Part shown: positions 1 through 64,000 of the stretch, in pieces
Numbering within the stretch: position 1 is the stretch's first letter
How the letters are laid out: every line of letters begins with the position of its first letter
Assembly: GCF_006345805.1 (NCBI RefSeq)
Contig: NC_043001.1
Coordinates: 59,954,001 to 60,018,000, forward strand
Length of the DNA: 64,000 bases
Direction of reading: 5' to 3'
From: Octopus sinensis
Lineage: Eukaryota
Notes under the pieces: model-generated
Seen by the model: the letters and a program-made list of their open reading frames with translations, nothing else
Told to the model about the DNA's origin: nothing
Databases searched by the model: none
Translations under genes and position numbers: made by a program

Positions 1-159
1 TAGAAATAGACGTCAAAATCGCCATTTTCCACGGAGAATGTGTTCTCAAAAAAAATTCAGCAAAAAACCAAAGCGTAAAAATAAGCTTTGGTTTTTTGCA
101 GAATTTTTTCTTGAGAACACATCATCCGTGGAAAATGGCGATTTTGACGTCTATTTCTA
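1..159. repeat. Imperfect palindrome (arms ~1-74 and ~85-159), probably continuing beyond the window edge
   Basis: tagaaatagacgtcaaaatcgccattttccacgg... is the reverse complement of ...ccgtggaaaatggcgattttgacgtctatttcta. Confidence 0.9.
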
Positions 160-599
160 GTATACAGGATGTCCAGATTTAGTGGTAAATCCTCTAAATT
201 TTGTATGTAAAAAATTTTTAATCTTCGGATTTTTAAAAATATACTTCGTGTAGGCATCTGGGTAATTTTTTAATGAATTTATTTATAATGCGCTCATTCG
301 TTAACTCCTTCGTTAATTTTATCGAGAGTGACTCCTTGGAGAATAATTGACATTAGACATAGTGTTGTAGGGACTCGCGTATCTAAGTATGGACTATGAT
401 AGGTCGCATTTTGTCTAAGCTTCTTTAAGCGTCCAGATAAAATCGGCCAGTGGTGTTACATGTCGTTTAAGGATATTTCGAATGCTGCCGATGTGGTTGC
501 GGTAGCAACTCTTGAAAAATTAGGCCGAAGCCCCGATATATCGGGTTATCATTGTTATTGTAATTATTGCTCTGTTAGCTGGTAGTATGATTCGAGTTA

Positions 600-880
600 T
601 AAACATTGTCGTTAGGTTGGTCATATGAGTTATGTTTGATGTCGAGTTTATTTTGAGTGCTTGGCAAGTCTTTGCCTCAGTTTACGGCTGTCAATTTTAT
701 GAATACGGTACTCAAAGTTTGATGAATTTGCATAGGATAATTTTATAGTGTGACGATTGAATATTTTGCTGTACACTCCATTTTTAGGAAAGCAGCAAGC
801 AAGTGCGGTGAAAAATTGTTTCGCGATCATAGATGAGATGTTGGAGTTCCAGATTGGGTTATATCAAATGACGTCATAGT
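600..880 (-). mobile_element. Penelope-like retroelement fragment (RT-to-GIY-YIG linker region), decayed
   Basis: Translates to DVI*YNPIWNSNISSMIAKQFF...FPKNGVYSKIFNRHTIKLSY, resembling the Penelope-like 'IWFNPP...FP...KIFNR.T.K.SY' linker motif; contains an in-frame stop. Confidence 0.6.
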
Positions 881-1188
881 TTTTATATTGTCAGTTAGGT
901 CTGTTTGTCTGGGTGCTTGGAGCGGCAATTGTATATATATATATATATTTATCTATCTACCTATCTACCTAAGTAGATAGATAGAGAGATACATACATAC
1001 ATACACGCACATATACCTACTTACGTACATATATACATACATACATGCATACATAGATACATACATATGCATGTGTGTGTTTCTGTGTCTGCGTATGCTT
1101 ACATGCGTTTTAACCATTCAATTAATCAATAGATCAATCAATCTGTCTGTGTGTCTATCTATCTACCTATCTATCTATCATCTATATA

Positions 1189-1219
<31 letters not shown>

Positions 1220-1790
1220 GTATGTCTGTCTATCTGTTTGTCTATATGTCTGCCAGTCTGTCTGTCTATCGATACATGTATATCATTGATAGATATATAT
1301 ATGTGGATGTGCCTATATTTATGTGCGTTTGTGTTTGTGCGCTTATGTATGTTTATGTGTGTGTTTGTGTGTCTGTCTGTGTGCTTGTGTTTGCATGTGT
1401 GTGTGTAACTGCATAAGTATATGTAAGCAATGCACGGTTGTGAAATAAAGATTTAGGAATAAATGAGAGCACAATAGATATGTACATAAACGCGTGAACT
1501 TCACATTTGTTGACGACAAGATGGCACCAAATTTCGTCACCTTGAAATATAGTTCATCCGTCAATGTTGCAGTTGGCAACCTGCCGGGGTACTGATGAGC
1601 GTAAATTAAGAAAAGAAAGTGAAGAAACTAATTATACATTTCTGGTATGAAAACAATGGAAGAAAGGGAACATATACTGTCTTCGTTTGAAACGGCAAAA
1701 ATATAATCCAAAACAGATCTGTATATATGTAAACGAAATATATATATATGTATATGCGTATATATATATATTATATATATATATATAATA

Positions 1791-1849
<59 letters not shown>

Positions 1850-1861
1850 TATGTATATGCG

Positions 1862-1892
<31 letters not shown>

Positions 1893-1900
1893 GTATATGC

Positions 1901-1944
<44 letters not shown>

Positions 1945-2059
1945 ATATGTACGTATGTATGTATATATATATTTATATTTAATATCTATATCTATATCTA
2001 TTTATCTCTCTCGCTATCTATCTATAAATCTCTCTATCTCTCTATCTCTCTATCTATCC

Positions 2060-2339
2060 ATGCTTATCCTTTTTTCCTTTCCCGGTTATTACTTTTATTT
2101 ATTTCACGGTGAAATCCAGTTCTTCCCCTATACATAATTTTTTCACATAAATTCTAAGGACTGAGATGACTACGTGTGTGTGTATGTATATATATATATA
2201 TATATATATATACATACACACACACGTAGTCATCTCAGTCCTTAGAATTTATGTGAAAAAATTATGTATAGGGGAAGAACTGGATTTCACCGTGAAATAA
2301 ATAAAAGTAATAACCGGGAAAGGAAAAAAGGATAAGCAT
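2060..2339. repeat. Near-perfect inverted repeat centred on a (TG)n(TA)n(CA)n tract
   Basis: 2060-2180 is the reverse complement of 2221-2339. Confidence 0.9.
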
Positions 2340-3242
2340 TCCATGTATTCAATGGTCAGATTGAGAAAACAATAACAAATTGATGAAAACAAAGTGGGAA
2401 GAGGGTGATGATCCTCGAGGGAGGATAGAGAAGAAAAGAACGAACAAGATTGGAAAAGGACCTGGGATATAATGGGAACAATGTGAATCATAGAAACCGG
2501 AGGGTAGGCAAACAGAAAAAAAAGGTGTGGGGTGAAACAGACCTTAGGCCAGATTGAAGGAGGGAGATTGGGAGAAAGAGATAGATAAAGAGAGACAGAG
2601 AAACAGTGAGAGAGGAAGAGATAGAGAAAGCCAGTGAGCCAAAATTGACGGCCACTGAAGCAACGAAACAATGAAATTCACATAGATGAACAGAGAGGGA
2701 AATATCGATGTGAATGAGGAACTGAGATATGGTGGATGCATGCTGTAAGATAGAAAGGTACAAAGACTGAAAAATATTATAATTATATAGATAGAGCTAT
2801 AAGAACGTAGGTGTAAATGTACAAATTGAGAAATTTAGATGGATGGGTATATGTAGTATAAAATGCATAATGTGCCCCAGCAAGGCCTCGATCTAATGAT
2901 TGCAATAAGCTGGAGATAAAAGATAAAAGAAGGATGCTAACAAAAGGAAACAAAACATGTTTATATCTGTGTATATTTGTATCAATATTTAGCAGAAGCA
3001 ACAGTGTGAGTAAAATTTAAGAGATGATGTTAAGAGAATGTAAATGTACAAGACATATCAGAGTATATACATAAATATAAAAGGTTTGGTAACGCAAACC
3101 TGAAAAATAGAACTCAAACTATGAGTATATCTATATTTTTATTAATATTTAGCAGACGCTGCAAAGTAACTCTATATGCTTATATTTCTAATTTATATAT
3201 ATATATATATATCTGTAAATGTAATATGTGGCAATCATTCGG

Positions 3243-3315
3243 TAGCCATGATAAAACTCCGAGTGTCGGATGCCGAGGTGGAACCCACGCCGCCATCTCT
3301 TCAGTTATCTGGCCA
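3243..3315 (-). ncRNA. Decayed type I hammerhead ribozyme
   Basis: Minus strand reads tggcca-gataa CTGAAGA gatg...catc c GACA ctc g gag TT ttatc-a-tggcta; all three stems form, but GAAA is mutated to GACA. Confidence 0.6.
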
Positions 3316-4514
3316 TCGGAAAAATGCTATCTTTTCGGAGTTTTATCAATGCTACAGAATAATTGTCACATATTACATTTACAGACAAATTCCTCTATTT
3401 ACATAATATCGAGGTCTCTTTCTTTCTTTTGTTGTCTTACCAGCTTTATCAATATATAAATATATATATGCGAAATCTTGTGTGTGTGCATGCATGTGTG
3501 TGTATGCGTGTGTGTGTGAAGACGTGCACACATTTTCCTTTGTTTATTTATTTGTTTATGTATTTGCTTATTGAACGACATAACGGACAAAGTATTTGGA
3601 AAATGTGAATTGTCCACGTGACTGTTATTTTTTCTTTAAAATTTATTCGAGAATGATCCAAGGAAATATAATTTTTCACCAGTTATAAAAAAATCCACAG
3701 CTCTTGGATATATAACTAGTTTGATAAGTCCCAACGCACGTAACTCTCGGCTCTTTACTCACACTGTTGCTTCTGTTAAATATTGATACAAATATACTCA
3801 GATATAAACATGTTTTGAATTCAATAAGAGCATCAAGGCAAAAAAGTTAGAAATAGCACTCAGTACAAATTGGCTGACTGATTTTCGGCATAGAAAAGAC
3901 AGATATAGAAGGAGAAAGAAACCGAGAGCTAAGAAACAAAACCCGGAACCATTACGATTGTTAAAAGAGAAAAAGAGGTGGGCTGAAGTGAGATTTGTCT
4001 TGTCTAAAGGAAGGAAGGAAAGACTAACAGAGGAGAGAAACAAAGAGTTACGGCGGAGGGAAAAGAGAGAAGGAGTGTCGTAACAACAATGACGTCTATA
4101 CAGAAAGTAATACAGAAAGAATGTGAATAATGAGTTTTGCTAGACAACAGGCCTTAGGACAGGAGGAAAGAGGAGAGAGGAATAGAGAGAAATTAAATGT
4201 GAAACAATGCCATGTTTGAGACAAAACTGAGAGAGTGAAAAGGAGGATGTTAGTAGGACTGATGTAACTGGGAAAGAGAGGAATATTGGGCTACGGTATG
4301 GAGAAAATATTAAGGAGGCAGAAAGCTTCATGGACAGAATAACTCGTATGGTACGTACAGCGTGTATGTTTGTGAATATATGTATCTTTATATATGTGTG
4401 GATGCGAACGGGCATACGTGTCTACGTATACAGAGTTGCATACACACACAAATATATGTATACTGCACGCATTTTTTTTCTCTCCTTCTTTCTGTGTTTT
4501 TCTCTCTCTGTGTA

Positions 4515-4552
4515 TCTTTCTGTTGAAGAGCGTAGGCTCGAAACGTTAAAGA
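4515..4552 (+). ncRNA. Minimal hammerhead-like motif (A6U core variant) in a Penelope terminal-repeat fragment (~4448-4652)
   Basis: tcttt CTGTTGA a gagc-gtag-gctc GAAA cg TT aaaga; homologous to 5928-5965 at the 3' end of the Penelope element. Confidence 0.6.
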
Positions 4553-4718
4553 CTTGTTTTATTTATATTTCCTGAGCGCCATACTAATACAATTGTTCGT
4601 TTGTTTTCCACCTGCCTTCGTCTTTTGTTTATTTTCATAAAGCTTCCCGTTATGTATGTATGTATATAAGTATATACTTATCCACATGTACTAAGGTATC
4701 TATATGTACATGCATACA

Positions 4719-4763
<45 letters not shown>

Positions 4764-5168
4764 ATGTATATATGTATATATGTATATTTATATTATGTAT
4801 ATATATATATATACATACATACATGTATACATAAATATATATATACATACATACATACATACATATGAACATATATATATCATATTTCCATTATTCTATT
4901 TGCACTCCGATTATTTGGAAATCGAAAGGTTTTTGGCAATTAAATGTAGGTACCATCACCTTATAATAACAACCAAATAACCTATGACTGCCCGACTTTA
5001 AGTGCATTAAATTGGGTTTCTTCATATATTTAAACATTTATCTAATGCATAAATATATACATATATACAAAGTACATAAACATACATACACACACACAAA
5101 CACATATTTATATATACACATATATGCATGCAAATACATACATACACAAACATACGTATATGTACGTA

Positions 5169-5725
5169 AGGCCTAGTGCTACCACCTCTAGCCAACGGTT
5201 ATCCCGTGCCGATGAAGAGAATTAATCTAGAAAACATTGGTCCACAGGTATTGCTTTAGGCTGAGTGGTATTATTAGCTCCTTGTTCGAGATATAAGTAC
5301 GCAGTTGTGCGTCGATAGCCAACTGGTAAAGATGTTTTCCTGGGACTAAAATATGTAGTAACATTGTTATAATCAGGAATGTGAATTTAGGTTGGCAAAT
5401 ATACTTTAATTTGTAGTACTGTTACTACTAATTTCTCGGTCAGAGACTTAAAACTAATTGCTTTTATCCTTACGAGATCAGTGATTATGTGTCACTTTAA
5501 AAGTATATACCTCGAAGAAGGCCTAGCGCTACCACCTCGAGCCAACTTTTATCGTGTGCCGATGAAGAGAAATAACACATAAACCATCGGACCACAAGTA
5601 GCGTTTAAGGCTGGGAGAGGACATTAGCTCCTTTGTTCGAGGTATAAGGACGCAGTTGTGCATCGATAGACTGGTTTGGGCTTAAAAATCAGGACGTCTA
5701 GCGTACGTTGGCAAATAGATCTTAC
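5169..5725 (+). repeat. Diverged tandem repeat (350 bp period, ~1.6 copies) with decayed HHR motifs at 5203-5248 and 5553-5598
   Basis: aggcctag(t/c)gctaccacctc at 5169 and 5519; copy 1 reads gtg CCGATGA agaga-attaa-tcta GAAA acattgg TC cac. Confidence 0.65.
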
Positions 5726-5820
5726 GCTCTCTCTCTATATATATATTTATAGTAATATATATGTATATGAGCATATATATATACCCACACACTTACACAC
5801 ACCTATATATAAACTCTCCC

Positions 5821-7820
5821 TATATATATATATATATAGGGAGAGTTTACGAAAAAAACACAAGACGAAGACAGGTAGTGTACAAAACAAACACATGTAT
5901 TAGTATAACGCTCAGGAATAGAAAAAGTCTTTTACGTTTCAAGCCTACGCTCTTCTACCGAAAGGGATATAGAAAAACAACAAGGAGAGAAAAAAATGTG
6001 TGTAGCGACTGACTGCCGGACAGAAGGGTCACACAAGAGAGCGAAGAAGTAGGGGAGATAGCAAAGTAAATATGACCTCCAACACGAAGGTGCGTGTGTG
6101 TATAAGAGAGTATGTATGTGCGTGTGAAAGAGGGCTGGTTGTCTGGACGTGTGCGCGTATGTATGTATAGGTGTGAAAATGTGGGGATGGGAATTGGTCA
6201 GTGCTGGTGTGTGGGTGGTGTGTTGTGATGTGTAATGTTGTATGGTGTAGTGTTGTGTGGTGTGATGTTGTTGGGAAGTGGGGGAGGCGAGAGTGGGGAA
6301 AGCACGGGTGGGGTGTGGGTTCGCCTGAGAGTTGGGGTATGTGGGAAGGCTGAGGGTGGGGGTAGAGGTGGGGTATCTGGGAGAGGGTGTAGGGGATAGA
6401 TGGGGATGGGATGGGGGATGGGAAGAATAGGGAAGGCGGAGTAGGAAAGTGTAGGGGTGGGGTGGGCTTATGGGGAAGGGTTGACAATGAAGGGGGAAGG
6501 GGAAGGTGGTATGTGAGGAGAGAGAGTAAGAGAGAAGAGTGAAGAGAGAGAGAGTAAAAGAGAAGAGAGAAAGAAAGTAAAAGAGAAGAAAGAAGAGAGA
6601 AAGAGAAGGTGAAAGAGTAAGAGAGAAGAGGGAAAGAGAAAAGGGTGAAGAGAAGTAGGAGTGAAGAGAAGTAGGAGTTGGGACAATAGAGGAGAGTTGG
6701 GTGGGAGGAAGTAGGAGGGTGAGGGAGAGAGTCAAGAGGAGGATGTTAGACGAAGAGGGGAGGAGAGTTGAGCCCAGATGGCGTAAAGGAGCGAAGAGAG
6801 AAGATTAATCCCTGTTCATGGCGAAAACTGGAGTCATGATGGCCTCTGTGCAAGAACAATCCGAACACGAACAGGTGTTGCAAAGAGTGACCTTTAGAGC
6901 GGAAATGGCGCGAGACCGGGGTGTCATTGCCGAGGCGGATGTCTCGGAGCTGTTCCGCGAACCGGTCAGCCAAGCGGCGTCCCGTTTTTCCGATGCACAG
7001 AGAATGGCAGAGAGAGCAGGGGATGCAATACATGATATTGGTGGAGGTGCAGGTGAAGGAGTCAGTGATGCAATAGGGTTGATGATGGGTGCCGGTGAGG
7101 AGGGCGGCGTAGGCGGAAGCAGGGGAACGAGCCAGGTTGGGAGGTAGGGTTGGGGATGAAGCTGTGGACCAAGAGGTCTCGTAGGTTGTGGGCTCGTTTG
7201 AAGGAGGGGAGGAGTCGGTTAGGGAAGATGTGTGAAGTGGACGGGTCGGACTGGAGATGCCGGAAAGCTCGGAGAATGGCGCGTTGGAGTTGTAGGGTAG
7301 TGGGGTGGTATGTGAGGGGAGAAGGGAGGCGGGAGACTTCAGAGCGGGTTCTTGGGGAGAGAGCACATGCACGGTCGAATGAACGTGCTCTGGCAAAGTT
7401 GGTGTGGATAGTGGTGAGGGGATATCCACGTAGGATGAAGTGGCGAGCCATGAGTTGAGACTGAGTCTCAAAGTCATGGTCATCACTATAGAGCCTGCGG
7501 AGACGGAGGAATTGGGAATAGGGGATGGAAAGCTTAGTGTCTTTGGGGTGGGAGGAGAAGAAGTTAAGGTATGGGTGTGAGTTTGTGTGTTTGTAGTGGA
7601 TGGAGGTGGTAAGAGTGGAGGGATGAATGATGAGCGAAATGTCAAGAAAGGAGACAGAGGTGTCAGAGATAGTGCAGGAGAAGTGGAGGGCAGGATGGAA
7701 AGATTTGACAAAAAAGAGGAAGGAGTCTAGATGTTCGCGGGAGAGTGACGTGGCACTGATAAAGTCATCAATATAACGGCCATATAGTTCGGGAGTGAGA
7801 CCAGTGAAACTAGAGAATAT
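5821..7820 (-). mobile_element. 5'-truncated Penelope-like retroelement: RT C-terminus, GIY-YIG endonuclease, 3' terminal repeat with HHR-like motif (5928-5965)
   Basis: ELYGRYIDDFI RT motif near 7750-7790; NIMYCIPCSLCHSLCIGKTGRRLADRF...PVSRHF...GLN GIY-YIG-like domain in ORF 6746-7711; frameshifted; flanked by TA repeats. Confidence 0.9.
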
Positions 7821-7844
7821 TATATATATATAATATATATATAT

Positions 7845-7916
<72 letters not shown>

Positions 7917-8178
7917 GCAATTAAGGACAACTACTTAATAAGGAAAACTTAACAAAAATTGTCAGGTAGATAGCGTGAAAACCTCATAAGAGAAAAAATT
8001 TCGAAAATAATTATTTCTTATTGAACATATTAATTATATATAGAGGGCATTATACATACATGCCAGATGGCATTATACATACATGCCACACGCTAAGAGG
8101 GACAATTAGTCATTTCTACCAAAAATATTACTAATCCCACCGAATGCAATTTTTCAAAGTAAGATATTTAAAAAATAT

Positions 8179-8226
8179 AGACCTGTATCACCGTGATTTC
8201 ATACTTACGTATTCATCAGCAGGCCT
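8179..8226 (-). ncRNA. Type I hammerhead ribozyme (identical copy at 8653-8700)
   Basis: aggcctg CTGATGA atac-gtaa-gtat GAAA tca-cgg-tga TA caggtct: full core and three stems. Confidence 0.9.
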
Positions 8227-9310
8227 GGATGTATCATACATAAACGACCCTGCCTCGCTTAAGCCGATCAGCTAACTGATCAACATCAACGAAGCACATG
8301 GGTGAGTTTACATATATTACATCCTGTAAATGTCAGACTTTTACGAATTGCATTTCGGGAAAGGAAAAGTTTTTTCGGAATAAAAATTTAGCAATTAAGG
8401 ACAACTACTTAATAAGGAAAACTTAACAAGAAATTGTCAGGTAGATAGCGTGAAAACCTCATAAGAGAAAAAATTTTGAAAATAATATTTCTTATTGAAC
8501 ATATTAATTTATATATAGAGGGCATTATACATACATGCAGATGGCATTATACATACATGCCACACGCTAAGAGGGACAATTAGTCATTTCTACCAAAATT
8601 ATTACTAATCCCACCGAATGCAATTTTTCAAAGTAAGATATTTAAAAAATATAGACCTGTATCACCGTGATTTCATACTTACGTATTCATCAGCAGGCCT
8701 GGATGTATCATACATAAACGACCCTGCCTCGCTTAAGCCGATCAGCTAACTGATCAACATCAACGAAGCACATGGGTGAGTTTACATATATTACATCCTG
8801 TAAATGTCAGACTTTTACGAATTGCATTTCGGGAAAGGAAAAGTTTTTTCGGAATAAAAATTTAGCAATTAAGGACAACTACTTAATAAGGAAAACTTAA
8901 CAAGAAATTGTCAGGTAAAGTATGAAATCACGGTGATACAGGTCTATATTTTTTAAATATCTTACTTTGAAAAATTGCATTCGGTGGGATTAGTAATATT
9001 TTTGGTAGAAATGACTAATTGTCCCTCTTAGCGTGTGGCATGTATGTATAATGCCATCTTATTTCTTTATTACGATTATACAATCGTTACATAGAAGTAC
9101 AAATACAGGACATACATGCAAAACAAATAATTAAGACGTTCGATTTAAAAATTTTCCATGACATTTGGATTAAAAAATTCGTCTATAAATTGTCCTTTAC
9201 GTGACCAATAGAATCTTATAACATTTCATAACCTTTCGATCTTACCGAAGTTTTAAACCCCGGCAATTTATAAGGGCCCGCAGCTTTTGTTTCCTCTCCT
9301 CCCTCCATAG

Positions 9311-12300
9311 TTAAGCTGGGTTTCTGACACCCACCTTTTTTTCCACTTCCTTCCATCTTTTCTCATACACACCCCGTGGTAAGATCCTCTTTTCCAGCCC
9401 CATTTTGCTCTTCAGATGATATCTGAAGTAAGTGAGCAAGCCGGGGCCCGAGACAAAGGATCCTATCGCGACTCCTTCCATTCTTGTTCTCCACATGCAT
9501 TCTTTTACTACTGCAACCGTGCAGTGGAAACATGCCTCACCTTCCTTCGAGAGTCCAGTTGGCGGTATCATCTTAATCATAGACTCAGCCGACAGCTGTA
9601 CTCGTCCCAGATGCGATAACACGTGTTCTGCGTAACTTATCAAGTCTGACAACTTCCGACAGTGTACAAAAGCGTGCTGGACGGTTTCATCGTCCAACTC
9701 GCACCTTGGACACGTCGGTGGCACTGAAATTCCGTGCCGCGATAACTTCTCGCGAACAGGTAAAGCATTCCTATAGCACTGCCCAGGCAGGGATCTTTGG
9801 AAATTATCCAAGTACCCCGTCCTGAAAGTCTTTTTAACAGGTTGGTAAGCTGGTCTTCGTCAAACCCCAGAGCCCCTCCTAGGACGTCGTCGTTCTTTGC
9901 CTCTACCAGCCTTCTATAAAATACCGAGGTGGTATTTCCGCAGCCGGCCTTGCCCGCCTTGTGGATCAGCGTGAGTGCCTGTCGGCACTCCTTTTGCCAT
10001 AAAGTCAGTTTCCATCTTTTGATGCGACCGGGTTTAAAATTCGCTAAGGAGGCCGGTCTCGGGAAAAATTCCCCTGCCAGCGGACTTCACACCTTATCAC
10101 CCTCCAGGTGGTGCCAGAGATGCTTCAGCCTCAACGCATGTCTGCGCATCATCAACCAAGGCATTCCTAACCCACCCTTCAACGGTTCCTGGCAGCAAAC
10201 GGAGCGCCTCACAAGTGGCTTTCCTCCCTTTCACAAAAAGCGGAAAAGGATTCGCTCCAACTTGCTAAGCCATGAATCGGGGCAAGGGACAACGGTCAGG
10301 CGGTAAGTGATTACAGATGCAATGAACATCTGTACCACCTCCGCCCTTCCTTTCAAGACAGAAACCTTCCGGACCAGGTCCGTACTATGGCCTCCACCTT
10401 GCTCGTCACCTCACTCCAGTTCCTCTCCGTTTGGGAGTCTGGCCCAAACCAGACTCCTAGCAACTTAACAGGGCCATCCGTCCAGTGTCCCACGACACTG
10501 GACGATATCGACTTGCTCCTCCAGGTGCCGAGGCGCAAGCCAACCGACTTGTCCTTGTTAACCTTTGCTCCTGCCACCGCCTCGTATCCTCTGATAGCCT
10601 CTTCCACACAAGGTAGCTGGGCCTCATTGGACACGATGAGGGTGACGTCATCCGCATAAGCAGTAACCGTCCTCCCACCTCCGATCTCATCCGAGTTGCT
10701 TCCCAGCCTCTCCAACTTTCGCAGCAATGGCTCAAGAGCCAACACGTACAAAAGTGGTGACAAGGGGCACCCTTGACGAACTGAACATTCAATCGAAAAC
10801 GGTTCCGTTAGGTAACCGTTTATCTGGACGGTGGACTTGATGCCGCTATACATAGCGGAGATCCACCCGCGAAATTCAGGGCCCAGTCCAGCCGCTTCGA
10901 GGATCGTCGCCAGGTACTCATGGTCTACCCTATCGAACGCTTTACTTTGGTCTAAATGGACCATTACCCCGCCCTTGCCGGTTAATTTACCCACCCTGTC
11001 TAAGGTGTAGCGTATAAGGTGAAGATTGTCCTGGATCGACCTGCCTGGAATTGCACATGTCTGTGCTCTCCCTACAAGTTTCTCCACGACAACCGTCAAC
11101 CTTTTTGCCAACACCTTGGCCAAAATCTTTAACTCTACATTAAGTAGAGTTATGGGCCTGTAGTTACTAATGTTATCCCCCTTGCTCGGGTCTTTCTGGA
11201 TTAGCGTCACCACTCCCCGGCTTACAGAGCTGGGAATTCTCCCATTCTGCTGCCAGTTCGTGTAGACGCCTGCCAATATTCCCCCGAACAAGTCCGGCAT
11301 ACTTTGGTAAAACTCGTAGGGCAGACCATCCAACCCCGGCGACTTCTCCCCGGCGCATCCGGCCAGTATCCCCTCTATCTCCGCGGGAGTGATCGCTTCT
11401 TCACAGCACTCCACCTCACGCCCCGAGAGCCGCGGTCCGCCGGCCAGGAAGTCCTTTAAGGTCCTCCCCCGCTCCGCGCCACACCACCCCCGAACACGCG
11501 GGCGAAATGCTGGTGAAGAAACTTTTGCATCTCCTCCTGTCCATAGATCTTTTGTCCCTGTTCGTCAGTTAAAGATTTGATTGAGGTTTTGTTACCTCTC
11601 TGACTCTCCACTCGACGGGCCCATCCGGCAACGTTAATACCTTCTCGTTTCCCAGCGCGTAGCTTAGCTCTGACTCTGCAACCTTCGTGTTTGGAGTTAG
11701 GTGACGGTACAATACCGTCCTTGCCGCCAACACTCCGGATGCAGAGCCAGCTTCCATTGCCTCGTTTAGATTCTTAACTAAATCGTCCTCTATCCTAGAC
11801 CTATCTAACCTTAGCTGATTGCTAAATCTAATGGACTCTGAACGAATGGCTCTTTTGAGGGAGTGCCACCATCTATTGTTAATGATGGTGCCACACAATG
11901 CCCTCTGTACTAACACCTTAATCCGGGTACGGAAGTCTTCACAATTCAAAATAGCCTTGTTCAGCTTCCAGTACCCGGTCCCTGTCTATGACACTTGTCC
12001 AATTGCATCCTACACGTCACAAATTTGTGATCCGTGTAAGGCACAATGTGGAACTGTGGACAACTAAACGTATCCTTATCTCTTTTCTTAATAAATATCC
12101 TATCTAAATACGATCTGCGTGAGCCGTCGTTGTTACTCCACGTCCACTGTGGAACGCTCGGCTCATCCAGTCGGTAACGGTCCACTAGATCAAAGCTCTC
12201 TAGTAGACCCTTGAGGCTAGGGTTCCCCTTCCTATTGGTTGAGCCAACACTGTCGACCCGCGCTTCAAGGACAGTGTTAAAGTCCCCTACTAGGATTACC

Positions 12301-12697
12301 GTTTTCGCGACGTCGCTAAAAAGGGCTCCAGGTTCCGAAAAAAACCCGTCTGTCTACTCTCGTTCGGAGCGTAGACAGCTACCAACCTGAAGGACTGTTT
12401 ACTTACGTGGGTCACATCCAGAACAACCAGCCTGCCTTCTGGGTCCAGAAAGACAGTACTTACCTGCAAGTCCAAGCTCTTCCTGATAAGGACTGCCACG
12501 CCTCTGCCTCTTCCTTGGCTAGGAGAAATAAATTTCTCGAACCCATTTAGAAGAGGCGAGAACGCTTGGGCCCCGTTCATCTTGGACTCGGTTGCAATAG
12601 CTATGTCTACTCCATGTGTCGTGAGGTCGTCCAGGAAGCAAATTTGTTTCCATTCCGACCCCATTCCACGTACATTCACACAACCCAGCTTAGCCAT
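9311..12697 (-). pseudogene. Tx1 ORF2 (AP endonuclease, reverse transcriptase, C-terminal Cys/His motif), frameshifted
   Basis: NVRG, VYAPN, YLDRIF and YTDH APE motifs; KSPGLDGLPYEFY, DQSKAFDRV, VRQGCPLSP and YADD RT motifs; CPRC...H...C at the end. Confidence 0.93.
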
Positions 12698-12724
12698 TGT
12701 CGGTGAGAGGAAAAATAAATGAAC

Positions 12725-14157
12725 TTACGGTTGAGAAAGGGAGCATGACAGTTTAAATCTGCCCGCTTCCCCTTCTTCCTCCCTTGTGGTCGTAGCTGCA
12801 GGGCTCTTGACCGGCGTTGCCACCGGGCTCTGGGTAGGTGTGGTTGCCGGGGTTATCACAAGTTTACCCTCCAGTACTTCTTTTGTTACATCTCTAATCA
12901 GTCTGTTCTTTAGATGTTCCTGCAGTACTTCCTCCTTCCACCCGTCTTCCCCCACTTTTGCGAAGCGAGTGGTTGCTTTTATGTCTGTAGCCTTGCTAAA
13001 TAGTTGGAATTTTGAAAATTTATAGTATTTATATACCCTTTCGTTTTTTTCATCAAAAGCAATGATCTTATCATTTTTTTTAAAGACTTTTTCACATCTT
13101 GTTTTATGGGGAGGGGCTTGGCAAACTGTTTCCCAATGAAAACAGTGCCATGGGGGTAGGGCTGGGGAATTTGCTTTATGTGTGTGTCTGCGGTGCTTGC
13201 TGATTTTTTCCTTGTTTGGGGAGGGGAGTCCAGGGTGTTGTCTTTTTTTCTTTTGTGTGTCACCTGTGTAAAATCCATTTGTTCGGTACAATCCGTTTCT
13301 GTTTCTTTTCTTGTCGTCGTCTTGTTTTCTTTTTCCCCCTTCTCCCCTTCAGTGTTAGAAGCACTTTGAGGAGGGGCTTCATTGGTTTTCTTTTTTTTTA
13401 AGCAGTTCGAGCGGACGTGCCCCTTCTCGCCACATTTAAAACATCTGGGTCTGCGCCCCTCCACTGACACTCTCATGGACGTTCCATCTTCGTTAAATAT
13501 TCTATCGGGCAGGTTCTCCAATATCTTGTTCTCTGCTTGAACGAGGAGTTCCAGCGTCTGTCCCTTCCAGCGTACCTCCTCTTTCCTTCTCATCTGCAGA
13601 ATCGAAATCTCCCGCTCAACATTGTGCAGGACCGCCGCTGCTACCCACATAATATCATACCCTCTCGGTATGTCCTCTACCAGCAGTTTGGCTGTTCGTT
13701 TTCCCATATACGAGGGTAGCAGCATGATATCATCATTTTTCAGGGTCAATGATGACACCTCTCTTGCTACCTCAGCCGAGTCAAAATGCGCTTCAACAGT
13801 AGCGCTTCGAGCACCTCGAACGACATGGCGAATTTTGTCCCACACCGGGGACAAGCACTTTTCGACAATTTCATTCCTGACGTCCATAATTTTCTTTTAT
13901 TTGTAGCTATACACTTTGTATATCACTGTTTTCTCCTTTATCTCTTGTACCTTCGCTTGCGGCGGCACAAGTCTGATCTCGTTTCCTTCCATTTTCACCA
14001 AGTTCCTAAATTCGAACAGTTGTTCGATCTTGAATTCAACGTCCATCATGGTTCCGCCTACCGCGGCCGAAAAAGACTGTTTTGTTACTTCCGTGTCCTT
14101 TAATTCACTTGTTCCCATCGCGGGAAAATCATTCTTCGACGCCAAGTCGAAATCCAT
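12725..14157 (-). pseudogene. Tx1 ORF1 (gag-like nucleic-acid-binding protein with CCHC knuckle), split over three frames
   Basis: CFKCGEKGHVRSNC zinc knuckle in ORF 12979-13887; adjoining ORFs 13897-14157 and 12725-13291. Confidence 0.85.
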
Positions 14158-14669
14158 TTCTCAAAAAAATTACCTCGAAGGTAATAACAATTTTAAATAC
14201 AGAATTTTCTGCCCCGTAGGGCGAATTACCGTTACACAACGGGCACTGTTCAAATAACAATTAACACAATCAACGATAAGCAAAAATTCGAACTCTCTCA
14301 ACAAAAGGCAGCAAATTTCTCAAAACGCAGATGAAATAAAAGTATAATGGCATCTGGTATGTATGTTTAATGCCCTCTATATATAAATTAATATGTTCAA
14401 TAAGAAATAATTATTTTCGAAATTTTTTCTCTTATGAGGTTTTCACGCTATCTACCTGACAATTTCTTGTTAAGTTTTCCTTATTAAGTAGTTGTCCTTA
14501 ATTGCTAAATTTTTATTCCGAAAAAACTTTTCCTTTCCCGAAATGCAATTCGTAAAAGTCTGACATTTACAGGATGTAATATATGTAAACTCACTCATGT
14601 GCTTCGTTGATGTTGATCAGTTAGCTGATCGGCTTAAGCGAGGCAGGGTCGTTTATGTATGATACATCC

Positions 14670-14717
14670 AGGCCTGCTGATGAATACGTAAGTATGAAAT
14701 CACGGTGATACAGGTCT
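14670..14717 (+). ncRNA. Type I hammerhead ribozyme (identical copies at 15144-15191 and 15619-15666)
   Basis: aggcctg CTGATGA atacgtaagtat GAAA tcacggtga TA caggtct; predicted cleavage after A14710. Confidence 0.9.
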
Positions 14718-15802
14718 ATATTTTTTAAATATCTTACTTTGAAAAATTGCATTCGGTGGGATTAGTAATATTTTTGGTAGAAATGACTAATTGTCCCTCT
14801 TAGCGTGTGGCATGTATGTATAATGCCATCTGGCATGTATGTATAATGCCCTCTATATATAAATTAATATGTTCAATAAGAATAATTATTTTCGAAATTT
14901 TTTCTCTTATGAGGTTTTCACGCTATCTACCTGACATTTCTTGTTAAGTTTTCCTTATTAAGTAGTTGTCCTTAATTGCTAAATTTTTATTCCGAAAAAA
15001 CTTTTCCTTTCCCGAAATGCAATTCGTAAAAGTCCTACATTTACAGGATGTAATATATGTAAACTCACCCATGTGCTTCGTTGATGTTGATCAGTTAGCT
15101 GATCGGCTTAAGCGAGGCAGGGTCGTTTATGTATGATACATCCAGGCCTGCTGATGAATACGTAAGTATGAAATCACGGTGATACAGGTCTATATTTTTT
15201 AAATATCTTACTTTGAAAAATTGCATTCGGTGGGATTAGTAATATTTTTGGTAGAAATGACTAATTGTCCCTCTTAGCGTGTGGCATGTATGTATAATGC
15301 CATCTGGCATGTATGTATAATGCCATCTATATATAAATTAATATGTTCAATAAGAAATAATTATTTTCGAAATTTTTTCTCTTATGAGGTTTTCACGCTA
15401 TCTACCTGACAATTTCTTGTTAAGTTTTCCTTATTAAGTAGTTGTCCTTAATTGCTAAATTTTTATTCCGAAAAAACTTTTCCTTTCCCGAAATGCAATT
15501 CGTAAACGTCTGACATTTACAGGATGTAATATATGTAAACTCACCCATGTGCTTCGTGATGTTGATCAGTTAGCTGATCGGCTTAAGCGAGGCAGGGTCG
15601 TTTATGTATGATACATCCAGGCCTGCTGATGAATACGTAAGTATGAAATCACGGTGATACAGGTCTATATTTTTTAAATATCTTACTTTGAAAAATTGCA
15701 TTCGGTGGGATTAGTAATATTTTTGGTAGAAATGACTAATTGTCCCTCTTAGCGTGTGGCATGTATGTATAATGCCATCTGGCATGTATGTATAATGCCC
15801 TC

Positions 15803-15877
<75 letters not shown>

Positions 15878-15882
<5 letters not shown>

Positions 15883-16231
15883 CATGTGCATATATGGGTA
15901 AAAGACGCTACCAACACTAAACAACATGAAATACGAAAACAAATTAGTTCAAAACGCAAAAACTAGAGAAACAAATGGAAAACAGGATAAATAACATAAA
16001 GGACGACCTTTCATCAGTTGTCGTCTGTCTATCTATTCCTCATTTCGAGCATTCAACAACAATATGAACCTTCGAAGTGTTGCTCCCATAAGTACCAAAA
16101 TAAAATTTGGGATTTATGGAGGGTCAAAGTTGGGAACAAAAGTTCGCGTATTTGAACTCATTTGTTTTCGTATTTCATGTTGTTTACTCTTGGTGACGTC
16201 TTGTAGCCATATGTGCATGTGTAAATGTTGA

Positions 16232-16267
<36 letters not shown>

Positions 16268-16301
16268 TGTATGTATGTTTGTATGTATGTATATATATAT
16301 A

Positions 16302-16355
<54 letters not shown>

Positions 16356-17050
16356 GTATATGCATGTAGGTATATAGATATTTATATTATTAAGTGATTG
16401 AACGCCACGCATCCATTTCCAAGTAAGCTTATCTTAATTCTTTTGATGCGACTCTACTCTAGTCTGTTTTCTCCCCCATCGTTTCTCTCTCATACTTTCT
16501 CTAATTTCCTTTTCTCCCCTTCATAGTTTTCTGTCTCTGTCTTCCCCTCTTTCTCCTTCTCTCTCTCTCGTTGGTCACACGTGACCATTGTCCATCTTTC
16601 TTTTCCTTATGTGATCATCTTTCTTTCAGGACTCTTCTAACGACTGTACGTATCATATCTCTCTCTTCTGTCTTTTCACTTGTCAAAAAGAATATTATAT
16701 CCAGCATTCGCTATTCTACCTTCTTTCTGGTGTAACAACTCTCCATGTTTGTTTTCTTTCGGTTTCCTTCTATGTCTCCAGTGACTTGTTTTTGCTCCCG
16801 ACTTTGACCCACCATAATTCCTAAATTTTATTTTGGTACTCATGGGGGAAATTGTCTTCGAAGACTCATATTGTCGTTCAATGCTCGAAATGAGGAGTAG
16901 ATAGACAGCCGACAACTGATGGAGGGTCGTTCTTTATGTTACTTGTCCTGTTTTCCATTTGTTTCTCTTGTTGTTTGCGTATTGAACTCATTTGATTTGG
17001 TATTACTGTTGCTGATGTCCTGTACCCATATATGCATGTATATATATATA
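15878..17050. mobile_element. Non-coding two-armed element: inverted left arm (15878-16141) and a right arm longer than one unit (16142-17050), in TA/TG microsatellite
   Basis: 15880-16141 is the reverse complement of ~16788-17045; 16142-16230 repeats ~16972-17045. Confidence 0.8.
16865..16927 (+). ncRNA. Candidate hammerhead with unconventional strand order (inverted copy at 16006-16068)
   Basis: ctca-TA-ttgtcg / gctc-GAAA-tgag / cgacaa-CTGATG(G/A)-a(g/a)ggt; stems I and III pair in both copies, stem II is weak. Confidence 0.4.
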
Positions 17051-19269
17051 TGTAAGGACCTATGTGAGAGTTCCGTTATAGCGGGTATATATCATATCAG
17101 AGGAAAAAAATCAAAACAGAACGAGTATCTCTAGTCATATGCAAGATTCAATCATATACATCATGCTACCGATCTTAAAAGGAAACTAGGCACTTCTGTT
17201 TGCGTGTGTGCGTGTGTGTATGTGTGTGTGTGTGTGAGAGAGAGAGAGAGTCTAAACATGAAGTCTATTTTAGAAGAGTGCGTCCTCTTTTCCCGACACA
17301 TCCTAAATTTTTCACAGATTCAATTTATATTTCTAACGTGTTCCTAGCCAGAAATTATAATATTCAAATCATTTTATCGTTAAACGTCTGCGCTCGCGCG
17401 ACAAACACGTGAAAATACACGTACGCACACATAAACAAGCACACACCTACACACACACACTCACACACAAACAAACAACCACGGACTCACACTCACACGC
17501 AAGCACACACACACTAGTATACATTAGGTAAATGAAGTTGTGTCGATGAGTCAAAACATAATTAAAAAGGTAGACTACGTAAATGTCTTCAGATATTCTT
17601 AGTTGTTGAACTAGATTTACGCGTATTTGATAATATTTTTTACGTAGATACTGACAATTCATTATAATTTCAATTAAAATCACCGTAATCGCAGTTCTCC
17701 TTTCCAAACAGTTGGACTCGAAGCTTCAAAACCATTAGAATATTTACTATTACTTTTTTCATTTTTCTACATAAAAAAGCATTAAAATTCCAATTTATTA
17801 CTAATCATTGCCTGTAGCCTTCTTCAATTTTCTCTACATGATGCAGCGATTTTTTAATCTGTAATCTTTAGAATTATAATAAAAATATATAAATATACAT
17901 AAATAGAAATGTGTTTCATTATCGACTCTAGGAGAGTTAGGTTTTGTGCTTCTACGGCAATCTATCGCCATTAATTCCAAGATTTATGCGTGTCCAATAA
18001 TAGCTAATTGAAGTGCACAACGATTGTAAAATTGCTAACATTCGATTGATAGCGAAATTTATTACCAGCTTTCTTATCTATACATTCAATTGTATCAAAT
18101 ATCATTAAAATACAGCCATTTTTTAATCTTTATCTAAATCGCATTTCTATCCTCTAATCTATGATCGGATGAAGCAATTTAGTCTCATAAACTGCTACAT
18201 CATGCTGATAATCTTCTCTGATATTATTGTAATTCTGATATATTTATTTTATTTGAATTTGCATACGAATAGGTGCTACTCAATAGCTGAAATCACCTTT
18301 CCACGGCAAACGGATCGGTGCTAACTAAATGCAGTTTCCTTTAAGTGAGGTAACAAATATTTTTCTCGATATATTACTTGATAATGATGCAGTAATACAA
18401 TTCTTATCAGGACTACAGAAAAACAAAATAAATTTCAGTTTCTACTGAAGAGCGGGCACCAAGATATGCTTCAATATTGACGACTAAACAAATGTATCTA
18501 TAGTGATTTATGGCGATCGGATAAACTTGCAGCACAGAGTTCATATTAGGCCAACATTTTATAAGAATCACACAAGTACAGCTGATCCACAATTTTGATA
18601 TTCTCAAATTTATAACTATATTTCCTTTAATACATTCAGGAATGTTAAGTGTCACATAAATTATATTTGCTTTTAAGTTTGATATCTGACAAAGGTGTTA
18701 TACGCGTATTCACATTAAACACATAATAAACACGCATGCATATACGTTCATACCTGCATACGTCAACACACGCACGCACACAAACACACACACACACACA
18801 CACACACTTATACTCATATATATACATGTAAAGTCATGTGCTACTTACTTTAAGGGTTCTTTTTTTATACATATGATAAGAGAAGCATTCATTTTTAACA
18901 TTCTTTCTTTAAGTTTTCATGTATATTTACATATTACATACTGTATGCCATAGGGTTCAAATTACATCATTTTTACTTTTAAAATGTATGAGTTTAAATA
19001 GAACTCATATCAGACACTGCAACTGTAACAATGTCAAACAAGCTCTTCAGCAATATAAGCAGTAAGAAATGAAGCTTTAAATGCCCGGATATGACAATGA
19101 CGGTCTGGTAATTTTCACTCGGAAAATATATTTGTTGCATATACCCCTCCACCTGGAAGAACACTCTCTGTCTATACTGGGTTTCAGAAAACGCTATTCG
19201 GGAAAAATTCAAGGCATACTGTACAAGAATTAGCAACATATTTCTATTCATGCGACACTTCGATTATAA

Positions 19270-19990
19270 AATAACTTCATGAACTAAGAGTAGTGTCTAA
19301 ACTTAGTCAGTGAGCCATGCATCACTTGACTGCTACTTGGTTTAGTCAAAGATTTGCCCTCTATTTGTCATTGAAGAGTAGAGTGCTATCTATACGTATA
19401 TCCAAAGGCAACGACATTGCTTTGCAAACAATGAAAAAGAAGAATCCATCTCTAAACCAGGAATACATAGCCCCACACAAATTTTTGCTCTGTGCTTGGC
19501 ATATGAAAGGCGGCGTCTAGCATAGTGTTAATCTAACACAAAACAGTGAATGGGGACTTGTATTGTGGTCAGTTGGAAGTATTGCATAAAACTTTGGAAG
19601 GAATTATCTTATTACTGGACTCTGATAGTAACGTGTATCTCATACTTCAAGACCATATATCGACCAAGTCTCTCAGCAAAAGATCATGGTTTTAAGCATG
19701 GAGGATTAAAATCATCCCCTTATGCCTTTGCTCCATCTGTCTACCATTTCTTCGGATCATTGCAAGTTTATTTTGAGAGAAAACGGATAATTAAATATGA
19801 AGAGTTTATGAAGATGTTAAGTGTTTCTTATCACTGAAATCTGGTGGAAGTTACGCTCGAGGGGTCAATCATTTGGCAACTGGATTACGTAATCAATAAT
19901 GAGGGGAAATAACATTGAGTTGATACATAAAGGTCAAAGAAGCATTTGCTTCTTAACTATGTTCGAGACAAAACTTTGTTTCGAAGCTAA
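19270..19990 (+). mobile_element. Highly decayed mariner-like transposon fragment
   Basis: KFLLCAWHMKG and PYAFAPSVYHFFGSLQ resemble the mariner K.ML.VWWD.KG and YSPDLAPSDYHLF motifs. Confidence 0.5.
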
Positions 19991-20013
19991 CACATACACA
20001 CACACGCACGCGC

Positions 20014-20110
<97 letters not shown>

Positions 20111-20112
<2 letters not shown>

Positions 20113-20870
20113 GTCATCCCATTAATAATGCGGTTTTTTAAATACTTCTTTTAACTTTCAAAGTTAACACAGTTCTTTTTTTAATCTAATATATGCTCCA
20201 GTACAGTTTTGACCTCGTCTACAGAATTCCTATTTTTTCCGTCCGAATGATTTTGAAAACTGTGGAATAAATTATAATCAGATGGGGCAAGGTCCAGCCT
20301 TTTGAATGTCATCCTCACTGTATATGGTCCATCATTATCCTGATCGAAGAACACTTTTTTATCTTGAAACCGAAGATGATTGCTTTTCTTCTAGCGCTGA
20401 GTTAAGCCGCTCAAGCTGCTCACAATATATCTTTGTTATCCTTTGATTTGGATTTGAAAGTTCAAAGTGGTCAAAATCGTTCATATCTCATCAAAGAGGT
20501 AACAACACCTTACGTGGGTGAAGACCGTTACTAGTCTGGGGTGCCGGTGTTTCTCCTTTCCCTACCCACTCTCTATGGCGCTTGACATTTTTACAGAGAA
20601 CACTTTCTTGTCCCCAGTCACTATTCGATCCAAACATATTCATTCGTGAAACGTGACAGAAGGGCTCACATTCACTTTCTGTGCGTGATTAGACGCGGAA
20701 GGTTTGTGATCCAATTGCTGACTTTTCCGATGGCACGCAGGTGTCGATGAATGGTTGAATTATCAAATCCAAGCTTTTCTGCTAGTTCCTCAATAGTTAC
20801 AATGAGAATTTGTTCCACAGAGGTTTGCAGGATGTCCTCATCCAGCTCTACTAATCTTCCAGGACTGCTT
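20111..20870 (-). mobile_element. Decayed mariner transposon (same family as 35496-36755)
   Basis: TIR ggtcatcccattaataatgcggtttttt; VTIEELAEKLGFDNSTIHRHLRAIGKVS helix-turn-helix. Confidence 0.8.
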
Positions 20871-21478
20871 TTATAGGAAGTTGATACAGGTAGTTTATCC
20901 CGTCCCCTTCCAACATCTAGTTCAAGTGTAATAAAGACCATTATTTATGTTATGACCCAATATATATATAATCCGTGCTTCCGAGCGTCCGAGTGCAGGG
21001 AGTTTTTTGCTCCATGGAATAAGAGGCAGGTACAAAGAACAAAAAGTGGGCAGTACACAATTAGATACAATAATAATAGCTGCACATTGAGAGTTACACG
21101 TTTTCTATTATAGAAGTTGCGAAGAAATTGGAGAAGCTGATCGCTTCTATATCGTTCCCTGTAAGCAACTAATGTTGCCAAAACTCCGAAAGATAATTCA
21201 AATTTCTTCAGACAATCTAATCGTCATGAAAGTAATCTCATCCTAATGATTAGCTGCGTTGACTAGAGTTTATTGCATAGCAATTACATCATGAGCTTTA
21301 GTTAAAAAACATATGTAGCGTACATTTTACTTGTTCCTTACCCTCAATTTGTATATGTGTGTGTTTGTGTTTGTGTGTGTATATATATATATATGATTGA
21401 TTGATTGATTGATTGATTCTAGTTTCAGCTCATGAGCTGTGGCCATATATATATATGTATGTTTGTATGTATATATAT

Positions 21479-21796
21479 ACTCTTTTACTCTTTTACTTGT
21501 TTCAGTCATTTGACAGCGGCCATGCTGGAACACCGCATTTAGTCGAGCAAATCGACCCCGGGACTTATTCTTTGTAAGCCCAGTACTTATTCTATCGGTC
21601 TCTTTGCCGAACCGCTAGGCGACGGGGACATAAACACACCAGCATCGGTTGTCAAGCAATGCTAGGGGGACAAACACAGACACACAAACACATACACACA
21701 CACACACACACTCATATATATATATATACATATACATATATACGACAGGGATTTTCAGTTTCCGTCTACCAAATCCACTTACAAGGCATTGGTCGG
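21479..21796 (-). mobile_element. Octopus-type SINE, 5'-truncated, with extra 3'-tail fragments at 21410-21446 (-) and 21797-21841 (+)
   Basis: Reverse-complement match to 32188-32520 and 46105-46530; (aaaagagt)n tail. Confidence 0.8.
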
Positions 21797-21840
21797 CGCC
21801 CCAGCATGGCCACAGCTCGTGAGCTGAAACTAAAATAAAA

Positions 21841-21909
<69 letters not shown>

Positions 21910-22184
21910 ATATATATGTATATTGATTAATTGCAGCATCTAATACACTCAAGGTATTTTGATAATTATTAAGTTAAGGTCGAGAATATAATATCCTTGC
22001 ATTAAGGGTATATATCGTCATCATGCATGTATATACGGACTTGTCTTCTCTTTTACATACACATAGCACATATACTCATCAATATAGATATGTATGTGAA
22101 AGTAGTCCACTGTAAGTTCGAGATCCAACGTAGTGAAGATTTCAGGTATGGTGTAATATTAGTAAAAACTCAAATGGTTTGAAG

Positions 22185-22264
22185 TTCACTGCAGCTGTTT
22201 CTGACACATTTTAATTGATGAAAAAATCAATTACATCTTGAAGAAAGCGTTATCGCCAGGTGAA
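22185..22264 (-). ncRNA. Decayed type I hammerhead in a TA-flanked element (~21920-22540)
   Basis: ttcac CTGGCGA taa...tca GAAA cagctg CA gtgaa; stem I intact, two core substitutions. Confidence 0.5.
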
Positions 22265-22539
22265 TTAAAAATTAATTCTGATATGTAACATTCACGATTT
22301 GGCTCATAAAAGTTATGTGTTTACTCACTTATCCCAGAGAGTGACTATACAATGATAAGGTAAATCTTATATGACCAACGATCATAAACCTATCAAAAAA
22401 ACTATTCTATCCTAAGTCATTAATGGATAGTAAGAAGGACAGACCATAAGACACACTCATACCAGCGCCATTTTCCAGTCAGTGTCCATCAACTGTCATT
22501 TAGTGAAATATACATTACATACATCCATACAAAATTCTC

Positions 22540-22666
<127 letters not shown>

Positions 22667-23405
22667 GATATTATAATATTTGAATGAAACCGTTTTACTT
22701 TAATTTGTGGAATCAGTTGCTTCTGTATGATAAAACTTAATATTCATTTAGCTGTCAATCAGTGAGATATTACACTAAATCAATTGATGATCAGACAACA
22801 GAGTCAGTGGTTGTCAGTTTGTATTCTGTCATCTGTAACTTCAACAAGTATGGACCTTATGAAGTTTTGCTCATCATACATTGAGGGACAAATCTTTCAA
22901 TTTATAATTTAACAAACATAGTGTAGCATTTAGTACACTGTATATTACTCTTCATTCTTGTTGATCACCAAAGAAAATTGACTTTTAAAATGTGAATAAA
23001 ACAAACCTGCTTTTGTTTTCTAGATTTTCCACCCCATGTAAGCACAGGAATCAAACATTGGATTGAAAGAACTGAATAGTGGTATAGATATATACCCAAT
23101 TATTTCTTCTTGCTCTTTTTCTTCTTTCTTCCCTTCTCCAACGACACCCCTTCCAGATTCACAGTCACCCACACACGCACACGCACACACACACACACAC
23201 ACACATCTTCACGAAACAATAATAAAAAGAAATCCAGACAATTCTTTTTTGAAATGGCCGATTTCTGAAAACCAAAATCCATTTATAATTCCAAAAAAAT
23301 AAAAACAATAGTGGCACTGATTACTTTTAACAACTTGACCATTCCTCCTTAACATTTATTTCAGATACAAAGACACAAACACGCGCACCACACACGCGCG
23401 CACAT

Positions 23406-23446
<41 letters not shown>

Positions 23447-23494
23447 CTCTCTCTCACACACAAGACAATGATAAAAAAGAAATATAATTTATGG

Positions 23495-23960
23495 TCTTCT
23501 TTCTCTTCCTTTTCTTCCTTCCCTTCTTTTTCTCTAACACTACTTTAAGATACAAAAACACACACACACGCACACACACACATGCTCTCTCTCACTTTCT
23601 CCCCATTCATCACCCTCTTGTACTATCTTATATCCCTCCCCACCACTACACACTCAATAACACTATAAAATGGTCAAATTTTTTCCCCAAGATCCTATAT
23701 CCCCCTTGGAGTAAACATCCTGACCAACTACAACAGAAACCAGCAAAACAATTTTTTTTCTTCCCTCTCTCCATTTTGTTATTTCCCCTCTTTTTGTCTA
23801 ACACCACTTTCAGATACAAAAACACACATACACACGCACACACACAATGCTCTCTCTCTCTCTCTCACTTTCTCCCTATTTATCACCCTCGTGTACTATC
23901 TTATATCCCTCCCCACCACTACACACTCAATTACACTATAAAATGGTCAAGTTTTCCACA
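23495..23960. repeat. Diverged direct repeat, ~260 bp period, two copies
   Basis: tctaacac(t/c)acttt...caccactacacactcaa...cactataaaatggtcaa occurs twice. Confidence 0.8.
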
Positions 23961-24140
23961 GGAACTTAGTTCAATTTGAAAAATCAACCAGAATGGACGA
24001 AAGCGCTGATATATGATATCAGTTATATGATGTATAAAAACATGTAATATACAAATAAATATCTGTAAATATTATACCATCCGAATTTCTGAGTACCTCA
24101 TTTCTTCTAATATAAAATACCTGTACATCATCTCCAAACC

Positions 24141-24201
<61 letters not shown>

Positions 24202-25389
24202 CGTGGAAATTCTAAGGAATGGAAAACATGAAGAGAACCTATTTCAGAAAGCAACGGTGAATTGCATTTTTATATCATTCATAGTTTAGCTTTCACAAAA
24301 TATTCTTGACATTCGTCTACATTCATTTCCTCGTGTTACCGTCAGTGTTGTCTTTTTCTCGTTTTATAAAGTCTACTCACTGTTCCTCTCTGAACCATGT
24401 ACGACCATAATCACTACCACCACCACCACCACCACACCACCACCACCACCACCACCACCACCACCATCGTTATTTGCCACTCTCTCTCTCTCTTACTCAA
24501 TATATCTGCCTACCCTGTGCATCTCTCGCTACCTTTCCCTTCTCCACTCCACTGCACGTCGTTAGCACTTCTCTCTCCCTCTTTTTCACTCGCCGTCTTT
24601 TTCTCTCGTTATTTGATTCTACAATCACCTGAGCACGTGACGCAATTGACCTAAGTATATTAATACCAATCACCTTTCTCTACTTTTTCCTATCTTCTTT
24701 CTTCACGCCACCCTCTTTCTCTCTTTCTCAATCTTACTCCTGTCCCTCTATAGCTAATGTACAACGGTGGAAGGAACAAGCAGATTATTATATAGATGCA
24801 TATAAACACATATGTGTATATCTGGGTATGTGTATGCATATATAAATATGTATGTGTGTATGTGCGCATGCGAATATGCATAGTTTTCCTATATTATCAT
24901 AGTTGGGCACTATTTAGCAGGAAAATGGTGTCGATACGAGTGTATCTTACCATCCATTAATAACTTTATATATATATATACATACATGCATAAATACATA
25001 TATACATACATATATATATATACATATATACGTACATATATATATATATGTATAGCACACTGTTCCGTGAAGATATGTATGATCAACAAACAAAATACAC
25101 TACCCCCTGACAGAGAAATATTATTTAATTAGCACAGTATATATTTTCATTAGCTATTAATAGTTTCATGCGATAAAAGCAACTCAGGCAGCATTTTATA
25201 ACACGCCTAGAGCCCGAGGACTGCGTAAATCCACCGAACGTCTTATAAAATATTGTAGTATGAAGCTATTAAGAGCTCAAAAAATATATACTGCCTTTAT
25301 AAAATAATGGCTATACACACACACACACACACACATAAGGGTAAAATCTAGTCAGGATATAGCAGTACTCTCTCTCTCTCTCACACACG

Positions 25390-25430
<41 letters not shown>

Positions 25431-26214
25431 ACACACACATGTCACATACATACGCAAACAAGAATTTACAGACACATAAACCACAAATATTTTTGCATAT
25501 AATCGAAGATATGCATATGTACACGCTAACATACGCCAGCACAGATGCTAATTTTCCGCACGGGATGATGTGCAGTGAAAAGTACATAAAAAAAGAAGGA
25601 AAATGCATATATTTTATATATTTTGAATTTATTTTAAAGGATAAAATAATTTGATAGCCTAGTGATTTCGCGTTTCACTTATCATGACTCTGAAATTCGT
25701 GAAAATATTACAATTTTGTATTTTCTTCAAGAGATTTTAGTCCAAGTTGCATGCATGAGAGTTTGTAAATACACTTACATATAAAAAAAATAGTGCTGGG
25801 GGAGGTATTTGGTGATTGTTATTATTCGAAACAGAGGAGGTAATTGCATTGATTTTGGGACGTACACTTTTTTTATGGTAAACATTTGGGGAGGGTAAAT
25901 TAATATTATTTCTATTATGAATTTATAAACTCATGAGTTAAAGTAGTGGAATATATGCAAAGTTGGTTTTATACACACACACACGCACACACACACACAC
26001 TAATACACATGCACACACACACACACACACATACACACACATATATATATATATGCTATTATTAACAATTATTATAATGAATATTATAATTTTCACCTTT
26101 AAAAGTATTTTAATATGCTGGCCAGTTTGATGGAATTTATTTTGGAAAAAACTTTATCCTATATTAGAAATATATATGTGTGTGTATGTGTAGATATATG
26201 TATATATGTATATT

Positions 26215-26310
<96 letters not shown>

Positions 26311-26323
26311 TATACATATGTGT

Positions 26324-27365
26324 GTCCAGAAGAAAGAGTGACGGGGTTTGATAAGTTGCAAGGGCTGTATCGAAGCAGAGGTAAACAGTCGAGGGGGATA
26401 TATAAAAATGCCGTGGAGCCACTGTTGAAATTGACGAAGAAGACCGGCATCATCAAAATTACAAATTGTGTAACTAAAGAAAAATTTAAACAAGAAATGA
26501 ATAAAAAAACAAGAAAATCATTGGGAAAAAATGAAAATGTACGGTCAGTTTGCAAGAGATGTGAACGCCAAAACAGAAACGTTGGACCGGCAGCTATGGT
26601 TGATGAGGAGTGACCTAAAGATAGAGACAGAAGCACTAATATGCGCCTCTCACGAACAAGCGTTAAGAACCAACTATATGAAGTGCAGAATAGACAACAT
26701 TACCGATAGTGACAAATGCAGAATGTGTGATGAGACGGGTGAAACGTTATAGCACAACGTTAGAGAATGCCCGGAATGGGCACAACGCGAATATAAAAGA
26801 GCCATGACAATGGGACAAGAATGATCCATTGGAAGGTCTGCGGAAATTACGACCTACAATGTGCAAAGGCGTGGTATGAGAAAACTCCAGAAAGAGTCAC
26901 TGAAATGAGAATTACCAAATCCTGTGGGATGCAATGATCCAGTGCGATCACCAGAAAAGACATCGAAAACCGGACATTGTTGTGGTGGATAAAAACGAAA
27001 GAACATAATAATCGACATAGAATGCCTCGGTGACAAAGGATCACTGTAAAAGAGGAAGACAAAATAAACAACTATGAATATTTTAAGTGGGAAATACGAA
27101 GGTTGTGGTGAATGAAGAGAGTATAGTTGATACCAATAGTAATTGGTGCATTTGGAAGTATCAACACTCAGCTACAAACATGCTTGAAAAAAATCGGAAG
27201 AAGTGTGAAGGTAGAAGACTTTACAAAAATCAGCATTGCTTGGAACTGAGAGAATTCTTCGCAGAATTCTTGAAACATGACCAGTAAACAAATGTCACCT
27301 TAATCTGCTGGCTGTGGGCAGCTCACACTTTCCATCATAACAAACAAAATAAGCTGTGAATTTTC
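26324..27365 (+). mobile_element. R4/Dong-like (RLE) LINE 3' fragment ending in (TAA)n
   Basis: LKIETEALICASHEQALRTNY...CRMCDETGET zinc finger; decayed PDI..D endonuclease; (TAA)n at 27368-27487. Confidence 0.85.
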
Positions 27366-27419
<54 letters not shown>

Positions 27420-27487
27420 TAATAATAATAATAATAATTATAATAATAATAATAATAATAATAATATAATAATAATAATAATAATAA

Positions 27488-28277
27488 CTTCTTTTATTGG
27501 CCACAGGGGCCAAACACAAAAAAATAGGGACGATACGATACAAGGGACAAGTGGGGTGTCGAACAACGCCGTGTATACGATAAGTAAGAAAAACAATTAA
27601 CAAAACAATTATACAATTAAAATTCTCCAAAAGTTGGGTGTTCCTCACAGGAACAACCGAGGAATGCCACAGATTCTTTTTATCCTGACTGCTAGATTCA
27701 CCTCAACAGGCGCCTCACTCCTCAAGCTCATAAGGTATACAAACGAATGTTCAGAGTAGGCCCATTAATACATTCACCCACCTTTCAACACATTTACTGG
27801 GGGGAAGAACTTCCCTCTCTACCGTCACTTTCCTTGTCAGGTGGAACTGGAAAAGCTTGATAAGAACTTGGCAAAGAACAAAGTATCTGTCTTCAGTCCT
27901 TTCAATCTCGTTCACTACGTTGCCTTCTTCCCTTTAGCCACTAGACAGAAGAAAATTTCCGTTCCTTCTCGGTTAAGGATGGCGGCGGGGGCGTTGCCCA
28001 CGATGGACTCGACTGATAGTCGAATCTGTCCTACATGCGAAAACAGCTCTTCGACAAAGCTCCACAAGTCTGTAATGTGATGGACGAGTGCATGCAGGAC
28101 GGTTTAGTCGCTCTGCGCATACCTCTGACAGGTCCGTCTGACAGCAGTTCTTTGTCTGTAAAGCTTGTCTCGAACGGGCATAGCTCCCAGGTAGCACTGC
28201 CAGGCTAGGGATTTCTGAAAGTTATCCATAGGTTCCGGTTCGAATGTCCTCCAAAAATCAGTTAATTCACCCCTGCC
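27488..28277 (-). mobile_element. Second Tx1-like LINE, 3' part (decayed)
   Basis: Similar to 9311-9850 (MDNFQ.SL...; verified by eye); AATAAA followed by (TTA)n. Confidence 0.7.
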
Positions 28278-30115
28278 GTATTATACCTCACCGCATAATA
28301 CTGGTTCCGTACCCCTCTGAAGAACACTAAAATTCACTCATCAATCCACAAACACTCTCCAAACCTTTCCCATCATTTATCTCTTGCCTCTTTCACACCT
28401 CTAACCATCAAAACTTACCTCACTCCCTTCATCCAAACACTCCGAGGAATATCCTATTAGGTTTCTAGTATTTTTTTATTCTAGTTTTTCTTTTATTCTC
28501 GTCTTTGAACTTCCTCATTCCTCATCCTGTTCATTCGTGTCACACCAACCATTCGTGTCCCACCAGCCCCGACGTCCCTGCACCATATAACCATATAACG
28601 CCCTCCTCTTTTCGCTTTCATGTTCAACCTTTTTATCTCTCAGTATACCTTTCACAACACCAAGTATCTTACTCTCCTCTCTCACTCTATATTCCCCTCA
28701 GTCAACCCCTCCATCCGCCGTCACATGTGACCCTTGATACTTAAAAACACACATCTCCTCTAACATCTCACGATTTATATTCACAACCATCCCATCACCT
28801 TACTTTTAGCTACATTCACTTTCAGTTTCTTCCTCTCACTCACTCTTCCAAATTCTATCACCAGTCTCCTCAGCAGCTCTTCAGAATCCGCCACCAGTGC
28901 AATATATCATCAGCAAACAACTCCTGATTCACCTGAAATTTCTCTCTCATCACATCATCCATATATAAATCAAACGGCCACGGAGACATCACACAACACT
29001 GTCTTAACCCCACCTTCAAATCAAACCACTCACTTCACCACCAACCCTAAAGCATGCCCTAGTTTCTCTATAAAACCTCACAACAGCTCTCAACAATTTA
29101 ACACCTACCCCATGCAACCGCAACACCTGCCACATAGCATCCTTATCCACTCGGACAAATGGCTTCTTTAGGCCCATAAAGACCCAATACTCCTCTCTCC
29201 CTTTTGCCAAATATTTCTCATACGTCTATCTCACTACAAACATTTGATCTGTATACCCACTTCCACTCCTATAACAACACTGCTCCTCCCTTAGTACACT
29301 TTCTGCCTGGTTCCTCACCTTTACAATCAGAACTCTCCTATACAGTTTACCAAATCACACACAACAGTCTTATACTCCTAAAATTTCCACACTCACATAT
29401 ATCTCTTTTCCCCTAGTACCATGGCATTATACAGGCACTGCACCAGTCTTTTAGTACTCTTCTAGCCATATAACAAACATTCATAAGCATCACTAACCAT
29501 TCAATTACTGTCACTGCTTTCTTTAGGCATTCCCCTGTACACCCATCTAGACCTAGCGCCTTCTGGTTTCCCATCTTCCGCAGGGATTCCTTAATCTCCT
29601 CTCTTCCAGTTGCACCGTGGTACCATTTCCCAACAACAGTCATCCTCCTCTCACCTCCTAAAGCCTTTATACTTGCTTCCCTAACACCCTCCTTATTTAA
29701 CAGTTCATTAAAATGCCATGCCCCTCTCCTTCGTACATCCTCATTTCCTTTCACCGAATTTCCATTTACAACCTTCACCCTTTCTTTCATTCATCAAACC
29801 ACCTTTCTTTCCATCTGTGCCACTTTCCAAAACATCTTTTTATTTCTTACAAAATTTTCACACAACTTTTTTCCGAACCTTTCACTCGCCTCCCATTTCT
29901 CCACCCTCACCACTCTCTTTACTCTCCTCTTCACTTCTCTGTAGCGATCATAAGCCTCTCTATCCCCTTTCTGCAATCACTCTTCAAGGGACCCTTTTTC
30001 TTCTCTACTACTGCGTCGTTTACCTGCTCATTCTACCACTCACTACTTTTTCTCACACCCATTCCAACCACTCGTGTCCACATACATCAAAGGTACATCT
30101 TATTACTGCCTCTCT
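28278..30115 (-). mobile_element. RTE-clade LINE fragment nested in the Tx1 relic
   Basis: KALGLDG...ECLKK...DWCSACIMPWY, VFMGLKKPFVRVDKDAMWQVLRLHGV and LFADD. Confidence 0.8.
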
Positions 30116-31200
30116 AAAGACAAATAGGAAAAATCATGTGTGACAAACGCGACCACACCTGCTCACTGTTAAGGAAACATTGGAGATGTTGCAGCCTCAG
30201 TGCGTTTCATCACATCATTAGCCAAGTTATATCGAGTCCTCCACTCAGTGGCTGTTGACAACAGATGGACTGTTTGGTGAGCGGAACACGTCCCTTCTAC
30301 AGGGAAAGAGACGACAGCCAGGCGGTAGATGTTGGAAGCGATGTACACATTCGCCACCTCTGCCCGACCCTTCAGGGACAGCTTCCTCTCTGACAATTTC
30401 TAGGTGAGATTAGTTACCCTGCTCATACTCTTCCCACTTCTTGTCCACCTGGAGGTCCGAACCAAACCAGACCCCAAACAATTTAAGCGGATCTTCCGTC
30501 CTGCACCCCACAACGCTGTCGGTTGGCATGTATCTGCCCTTCCAGTTGCTGAGCGCAGGCTCAGCTACTTGTCCTGCTTAAATTTTGTTCTTGCCACTGC
30601 TTTGTATTTCCTTAAAGTAGTGCCGATCCCCTCGAATTCCGAGATGTCCGACACTATTACGGTGACATCGTGCACATATGCTGACACGAACCTTTTGCAT
30701 CCTAAATCACACGGATGCCCCTCGAAATATCCAAGTTCCTTAGTAATGGTTCGAGAGCCAGTGCGAACAGAAGGGGAGAGAGTGGACTTCCTTGACGGAC
30801 CGAATGAGCAATGCTAAACGACTGCGATAAGTAACTGTTTACTTTGGCCACCGAACAGATATCACTGTACATTGCAGTGATCCAGCGTCTAAAAACGGGG
30901 CCGAAATCAGTCGCTACGAGGACAGCCTCCAAGTATTGATGGTCGATCTTGTCAAAGGCTTTCGATTGATCCAAATTGATTAGGGCCCCACCCATGCAAG
31001 TTTCCTTTTCTACACTCTCTATGCTGTAGCATGTAAGATGGAGGTTGTCGTGGATAGATCTTTTCGGGATAGCGTATTTGTGTGCATCGCCGACCACCTT
31101 ATCGACAAACGCCAACTTCTTGGCTGATATCTTGGCCAAAATCTTATAATCTGCGTTCCAGAGGGTTATGTGCCCACAATTATTCGATCCCCCTTGTTTT
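30116..31200 (-). mobile_element. Second Tx1-like LINE, RT part (decayed, 5'-truncated)
   Basis: INLDQSKAFDKIDHQYL...VRQGSPLSPLLFALALEPLL; LSLKGRAEVANVYIAS; homologous to ORF 10353-11414. Confidence 0.88.
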
Positions 31201-32187
31201 GAAAGTAATCTAGAGAACTAAAACTATACCACAATATATATCGTAAAATACATAATGCATATATACATACATACATACATGCACACATATATACAGACAC
31301 TCACACATATATACATATATATCTATACATACACACACACATACGCAATACAATAATAACGTACATTAAAATAAATGATCCATAACTCAGTAAAAACCTG
31401 AATTCTACCAGGAAAAAAAACGCATCAGTATAAAAATAACAGCAATCTGATACAAGAACAACTATCGGAGGATGACCATCTTTAAAAACTCTCTTACAGC
31501 ACTGGGGTAAAAAGAATAAGCAAAAGAAGCGTACATCAATATGCGCAGTAAAAGAAAAGAAAGCGATATCATAAGCTAAACTGTCAAATTTTGAAATGCT
31601 TATAAATATTTAAAAAAAAAATTTAACTAGTATCATAGGGGCACAGTTTAGAATACCTAGCACTGGCCGATTATACTAGGATTAAATATCACGTATAAAT
31701 AGTCTTCTAGTTAAAGTACTAATTGAAACTCGTGGTAGAGGTGGAAAATAAATGGTCAGGAAATAAGTAGAACCGAAACGGAAAAGAAGCAACATAGTGT
31801 CTATAATTTACAAAAATATCAACGGAACAAACAACAGTAAACATAGTATATTTAAAATCTAGCAGAAAATAAAAGTATGGGACTTCAGCTTAATTTGGTC
31901 AGTAAGAAGCTTTAAAGCATTTCGATGTCAGTAAACTTTTAGAGATATTTCAGTGGAGAAATATACTTTTAAATGTAAATTGGTTTATTATAAAAAGTTA
32001 AAACAAATGTAAAAACATAAATGAAGATAATAGAGGCATGGTCGTTAAAATGTGATAACCCATATATATATATTTTCATCACATATGATAATATATTTTC
32101 TGATATACTTTATATATTTAAATATATACCATTATAATTATTTACAGAATTGTAAAACCCGCTTCTTTATAAGAAAACCATTCAAGT

Positions 32188-32518
32188 GTCTTCTACTATA
32201 GCCTCGGGCCCACCAAAGCCTTGTGAGTGGATTTGGTAGACGGAAACTGAAAGAAGCCCGTCGTATATATGTATATATATGTATATGTATGTGTATGTGT
32301 ATATATTTGTGTGTCTGTGTTTGTCCCCCCCAACATCGCTTGACAACTGATGCTGGTGTCATTACGTCCCCGTAACTTAGCAGTTCGGCAAAAGAGACCG
32401 ATAGAATAAGTACTAGGCTTACAAAGAATAAGTCCTGGGGTCGATTTGCTCGACTAAAAAAGGCAATGCTCCAGCATGGCCACAGTCAAATGACTGAAAC
32501 AAGTAAAAGAGTAAAAGA

Positions 32519-32520
<2 letters not shown>
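32188..32520 (+). mobile_element. Octopus-type SINE, 5'-truncated
   Basis: Same family as 21479-21796 and 46105-46530. Confidence 0.8.
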
Positions 32521-32553
<33 letters not shown>

Positions 32554-32810
32554 ATTATTATTTGAGGGAATAAAATCCAAACTTACATGGAAAAAGATTT
32601 CAATTTAGAAATGCTAAATCAAATTTCACAGAATATAATATATATACAAAAAATTAGAAAAGAAACACCTTTTATCAATTCAAATGAACAATTAAATTAC
32701 ACGATCTAGAAAATTACATAAAATAGAAATATTAAAATTAAAATAAAAATAAAATGTCAATGGTTAAATTGCAAAAAAATATAATAACGTATATAATTGG
32801 TAGAATAACA

Positions 32811-32885
<75 letters not shown>

Positions 32886-32886
32886 C

Positions 32887-32925
<39 letters not shown>

Positions 32926-32929
<4 letters not shown>

Positions 32930-33730
32930 ACGTAGGATAAAATTTCTTCGAAAAAAAATTTATCAATGGTCAGCATATTAAAAAATACCTTTAAAGGTTA
33001 AATTTATAAACAACTTATAAATAAGGGCAAACGAAAAGAATTTCTAATGCCAAATATGCCGAAATTAGACACCCTGTCCATAACTATAAAATTTTTCCCA
33101 ATACGCACGCTACTCAAAAAAGGTCGATAGAAATTTCTAAAAAATTCCATTATTAACATATCGGACCGATTTCAGGGTTAGTTCGTAAGAAGCCTCCCTT
33201 CGTCAGTGATAAATTCGGCAAAGAAATGAATGAGATACTTACTCATACCCATGTAAGACGCAAACATTAAGTCATGAGCACAATTAGGCTGGCCATTGAT
33301 AAAAGTTTTTTTCGAAAAATTTTATCCTACATTAAATATAAATTTAATAGTGTTCACTTCCGGACTGTCTCACTGTGTGAGAGCCTCAGTTCAAATCGCA
33401 CGTGTCACAAATGGGCTGGAGAATTTCTATTTTGGATGTATTTGGGGTACTTAATTGTGCTCATGACTTAGTATTTGCTTCTTCCATGGATATGAGTAAG
33501 TATCTCATTTATTTCTTTGCCACATTTATCACTGACGAAGGGAGGTTTCTTACCAACTAACCCTGAAATCGGTCCGATATGGTAATAATGGAATTTTTAA
33601 AAAATTTCTATCGACCTTTTTCGAGTAGCGTGCGTATTGTGAAAAAATATATGGTTATGGACAGGGTATCTAATTTCGGCATATTTGGCATTAGAAATTT
33701 TTCGTTTGCCCTTATTTATAAGTTTATATA
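32926..33730. mobile_element. Retrozyme-like element with two divergent, circularly permuted arms (junction ~33281)
   Basis: 33012-33281 is the reverse complement of 33455-33724; 32926-32975 is the reverse complement of 33288-33340; TA flanks. Confidence 0.85.
33526..33585 (+). ncRNA. Type I hammerhead ribozyme (inverted copy at 33153-33212)
   Basis: ttatca CTGACGA aggg-(18 nt)-ccct GAAA tcggtccga TA tggtaa. Confidence 0.88.
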
Positions 33731-35001
33731 TAGTGGTCGTATACCGTCAACTCAATGTGACAGTCCCGTAAGGGAATTACACTACCGCCATTTAGCCCTA
33801 GGAAACATCGACGTCTCCTGTCCTATTCTCTTTCGCACACGCGATGAAGGATACAAGAGAAATTTCCCGTTTATTTCATTTTCCATCTCTCTCATTTCTC
33901 TTTCATAAATGTGTGTGTGCACGCACGCGAATGTGTATGTGTGTGTGCGCGCACGCGAATGTGTATGTGTGTGTGCGCGCACACGTTTAACCTGCATCCC
34001 ATAACTGGGTCTTGGTGTGGAGGTTTCGGAATACTGATGAGTGTGGAGCCATCACTTGGCCAATAACTTTCCCAGGCCAGCTCTGTCCTGGGGCAGTAGC
34101 ACCTGTTAGAGTTCCAGGTATGGGTTAACTAGCTTATGAGCATTTTGGAGAAGACTCGCTCATATATAAAACAAGACCCTAATACAGTCTGTTCTGGTCA
34201 TGCATGTCTAACGTGTAGACAGCCATCATGTAGTGGTATTTTTGAGGGTTAAACTTCTCCAGAATATATGTAATATTTTATTCACAGTATATATTAAGGT
34301 TACGGAATCTGTACGCTTGAAGTTCTTGAAAATCACATCTTTGTTACGTGAGATGGAAATTCTCCCATTTTCTTCTATAATGTCATGTCATTCCTAAAAT
34401 GATCAAAATTAAAATTAACTTCTTCAAAATCAGTATAAAACATCCAGTATGATTTCAATTAGACACGCACTTCAAAACGTTAGCATATTGCCAACAAGCA
34501 GCTCGTTCGCACAATACTTGTCTTTTTAATCTTTTCTATCAGAATTACACAAAAATCCATATTTTGATTCAAATTCCAATTTCTATTCTAACAATTATAT
34601 GATTCTAATGTTTACCTTCGAGTACTTTTCAACGCTGAATTAATTACAAATATTATCTTGCATACATTCACATTGCCAGTACACACAGACAAACACACAC
34701 ACACGCACAACAGGTAGGCACGAATAGTATATTATATATGTCTACGTGTGTGAGTGTATATATGAATGTATGTGTATATATATACATATACGTATTGTAT
34801 AAAATATTGTATCATCAACTAATGAATTTCAAAGCGGTTTTTGCTGTGCACTTCTATAAGAGTCCGTGGAACACAATAGGAAAAATCGATTTCAATCGCT
34901 CAAATTAAAAGATCTATCCTAAGCTGCTTATATTACAGAAACTTGCACTCGGATAATAAAGATCATGTTGTACTCAGGAATGAAGTATAGTATTATTTCT
35001 C

Positions 35002-35105
<104 letters not shown>

Positions 35106-35147
35106 CTAGCTAAACTGACAGACAGACAGACAGACAGAGAGACAGAC

Positions 35148-35188
<41 letters not shown>

Positions 35189-35414
35189 TATAGATAGGTA
35201 GATAGATAGACAGATGGGATCTTCACGATAAATTATAGAAATGCAAGGTAAAACTGCAGCTGTGTTCTGTTTCTTTTCAAGTTGTAGTTTACTTTCTACC
35301 TTCTCGCGTTGTTTTCGTATATGTGGTAATGAGCTTGTTTTGAAGATCCTTAGTTCAGTCCTACTGCATAGCACTTTGGGGATGTGTCTTCTACTATAAT
35401 CCCCTGTCGGCCAA

Positions 35415-35463
<49 letters not shown>

Positions 35464-35495
35464 TACATAGATACATAGAGATATAGATAGATATA

Positions 35496-36755
35496 TTAGG
35501 TCATCCCTTCTTAAAGAATGCGTTTTTTTTCAATTGCATGTACTAAAGGTCCTAAAGGTCGGAGTGAGGCGGGATAAGCTCCCTACATCAATTTACTATT
35601 AAATCAGGTAGTAATTTTATCTTTTACTTAATCTTAATGCGAATTTAAAGAGTACATTTCAATTTTAACAGTTATTTCTTCAGAGTTATAGTAGAAGGGA
35701 CAAAGGAGGATATTCGTCATATTTTACTTTGAGTTCAATGAATTCAACGACGCAACAGAAAATGCGAGTAATATTAACGCAGTATATGGGGATCGGACAA
35801 TAAGAGTAAGCCAGTGTCAACACTGGTTCCAGAAACTACAGCCTAGAAGACGAGCCTCGTTCTGGGAGTTCGACGTGGACGTCCTGCAAACTCGGGTGGA
35901 ACAAAATCCCATCGTAACTGTTGAGGAAGTAGCAGAGAAGCTTCGATTTGTTCATTCAACCATTCATCGACACCTGCGTGCCATCGGAAAAGTCAGCAAA
36001 ATGGGTCAATGGGTTGCTCACAAACGTTCCACCTGTGTTCGGGTTCAGGGAGTGAATGTGTTGCTGACACCTCTCACGAACAAAATTTCTTTGGACCAAA
36101 TAGTGACTGTTGTTGAGGTTCTCTATAATATATGTCAAGCGCCGAGGACAGTGTGCAGGGAAAGAAGTTACATCGGCAGCCCAGGCAAAAAAAGATCTTC
36201 ACTCACGTAAAGTGTTGTTATCTGTTTTGCAGGAAATGAAAGGTTTAGTCCACTTTCAAATTTTAAACCCAATCCAAACGATAACAAATGAGATCTACTG
36301 CGAGCAGCTTGAGCGGCTTACGTCAGCACTAGAAGAAAAACGACCATCTTTGGTTCCAAGACGAAAGATGTTCTTCCATCAACATAAGTATCGGCCATAT
36401 ACAGCGAGGATGGCATCACAAAGGTTGGAGCAGTTTTAATTGGCAACCATGCCCAACCCACCATATTCGCCGGACCTTACACATTCTAATCACCATGTAT
36501 CATTTATTCCGCTGTTCTCAAAATCATTTAGACGGAAAAAAATATGAATTCTTTAGACGAGGTCAGTACTGTACTGGTGGAGCAATTTTCATCACCGACA
36601 AGTGAATCTTGGAAGAGGGGCCTTGCAAATCTAGCAGATGGAAGGACATTGTAGAAAATGAAGGAGAGTATATTTTATTAAAAAAAACTTTTTCATCTTA
36701 ATTTTGAAAAATAAAAGAACTATAAAAAACCGCATTATATATAGGATGACTCAAA
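35496..36755 (+). mobile_element. Near full-length decayed mariner transposon (~1.26 kb)
   Basis: TIRs ggtcatcc...aatgcgtttttt / aaaaaaccgcatt...ggatgac; GQWVAH (WVPH) and PPYSPDL motifs; frameshifts. Confidence 0.9.
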
Positions 36756-36935
36756 TATGTATGTGTGTGTGTATGTTTGTATTAAGTTAGCCCTTCCCCT
36801 CACACCGCTTGTTTACTTACTGTAACGATAAAATATGTACCAGGCTTAAAAATAAGATATGTACTAAAATTCGCGGAGGCGATGCCCCCGCATATGGAAG
36901 TTTCTTTAAAAAATTTTCATGACGAAAGATATGTT

Positions 36936-36970
<35 letters not shown>

Positions 36971-37357
36971 CAAAATACACATATATACCTTGAGATTGCT
37001 AGTAATAACAATACTCAAAATATTATACAGACTGGAGTTGCAGTGCTCCAAATCAGCTATATTCCACTTCTTAATTTGAGCGGAGGTAATGCGAGCAGGA
37101 ACTAAGGGAACATTCCAAAAATCCACACTCAAATACATACATATATTCATATATTCATTTATATCTACAGAACGGATATAAAAATTGACATATATAAATA
37201 TAATAATAGATATAAATAGATAAAAATCATATAATATATATAAATATATAAGAATCAGTGTTACATACAAAACACAAGGATAATAGAACATAAAAGGGCA
37301 TAGTAATATGACGTATCAAAATTCCAGAAAATACAGAAACTGACACTCCCCTCATCA

Positions 37358-37437
37358 ACTCCTGATGAGGGGTGTGTCAGTTTCGAAAATATGAAATGTA
37401 TCACATTAATTAGCAGTCTCCGAAACGGCCCGTAGGA
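37358..37437 (+). ncRNA. Type I hammerhead with long stem-II insert, located at an inversion junction
   Basis: CTGATGA gggg...ctcc GAAA cggcccg TA gga; stem I 5' arm is truncated by a fold-back; 37288-37357 is inverted relative to 37363-37532. Confidence 0.65.
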
Positions 37438-39135
37438 AAACAGTTTTGTGATTTTTGTAATTTTGTTTTTTCTGTATTTTTTCTGTATTTTCTGGAATTT
37501 TGATACGTCATATTACTATGCCCTTTTATGTTATATAATTTGGAATTTTTCAATTCTTAATTTCTTTTTCACAAATATTTTCTAAAGATATCTATAATAT
37601 TTATGTAAGTAGTAATGGACTAATTTATTTATTGGTTATATATTTACATGTTTATTGGTAGAACAAATATAGATTTTTAATTACTATATTTGTTGATTAT
37701 AATTTAGATACTTATTTTTATGTATTTATTATTTTATAATTATTATATGAGAACTAAAAATATATTCGTTAAATAGCTTGGTAATAAAATATTAGAGTAT
37801 AACTAGGTTAAATATAGTCTATACTTTATTAACGTTGTTTTAAGCTAAATTATATCTTCACAGATAGATACAGTTTTGTATCTACTTACTCTATTTTTTT
37901 CCTTAAATTTTTAACATAATAAATGTATTGTAGAAAACTGATCCTAATGTTTTAAGTTTCAAATTTAGTTAATGGAGTTTCTTCAATAAGAAAATCATTA
38001 TTTATTTATTTTTTCAATAATTATTTAACTCTGTTTGCTTATTTATTTAACTATTATTGCTAACCTGGAGATTGACTACAATTTTAAATTAAATTCATTT
38101 CAATTAAATTTGGATTTAATTGTAATTCGAATTTAATTATAGCCATGAAACGTACGTAGTTTTTTTACTTATATATTGATTACTCATTTTTATACTTTTT
38201 GTGATCTAGTTATATGTTTTATAAAAATATATTTTATTTGTTATTTATGTTTTGGTTTATGTCTATCATTGTTAGAATTGCATAATAGTGGTTTTATCTC
38301 TAATTCATATTTGATATATATATATATATAAAACTGTGTATGAATGTATATTTACATACAGAGAGAAAGAGAGAAAGAAAGTGGTTGGCGTTGCATGATT
38401 GAATATTTATGACGTTAGTTCCATTCATAACCATGATGTCCAGATTTCTATCTCACTGCGTTGCTTTTAGGGCAAATATCTTTTTCTGAAACATTTTGAT
38501 GAGACTGAAAATGTATACAAGCCCTTCAATCGGATTATTTTTGTAATTGCGTCTCATTGATTCCAAATATTAGTAGAATGCTCATCTTCATTTCCGCTAA
38601 TTCAGTACAGAGTTAATTCTGTTGATCGTTCGTCGTCTATAGATGCCAACCGATTGTTTGAAATGACATACGCATACACAAACACACACAGACACAATCT
38701 TTCGCGGATACAAGGATCCATATATATACAAAGTGCAACATAGAAATATTTTTGTATACGTTATAACTCAACAACTAATAAGTTATGAAATGAAGTTTCA
38801 TTCCAGGCAGGCCGAGTTGAGTTGTTTAATTATTTTGTTACCTGTTTTGGTAGTTTTCAGTTGTCCTATAAACTTAAATGTTGACAGAGGGATCCATATA
38901 CTCGTACATAGTTGCATATATTCTTGAGTAGATGTATGTATGAAAAATATTAAATAATAATTTGTCTTTTGAAATATCAGTGCCAATATACCAATAATAA
39001 TTAAAAAACACTAAATGTCACGTATGTAATAACTTCTTCCTTATCTACTAAGCTGTCTTGGTCTCTTATTTTTACTCAACCGCAATCGTTTTAGATGCTA
39101 ACATGTTTATTTATATGTCGATAATATGTCTATAG

Positions 39136-39429
39136 CAGGCCTGGCCAAATCGAATCACATCGCGGGCCACTTTAATCACAGAAAGGCTTTTGAGAGCCAC
39201 CTGTATACTGACAAAATTGAAAGCATTTTGCTTTCTCCTGCTATTATTACTACCGTTGGAAAAGCAGTAGTATCTTTCTTTTATACATTTCATTACAATT
39301 ATTAATATTTGATTAAACAAATTTAAATGTTTCTTTAAATAAACCGATTTTAAGAAAGTAACAAGCGGGCCGCAAGATTAAAGTCTACGGGCCATAGGTG
39401 GCCTACAGGCTTCAGGTTGACCAGCCCTG
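39136..39429. mobile_element. hAT (Charlie-like) MITE
   Basis: TIRs caggcctggccaa / ttgaccagccctg; internal gcgggcc repeats; 8 bp flanks gtctatag / atctagag. Confidence 0.75.
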
Positions 39430-39709
39430 ATCTAGAGCAATTTTATTACTGCTTAATTTCTACATGAGCAATTTCATATGTTTGTTAGGGTCATGCTAGT
39501 GTTTCTTCATGTTATTTTAAATCAATTCAAATCCTTAATTTGTCTCCTGATGCATTTGAAATGTAATGAAACAAAAACTGCTTCCCCTCCCTCTCTCTGG
39601 CTGTCTCAATTTATTTATCTCTGAATCTTGATATTCTGTCTCTCCCATTCTCTGCATATATGTATATATATATACATATACATACACACACACACACACA
39701 CACACACGC

Positions 39710-39813
<104 letters not shown>

Positions 39814-39880
39814 TATATATATATACACAGGTTAGGTGAATTAGAGGTTAAAGTAACCGTCTAGGGATTAAAGTATCCAT

Positions 39881-39957
<77 letters not shown>

Positions 39958-40419
39958 GTTAGGTGAATTAGAGGTTAAAGTAACCGTCTAGGGGTTTAAA
40001 GTATCCATTATACTACCGGTATATTACCTATATTTAAAAGGCTTTATAATACTTCCCCCATTAGCCTTCTAAATTCCTAATTGTCCAAATTTTAATGCTT
40101 TCTTATTTGTCTTATTGTATTTCATTTTATTGTATTCTATTTTAGCTTAATTTGTATTGTCGTAAACGACTTCGGGCCCCTTACAATATATATCATGCTC
40201 TTATTTATTCATTTTACCCCATTATAACGGTTTTAAAAGCTGGTCTTTTATTTTTAAATTTTAACTGACCTATTATATCGGGCGTTTGACCCTGGTCTAT
40301 CTCACATTGGACAATAGGGGGATTGACTGAAATGCCTAGCATAAAGTACTAATTACATTAATCGACATGCACTTTATTATGATAAATACTATTAATTAGT
40401 ACAACAAATATAATTATTA

Positions 40420-40929
40420 CCGTAAATCCTCGAGTATAATCCGCATTTTTTCCCCAAAATTTAATGGTCAAAATCCTTAGTGCGTAAGATATACGAGGTT
40501 AAAAATGAATTGTTTTTCCTAAGCAACATCCGAGTCTCTATTTGCTGTCCGGCAATGTTTATTCAGACGCATTTTATGATGTCGGGCGCGAAAATACCTT
40601 AAACTAAGCTTGAAAGCAATGAAGTCATAAAAGCATCATCCATAACTTGCTGTAAGCAACATTTATTCAACGTTATTACTGTTATTTCTTTTTTTTTCTG
40701 CAAGCAAAATCCACAAAAAAGCTACACGTTTGCATTGTTATATATACAATAATAATAAAGGACATTACCGTATAAAGTTTTACAAACCAAGGACGTTATA
40801 TAGACCTCCTTGACTCAAGTTAGAGAAGGGGTGCGTATTATACACAAGGTTTAGGTTTTTCAGAGGTGCAGCCCCCTAAAATCCCCTGCGTATTATACTC
40901 AAGGGCGGGCTATACTCGAGGATTTACGG
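40420..40929. mobile_element. Tc1/mariner-superfamily MITE
   Basis: TIR ccgtaaatcctcgagtata / tatactcgaggatttacgg; subterminal tgcgtattatac repeats; TA at the left end. Confidence 0.8.
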
Positions 40930-40944
40930 GAATTATTATTATTA

Positions 40945-41002
<58 letters not shown>

Positions 41003-41003
<1 letters not shown>

Positions 41004-41985
41004 TATGTTTGTCTTTTGCTTTATATTTGTACAAGTTGGCTCCAAATCTCACCCAGAGACCTCAAGAGACAACAGGTTGGAAGTTCATGTTGTTGTTATG
41101 CCTAGTGTGCCATATATTTGGGGGGGGGGAGTTTTTGGTGTTGTACTAATGAATGTCTAAAAAAAATAATAAAATAAATAAATAAATAAAAATAATTTTT
41201 TTTTTCCCTTAAAAACCGAAAATTATGTTTGTTTTAAACCTTGAGATTACATAGAAAGTATTTTGCGTAGGATATGAGCAGTTCCGAGGCGCACTATCTT
41301 TTGAATTTCTGCCATTTTTGGGTTTCCTGGTATCTGAGTTAGGTAGCTATCAGCCCCTTTTGCTATCATTCCCAGGGCACCTATGAAAACAGGTATTGTT
41401 TTAGTCTTCAGGTTCCACATTTTTCTGATTTCTATTTCAAGATCTTTATACTTGCTCAGTTTTTGGTAGGTCTTGACAGATACGTTTGTAACGATTGGGA
41501 CAGTCATATCAATGAGGAGGCATGTTCTTTGTTTGAGGTCTTTCAATATGATATCTGGCCTATTTGCATCTATCTTTCTGTCATTTTGAATGTTGACGTT
41601 CCAGAGGAGTGAGATATGGTCATTTTCAAGCACTGGGGGTGGTTTGTGTTCCCACCAGTTTTTTTCATGGGGCAAATCCAGGTTTTTGCAGATTTACCCA
41701 GTGAATATATTGTGCAGCTCTATCGTGTCTGTTGAGATACTCTGTAGGCGCTAGAAGACTGCACTTGGAGACCACATGGTCAATAGTTTCATTTTGTTGC
41801 TGGCATACACGACACGTTGGACTGCTTCTGATCTTTAATATGTTGGCCTGGTAGTTTCTTGTTGGTAGACATCGATCTTGAGCTGCTATGATAAACTCCT
41901 CTGTTTCAGATTTTAATCCAGAGGCCATTAGCCATTGATGGGTCAGGGCTTTGTCAACATCTGCATTATTTGCTCTCTTTGGTTT
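41003..41985 (-). mobile_element. R4/Dong-like LINE 3' fragment ending in (TAA)n
   Basis: CRVCQQQNETIDHVVSKC, RHD, RPDIILKD...IDMTVP...KYKDL restriction-like endonuclease; (TTA)n at 40932-41002. Confidence 0.9.
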
Positions 41986-42193
41986 ATTACCAACTATGAC
42001 ATATTTTTCTAGCATACCAATGAGGATACCAAAAACATTGGCAACAGAAACAGCTGTTTGACGGCATGCATTCTTCTTATAAACAATTACTAAATGATGA
42101 TTTATGTAAACCAATTGTTGTTCATCAATATTGCCTCCATTTTCTGCTTTCTTTATATATGTATATATATGTGTGTGTATATATATGTATGTG

Positions 42194-42236
<43 letters not shown>

Positions 42237-42238
<2 letters not shown>

Positions 42239-43638
42239 GGTTAAGTAATTGAGATTCTAGTGAATTCTAAAGAATTCACATGAATATGGTCCTTAACTAG
42301 GATGCACCGGATATCTATATGGTGTTAGCCATACGACAAGTGGGGTGATTATAAAAGGAAAAAAGCAACAAGAATGGATTAAAATATCGGTACGATCGTT
42401 TCGTACGAGGACATCTTTAATAAGCTACAAAAAATGCAGTGAATACAGATGGCTCGTACTCGTCAGCCGAAAAAATATCAGAGAATTCCCAAACATCAAA
42501 AGGGGTAGATACAAAAGAGGTTTTAGGATTAACTGCATTGAAGAAAGTTCGATTCATGGAGATCCGATGAAAGGTTTTAAACCTATAGAATTTATGCATG
42601 TCTACATATAATATAATATAATATAGTGTAGTGTATTATAGTTTAGTATAATAATAATATAATTGTTTAATTTCATTTAATATTTTCATTTAATAACATT
42701 ATGTAGGTATTATAGTTTAGTATAATAATAATATAATAGTTTAATTTCATTTAAAAACAACCCCATTTTTCTTTCCTTTCTAATGACCTCTTTGTAACCT
42801 GACAATCTATTAATAGTAACATTTATAAATAAAGAAATAAATTGTTGACCTCAGTTCGAATTTGTTCCAAACAAACTTAGACATTTTTGTTAGTATCAAA
42901 TTGTGCCCATCCCCTTAGCTTCCCTTTCCTTTCTCTTTGACAGCTTAAATAGCAGTAACTGATTAAATTCCTACCCCCTTCCTCCTCTTTCTGTGATTCT
43001 TGAATATTTCATTAACTACCTGAACCACTACAATATAAGACTGTCATTTTTGCTTCTCATTCGGACTCCCTGATATTTTCGCATGATTGTACCCTAAATC
43101 CCTCCACAAAACTGGATTACGAACTATAAGGACATACACAAATTTTGTAAGTTCAAGACTTTTTCATCAGATCTCCAAAAAAATCGAACTTATCTGCGAT
43201 TCTTGTTAATTTCAATAACAATCTGTTCCTCTACACGACATGACAGTCACTATGTTTTTACTCAAACTTTCCTCTACATGATGTGGCAGTCACTTTGCCT
43301 CTTACTCGGATTTTCAGAAATTTTGCATGACTGTATCCGAAAATTTCTTCATACAACTTGATCAAATATTCAATATGAGCTATATGTAGACATGCATAAA
43401 TTCTATAGGTTTAAAACCTTTCATCGGATCTCCATGAATCGAACTTTCTTCAATGCAGTTAATCCTACAACCTCTTTTGTATCTACCCCTTTTGATGTTT
43501 GGGAATTCTCTGATATTTTTTCGGCTGACGAGTACGAGCCATCTGTATTCACTGCATTTTTTGTAGCTTATTAAAGATGTCCTCGTACGAAACGATCGTA
43601 CCGAGATTTTAATCCATTCTTGTTGCTTTTTTCCTATT
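42237..43638. mobile_element. Retrozyme/Penelope-terminal-repeat-like element with two divergent HHR arms in (TA)n
   Basis: 42356-42607 is the reverse complement of 43384-43635; (TA)n on both sides. Confidence 0.85.
43520..43605 (+). ncRNA. Type I hammerhead ribozyme with extended stem II (inverted copy at 42387-42470)
   Basis: ttcgg CTGACGA gtacgag...ctcgtac GAAA cgatcg TA ccgag. Confidence 0.9.
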
Positions 43639-44089
43639 TATATATATATATATAATGTGTGCGCATGCGCGCGTGTATGCAGGTATAAAATATGCCATGG
43701 TACACAATTTATATGCTGTTTATATCTAAATGAATCGTAAACACTTGAACAAATATGTTTACCTACGTCACATGTAATTCCTTCGAGAGTATATTTCACC
43801 ATAGTGTCCAGAACATTGTTGGACCTAGTGTCCGGTGTATACAATGAGGAAATTGATATCTGCGATATTAGACAAGAGCGGAGATAAATTTTAGCTCCTG
43901 ATTCTAAATACATCAGTTTTTCTCCATTCACACTTGTCGAGATTTATACCACTAATTGCTATGTTTACTATCTACTGGGAAGAACGATTGATGGCTTCAA
44001 TTCATTCTTGTTGCCTTTTAAATATTAGAATGACTTCATATAAAAAGAATGTTTATTTGTGATTAAATTTCATGCATAGAATCAGTTAG

Positions 44090-45076
44090 TGATGAAAAAA
44101 ATTATCAGACATCTCACGAAAGCACTATTCAATGATCTGCCCTAGGACCATCACATTGAACAGTCCGGCAATAATCCACCATTATAGGGCTATGTCACTG
44201 TCCCCGTTATATTTTTCCCATAGTTTTCAACTCTTAGTGAAATCGTTCACACTATTTATCACTTACGTAACCAATGGTGTCTAGGAAACACACCAAGTGA
44301 CTGTGGGGGTAATGTTTTTGGTGCTCATATTACAGCCAAGTTCGAAAATTTCTTACAACCAGAGTAAAAGCAGACAATGAATTGTCCACAAAATTGTTTA
44401 TTGAATCTTTAAAATGTGTTTTTATGAATTGGTGATTTGCGGCACGAAGACAAAACCTGTCTTCAGTTCTCCATGCCTAGCGCTGGAAATTTTCTAAATA
44501 TCTCGTCAAAGAAGAACGTTTCTATTTGCAAAGTCTTCACAAACTGTTACGTTAAACAGTTTTATGTAAGTGTTGGTAAAACGATCTGATCTCTATCAAG
44601 CAAGGGTCTTGAAATTACATACCCTTTTACCAACAGCTATGTTTTTTCTTAAAGGGCAAAGTCTTCTCACCTTCGCTCCTACTTAGAGTTGCTATCCTAG
44701 AGACAGATAAGATAATTATGATGTATGCAGATTAGACATTGGTGGTCGTGATATATCTTCTGGAAGACCAGGGTGATTGTTTCTGTTGTTCAGTCATCGT
44801 AGTTGAGCGACCTGGTGGGATTGATACAAATTTGTTGGAATACATTTAAAATTCTACTTAGAACTATTTATGTATAACCCCCATTTTCTTTGGATGTATT
44901 TTTATACGCCGACTTTCATCAGCAAATCCTAAACATTACGAAATAAACAGAAATAATTTTCTGGGTGAAGAGCAGCAAATCTGTTCCTCTATTGCGAAAG
45001 TATTCAATTTTGTTTCAGTTCATTCTCAAAAACTAGAGCTGCTAGAGTAAAATGAAGGACATGTTTTTAATCAGTG
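44090..45076 (-). mobile_element. Decayed DNA transposon transposase (TcMar-ISRm11-like)
   Basis: Fragments DQIVLPTL.., QFVKTL...FRKFPALGME, LGCNMS, SD...ERFH and MVDYC resemble the LPPLHIKLGLMKQFVKAL...ERFHQ...MADYCW family; recognised from memory. Confidence 0.55.
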
Positions 45077-46104
45077 GCATAAATATAACTAGAATCAAGT
45101 CTAAAATCGGAGGTAAAACAGCATTTCAAAGAAATGGTTCCTTTTAGAATTATAAAGTATGAAATACGAATCGATGTTTGAAAAATTTGCTATGTGTAAA
45201 AGAATTTTGTTATTACAAACTGTCAAATATTCTAAATTTTTCGAAAAACAAAAACGAATATGTACTACAATGACAAATGTTAATGTATCCACATAGCCAG
45301 GGATTTTCATGAACAAATAGGAGCAATAAATTCAACGTTTATTGTTCCAGTAAACATCATACAATATTCATTAAATATTAAAATATATAATTGTTTTTAA
45401 TAGGTAAGACAAAGTAATTTGTATTTTATTTAATTTTTGAAATTGTTTAGAGTCTAGCACATGAAGAAAACAGATGTTGAATAGTTCCGCGCCATTGTTG
45501 TAATTTAAGATGCTGACGATTTCGTCACTGTCATCTGTTATTCAGACATTTTAAACTTACATATTCTCAAATGATGCGTACTTTAATTTTGAAACTCATT
45601 TTCTTGACAAAAACGTTCCATATGTTATGCTCTACACGAGTTGCAATTAAGGCGCTTATCGAAGTTTTATGTTTATATTTTATATATTTTTTTGTGCCTT
45701 AAAATAAACAATGTATGTTCAACAAGTAGAAATAACAGGGCAAACAAAGCTTCATTCACTATAGATCTTAGTCGAACTGAAATATATAATATAATCATTT
45801 CATACATCAAATATTCAATTTACCTGTCATAAGATAGTTAACAAAATTTGGCATATCATACAAACTATGATTTCCAAATAACTAGTATTAAATAGATATT
45901 CCTCACATTATGATGCATGTGTTCGAAAATGGATTGCAGGGAAAAAACAATTGCTTAGTAAAAGTTTCTATTAACTTTCTATATTGTCTTTGTATTTTGA
46001 TTACTAAGATAAGTTTTGATTTTTACTAAATTCGGGTAAAGAAAGAATGTAAAGACAACGGGACTATTTTGGTAAATAATTCTGAAATATTGTTCAGAAC
46101 TATA

Positions 46105-46530
46105 GTCGCAAGCGTAGCTGTAAGGTAAGAAATTTGCTTCTCAACCATACGGTTTTGGGTTAAGTCCCATTGCCTTGTACTTTTTCTACAATATCCTAGG
46201 ATTAACCAAAAACATTTAAGTGGATGTGGTAAAAGGTAACTGAAAGACGTCCGACGTATGTGTGTGCGTGTTTCCGCGTGTGTATATATGAGTGTGCGTG
46301 CGCGCGCGTGTGTGTGTGTGTGTGAGTGCTCGCGTTTGTGTGTTTTTCTCCCACCACTGCTTTTACGTCCCCGTAGCTTAGCGGTTCGGCAAATAAAACG
46401 ATAGAATAAGTACCGGGTTTAAAGGATATGTACTTTGGTTTGATTTGCTCGACTAAAATTCCTCAAGACGATGCTCTAGCATGACCGCAGTCTAATGACT
46501 AGAACAATTCAAAGATAAAAGATAAAGATA
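46105..46530 (+). mobile_element. Octopus-type tRNA-derived SINE, full length, diverged
   Basis: A-box-like tagctgtaagg and B-box-like gggttaagtccc; body matches 32188-32520; (aaagat)n tail. Confidence 0.75.
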
Positions 46531-49500
46531 TTGTATATCGTAGGTAGAAGGCACCGAGTGTTAATAATTACATAAATCGATCTCACATAGAATAGGAGAA
46601 AAGCAGTTTGATATTAGAATTTTAAAAGAAATATTTTATTGAATATGACAAAAGTACAATAAAACATTAAAAATGCTATTCAAGAAGTCGTTACATTCCA
46701 TCGTATATAAAACGTGGTACGAGTAATTATACCTAATCAGATATGGAAATCAACTCATTATATTAAGAGCCGGTCAGACATACAATTGGAAACTAGCAAA
46801 TGACGAAGTTCTAAATATCTGTTTTTTCCATATGCCCTCCTACATTACAACTGAATAAAAATATAGAAAAACATATTACCATGTCTGCATGAAATACACA
46901 GGCGTGACTTTCGTCAGCTGATTTGGGCTGATTTAGGCTAAGTTGCATTGAAGTAATGACTGAGAATATATTCATGTGCATATTGTAATATATTTTGAAG
47001 ATCTTTTTCTGTGTATGAGTTGTCTTTTTGTATATATTCACGCGTAGTACATGCATATAAACAAACGGAACCTATAGTTACTGTCCAAACATGTTCAAAA
47101 ACACTTACTGTTCCAAATACTCGAACCTATGCACACAAATTGTGATGCACACATACAAGCACTCATTGATAGACACAAATACCCTACAATAAACACGGCA
47201 ATATATGTACACTTTCGATTATACACATATTTTTAAACTGTCTCAGTGTATCATTTTATCACATAATTCACTTACTTTCCTCTACCCAGTCCATTACCTA
47301 AGATTCGAAACCTACATTTAGGCAAAACAATAAACCAGAAATAATGAACTACTCTAAAGTATGTCTCATTATTTACTTGCATTTCCGAAGCCCAAGCACG
47401 TCTACACCTACACCCGCATACATTCATATGTGTGTATGTATGTAGGTATGTATGTATGTTTGTATGTATGTATGTATGTATGTATGTATGTATGTATGTA
47501 TGTATGTATGTATGAATGTATGTGTGTATGTATGTTTGCATACAACAACTCACCACCAAAACACCTCATTTTAAGAAAATTACAACTCCAGACCTGTTAT
47601 AAAAGCAGAACTACAATTACACATCCAAAAACAAAATATGAGTACACGTGCGCAGAGATTCACCAAGATAAATTTACATAAACATTAGTTTTGGTACCAA
47701 CGCGTACTGCAGTCACCATTTGATTCTAATGCCATTAACAATAATATTTTTTTATTTATTCCAATTATATCATGCTCACTGCCAACATTAAAGTTCCAGA
47801 CTAGTATTTCCCAATCCATTTGATGCGTCAACAACACCACAATTAGTACATACACGCACTAACTTGCACGCACATATTGAACATAAATGCACAGGCAAAT
47901 TCTGTGGATAATTTTCAGATGTACTGGGCTGACAGTGCTACTAGGAGACGATACCGAATCGAGATAAATTCTATAGGCACGGAAGTACTGTCAAGCAGAC
48001 TTGTCTGAGGAGCACACAGCGTGACGAAACGGTTATGCACGCACTTTTCAGTGTTTGGGTATTGGTGACTTCTGGAACTATGTCGGAAAGCTTCTGTCGC
48101 GCGTAGGACAGATCGGTCTGTCGGTTTGGATTGACCTGATGCTATCTTTTAATTGGACAAGTAAGTCAGTTTTCTTTGACTGGTGGCTGTGGCATCAGAT
48201 GTCATCTAATGGACGAAACTGAAAGGCATAAGTTTAGGGTCATTAATATCCGGTAGAGATTCAAGTTTCACGTGAAGAGGAAAGTAAGGATAAAGAAGGA
48301 GGTGCTGTCTTCGAGTAAATTTATTGAAAGGTGGGTGAAATTTGTGAAAATGGCAAGAGTGAATGTAAGTTGAAGAAAAGTAATCGGCGATAGCACTTTC
48401 CCTTGCTGTTCAGGGAGATCTTGGAAGGTGGGCTTTCTCAATTATTCCTAGAGTTCCTCCTGTATCAGGAAGATCACATCGCTATGATCCTTCCTTTCTT
48501 TGTTTCATTTTACACAGTGTATACTCCCCTACTTCTTTATTGTTATTATCAATATTTCCGATGTTCGTCCTAAAGTATAAGGAAACATACATTTTAATTA
48601 TTCTGATTATTTATCTTACATTTTATTCTCTACTTCTCATCTTACATTTTATTCTCTACTTCTCAGTATTTTACAATATTACATATTTCAAATTATTTCC
48701 GTTTCTCTTTTTAGATGTTTCCATTCTTTACCGTTCGTTTTCCTACGCATTGCATATATGTGTTTTCAGAATTAGGCGTACACGAATGTGCTTTTATTCG
48801 TACGTTCAATCTTACCATTTTCTATTACCATCATCTCACATAAGCAAGCATCTTATTTCTTTGCTTATAATGAAAGTGATCTACCTTCATGTCTATGTAT
48901 GTATACATACATACATACATACATACATACATACATACATAAACACATGTGTGTGTGCGCGTGCTTGTATGTATATATGAATATATATATATATATAGTG
49001 CTTGTATGTATATATGAATATATATACATATAATGCTTGTATGCATTATATGAAAATATACCTACCTATTTCAGAGGAGCATATGCTTCTAATATTGAGC
49101 AATGCATTGATTCTGGTGAGACAATGTTATATTTCTGAGAATGTCAATTTCAATAAAGATTGTGTTAAAGAACGTTGAGAATACGTGTTTTTATTCATAA
49201 ACTATTGTGAAAAGATTGGATACTGCACTAAGAACACCTTAATTTGCAAATATTTCATTAATCGTATATACCATATATTTTTTTATGTCAAATATACAGA
49301 ATTTATCAACTTTAGCCGGCATTTGTTTAATTATATATGAACGAAAGTTGTCTCCAATAATTTACACATGCATGATGATGTCCTCTGTTATAGAATCATG
49401 TTTGGGTTATAAAATTCTCCGTTTCCATTTCAGTAAGTATATATATAAATATATGCATACCTATATTTATTTATTTACTTGTTTATTTTTTATTAATTAT

Positions 49501-49533
49501 GTATTTAATTATTTATATACACACATTTATATA

Positions 49534-49739
49534 CGAGGGGGTGCTGAAAAGTTTCTGACTTTAAGGGTATCCTGAAAGGCCCGGCTAGAGCTTATCATTT
49601 TGAGTTCTTTTACAGACATACTGAAGGAACGCTGCAATATGTGTGGGAATCTTAGAGAGGAATATGTCGAATATAATCATCATATAATCCTACAGTATTT
49701 TCTTTTTCCAAAAGCCAGGAACTTTTCAACACCACAGCG
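49534..49739. mobile_element. Internally deleted mariner-type element/MITE
   Basis: TA-cgagggggtgctgaaaagtttctg ... caggaacttttcaacaccacagcg-TA. Confidence 0.7.
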
Positions 49740-49743
49740 TACA

Positions 49744-49795
<52 letters not shown>

Positions 49796-50081
49796 CATAA
49801 GTGGGGAGAACACCAGATAATTCACTCCACAAAGAAATATCCAGCTCGCTTCAATCAACAGAATTCATATAGAAGAATCATCAGAAGCACATACTTAATT
49901 GTTATATAGAATATATTAATATACATCAATATATTAAAAATCTATAAATGTATAGATATATAAAAATATATATCAATGCATAAAAATATATAGAGTAATT
50001 GATACACTTAAAAATATACAGATGGGAACACTGATAAATAAATATATTAAAATATATCGAAGATGTATAACTTTGTCTATG

Positions 50082-50145
<64 letters not shown>

Positions 50146-51004
50146 AGAGAGAAGTGCTCCGACTCACAGAATAAAATAAAAATGAAATTAAGGAAACGAA
50201 AGTTAAAAATCCTGGAAGAAATTGTAAAATATTAAGTGTTGTACGGTTGTTTCTCGGGGTTAATTGTCCGTAAAAATAAAAGGTATATATACCCATTATT
50301 GAGCAGAGGCTCCTTCTTCAGGGTTAATAGTGGTCATGCAAATCCACATTTAGTAGTAGTTGGAATGATAGAAAGTTTGTAGGCAATTATGTAGATCAAG
50401 AATTCAAAAAGGTAGAACGCAGAATTTAGGGAAGGAGGGAACATTTTTTTAATAAATTAAATTAGTGACTAGAAAAATGATGAGACTTAGTTTAACTAAG
50501 TACGTTAGTTTAACTCTAACTTGAATCACGTAAGTGCATAAATATTGAATAATACCTATGTTTGCATGAGCAAACTACGTCCGAAAGTTTATTTAATAGT
50601 AATGAATTATGAGAACGAAGGATGATAAGGGCTTCCTTAAGGCACAATTTACATCTTATAACAATTTTGTTATAAGAGGGAGCTCCCGTTACAATAGACT
50701 ATGCCAGTGTATATTTTATGTTTTTTTTTTACTTAAGACAATGAATGTGGTTAGCTAGCGTAGTTGAAGTTTTATAATTAAGATTGTTGAAAGAGTTTAA
50801 ATATGCACGATACCTACAATTTGAAATCTGTGGTGCTACTAATATGGATTTTTACTTGTGCTCCCTATGTTAATGTACAACGTTTATATATAACATTATA
50901 TAAAAATGTATGTATGTTTTTATGTGTGTATGTATGTGTGTGTATGTGCGTGTGTGCGAGTCTCTGCATATATAGTATATATGTATAAGTACACGGTAAT
51001 GTCT

Positions 51005-51315
51005 CGTACCTTAGTGGTTAGCGCATTCGGCTCACGATCGTAAGGTCATGAGTTCGAAAGACGGCAGTGCGTTTTGTCCTTGTGCAAGACACTGTATTTC
51101 ACATTGCTCCAGTCCACTCAGCTGGCAAAAATGTGTGATACCTGTAATTCAAAGGGCCAACCTTGTAACACTCTGTGTCATGCTGAATCTCTTTGAGAAC
51201 TACATTAAGGGTACGCGTGTCTGTGAATTGGTCTGCCACTTGCACGTTAATTTCACAAACAAGCTGTTTCCTTTATCGAATCACATGGAAACCCCGTCGT
51301 CGTAACCGATGGAGT
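51005..51315 (+). mobile_element. tRNA-derived SINE of a second family
   Basis: agtggttagcgcattcggctcacgatcgtaaggtcatgagttcga tRNA-like head followed by a non-tRNA body. Confidence 0.65.
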
Positions 51316-52668
51316 GTCATACGTGTTCAGGGTAAATGGGTAGGCATTATTGTTTTTATGTCTGTAAGAGTTGCCAGATTCTGTAGAGGGTCCCAAAAAA
51401 TGTCTCTCAATTTTCTTCTTGGCTCTCTGTGTGCTCAAATGAAATTTAATAGAGGACAACTTTGGTTTTCATACATTCAGTGTTGATAAGTAAAATTGGG
51501 AAAAGAAAAAATATCTATGAAGAAATTGTAGATCAATGTTTATTTCTAGTTTACAGACAGCATACATAAAAAGAAAATACTTTTACATACCGTCCGAAAT
51601 GAATTAAAATTTGTAAGCTAAAGCGAGTTCTATGGAAAAATTAAACTGATTTTGTCCTCAAACTGAGATGATGTATGGATAATCGTTCCTGCTACAGTGT
51701 AAAAAGAGATTACATTTTGATTAGGATGCGCACACACATTTTTGAGGAGTAAGAGCTGATATAAATCGGAATGTATGTGACCTCATAAATACAGTAATAA
51801 TGCAGTAAAGTGACTACTAAATGAAACATGCGACTTTGCTTCCAGTAACAGCCAAAGGCTAGATTTCTAGAACAATACAACCAATCAGTAAAATGATGAG
51901 GGAAAATAACTTCGGAGAGATAAAGAGTTGGTGAGTAGGTATGTGATAATATGGCAATTGTAATGTTGGACATGAGGTGTTGGGAGGAGAGAAGTAAGAA
52001 AGGCCAAGGTAATTATGGATCTGATTGGCTATGGACGCATGCATTAAAGTACATCAGACGACGATAAGTGAGTGCATCGCCGTCTCCACTACTGCACAAT
52101 ATACATATTGATTAACCTTGTCAAACCAGGTATGAGACATACATCGGTACCGTGGGCTATTGCCAATGACGTTCAGTCCATCTTTATTATGGCCCTGTCA
52201 TTGCAAGTTTTAGTTCTATTTATAATTGGGGGTAGAACTATATTACGCTGAATATGTCATCCATTGTAAAACAAATGTCCATCATATTATTATCAATTTG
52301 CGTTGCAGCCGAACTGTCGACTCATGAAGAGTTGAACCTAGTAACTTCAAGTGTGTGCAATTGATAGAGAAAGACATCATAACAAAAACAAAACGATAGA
52401 AAGTAAAGGCACAGAAAAATTACTTTCCGAATTTATTTCAGGGTTATTTTATACATAAAATTCCGCTGCCATTTGTGTACAAAAAAACACGTTCATATAC
52501 ATACACATTGAAGACACATATATAAACATATACATGCACATATGGAATGCGCTTGTGCTTATTTGTCTGCCTGCATGATCATGTACGCGCTTATTTATAT
52601 ACAGGTGTATGTTTGTATAACAATAAGTATACTCACACACAGACATAAACATAGAAGCCCTCCACCTC

Positions 52669-52713
<45 letters not shown>

Positions 52714-53290
52714 TATGTAGTAAAAGTATTCAGTTATATATTTTACACAAACCCAGTGTAAACTATGTTATAATATCAAACTTTCATATGAGTATGAATA
52801 TGTATAAACCAAGAATATTAGTAGCGTTATATTCAAAGCCTTTTAGAATTATATTACTCTATGTTATTTGTTTGATGATACTCTAAAACCGCAGATACAT
52901 ACATGTATGTATATATATATATATTATATATATATATATATATATAATATATATATATATAGGAATACATATAGAGAGACAGAAAAACTGAAATTTTCAG
53001 ATGTATAAGCATCTAGATATACATATATTTATAGAGAACGATTTACATACAATACAAAGCATACAAGAAACTAAAAGATGACATGGCATTTCAGAGACGA
53101 CAGCTGTTTCTGAGGATCAGAATTACGTAATGATTGTAATGTTGGTAGATGGAGTGTGCAAAGTGTCAAATATATGCAACCTGTAGTGTATGCATATAAA
53201 TATAACCCACAATTCAGCCTCCATCTTCAGGGTGGGAAAACTGCAATCTAATATTTCAGATCACTATGCAGTAAATTTAAGGCTAAATTT

Positions 53291-53353
<63 letters not shown>

Positions 53354-53360
<7 letters not shown>

Positions 53361-53680
53361 AAAAGTCAAGATAGAAAATGCTAAAATAATTTTATAAGAA
53401 ACATTTCACTACCGGTTTCAGTCATTGAGACTTTTCAACTGCACAATTAAATTTTGAAAACATTAAAAGAAAAATTAAAAGAAAAGTACTATGCAAATAT
53501 TCTTTTAAAAATCTTTCCTTTTAATTTTTCCAAAATTTATATGTTTTCTATACGTACTGTTGAAAAAGTCTCAATGACTGAAACCGGTACTGAAATGTTT
53601 CTATAAAATTATTTTAGCATTTTCTATCTTGACTTGTTTTTCATATATATCAACTCGTTTGTATCTTTTCAAACTTCTAC

Positions 53681-53682
<2 letters not shown>
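53354..53682. repeat. Short TA-flanked two-armed inverted element with HHR-like halves
   Basis: 53354-53442 is the reverse complement of 53559-53648; CTGTTGA aaa agtc-tcaat-gact GAAA ccgg TA. Confidence 0.6.
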
Positions 53683-53771
<89 letters not shown>

Positions 53772-53773
<2 letters not shown>

Positions 53774-54692
53774 ACAGCAAAATTAAGGAACGGCCATAAT
53801 AGGCCATTCAACCCACTAGAAATAACAGCCAGGCTTCAACCGCAAAACAATATTAATTCCGTAAACCAGGAGAAAATTTAAAAAACATTTACCCTGTAAT
53901 ACTTTATACGATGCATCGTTTCGTCTAATCGTTAATGGTAAATCAACCTGATTAAATTAAATCAAGCTAATCTTCCATAGGCCAGTAGATTCATCAGTAA
54001 AGTCAACCAGATCGGGGCAGATATTTTTACGAGGCAGTTCCACTACTGTCTCGGCAATATCTGACCTAAAATTTTCAAATCATCGCACTCGCGCCAAATT
54101 TATCGGCAGCAAATATAAGCTGCTGATTCCATTACGGAATTAAACAGAAAATTCATAATTAATCAATATAATTAATCAATATAGGGTGGCAAAAAATTTC
54201 GCAGAATTTTTTTGCCACCAGCGGCCTAGTGGGAAAAAAGTAAATAGTCATAGACCATTTATAAATTCAACAGCAAAATTAAGGAACGGCCATAATAGGC
54301 CATTCAACCCACTAGAAATAACAGCCAAGGCTTCAACCGCAAAACAATATTAATTCCGTAAACCAGGAGAAAATTTAAAAAACATTTACCCTGTAATACT
54401 TTATACGATGCATCGTTTCGTCTAATCTTTAATGGTAAATCAACCTGATTAAATTAAATCAAGCTAATCTTCCATAGGCCAGTAGATTCATCAGTAAAGT
54501 CAGCCAGATCGGGGCGGATATTTTCACGACGCAGTTCCACTACTGTCTCGGCAATATCTGACCTAAAATTTTCAAATCATCGCACTCGCGACAAATTTAT
54601 CGGCAGCAAATATAAGCTGCCGATTCATTACGGAATTAAACAGAAAATTCATAATTAATCAATATATTGATTAATTATGAATATATTGATTA
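53772..54692 (-). mobile_element. Retrozyme-like tandem array, 497 bp period, ~1.8 copies, in (TA)n, with a short terminal fold-back
   Basis: caacagcaaaattaaggaacggcc at ~53772 and ~54268. Confidence 0.85.
53901..54003 (-). ncRNA. Type I hammerhead with long stem-II insert (second copy at 54398-54500)
   Basis: acttta CTGATGA atcta...tagac GAAA cgatgcatcg TA taaagt. Confidence 0.8.
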
Positions 54693-54703
54693 AATATATA
54701 TAT

Positions 54704-54819
<116 letters not shown>

Positions 54820-54829
54820 CGTAAGCTAT

Positions 54830-55693
54830 CTGAGAACATCAGCTTATTCAAGATATGAATATCTCGATTTTTAAAATTTGCCAGATCTTTCATCTACAAA
54901 GTTTGTAAGGAGTTAGTGACTGAATATGGAAACGTATCACCAGTATCAAAGCATAAGAAGCATTCTAAACGCTCTGAAATAATCAGAACGTCTGAATTTA
55001 GCTAACAAGTTCAAGTGACCATTGATTACATTCCTAGAAAGTCCATGAGGTCAATTGCAAAAGATCTCCATGTGTTAGAAGGAACACTCAGAAATGTTGT
55101 TGACGAGGACATCAGATATAAGTCGTATATGATGAGGAAAGGTCAATTTGTCAGAAAAAGCAGAAGAAAATCACTACACCAGATCTGAAAGGTCCTTAAA
55201 CAAACTGAAAAATCCAACAGAAGATTTAATTTGGTTTCTCTCAAACGAGAAAAACTTCGACTGAGATGAAAAAGTTAACAGAAGAAATAATAGATGGTTA
55301 TGCACAGATACTTCTGAAGTACCAAGTGTTATTCATACAAAATTTACTGCAACTACCATGGTTTCAGGGGTTGTCAGCAATGAAGGATGTGGTAACTCCT
55401 AGTTCCTTTCCACAAGGTCTTAGAGTTAACACTGCCGCCTACATCGAGGTCATGGAAATAATTTTTAAGCCCTCAATAGTCACTGTATGCAATGGAAAGA
55501 AATATGTGTTTCAGTATAACTCTTCACTAACACAGATGGGTCTAGTAACATAAGAACGGATGGCATAAAATTTTCATGATCACATAACCTCTACCATTTG
55601 AAATCCTAATTCCCCAGATCTCAATCCATTTGGACTATCATATGAGGAGCGTTGTTGAGAGAGAGGTCAATGAAAACGCTCATAACATCAAAG

Positions 55694-55695
<2 letters not shown>
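54830..55695 (+). mobile_element. Decayed Tc1/mariner (maT/DD37D-like) transposase fragment
   Basis: FS.EK.F, FPQGLRVNTAAYIEV, YVFQ and PNSPDLNP.DY motifs. Confidence 0.75.
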
Positions 55696-55731
<36 letters not shown>

Positions 55732-55734
<3 letters not shown>

Positions 55735-56728
55735 TTTAACAATTAAGGATAATCTCTTAATAAGGGATCTTAACAAGAAATTATCAGGCAGCTAGCGTGA
55801 AAACCTCATAAAAGAAAAGAATTCGAAAATAATTTTTTTCTTTTGAACAAATTAATTATATCTATATTGTATAGAGGGCATTATTACACATAAATGCCTC
55901 ACACTAAGAGGGACAAAGTCATTACTACTACCCAATTATACTAATCATACCCAAATGCAGTTTTTCAAAGCAAGACATTTAAAAAAATGAATTTAGTTCT
56001 GTATCACCGTGATTTCACATTCAACTTTACGTCTTATGATCCTCAGCAGAACTGATTCAGAATCAGTTCTGCTGAGGATCATAAGACGTAAAGTTGAATG
56101 TGAAATCACGGTGATACAGAACTAAATTCATTTTTTTAAATGTCTTGCTTTGAAAAACTGCATTTGGGTATGATTAGTATAATTTGGGTAGTAATGACTT
56201 TGTCCCTCTTAGTGTGAGGCATTTATGTGTAATAATGCCCTCTATACAATATAGATATAATTAATTTGTTCAAAAGAAAAAAATTATTTTCGAATTCTTT
56301 TCTTTTATGAGGTTTTCACGCTAGCTGCCTGATAATTTCTTGTTAAGATCCCTTATTAAGAGATTATCCTTAATTGTTAAACTTATTCCGAAATACTTTT
56401 CATTACCCGACATGCAGTTCGTAAAAAGCCCGCCATTTACCGGATATATGATTTATAAACATTCCATGTGCCTGGCCGGAGTGAGCAGTTGTCTGTTCGT
56501 CTTCGCTACGTAAGGTTGGTAGTTTATTTATGATGTGTTCAGAATCAGTTCTGCTGAGGATCATAAGACGTAAGTTGAATGTGAATCACGGTGATACAGA
56601 ACTAAATTCATTTTTTTAAATGTCTTGCTTTGAAAAACTGCATTTGGGTATGATTAGTATAATTTTGGTAGTAATGACTTTGTCCCTCTTAGTGTGAGGC
56701 ATTTATGTGTAATAATGCCCTCTATACA

Positions 56729-56730
<2 letters not shown>
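55732..56730. mobile_element. Retrozyme-like array B (482 bp period, diverged relative of array A), divergent arms centred on 56059
   Basis: 55732-56058 is the reverse complement of 56060-56386; HHRs at 55995-56053 (-), 56065-56123 (+) and 56547-56603 (+, one core A missing). Confidence 0.88.
56065..56123 (+). ncRNA. Type I hammerhead ribozyme
   Basis: agttctg CTGAGGA tcat...atgt GAAA tcacggtga TA cagaact. Confidence 0.8.
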
Positions 56731-56763
<33 letters not shown>

Positions 56764-56890
56764 TACATATATGCATATATATATATATATTATATATATA
56801 TATATGTATATATACATGTATATATACATAGATTTATATGTGTATATGTGTGTGTGGCTATATATACATATATATATGTATATATGAATG

Positions 56891-56953
<63 letters not shown>

Positions 56954-57030
56954 AATAAAATGTTTTGGATGGTACAACATTGCACTATAATACAGACAAT
57001 GGGCTATATACCTGTTGAAATTTTGTCATC

Positions 57031-57174
57031 CATAGTCTGATAAGATATTTCGAAATAACATTCCTTCTTTAGGTAATCTTAGATGGTGTCGCTGTTTACC
57101 CGATTATAGCAGCGACTCTAAGAATGTTCGAAGAAGGAATGTTATTCCGAAATATCATATCAGATATATCAGAC

Positions 57175-57178
<4 letters not shown>
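57031..57178. repeat. ~150 bp imperfect hairpin (MITE-like)
   Basis: catagtctgata/tatcagactatg, aataacattccttctt/aagaaggaatgttatt and gtcgctg/cagcgac nested pairings. Confidence 0.75.
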
Positions 57179-57228
<50 letters not shown>

Positions 57229-57404
57229 AGTGTAAAAAAATAAATGCGAAACAAGTTTGAAAATATATTACTCGAATACCAAAGGTTGAGTAATGTGCTT
57301 TATTAAAAAGCAGCAAAAATATCAACTAATCTGTTACTCCGAGGTTCATGGTCCCGTAAAACTCTGAATAACAATTTTATGTGATATTTTTGCTGTTTCT
57401 TAGT

Positions 57405-57442
<38 letters not shown>

Positions 57443-57455
57443 GCATGTATATGTA

Positions 57456-57494
<39 letters not shown>

Positions 57495-57638
57495 GCATAC
57501 ATATACAGTAATCTCCCTCGACTATTGCGGTTCTTACGTTCCAAAGCAATCCCGTGATATATATTATATATATATATATGTATATATAATATATATATTA
57601 TTTTCACACATATATGTATATATACATATATACATATA

Positions 57639-57688
<50 letters not shown>

Positions 57689-57719
57689 ATATATATAATT
57701 ATATATATATATATATACA

Positions 57720-59498
57720 TTTGCAATTAAGGACAACTACTTAATAAGGAAAACTTAACAAGAAATTGTCAGGTGATAGCGTAAAAACCTCATAAGAGAA
57801 AAAATTTCGAAAATAATTATTTCTTATTGAACATATTAATTTATATATAGAGGGCATAATTATACATACATGCCAGGAGGCATTATATATACCTGCCAAC
57901 GCTAAGAGGGACAATCAGTCATTTCTGCCAAAAATATTACTAATCCCACCGAATGCAATTTTTCAAAGTAAGACATTTAAAAATATATAGGCCTGTATCA
58001 CAGTGATTTCATACTTACGTAATCATCAGCAGGCCTGAATGCATTATAAATAAACAACGACGACCTTGCCTCGCTTAAGCCGAACAGCTAACTGATCAAC
58101 ATCAACGAAGCACATGGGTGAGTTTATATATATTACATCCGGGTGAATGGCAAACTTTTACAAAATTGCATTTCGGGAGAGGAAAAGTTTTTTCGGAATA
58201 AAAATTTTGCAATTAAGGACAACTACTTAATAAGGAAAACTTAACAAGAAATTGTCAGGTAGATAGCGTAAAAACCTCATAAGAGAAAAAATTTCGAAAA
58301 TAATTATTTCTTATTGAACATATTAATTTATATATAGAGGGCATAATTATACATACCCAGGAGGCATTATATATACCTGCCAAACGCTAAGAGGGACAAT
58401 CAGTCATTTCTACCAAAAATATTACTAATCCCACCGAATGCAATTTTTCAAAGTAAGACATTTAAAAATATATAGGCCTGTATCACAGTGATTTCATACT
58501 TACGTATCATCAGCAGGCTGAATGCATTATAAATAAACAACGACCTTGCCTCGCTTAAGCCGAACAGCTAACTGATCAACATCAACGAAGCACATGGGTG
58601 AGTTTATATATATACATCCGGGTGAATGGCAAACTTTTACAAAATTGCATTTCGGGAGAGGAAAAGTTTTTTCGGAATAAAAATTTTGCAATTAAGGACA
58701 ACTACTTATTCACACCACTTCACCCGGATGTAATATATATAAACTCACCCATGTGCTTCGTTGATGTTGATCATTTAGCTGTTCGGCTTAAGCGAGGCAA
58801 GGTCGTTGTTTATTTAAATGCATTCAGGCCTGCTGATGATTACGTAGTATGAATCACTGTGATACAGGCCTATATATTTTTAAATGTCTTACTTTGAATA
58901 ATTGCATTCGGTTGGATTAGTAATATTTTTGGTAGAAATGACTGATTGTCCCTCTTAGCGTTTGGCAGGTATATATAATGCCTCCTGGCATGTATGTATT
59001 ATGCCCTCTATATATAAATTAATATGTTCAATAAGAAATAATTATTTTCGAAATTTTTTCTCTTATGAGGTTTTTACGCTATCTACCGACATTTCTTGTT
59101 AAGTTTTCCTTATTAAGTAGTTGTCCTTAATTGCAAAATTTTTATTCCGAAAAAACTTTTCCTCTCCCGAAATGCAATTTTGTAAAGTTTGCCATTCCCC
59201 GGATGTAATATATATAAACTCACCCATGTGCTTCGTTGATGTTGATCAGTTAGCTGTTCGGCTTAAGCGAGGCAAGTCGTTGTTTATTTATAATGCATTC
59301 AGGCCTGCTGATGATTACGTAAGTATGAAATCACTGTGATACAGGCCTATATATTTTTAAATGTCTTACTTTGAAAAATTGCATTCGGTGGGATTAGTAA
59401 TATTTTTGGTAGAAATGACTGATTGTCCCTCTTAGCGTTTGGCAGGTATATATAATGCCTCCTGGCATGTATGTATAATTATGCCCTCTATATATAAA
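57720..59498. mobile_element. Retrozyme-like array C (~475-485 bp units, same family as A), divergent arms, junction ~58708-58720, in (TA)n
   Basis: HHRs at 57989-58036 and 58474-58519 (-), 58826-58871 and 59301-59348 (+). Confidence 0.9.
59301..59348 (+). ncRNA. Type I hammerhead ribozyme
   Basis: aggcctg CTGATGA ttac-gtaa-gtat GAAA tcactgtga TA caggcct. Confidence 0.85.
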
Positions 59499-60164
59499 TA
59501 TATATATATACATATATATATACATATATACTTATATATATATGCGCACATTTTCATTCGTGTATGTGTGTGTAGTGACGTGCTGCTGCACACCCTCGCA
59601 GAAATACAGAGATACACGTGTAACCATATAAGCACGTTCATACACTCAGATATGCAGATATATTCTTGCACACACCACCCTTATCTACTAAACCTCCATC
59701 CACGCGACCCATTTCCTATCCACAATGCGGTTGATATCCTGTTCACCATGCGGTATTCTCCAAGTAAATTATTATCACTAGTATACCAATACTAAAACAC
59801 TAATCTACGTCACGTTCCTCGACCAGTCGCAACCCAATTTACTGTAATAACACTCAGCCACTTTTGTTCAAATTCAAAATGGCTGAATATATTAGCATCA
59901 TGCTTGAAACTCGGAATACCAACGAAATTGAATCAAACTGTTTTGATCCACACACACATACACAGTTACACGCACATTCACACATATACGTAATTACTAA
60001 GGGATTTCTCCGGGTGGTTACCACAGTTAGCTCACGTTTAGTTCTTCAAGGTTAGCATATAAAACTTATAATAATTTTCATATAAGAATTTAGAGAATTA
60101 TTCCATTGGATTATTCTAAATATATCGACTTTAACCATATAGGATTACAGGAGTATTTGAGATC

Positions 60165-60242
<78 letters not shown>

Positions 60243-60244
<2 letters not shown>

Positions 60245-60770
60245 CAGGCTGTGGTTCTCATGGCTACTGATCTTAACTGATTTGAAGGGTTATCATGTAC
60301 ATTGTTTTGTCCTGGTATAACAGATCGGCTACAGCAAATATTCTGCTCAATACCACAGATTTGCTTGTCAGTTGTTTGAACTTCACCAGTTTACCATGGC
60401 TGACAATATGTGCATCTCTGATCACGAGCAGAGGTAGTGGGGAAGCATCAAAGCCATGTGTTGAGAAGGATTCTTGGGGACTGAATATTTCTTATCTAGA
60501 AACATGTGTGTTTTGTTCAACATCTTTAAACAACCCTTATTTAGGGACCTTTTGAACGGGATGGGTTACTCGACCAGAAAAACATTCTAACTCGGCCCCA
60601 CCTGCAAGGTCATGTGCTGTTTATCTTGATATGAGATGACGATGTCGCGCACATATGGTTGTGATGCATGTGCCTAGTGTACCCTTATCAGGAGGTGAGT
60701 CATGATGGGTATACTGGGCTTCGTATATTTTACCCCAGTGTCACTTTGATGGCATGCACTGCTCTTTCAC
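60243..60770 (-). mobile_element. SINE-like interspersed repeat inserted in (TAA)n
   Basis: ~530 bp complex segment bounded by (TAA)n on both sides; resembles an octopus repeat from memory. Confidence 0.45.
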
Positions 60771-60929
60771 ATAATAATATTAATAATAATAATAATAATG
60801 ATGACGATGATGATGAGGATGAGGATGATGATGATGATGATGATGATGATAATAATAATAATAATAGTAATAGTAATAGTAATAATAATAATAATAGTAA
60901 TAGTAATAGTAATAGTAATAATAATAATA

Positions 60930-60978
<49 letters not shown>

Positions 60979-60979
<1 letters not shown>

Positions 60980-63900
60980 GTAAAATGTAGAGAGTAACCA
61001 CAACACACCAATGCCAAATAATATAAGCACTAAGACTGTAAAAGACGAAGACAGACGTAGCATGTCCAACAAAAACGAAGTAAACAATGAAAGACAACAA
61101 ACCCAGATCGTAAGAATATATATTGATGAGCAAAATGCACTACAGACAATAATGTAAACGAGAAAGAATGCGAAAAATCTAAAACCTGGAAGCAGTAAAG
61201 GTGGAACTAACGATTATGATACACCAAAATTGAACATAATCAAAGAACTGAAAGCCAGAGATCTCAGTATAGACCACTGATTGTACATCTCCAAAATTAA
61301 AATCGATACTAAAACAACATCAATAATAAATAACATTAAACTGGCCGTCACATAACTAATAGCCAGAGAAACAAACGTCAATATGACCAGGTTAAATTAT
61401 ATAAGATATGCAGCAGCCTCTGTGGCCACAAAAGAAGTTGGATACTCCCTCAGAGACTTCGAAACAGGTGTACCACAACCCAAACAATCCCAGTGGATAA
61501 ATAATACCAAGAAAAAATAGAAAACAAGAGGAAAAGGTTTATCGAACCTTAGTGATACTAGTAGACAATCAACACGACTAAGTAACAAGAAGAGTAGAAA
61601 AATACCACATAGATACAAAATTACAGAACTAGGTGTACCTGAACTAAAAGAACAGCTAAAGCAAGAAATCCTCGCATGAGAAACGCCAACGTTTCTCTGA
61701 ACAAAGCAAACAGTACAACTCCAACCCCAAAACATTCTACCAAGAACTTGGCAAAAATAAAATAGTAGACGAAGTGGAAGAATATTGGAAAGAAATTTGG
61801 TCGGTGAAGGAACAATCTCAGAAAAGGACTATCAAAACAACGAACAAAGCACCTGAACAATTCTGGAACTCTATAACAACTGAAGAGGTCAACCAGGCAC
61901 TGCAAAACTAAGGAACTGGAAGGCTACCGGGCATGATATTTCAACTTCTTGGATCTTAACTTCTGGTTAAAATACCTAATAGGAACACATAAAAAGCTAG
62001 CTGATAAATTTAATGAAATACTAGCAGAGCCAGAGACAATGCCTGAATGGCTCACGAAAGGATAAACTATCATTATTCCCAAATCCAATGAAACGGCACA
62101 CCCACAAATTTACTGACCTCTAACTTGTCTCACTAAAATTTATAAAGCCTTTACTGCAATAATATTGCAGTGTATCAGCAAGCATTTGGAAGAAAACAAG
62201 CTGTTCATGAAGAACAGAAGGGATGCTGCAAGTGTTCATACGGCTGTAAATAACAGCTACTGACCAATAAATAGTTTTCCCTACACAGGGATCATAGAAA
62301 CACTTGCCATGAACAAGGTAGCACCAATAATCACAAAATGTTTAACATGTTCGTTCCATAAATAAAAGGCAGACAGTGTTACAGCTCCGGACAAAAGAGG
62401 GACTCATAAAAACCAAAGCCACCTCCATTAGAAGAGGAATATTCCAGGGAGACACGCTCTCTCCACTCCTTTTCTGCTAGGTACTGACACCTTTATCTGA
62501 CAAGCTAAACAGAACTGGATATGGATACAACTTTTACGGTGAAACCTCTGATATATGGACCCTCTAAAACCGCATGCTACAAATGATACACAGCTGGAAA
62601 CATTACTACTGACAGTACATGATTTTGCCAAAGACATAAACATTTACCAAAGAATAAACTTATTATCTTTCTTTTCATTGTATGTTTTTGGTCATTTCTG
62701 GTAGGGAGGCATTGGTCTTGTGCTGTAATTAAAAGAAGAAAACTTGTTAAGAGTAGGAACATCACACCAGATAAAGCAAATAATGTAAGAGAATTAGACC
62801 AAAGCCAGACATACAAATACTTATGACTCAAAAAAGCTAGGTATGATACAACAAACACAAATGAAAAAGAAAATCAAAATGAATTCTATATAAAAACAGA
62901 GCACAATGCGAAAAACAAAATAATAGTTTATCAACACTCTAGCCGGCCCAGTTATAAGTTACAGCTACAATATATTTAACTGGATTCTAAATTAACTTAT
63001 TAAAGTATACAGGAAAACAAGAAAAATAACAACAGGGTTTAGGATGTACCACCCAAATTTTGTCATAGAAAGGTTATATATACAACACATCGAATACAGC
63101 TAGAAAACTATTACAAAATAACTACCATACGACTAGAAAAATACCTACTTCAGAAGCAAGAAAATCTACTTCAAATAACCACAAAACACGAACAAAACTA
63201 AAAACTGACAAATGCAAAAAAAAAGACGTCGTAGTACCTAACACGTATGAAGAAAAAGAAGAAACAAAAAATGATGTAAAACAACTGAAATCCAAACTAA
63301 TATTGGAACAGAAACAGATCATGATAAATCCAAGGTAAGAAAAAAATTCCCCTCGTGGCAAATATTGCGTTAAACTAAATAGAAAAGAAATAGACAAAGC
63401 AAAACCCAGCAATGGCTGAGAAACTCAGGAGTCAAAGAAGATAATGAAGGATTTTTTAATTGCAGCACAAGACCAATGCCTCCCAACCAGAAATTACCAA
63501 AAAACATACAAGGAAAAGAAACATAACAAGTAACTGCATAATATGAGAAGATAGACAAGAAACAATAAGCCATAATGTCTCTGGCTGTCCAACCATTGCT
63601 AAGAAGGAATATATTCACAGACACGGGTTGGAATCTATATACACTGGAAGCCAAGCTAACACTATGGAATAACAAGAGAATTAAGATGGTATAGGCACAC
63701 ACCAGAAAAGGTCATAGGAAATGAGAAAGCAGCTTTACTAAGAAATATGCCAATACACAAAGATAGAGAAATTAAGGCTTATAGGCCGGATATAGTTGCC
63801 AGAGGTTAAGATAAAAAATGCTTTCTTAATCGATGTATCGATACCAACAGGTTACAGTATTTCTCTAAAAGAAACGGAGATACTTTCAAAATACAAAGAT

Positions 63901-64000
63901 CTGGAAATAGAAGTAACTCGAATGTGGAGCCTATAAAAATATTCAGACAAATACATAACTAAAACACCAGGACTAACAAGTATATATAACATAGAGAAAA
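60979..64000 (+). mobile_element. Long decayed R4/Dong-like LINE (RT plus RLE), running off the window
   Basis: NWKATGHD, IRRGIFQGDTLSPLLF, IAAQDQCLPTRNY, RPDIV and KYKDLEIE; begins right after (TAA)n. Confidence 0.88.

Follow-up and report, generated by a model that had tools for sequence, protein, structure and literature searches.

How did a non-coding repeat with a hammerhead motif in each unit come to lie as two opposed tandem arms between TA microsatellites? The question is raised by one locus (locus A) in a 64-kb stretch of the Octopus sinensis genome, which was analyzed as a whole and is here called the window. Judged by its anatomy, the 474-nt repeat is a non-LTR retrozyme, as a first, sequence-only reading had proposed: every tandem unit carries a hammerhead, has about 33% GC, is free of ORFs and has a strong predicted fold. 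The explanation favored here, with a probability of roughly 0.8, is that of a non-coding hammerhead tandem repeat that likely is a non-autonomous passenger of Penelope-like retrotransposons (PLEs) and is moved by the PLE cycle proposed below.

Architecture of locus A

Locus A is flanked on the left by a (TA)n microsatellite (7817-7913). The left arm (7912-8917, minus strand) is inverted, matches the unit up to position 7912 and comprises about 2.1 units, running in the unit alignment from unit position 218 to 274 and bearing a 120-nt 'tail'. At the junction 8917/8918, where unit positions 218 and 454 are joined, the arms change strand. The forward arm starts here (8918-9059, plus strand) with the 3′ half of a hammerhead (8918-8945) and stops at a LINE, past which it continues for about 3.1 units (14342-15813, plus strand) and ends at unit position 154 by alignment. 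The right target flank is again a (TA)n microsatellite (15803-15841). The interval 7913-15810 had been described as a tandem repeat, which is true of the arms; they are, however, inverted, and 5.28 kb of the interval is the nested LINE.

The unit is 474 bp long with a GC content of 0.33 (measured over 8001-9000), and inside the arms there is no stop-to-stop frame of at least 70 aa. The earlier statement that no meaningful ORF is present thus applies to the repeat unit but not to the interval, since a LINE with ORF1 and pieces of ORF2 occupies 9060-14341.

Further hammerhead loci in the window

Three further loci with inverted arms could be identified in the window. Locus B (57720-59499) is a sister insertion with units about 93% identical to those of locus A, with TA repeats on both sides and its ends at unit positions 275 and 155, as in A. 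Locus C (55730-56733), a distant relative at about 74% with a 480-nt unit, also lies between TA repeats and has homologous ends. Locus D (32922-33724) belongs to a different hammerhead family with a unit of about 476 nt; beyond pieces of 24-28 nt, blastn returned no significant match of this unit to A or C. The left flank of D is a long (TA)n and its right flank a short TA run. The arms of D differ by about 8%, which could reflect two templates or simply age.

All four two-armed loci lie beside TA repeats and follow the same order, namely TA repeat, inverted tandem arm, variable join, forward tandem arm and TA repeat. In each of them one arm extends beyond the other, by 120 nt in A and B, 133 nt in C and about 90 nt in D. 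In A, B and C both ends lie at homologous positions, whereas inversion joins and copy numbers differ. The arm with the tail is the shorter one in A and C and the longer one in B. Hammerhead elements make up 10.6% of the rest of the window.

The units of locus A are about 99% identical. The attribute 'young' is therefore apt for this insertion, but not for the family, which has relatives at 93% and 74% in the same window. The 26 columns with fixed substitutions between A and B are all found in both arms of both loci; of the 18 columns that vary within A, 17 have a variant private to a single unit and one has a shared variant. This pattern is expected if one template sequence made both arms of a locus.

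The hammerhead motif

A pattern scan of the window detected five identical 48-nt type I hammerhead motifs in locus A. Three are on the plus strand (14670-14717, 15144-15191 and 15619-15666), with predicted cleavage after 14710, 15184 and 15659, and two on the minus strand (8700-8653 and 8226-8179), with predicted cleavage after 8660 and 8186. The spacing is 474 and 475 nt on the plus strand and 474 nt on the minus strand. The rescan thus returned the same five motifs at 474-475 nt that had been reported before, including the site after A14710. In total, six motifs were found in the real window, the sixth, at 33526, belonging to another hammerhead family; 30 block-shuffled windows gave none (mean 0.0, maximum 0).

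The hammerhead is complete in all five complete units, with the core and stems I-III present. Rfam yielded no match of any kind in the window at the gathering score, and no hammerhead at E ≤ 10, where two chance snoRNA matches in the right arm (E 9.8) were the only ones. What supports the hammerhead call is therefore the core motif together with the helices and the compensatory changes seen between copies. Stem I pairing is kept between families, a G-U pair having become G-C in B and two pairs being U-A in C. Stem III of locus A has 4 bp and a 3-nt loop in the monomer and would have 10 bp with one central mismatch in a dimer. It forms an 11-nt palindrome with a free central base, which is kept in A, B, C and D. 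Of the earlier description as a very short near-palindromic stem, the palindrome holds, whereas 4 bp and a triloop exceed the 1-2 bp given for typical metazoan hammerheads in the available part of PMC4209133. The base of stem II is an A-U pair, in contrast to the G10.1-C11.1 pair that the same part of that source gives as conserved.

Predicted RNA folds

Compared with shuffles, the predicted linear fold of the unit has a z-score of -8.7. For predicted circular folds the values are -11.4 (sense) vs. -4.5 (antisense) in A, -5.9 in B and -5.2 in C. Both hairpins named in the earlier reading occur in the sequence and are paired in the predicted fold. In the consensus fold of three sequences, which offer little covariation power, 11 of 136 pairs have changes on both sides.

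The predicted fold of the isolated hammerhead motif prefers a double-hammerhead dimer. The monomer is predicted to misfold, with a stem III probability of 0.01 and -12.2 kcal/mol as against -9.7 kcal/mol for the hammerhead fold. For a two-hammerhead precursor (14640-15221) the dimer fold is predicted with p of about 0.99, and for a longer one (14560-15300) with p of 0. Cleavage as a dimer is thus predicted, but hinges on which construct is folded. According to the available text of a preprint on Xenopus retrozymes, one of nine predicted dimers was cleaved in vitro (bioRxiv 2026.07.22.740005), and the hammerhead of an anole PLE required protein and was dispensable for insertion (PMC11167929).

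The nested LINE

A near full-length L1/Tx1-like LINE of 5.28 kb (9060-14341, minus strand) lies inside one repeat unit, antisense to the hammerheads. Its reading frames are broken in this assembly, and an AATAAA is found near the 3′ end. Pfam searches identified ORF1 with a zinc knuckle (12979-13896, minus strand; zf-CCHC, 1.1e-4) and three ORF2 pieces, all on the minus strand, with the APE endonuclease (11961-12724; Exo_endo_phos, 1.1e-6, a second piece at 0.0052 being under the cut-off), the reverse transcriptase (10353-11564; RVT_1, 1.4e-33) and zf-RVT (9311-9859; 2.2e-8). The ORF1 knuckle and the ORF2 layout are what we take to indicate the Tx1 label; no reference Tx1 protein was among the matches of the LINE protein search. 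A 14-bp target-site duplication has one copy at the LINE 3′ end (9046-9059, plus strand) and the other at 14342-14355 (plus strand), with one mismatch at 14350. Two more substitutions are located at 14358 and 14367, so that three fall within 26 nt of the LINE 5′ junction. The LINE is absent from B, C and D, and it was likely inserted into the unit of locus A after the array had formed.

A related LINE is found at about 27.5-31.2 kb (40-56% aa identity, tblastx pieces) and ends at a (TAA)n run. Relatives in metagenomes are 29-40% identical and too distant to inform target choice; none of the 80 loci had a hammerhead motif, and a cluster look-up of five LINE relatives returned no names.

It is improbable that the nested LINE belongs to the Tx1 clade and has this retrozyme family, at a 23-nt duplicated hairpin, as its specific target. 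Many Tx1 families hit multicopy sequences including other transposons, as stated in the available part of PMC4494074, and the three clustered substitutions might have been left by recombination with a different target copy. Against this, a single copy is seen in the window, the related LINE ends at (TAA)n instead, and with hammerhead elements at the density given above a chance hit is plausible.

Sequencing runs and metagenomes

The unit sequence was found in part in 20 of 24 sequencing-run rows and over at least half of its length in nine, from eight studies and four organisms; none of the runs listed with it is registered as RNA. Contigs of four of the 24 runs were compared; runs X5 and X8 are only presumed to be RNA and consist of assembled contigs that carry no information on ends, strand or level. 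As their RNA status is a guess, their cover of the unit and the LINE is given no weight on the question of expression. A contig of X8 (14509-14864) crosses the predicted cleavage site, which would fit DNA, a precursor or a circle alike. For a joint of 14823 to 14368 (X1, X3 and X8), tandem DNA fits as well as a circle.

The LINE differs by about 1% from the closest contigs of X5 and X8 (for example, 6 other letters in 534 and 6 in 492), which resembles the divergence within the array. No flanks of other copies of the nested LINE were among the loose ends listed for the contigs of the four runs. In metagenome contigs, the A/B hammerhead pattern had no match.

Penelope-type mobility and proposed cycle

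Published PLE insertions are marked by partial tandems, an inverted 5′-truncated copy, a tail of 30-40 nt and a bias for microsatellites (PMC8557442). In experiments with a purified PLE protein, both strands of AT-rich DNA are nicked and extended, and the protein starts from two internal sites of the RNA, which determine the tail (PMC11167929). In the window, a partial tandem and an inverted truncated copy are found at four of four loci, and the targets are microsatellite or AT-rich. Because the literature counts partial tandems, an inverted copy, a 'tail' and microsatellite targets among the marks of PLEs, the repeat is most likely a non-autonomous Penelope-type element. The tail of the hammerhead loci (about 90-133 nt) is three to four times the published length, and PLE tails longer than 40 nt were not met in the literature examined.

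No ORF with RT and GIY-YIG is present in the unit, and the enclosed ORFs are APE and RT of the LINE. An autonomous partner was not found: an adjacent PLE fragment was considered for this role and dropped for want of a sequence link to the unit, as its 3′ region gave no significant match (best E 0.59).

In the proposed cycle, the array transcript would be cut by the hammerheads, probably as dimers via the palindromic stem III, and the resulting unit-length RNA might be closed into circles by ligation. Both strands of a (TA)n target would be nicked by an RT/GIY-YIG protein of Penelope type acting in trans, and each nick would prime cDNA at one of two fixed internal RNA sites, located downstream of the cleavage site at distances of about 154 and 274 nt. 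The two cDNAs, of variable length and often longer than one unit, would be joined at their truncated ends, giving an inverted pair of tandem arms of which one has a 120-nt tail. The unrelated L1/Tx1-like LINE would have entered one unit of locus A later.

A more specific version, which we regard as rather doubtful, is that the insertions are footprints of a dimeric Penelope-type RT, primed from both nicked TA strands at the two fixed sites and rolling around one ~475-nt RNA circle made by the hammerhead. Rolling around a single circle would in one step account for arms of more than one unit, the same variants in both arms, ends about 90-130 nt apart and arbitrary joins. If true, the loci would provide genomic evidence that circles of animal retrozymes are reverse-transcribed in a rolling-circle mode, and would offer a mechanism for the unexplained tandem and inverted form of PLE insertions.

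Two simpler schemes and one guess were rejected. Under simple twin priming on one linear RNA, joins would be expected close to unit position 154 or 274; in A, however, the join is at 218/454, and in B and C it lies elsewhere. A fixed-order fold-back of a single cDNA was ruled out, because the tail arm is shorter in A and C but longer in B. A guessed shared motif at the far end had no matches, and its spacing differs between families.

Alternative explanations

The RNA step of the favored explanation could take another course, compatible with the rest: the same element and mobilizer would work without a circle, by uncleaved linear multimers or template jumps between linear units, the hammerhead being weak or protein-dependent and circular RNA scarce. 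This variant is a serious contender at somewhat below even odds, and it leaves the favored explanation as a whole standing. The predicted misfolding of the monomer and the construct-dependent dimer fold speak for it, as do the anole PLE, which used mainly unprocessed RNA with no reads ending at the cleavage site (PMC11167929), and the eight of nine tested Xenopus dimers for which the available preprint text reports no cleavage (bioRxiv 2026.07.22.740005). However, families that are 74% identical or unrelated have preserved the core and the helices, with compensatory changes, and circles accumulate in retrozymes of coral, mussel and axolotl (PMC7229834). Arrays copied from linear parents alone would shrink in every generation unless rebuilt, and within a locus the variants are confined to single units, not passed on in register.

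A foldback-type DNA transposon or amplified satellite, with the arms as tandem-repeat terminal inverted repeats and the LINE as passive cargo, is very unlikely. At locus A, long inverted tandem arms do flank a 5-kb interior, but the two ends are offset by 90-133 nt and are not mirror images, which largely refutes the reading. Furthermore, no two loci share the same inner join, an interior is missing from three of them, and the hammerhead and the stronger predicted fold lie on one defined strand. Least credible is that the enclosed LINE is the autonomous partner and the entire 7.9 kb one composite moved by its machinery. LINEs have been named as possible mobilizers (PMC7229834), and this one is near full length and differs from its closest contigs about as much as the array units differ from each other. 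Yet it interrupts a unit in antisense orientation and is bounded by a 14-bp duplication of its own, and B, C and D share the ends without having a LINE. Tails and paired inverted ends are described as PLE features that are not seen in LINE target-primed reverse transcription (TPRT; PMC8557442).

Significance and comparison with known systems

As a family, the repeat is one more animal retrozyme, and the link to PLEs has already been proposed in print. Its value is mechanistic, as what looks like the full PLE insertion signature is found on ORF-less hammerhead repeats, at four loci in 64 kb and with two sharp ends. Retrozymes would thereby be tied to the PLE machinery through integration geometry, not through co-occurrence or pLTR phylogeny. 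The origin of tandem and inverted PLE insertions is listed as unresolved (PMC8557442), and the unit, with its 474 nt and two predicted start sites, is a small and defined template on which to study how PLEs make such insertions and whether circles serve as templates. No paper on cephalopod retrozymes was found; Repbase, most subscription journals and supplements lay outside the search and may already hold the family.

Like the metazoan non-LTR retrozymes described by Cervera and de la Peña (2020, PMC7229834) and in the available parts of the preprint by Li, Clavereau and Pollet (bioRxiv 10.64898/2026.07.22.740005), the family has tandem, low-GC, ORF-less and strongly self-paired units with one type I hammerhead each, and PLE mobilization has been proposed for those retrozymes. 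The same preprint text relates Xenopus retrozymes to PLE pLTRs. The unit is not long for this class, as had been supposed: 474 bp is just above the 150-450 bp of PMC7229834 and inside the 51-972 bp given in the available preprint text. The present unit differs in its longer stem III (4 bp and a triloop, 11-nt palindrome) and the A-U pair at the base of stem II, and the loci differ in consisting of two arms in inverted orientation whose ends are fixed and offset. In the main text of PMC7229834 the word 'inverted' is absent, and it was not met in parts 1-3 of the preprint, for which one occurrence is listed. Circles and cleavage have been shown for the retrozymes of coral, mussel and axolotl (PMC7229834), whereas the present family is known from sequence.

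The nested LINE shares with Tx1-clade and L1-group LINEs, as far as the available part of Kojima (2015, PMC4494074) describes them, the ORF1 zinc knuckle, APE, RT, zf-RVT, a target-site duplication and a position within another mobile element.

With PLE insertions (Craig et al., 2021, PMC8557442; Frangieh et al., 2024, PMC11167929), including those of non-autonomous Chlamys elements such as MRC1, the hammerhead loci have in common partial tandems, an inverted 5′-truncated copy, a tail-like extension of one end, targets that are microsatellites or rich in AT, and two internal start sites downstream of the hammerhead, which are predicted here. In contrast to these insertions, the unit has no RT/GIY-YIG ORF, the tail measures about 90-133 rather than 30-40 nt, and both arms of the hammerhead loci can exceed one unit.

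Structure and hammerhead motifs of locus A

The main hammerhead repeat (locus A) lies between two (TA)n runs. The left run ends at an inverted arm (7912-8917, minus strand), the inversion join is located between 8917 and 8918, and the plus-strand forward arm begins with 142 nt of the unit (8918-9059), separated from the remainder of the arm (14342-15813) by a 5282-nt insert between 9059 and 14342; the right (TA)n run follows. TRF returned a 474-bp unit in 2.1 + 3.1 copies (98%). Scanning both strands for the motif gave five type I hammerheads of 48 nt, all identical, at a spacing of 474-475 nt within the arms, with predicted cleavage after 14710, 15184 and 15659 on the plus strand and after 8660 and 8186 on the minus strand; the window contained 6 motifs vs. 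0 in 30 shuffles. The hammerhead repeats described in the sequence-only reading were thereby recovered, although its account of the locus was incomplete.

None of the conserved core bases is missing. There are 7 bp in stem I, 4 bp closed by a GUAA loop in stem II, and 4 bp with a 3-nt loop in stem III, which lies within an 11-nt palindrome; the triplet at the predicted cleavage site reads AUA. In contrast to the conserved hammerhead, the base of stem II is an A-U instead of the usual G-C pair. The motif was not recognised in an Rfam search. To the right of locus A, two short inverted repeats (15878-15957 matching 16146-16226, and 16790-17011 matching 15922-16141) probably represent another small mobile element.

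The nested LINE

The insert is a minus-strand LINE with matches to zf-CCHC, endonuclease, RT and zf-RVT over several broken frames. The longer proteins related to it are APE+RT polyproteins of about 1150 aa, mostly nameless and with at most 63% identity. A Tx1-like affiliation of the element is tentative. A 14-bp duplication of unit sequence (one mismatch) flanks the LINE, and AATAAA is found close to its 3′ end, so that it most likely landed in a pre-existing array. In contigs of other sequencing runs, indels of 1-2 bases relative to the window occur at 9835, 10356, 11475, 11698, 11976 and 12306, so the frame breaks may be specific to this copy or due to errors in the assembly. Tx1 families are described as often targeting multicopy sequences (PMC4494074), but a single LINE copy in a window that is about one tenth hammerhead repeat does not show targeting of the repeat.

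Apart from three substitutions clustered at the LINE 5′ junction (14350, 14358 and 14367), the unit there matches its neighbours at about 99.5%; the cluster may stem from repair, from an error in polishing or from another target copy. A minus-strand relative of the nested LINE lies at ~27490-31200 (40-56% aa in tblastx pieces); a (TAA)n run adjoins its 3′ end, and its middle (~28.3-30.1 kb) is broken by other, C/T-rich sequence. A SINE-like stretch at ~32190-32510 may resemble a repeat common in octopus sequences.

Further two-armed insertions

Three further two-armed hammerhead insertions were identified in the window: B (57720-59499; 6-8% substitutions vs. A over full units), C (55730-56733; ~26% vs. 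A) and D (~32922-33724; unit of ~476 nt), the last having no significant match to A or C in blastn. With the LINE excluded, the four loci account for 10.6% of the window. In two DNA-type runs (X1 and X3), which come from two organisms, contigs densely cover both unit and nested LINE; unit and LINE are therefore multicopy families.

At all four loci, inverted and forward arms diverge from the join and abut TA repeats. Counted from the predicted cleavage site, the forward arm ends at unit positions 154 (A), 155 (B), 137 (C) and ~147 (D), and the inverted arm at 274, 275, 270 and ~237, so that one arm carries an extension (tail) of 120, 120, 133 and ~90 nt, respectively (D read from sequences). 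The two ends fall on homologous bases in A, B and C, whereas joins, copy numbers and flanks vary; these are accordingly independent insertions with ends apparently set by the mechanism. Both ends lie directly 3′ of predicted hairpins in AU-rich context, and microhomology with (TA)n blurs the near end (position ~154) by about 10 nt.

The near end of D is similar to the others (GCCCT, then TA-rich). D represents a second hammerhead family: it shares the palindromic stem III design of A in unrelated sequence, and its near-equal unit length (~476 vs. 474-480 nt) may reflect distant kinship or a length constraint. A plus-strand remnant at 26084-26177 is 81% identical to the D tail end and lies beside (TA)n (26194-26307), so tails need not always face left. 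The C join (56059/56060) forms an almost perfect palindrome around a small palindrome native to the unit, and the B join (58709-58725) contains about 10 extra bases resembling local stutter.

Predicted RNA folding

For the A unit, a fold of -138.8 kcal/mol (z -8.7) was predicted. Circular folds (25 shuffles each) gave predicted z values of -11.4 for the hammerhead strand of A vs. -4.5 for its opposite strand, -5.9 for B and -5.2 for C. Stem I pairing is preserved despite changes among A, B and C, and the stem III palindrome is preserved in D with different letters; two-sided changes affect 11 of 136 pairs of the A/B/C consensus, a weak signal from three sequences.

A lone A motif is predicted to misfold (-12.2 vs. 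-9.7 kcal/mol; stem III probability 0.01), and two copies to form an exact domain-swapped double hammerhead (-32.9). The full double fold was also predicted for B, C and one D motif; in the dimer of the other D motif only stem III pairs. For two-motif precursors, the dimer fold had p ~0.99 for 14640-15221 and p 0 for 14560-15300. Dimer cleavage of the A hammerheads is plausible under these models, which leave tertiary contacts out of account.

Classification and mobilisation

In its anatomy, the 474-nt repeat shows the testable characters of a non-LTR retrozyme, and we consider it, with a probability of about 0.8, to be one, most likely a non-autonomous Penelope-type element; a putative circular RNA is a likely product of the unit. 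Directly left of locus A, between two TA runs, lies a decayed, 5′-truncated Penelope-like element (PLE) fragment with RT and GIY-YIG (~5830-7816, minus strand), presumably Neptune-like, whose nearest Atlas clusters are those with PF26215 (HTH_animal; score 0.97). A degenerate minimal-hammerhead-like motif was seen by eye within this region (~5925-5960). No autonomous partner was found, the 3′ region of the fragment having no significant similarity to the unit.

A 2026 preprint describes retrozyme families of 51-972 bp related to PLE pLTRs (10.64898/2026.07.22.740005), so class, PLE link and unit length are already known, and the suggestion that 474 nt is long for the class does not hold against this range. 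Neither cephalopod retrozymes nor two-armed retrozyme insertions with ~90-133-nt tails were met in the literature searched; supplements or Repbase could contain the family.

Both strands of AT-rich DNA were nicked and extended by a purified PLE protein for which a dimeric state is predicted; it started at two sites within the RNA, both downstream of the hammerhead, with the intervening stretch as tail (Frangieh et al., PMC11167929). Supplied in trans, such a protein would prime one cDNA per nicked strand at two RNA sites, and the two truncated cDNAs would then be joined. The joins and arm lengths fit neither twin priming on a single linear RNA nor a fold-back in fixed order. A circle as template was proposed by Cervera and de la Peña (PMC4209133; PMC7229834), and here double-primed rolling-circle reverse transcription of one circle appears possible, if rather unlikely. 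All 26 fixed A/B substitution columns are present in both arms of A and of B. Of the 18 columns that vary within A, 17 are confined to a single unit each and one, the deletion of one base in a T run, is shared between units; B has no shared variant column and 54 private ones (~19 arising from an alignment end artefact). This fits copying of both arms from one unit sequence, followed by mutation or sequencing error, and is compatible with a circle and a homogeneous linear multimer alike. The D arms differ by 8%, reflecting either age or two templates. Cleavage was dispensable for an anole PLE (PMC11167929), and in Xenopus retrozyme dimers it was reported in only 1 of 9 (10.64898/2026.07.22.740005).

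PLE insertions are described as partial tandems, frequently with an inverted 5′-truncated copy; one end carries a tail of 30-40 bp, and microsatellites are the favoured targets, with (TA)n preferred by Naiads (Craig et al., PMC8557442). Loci A-D agree with PLE on every count except tail length.
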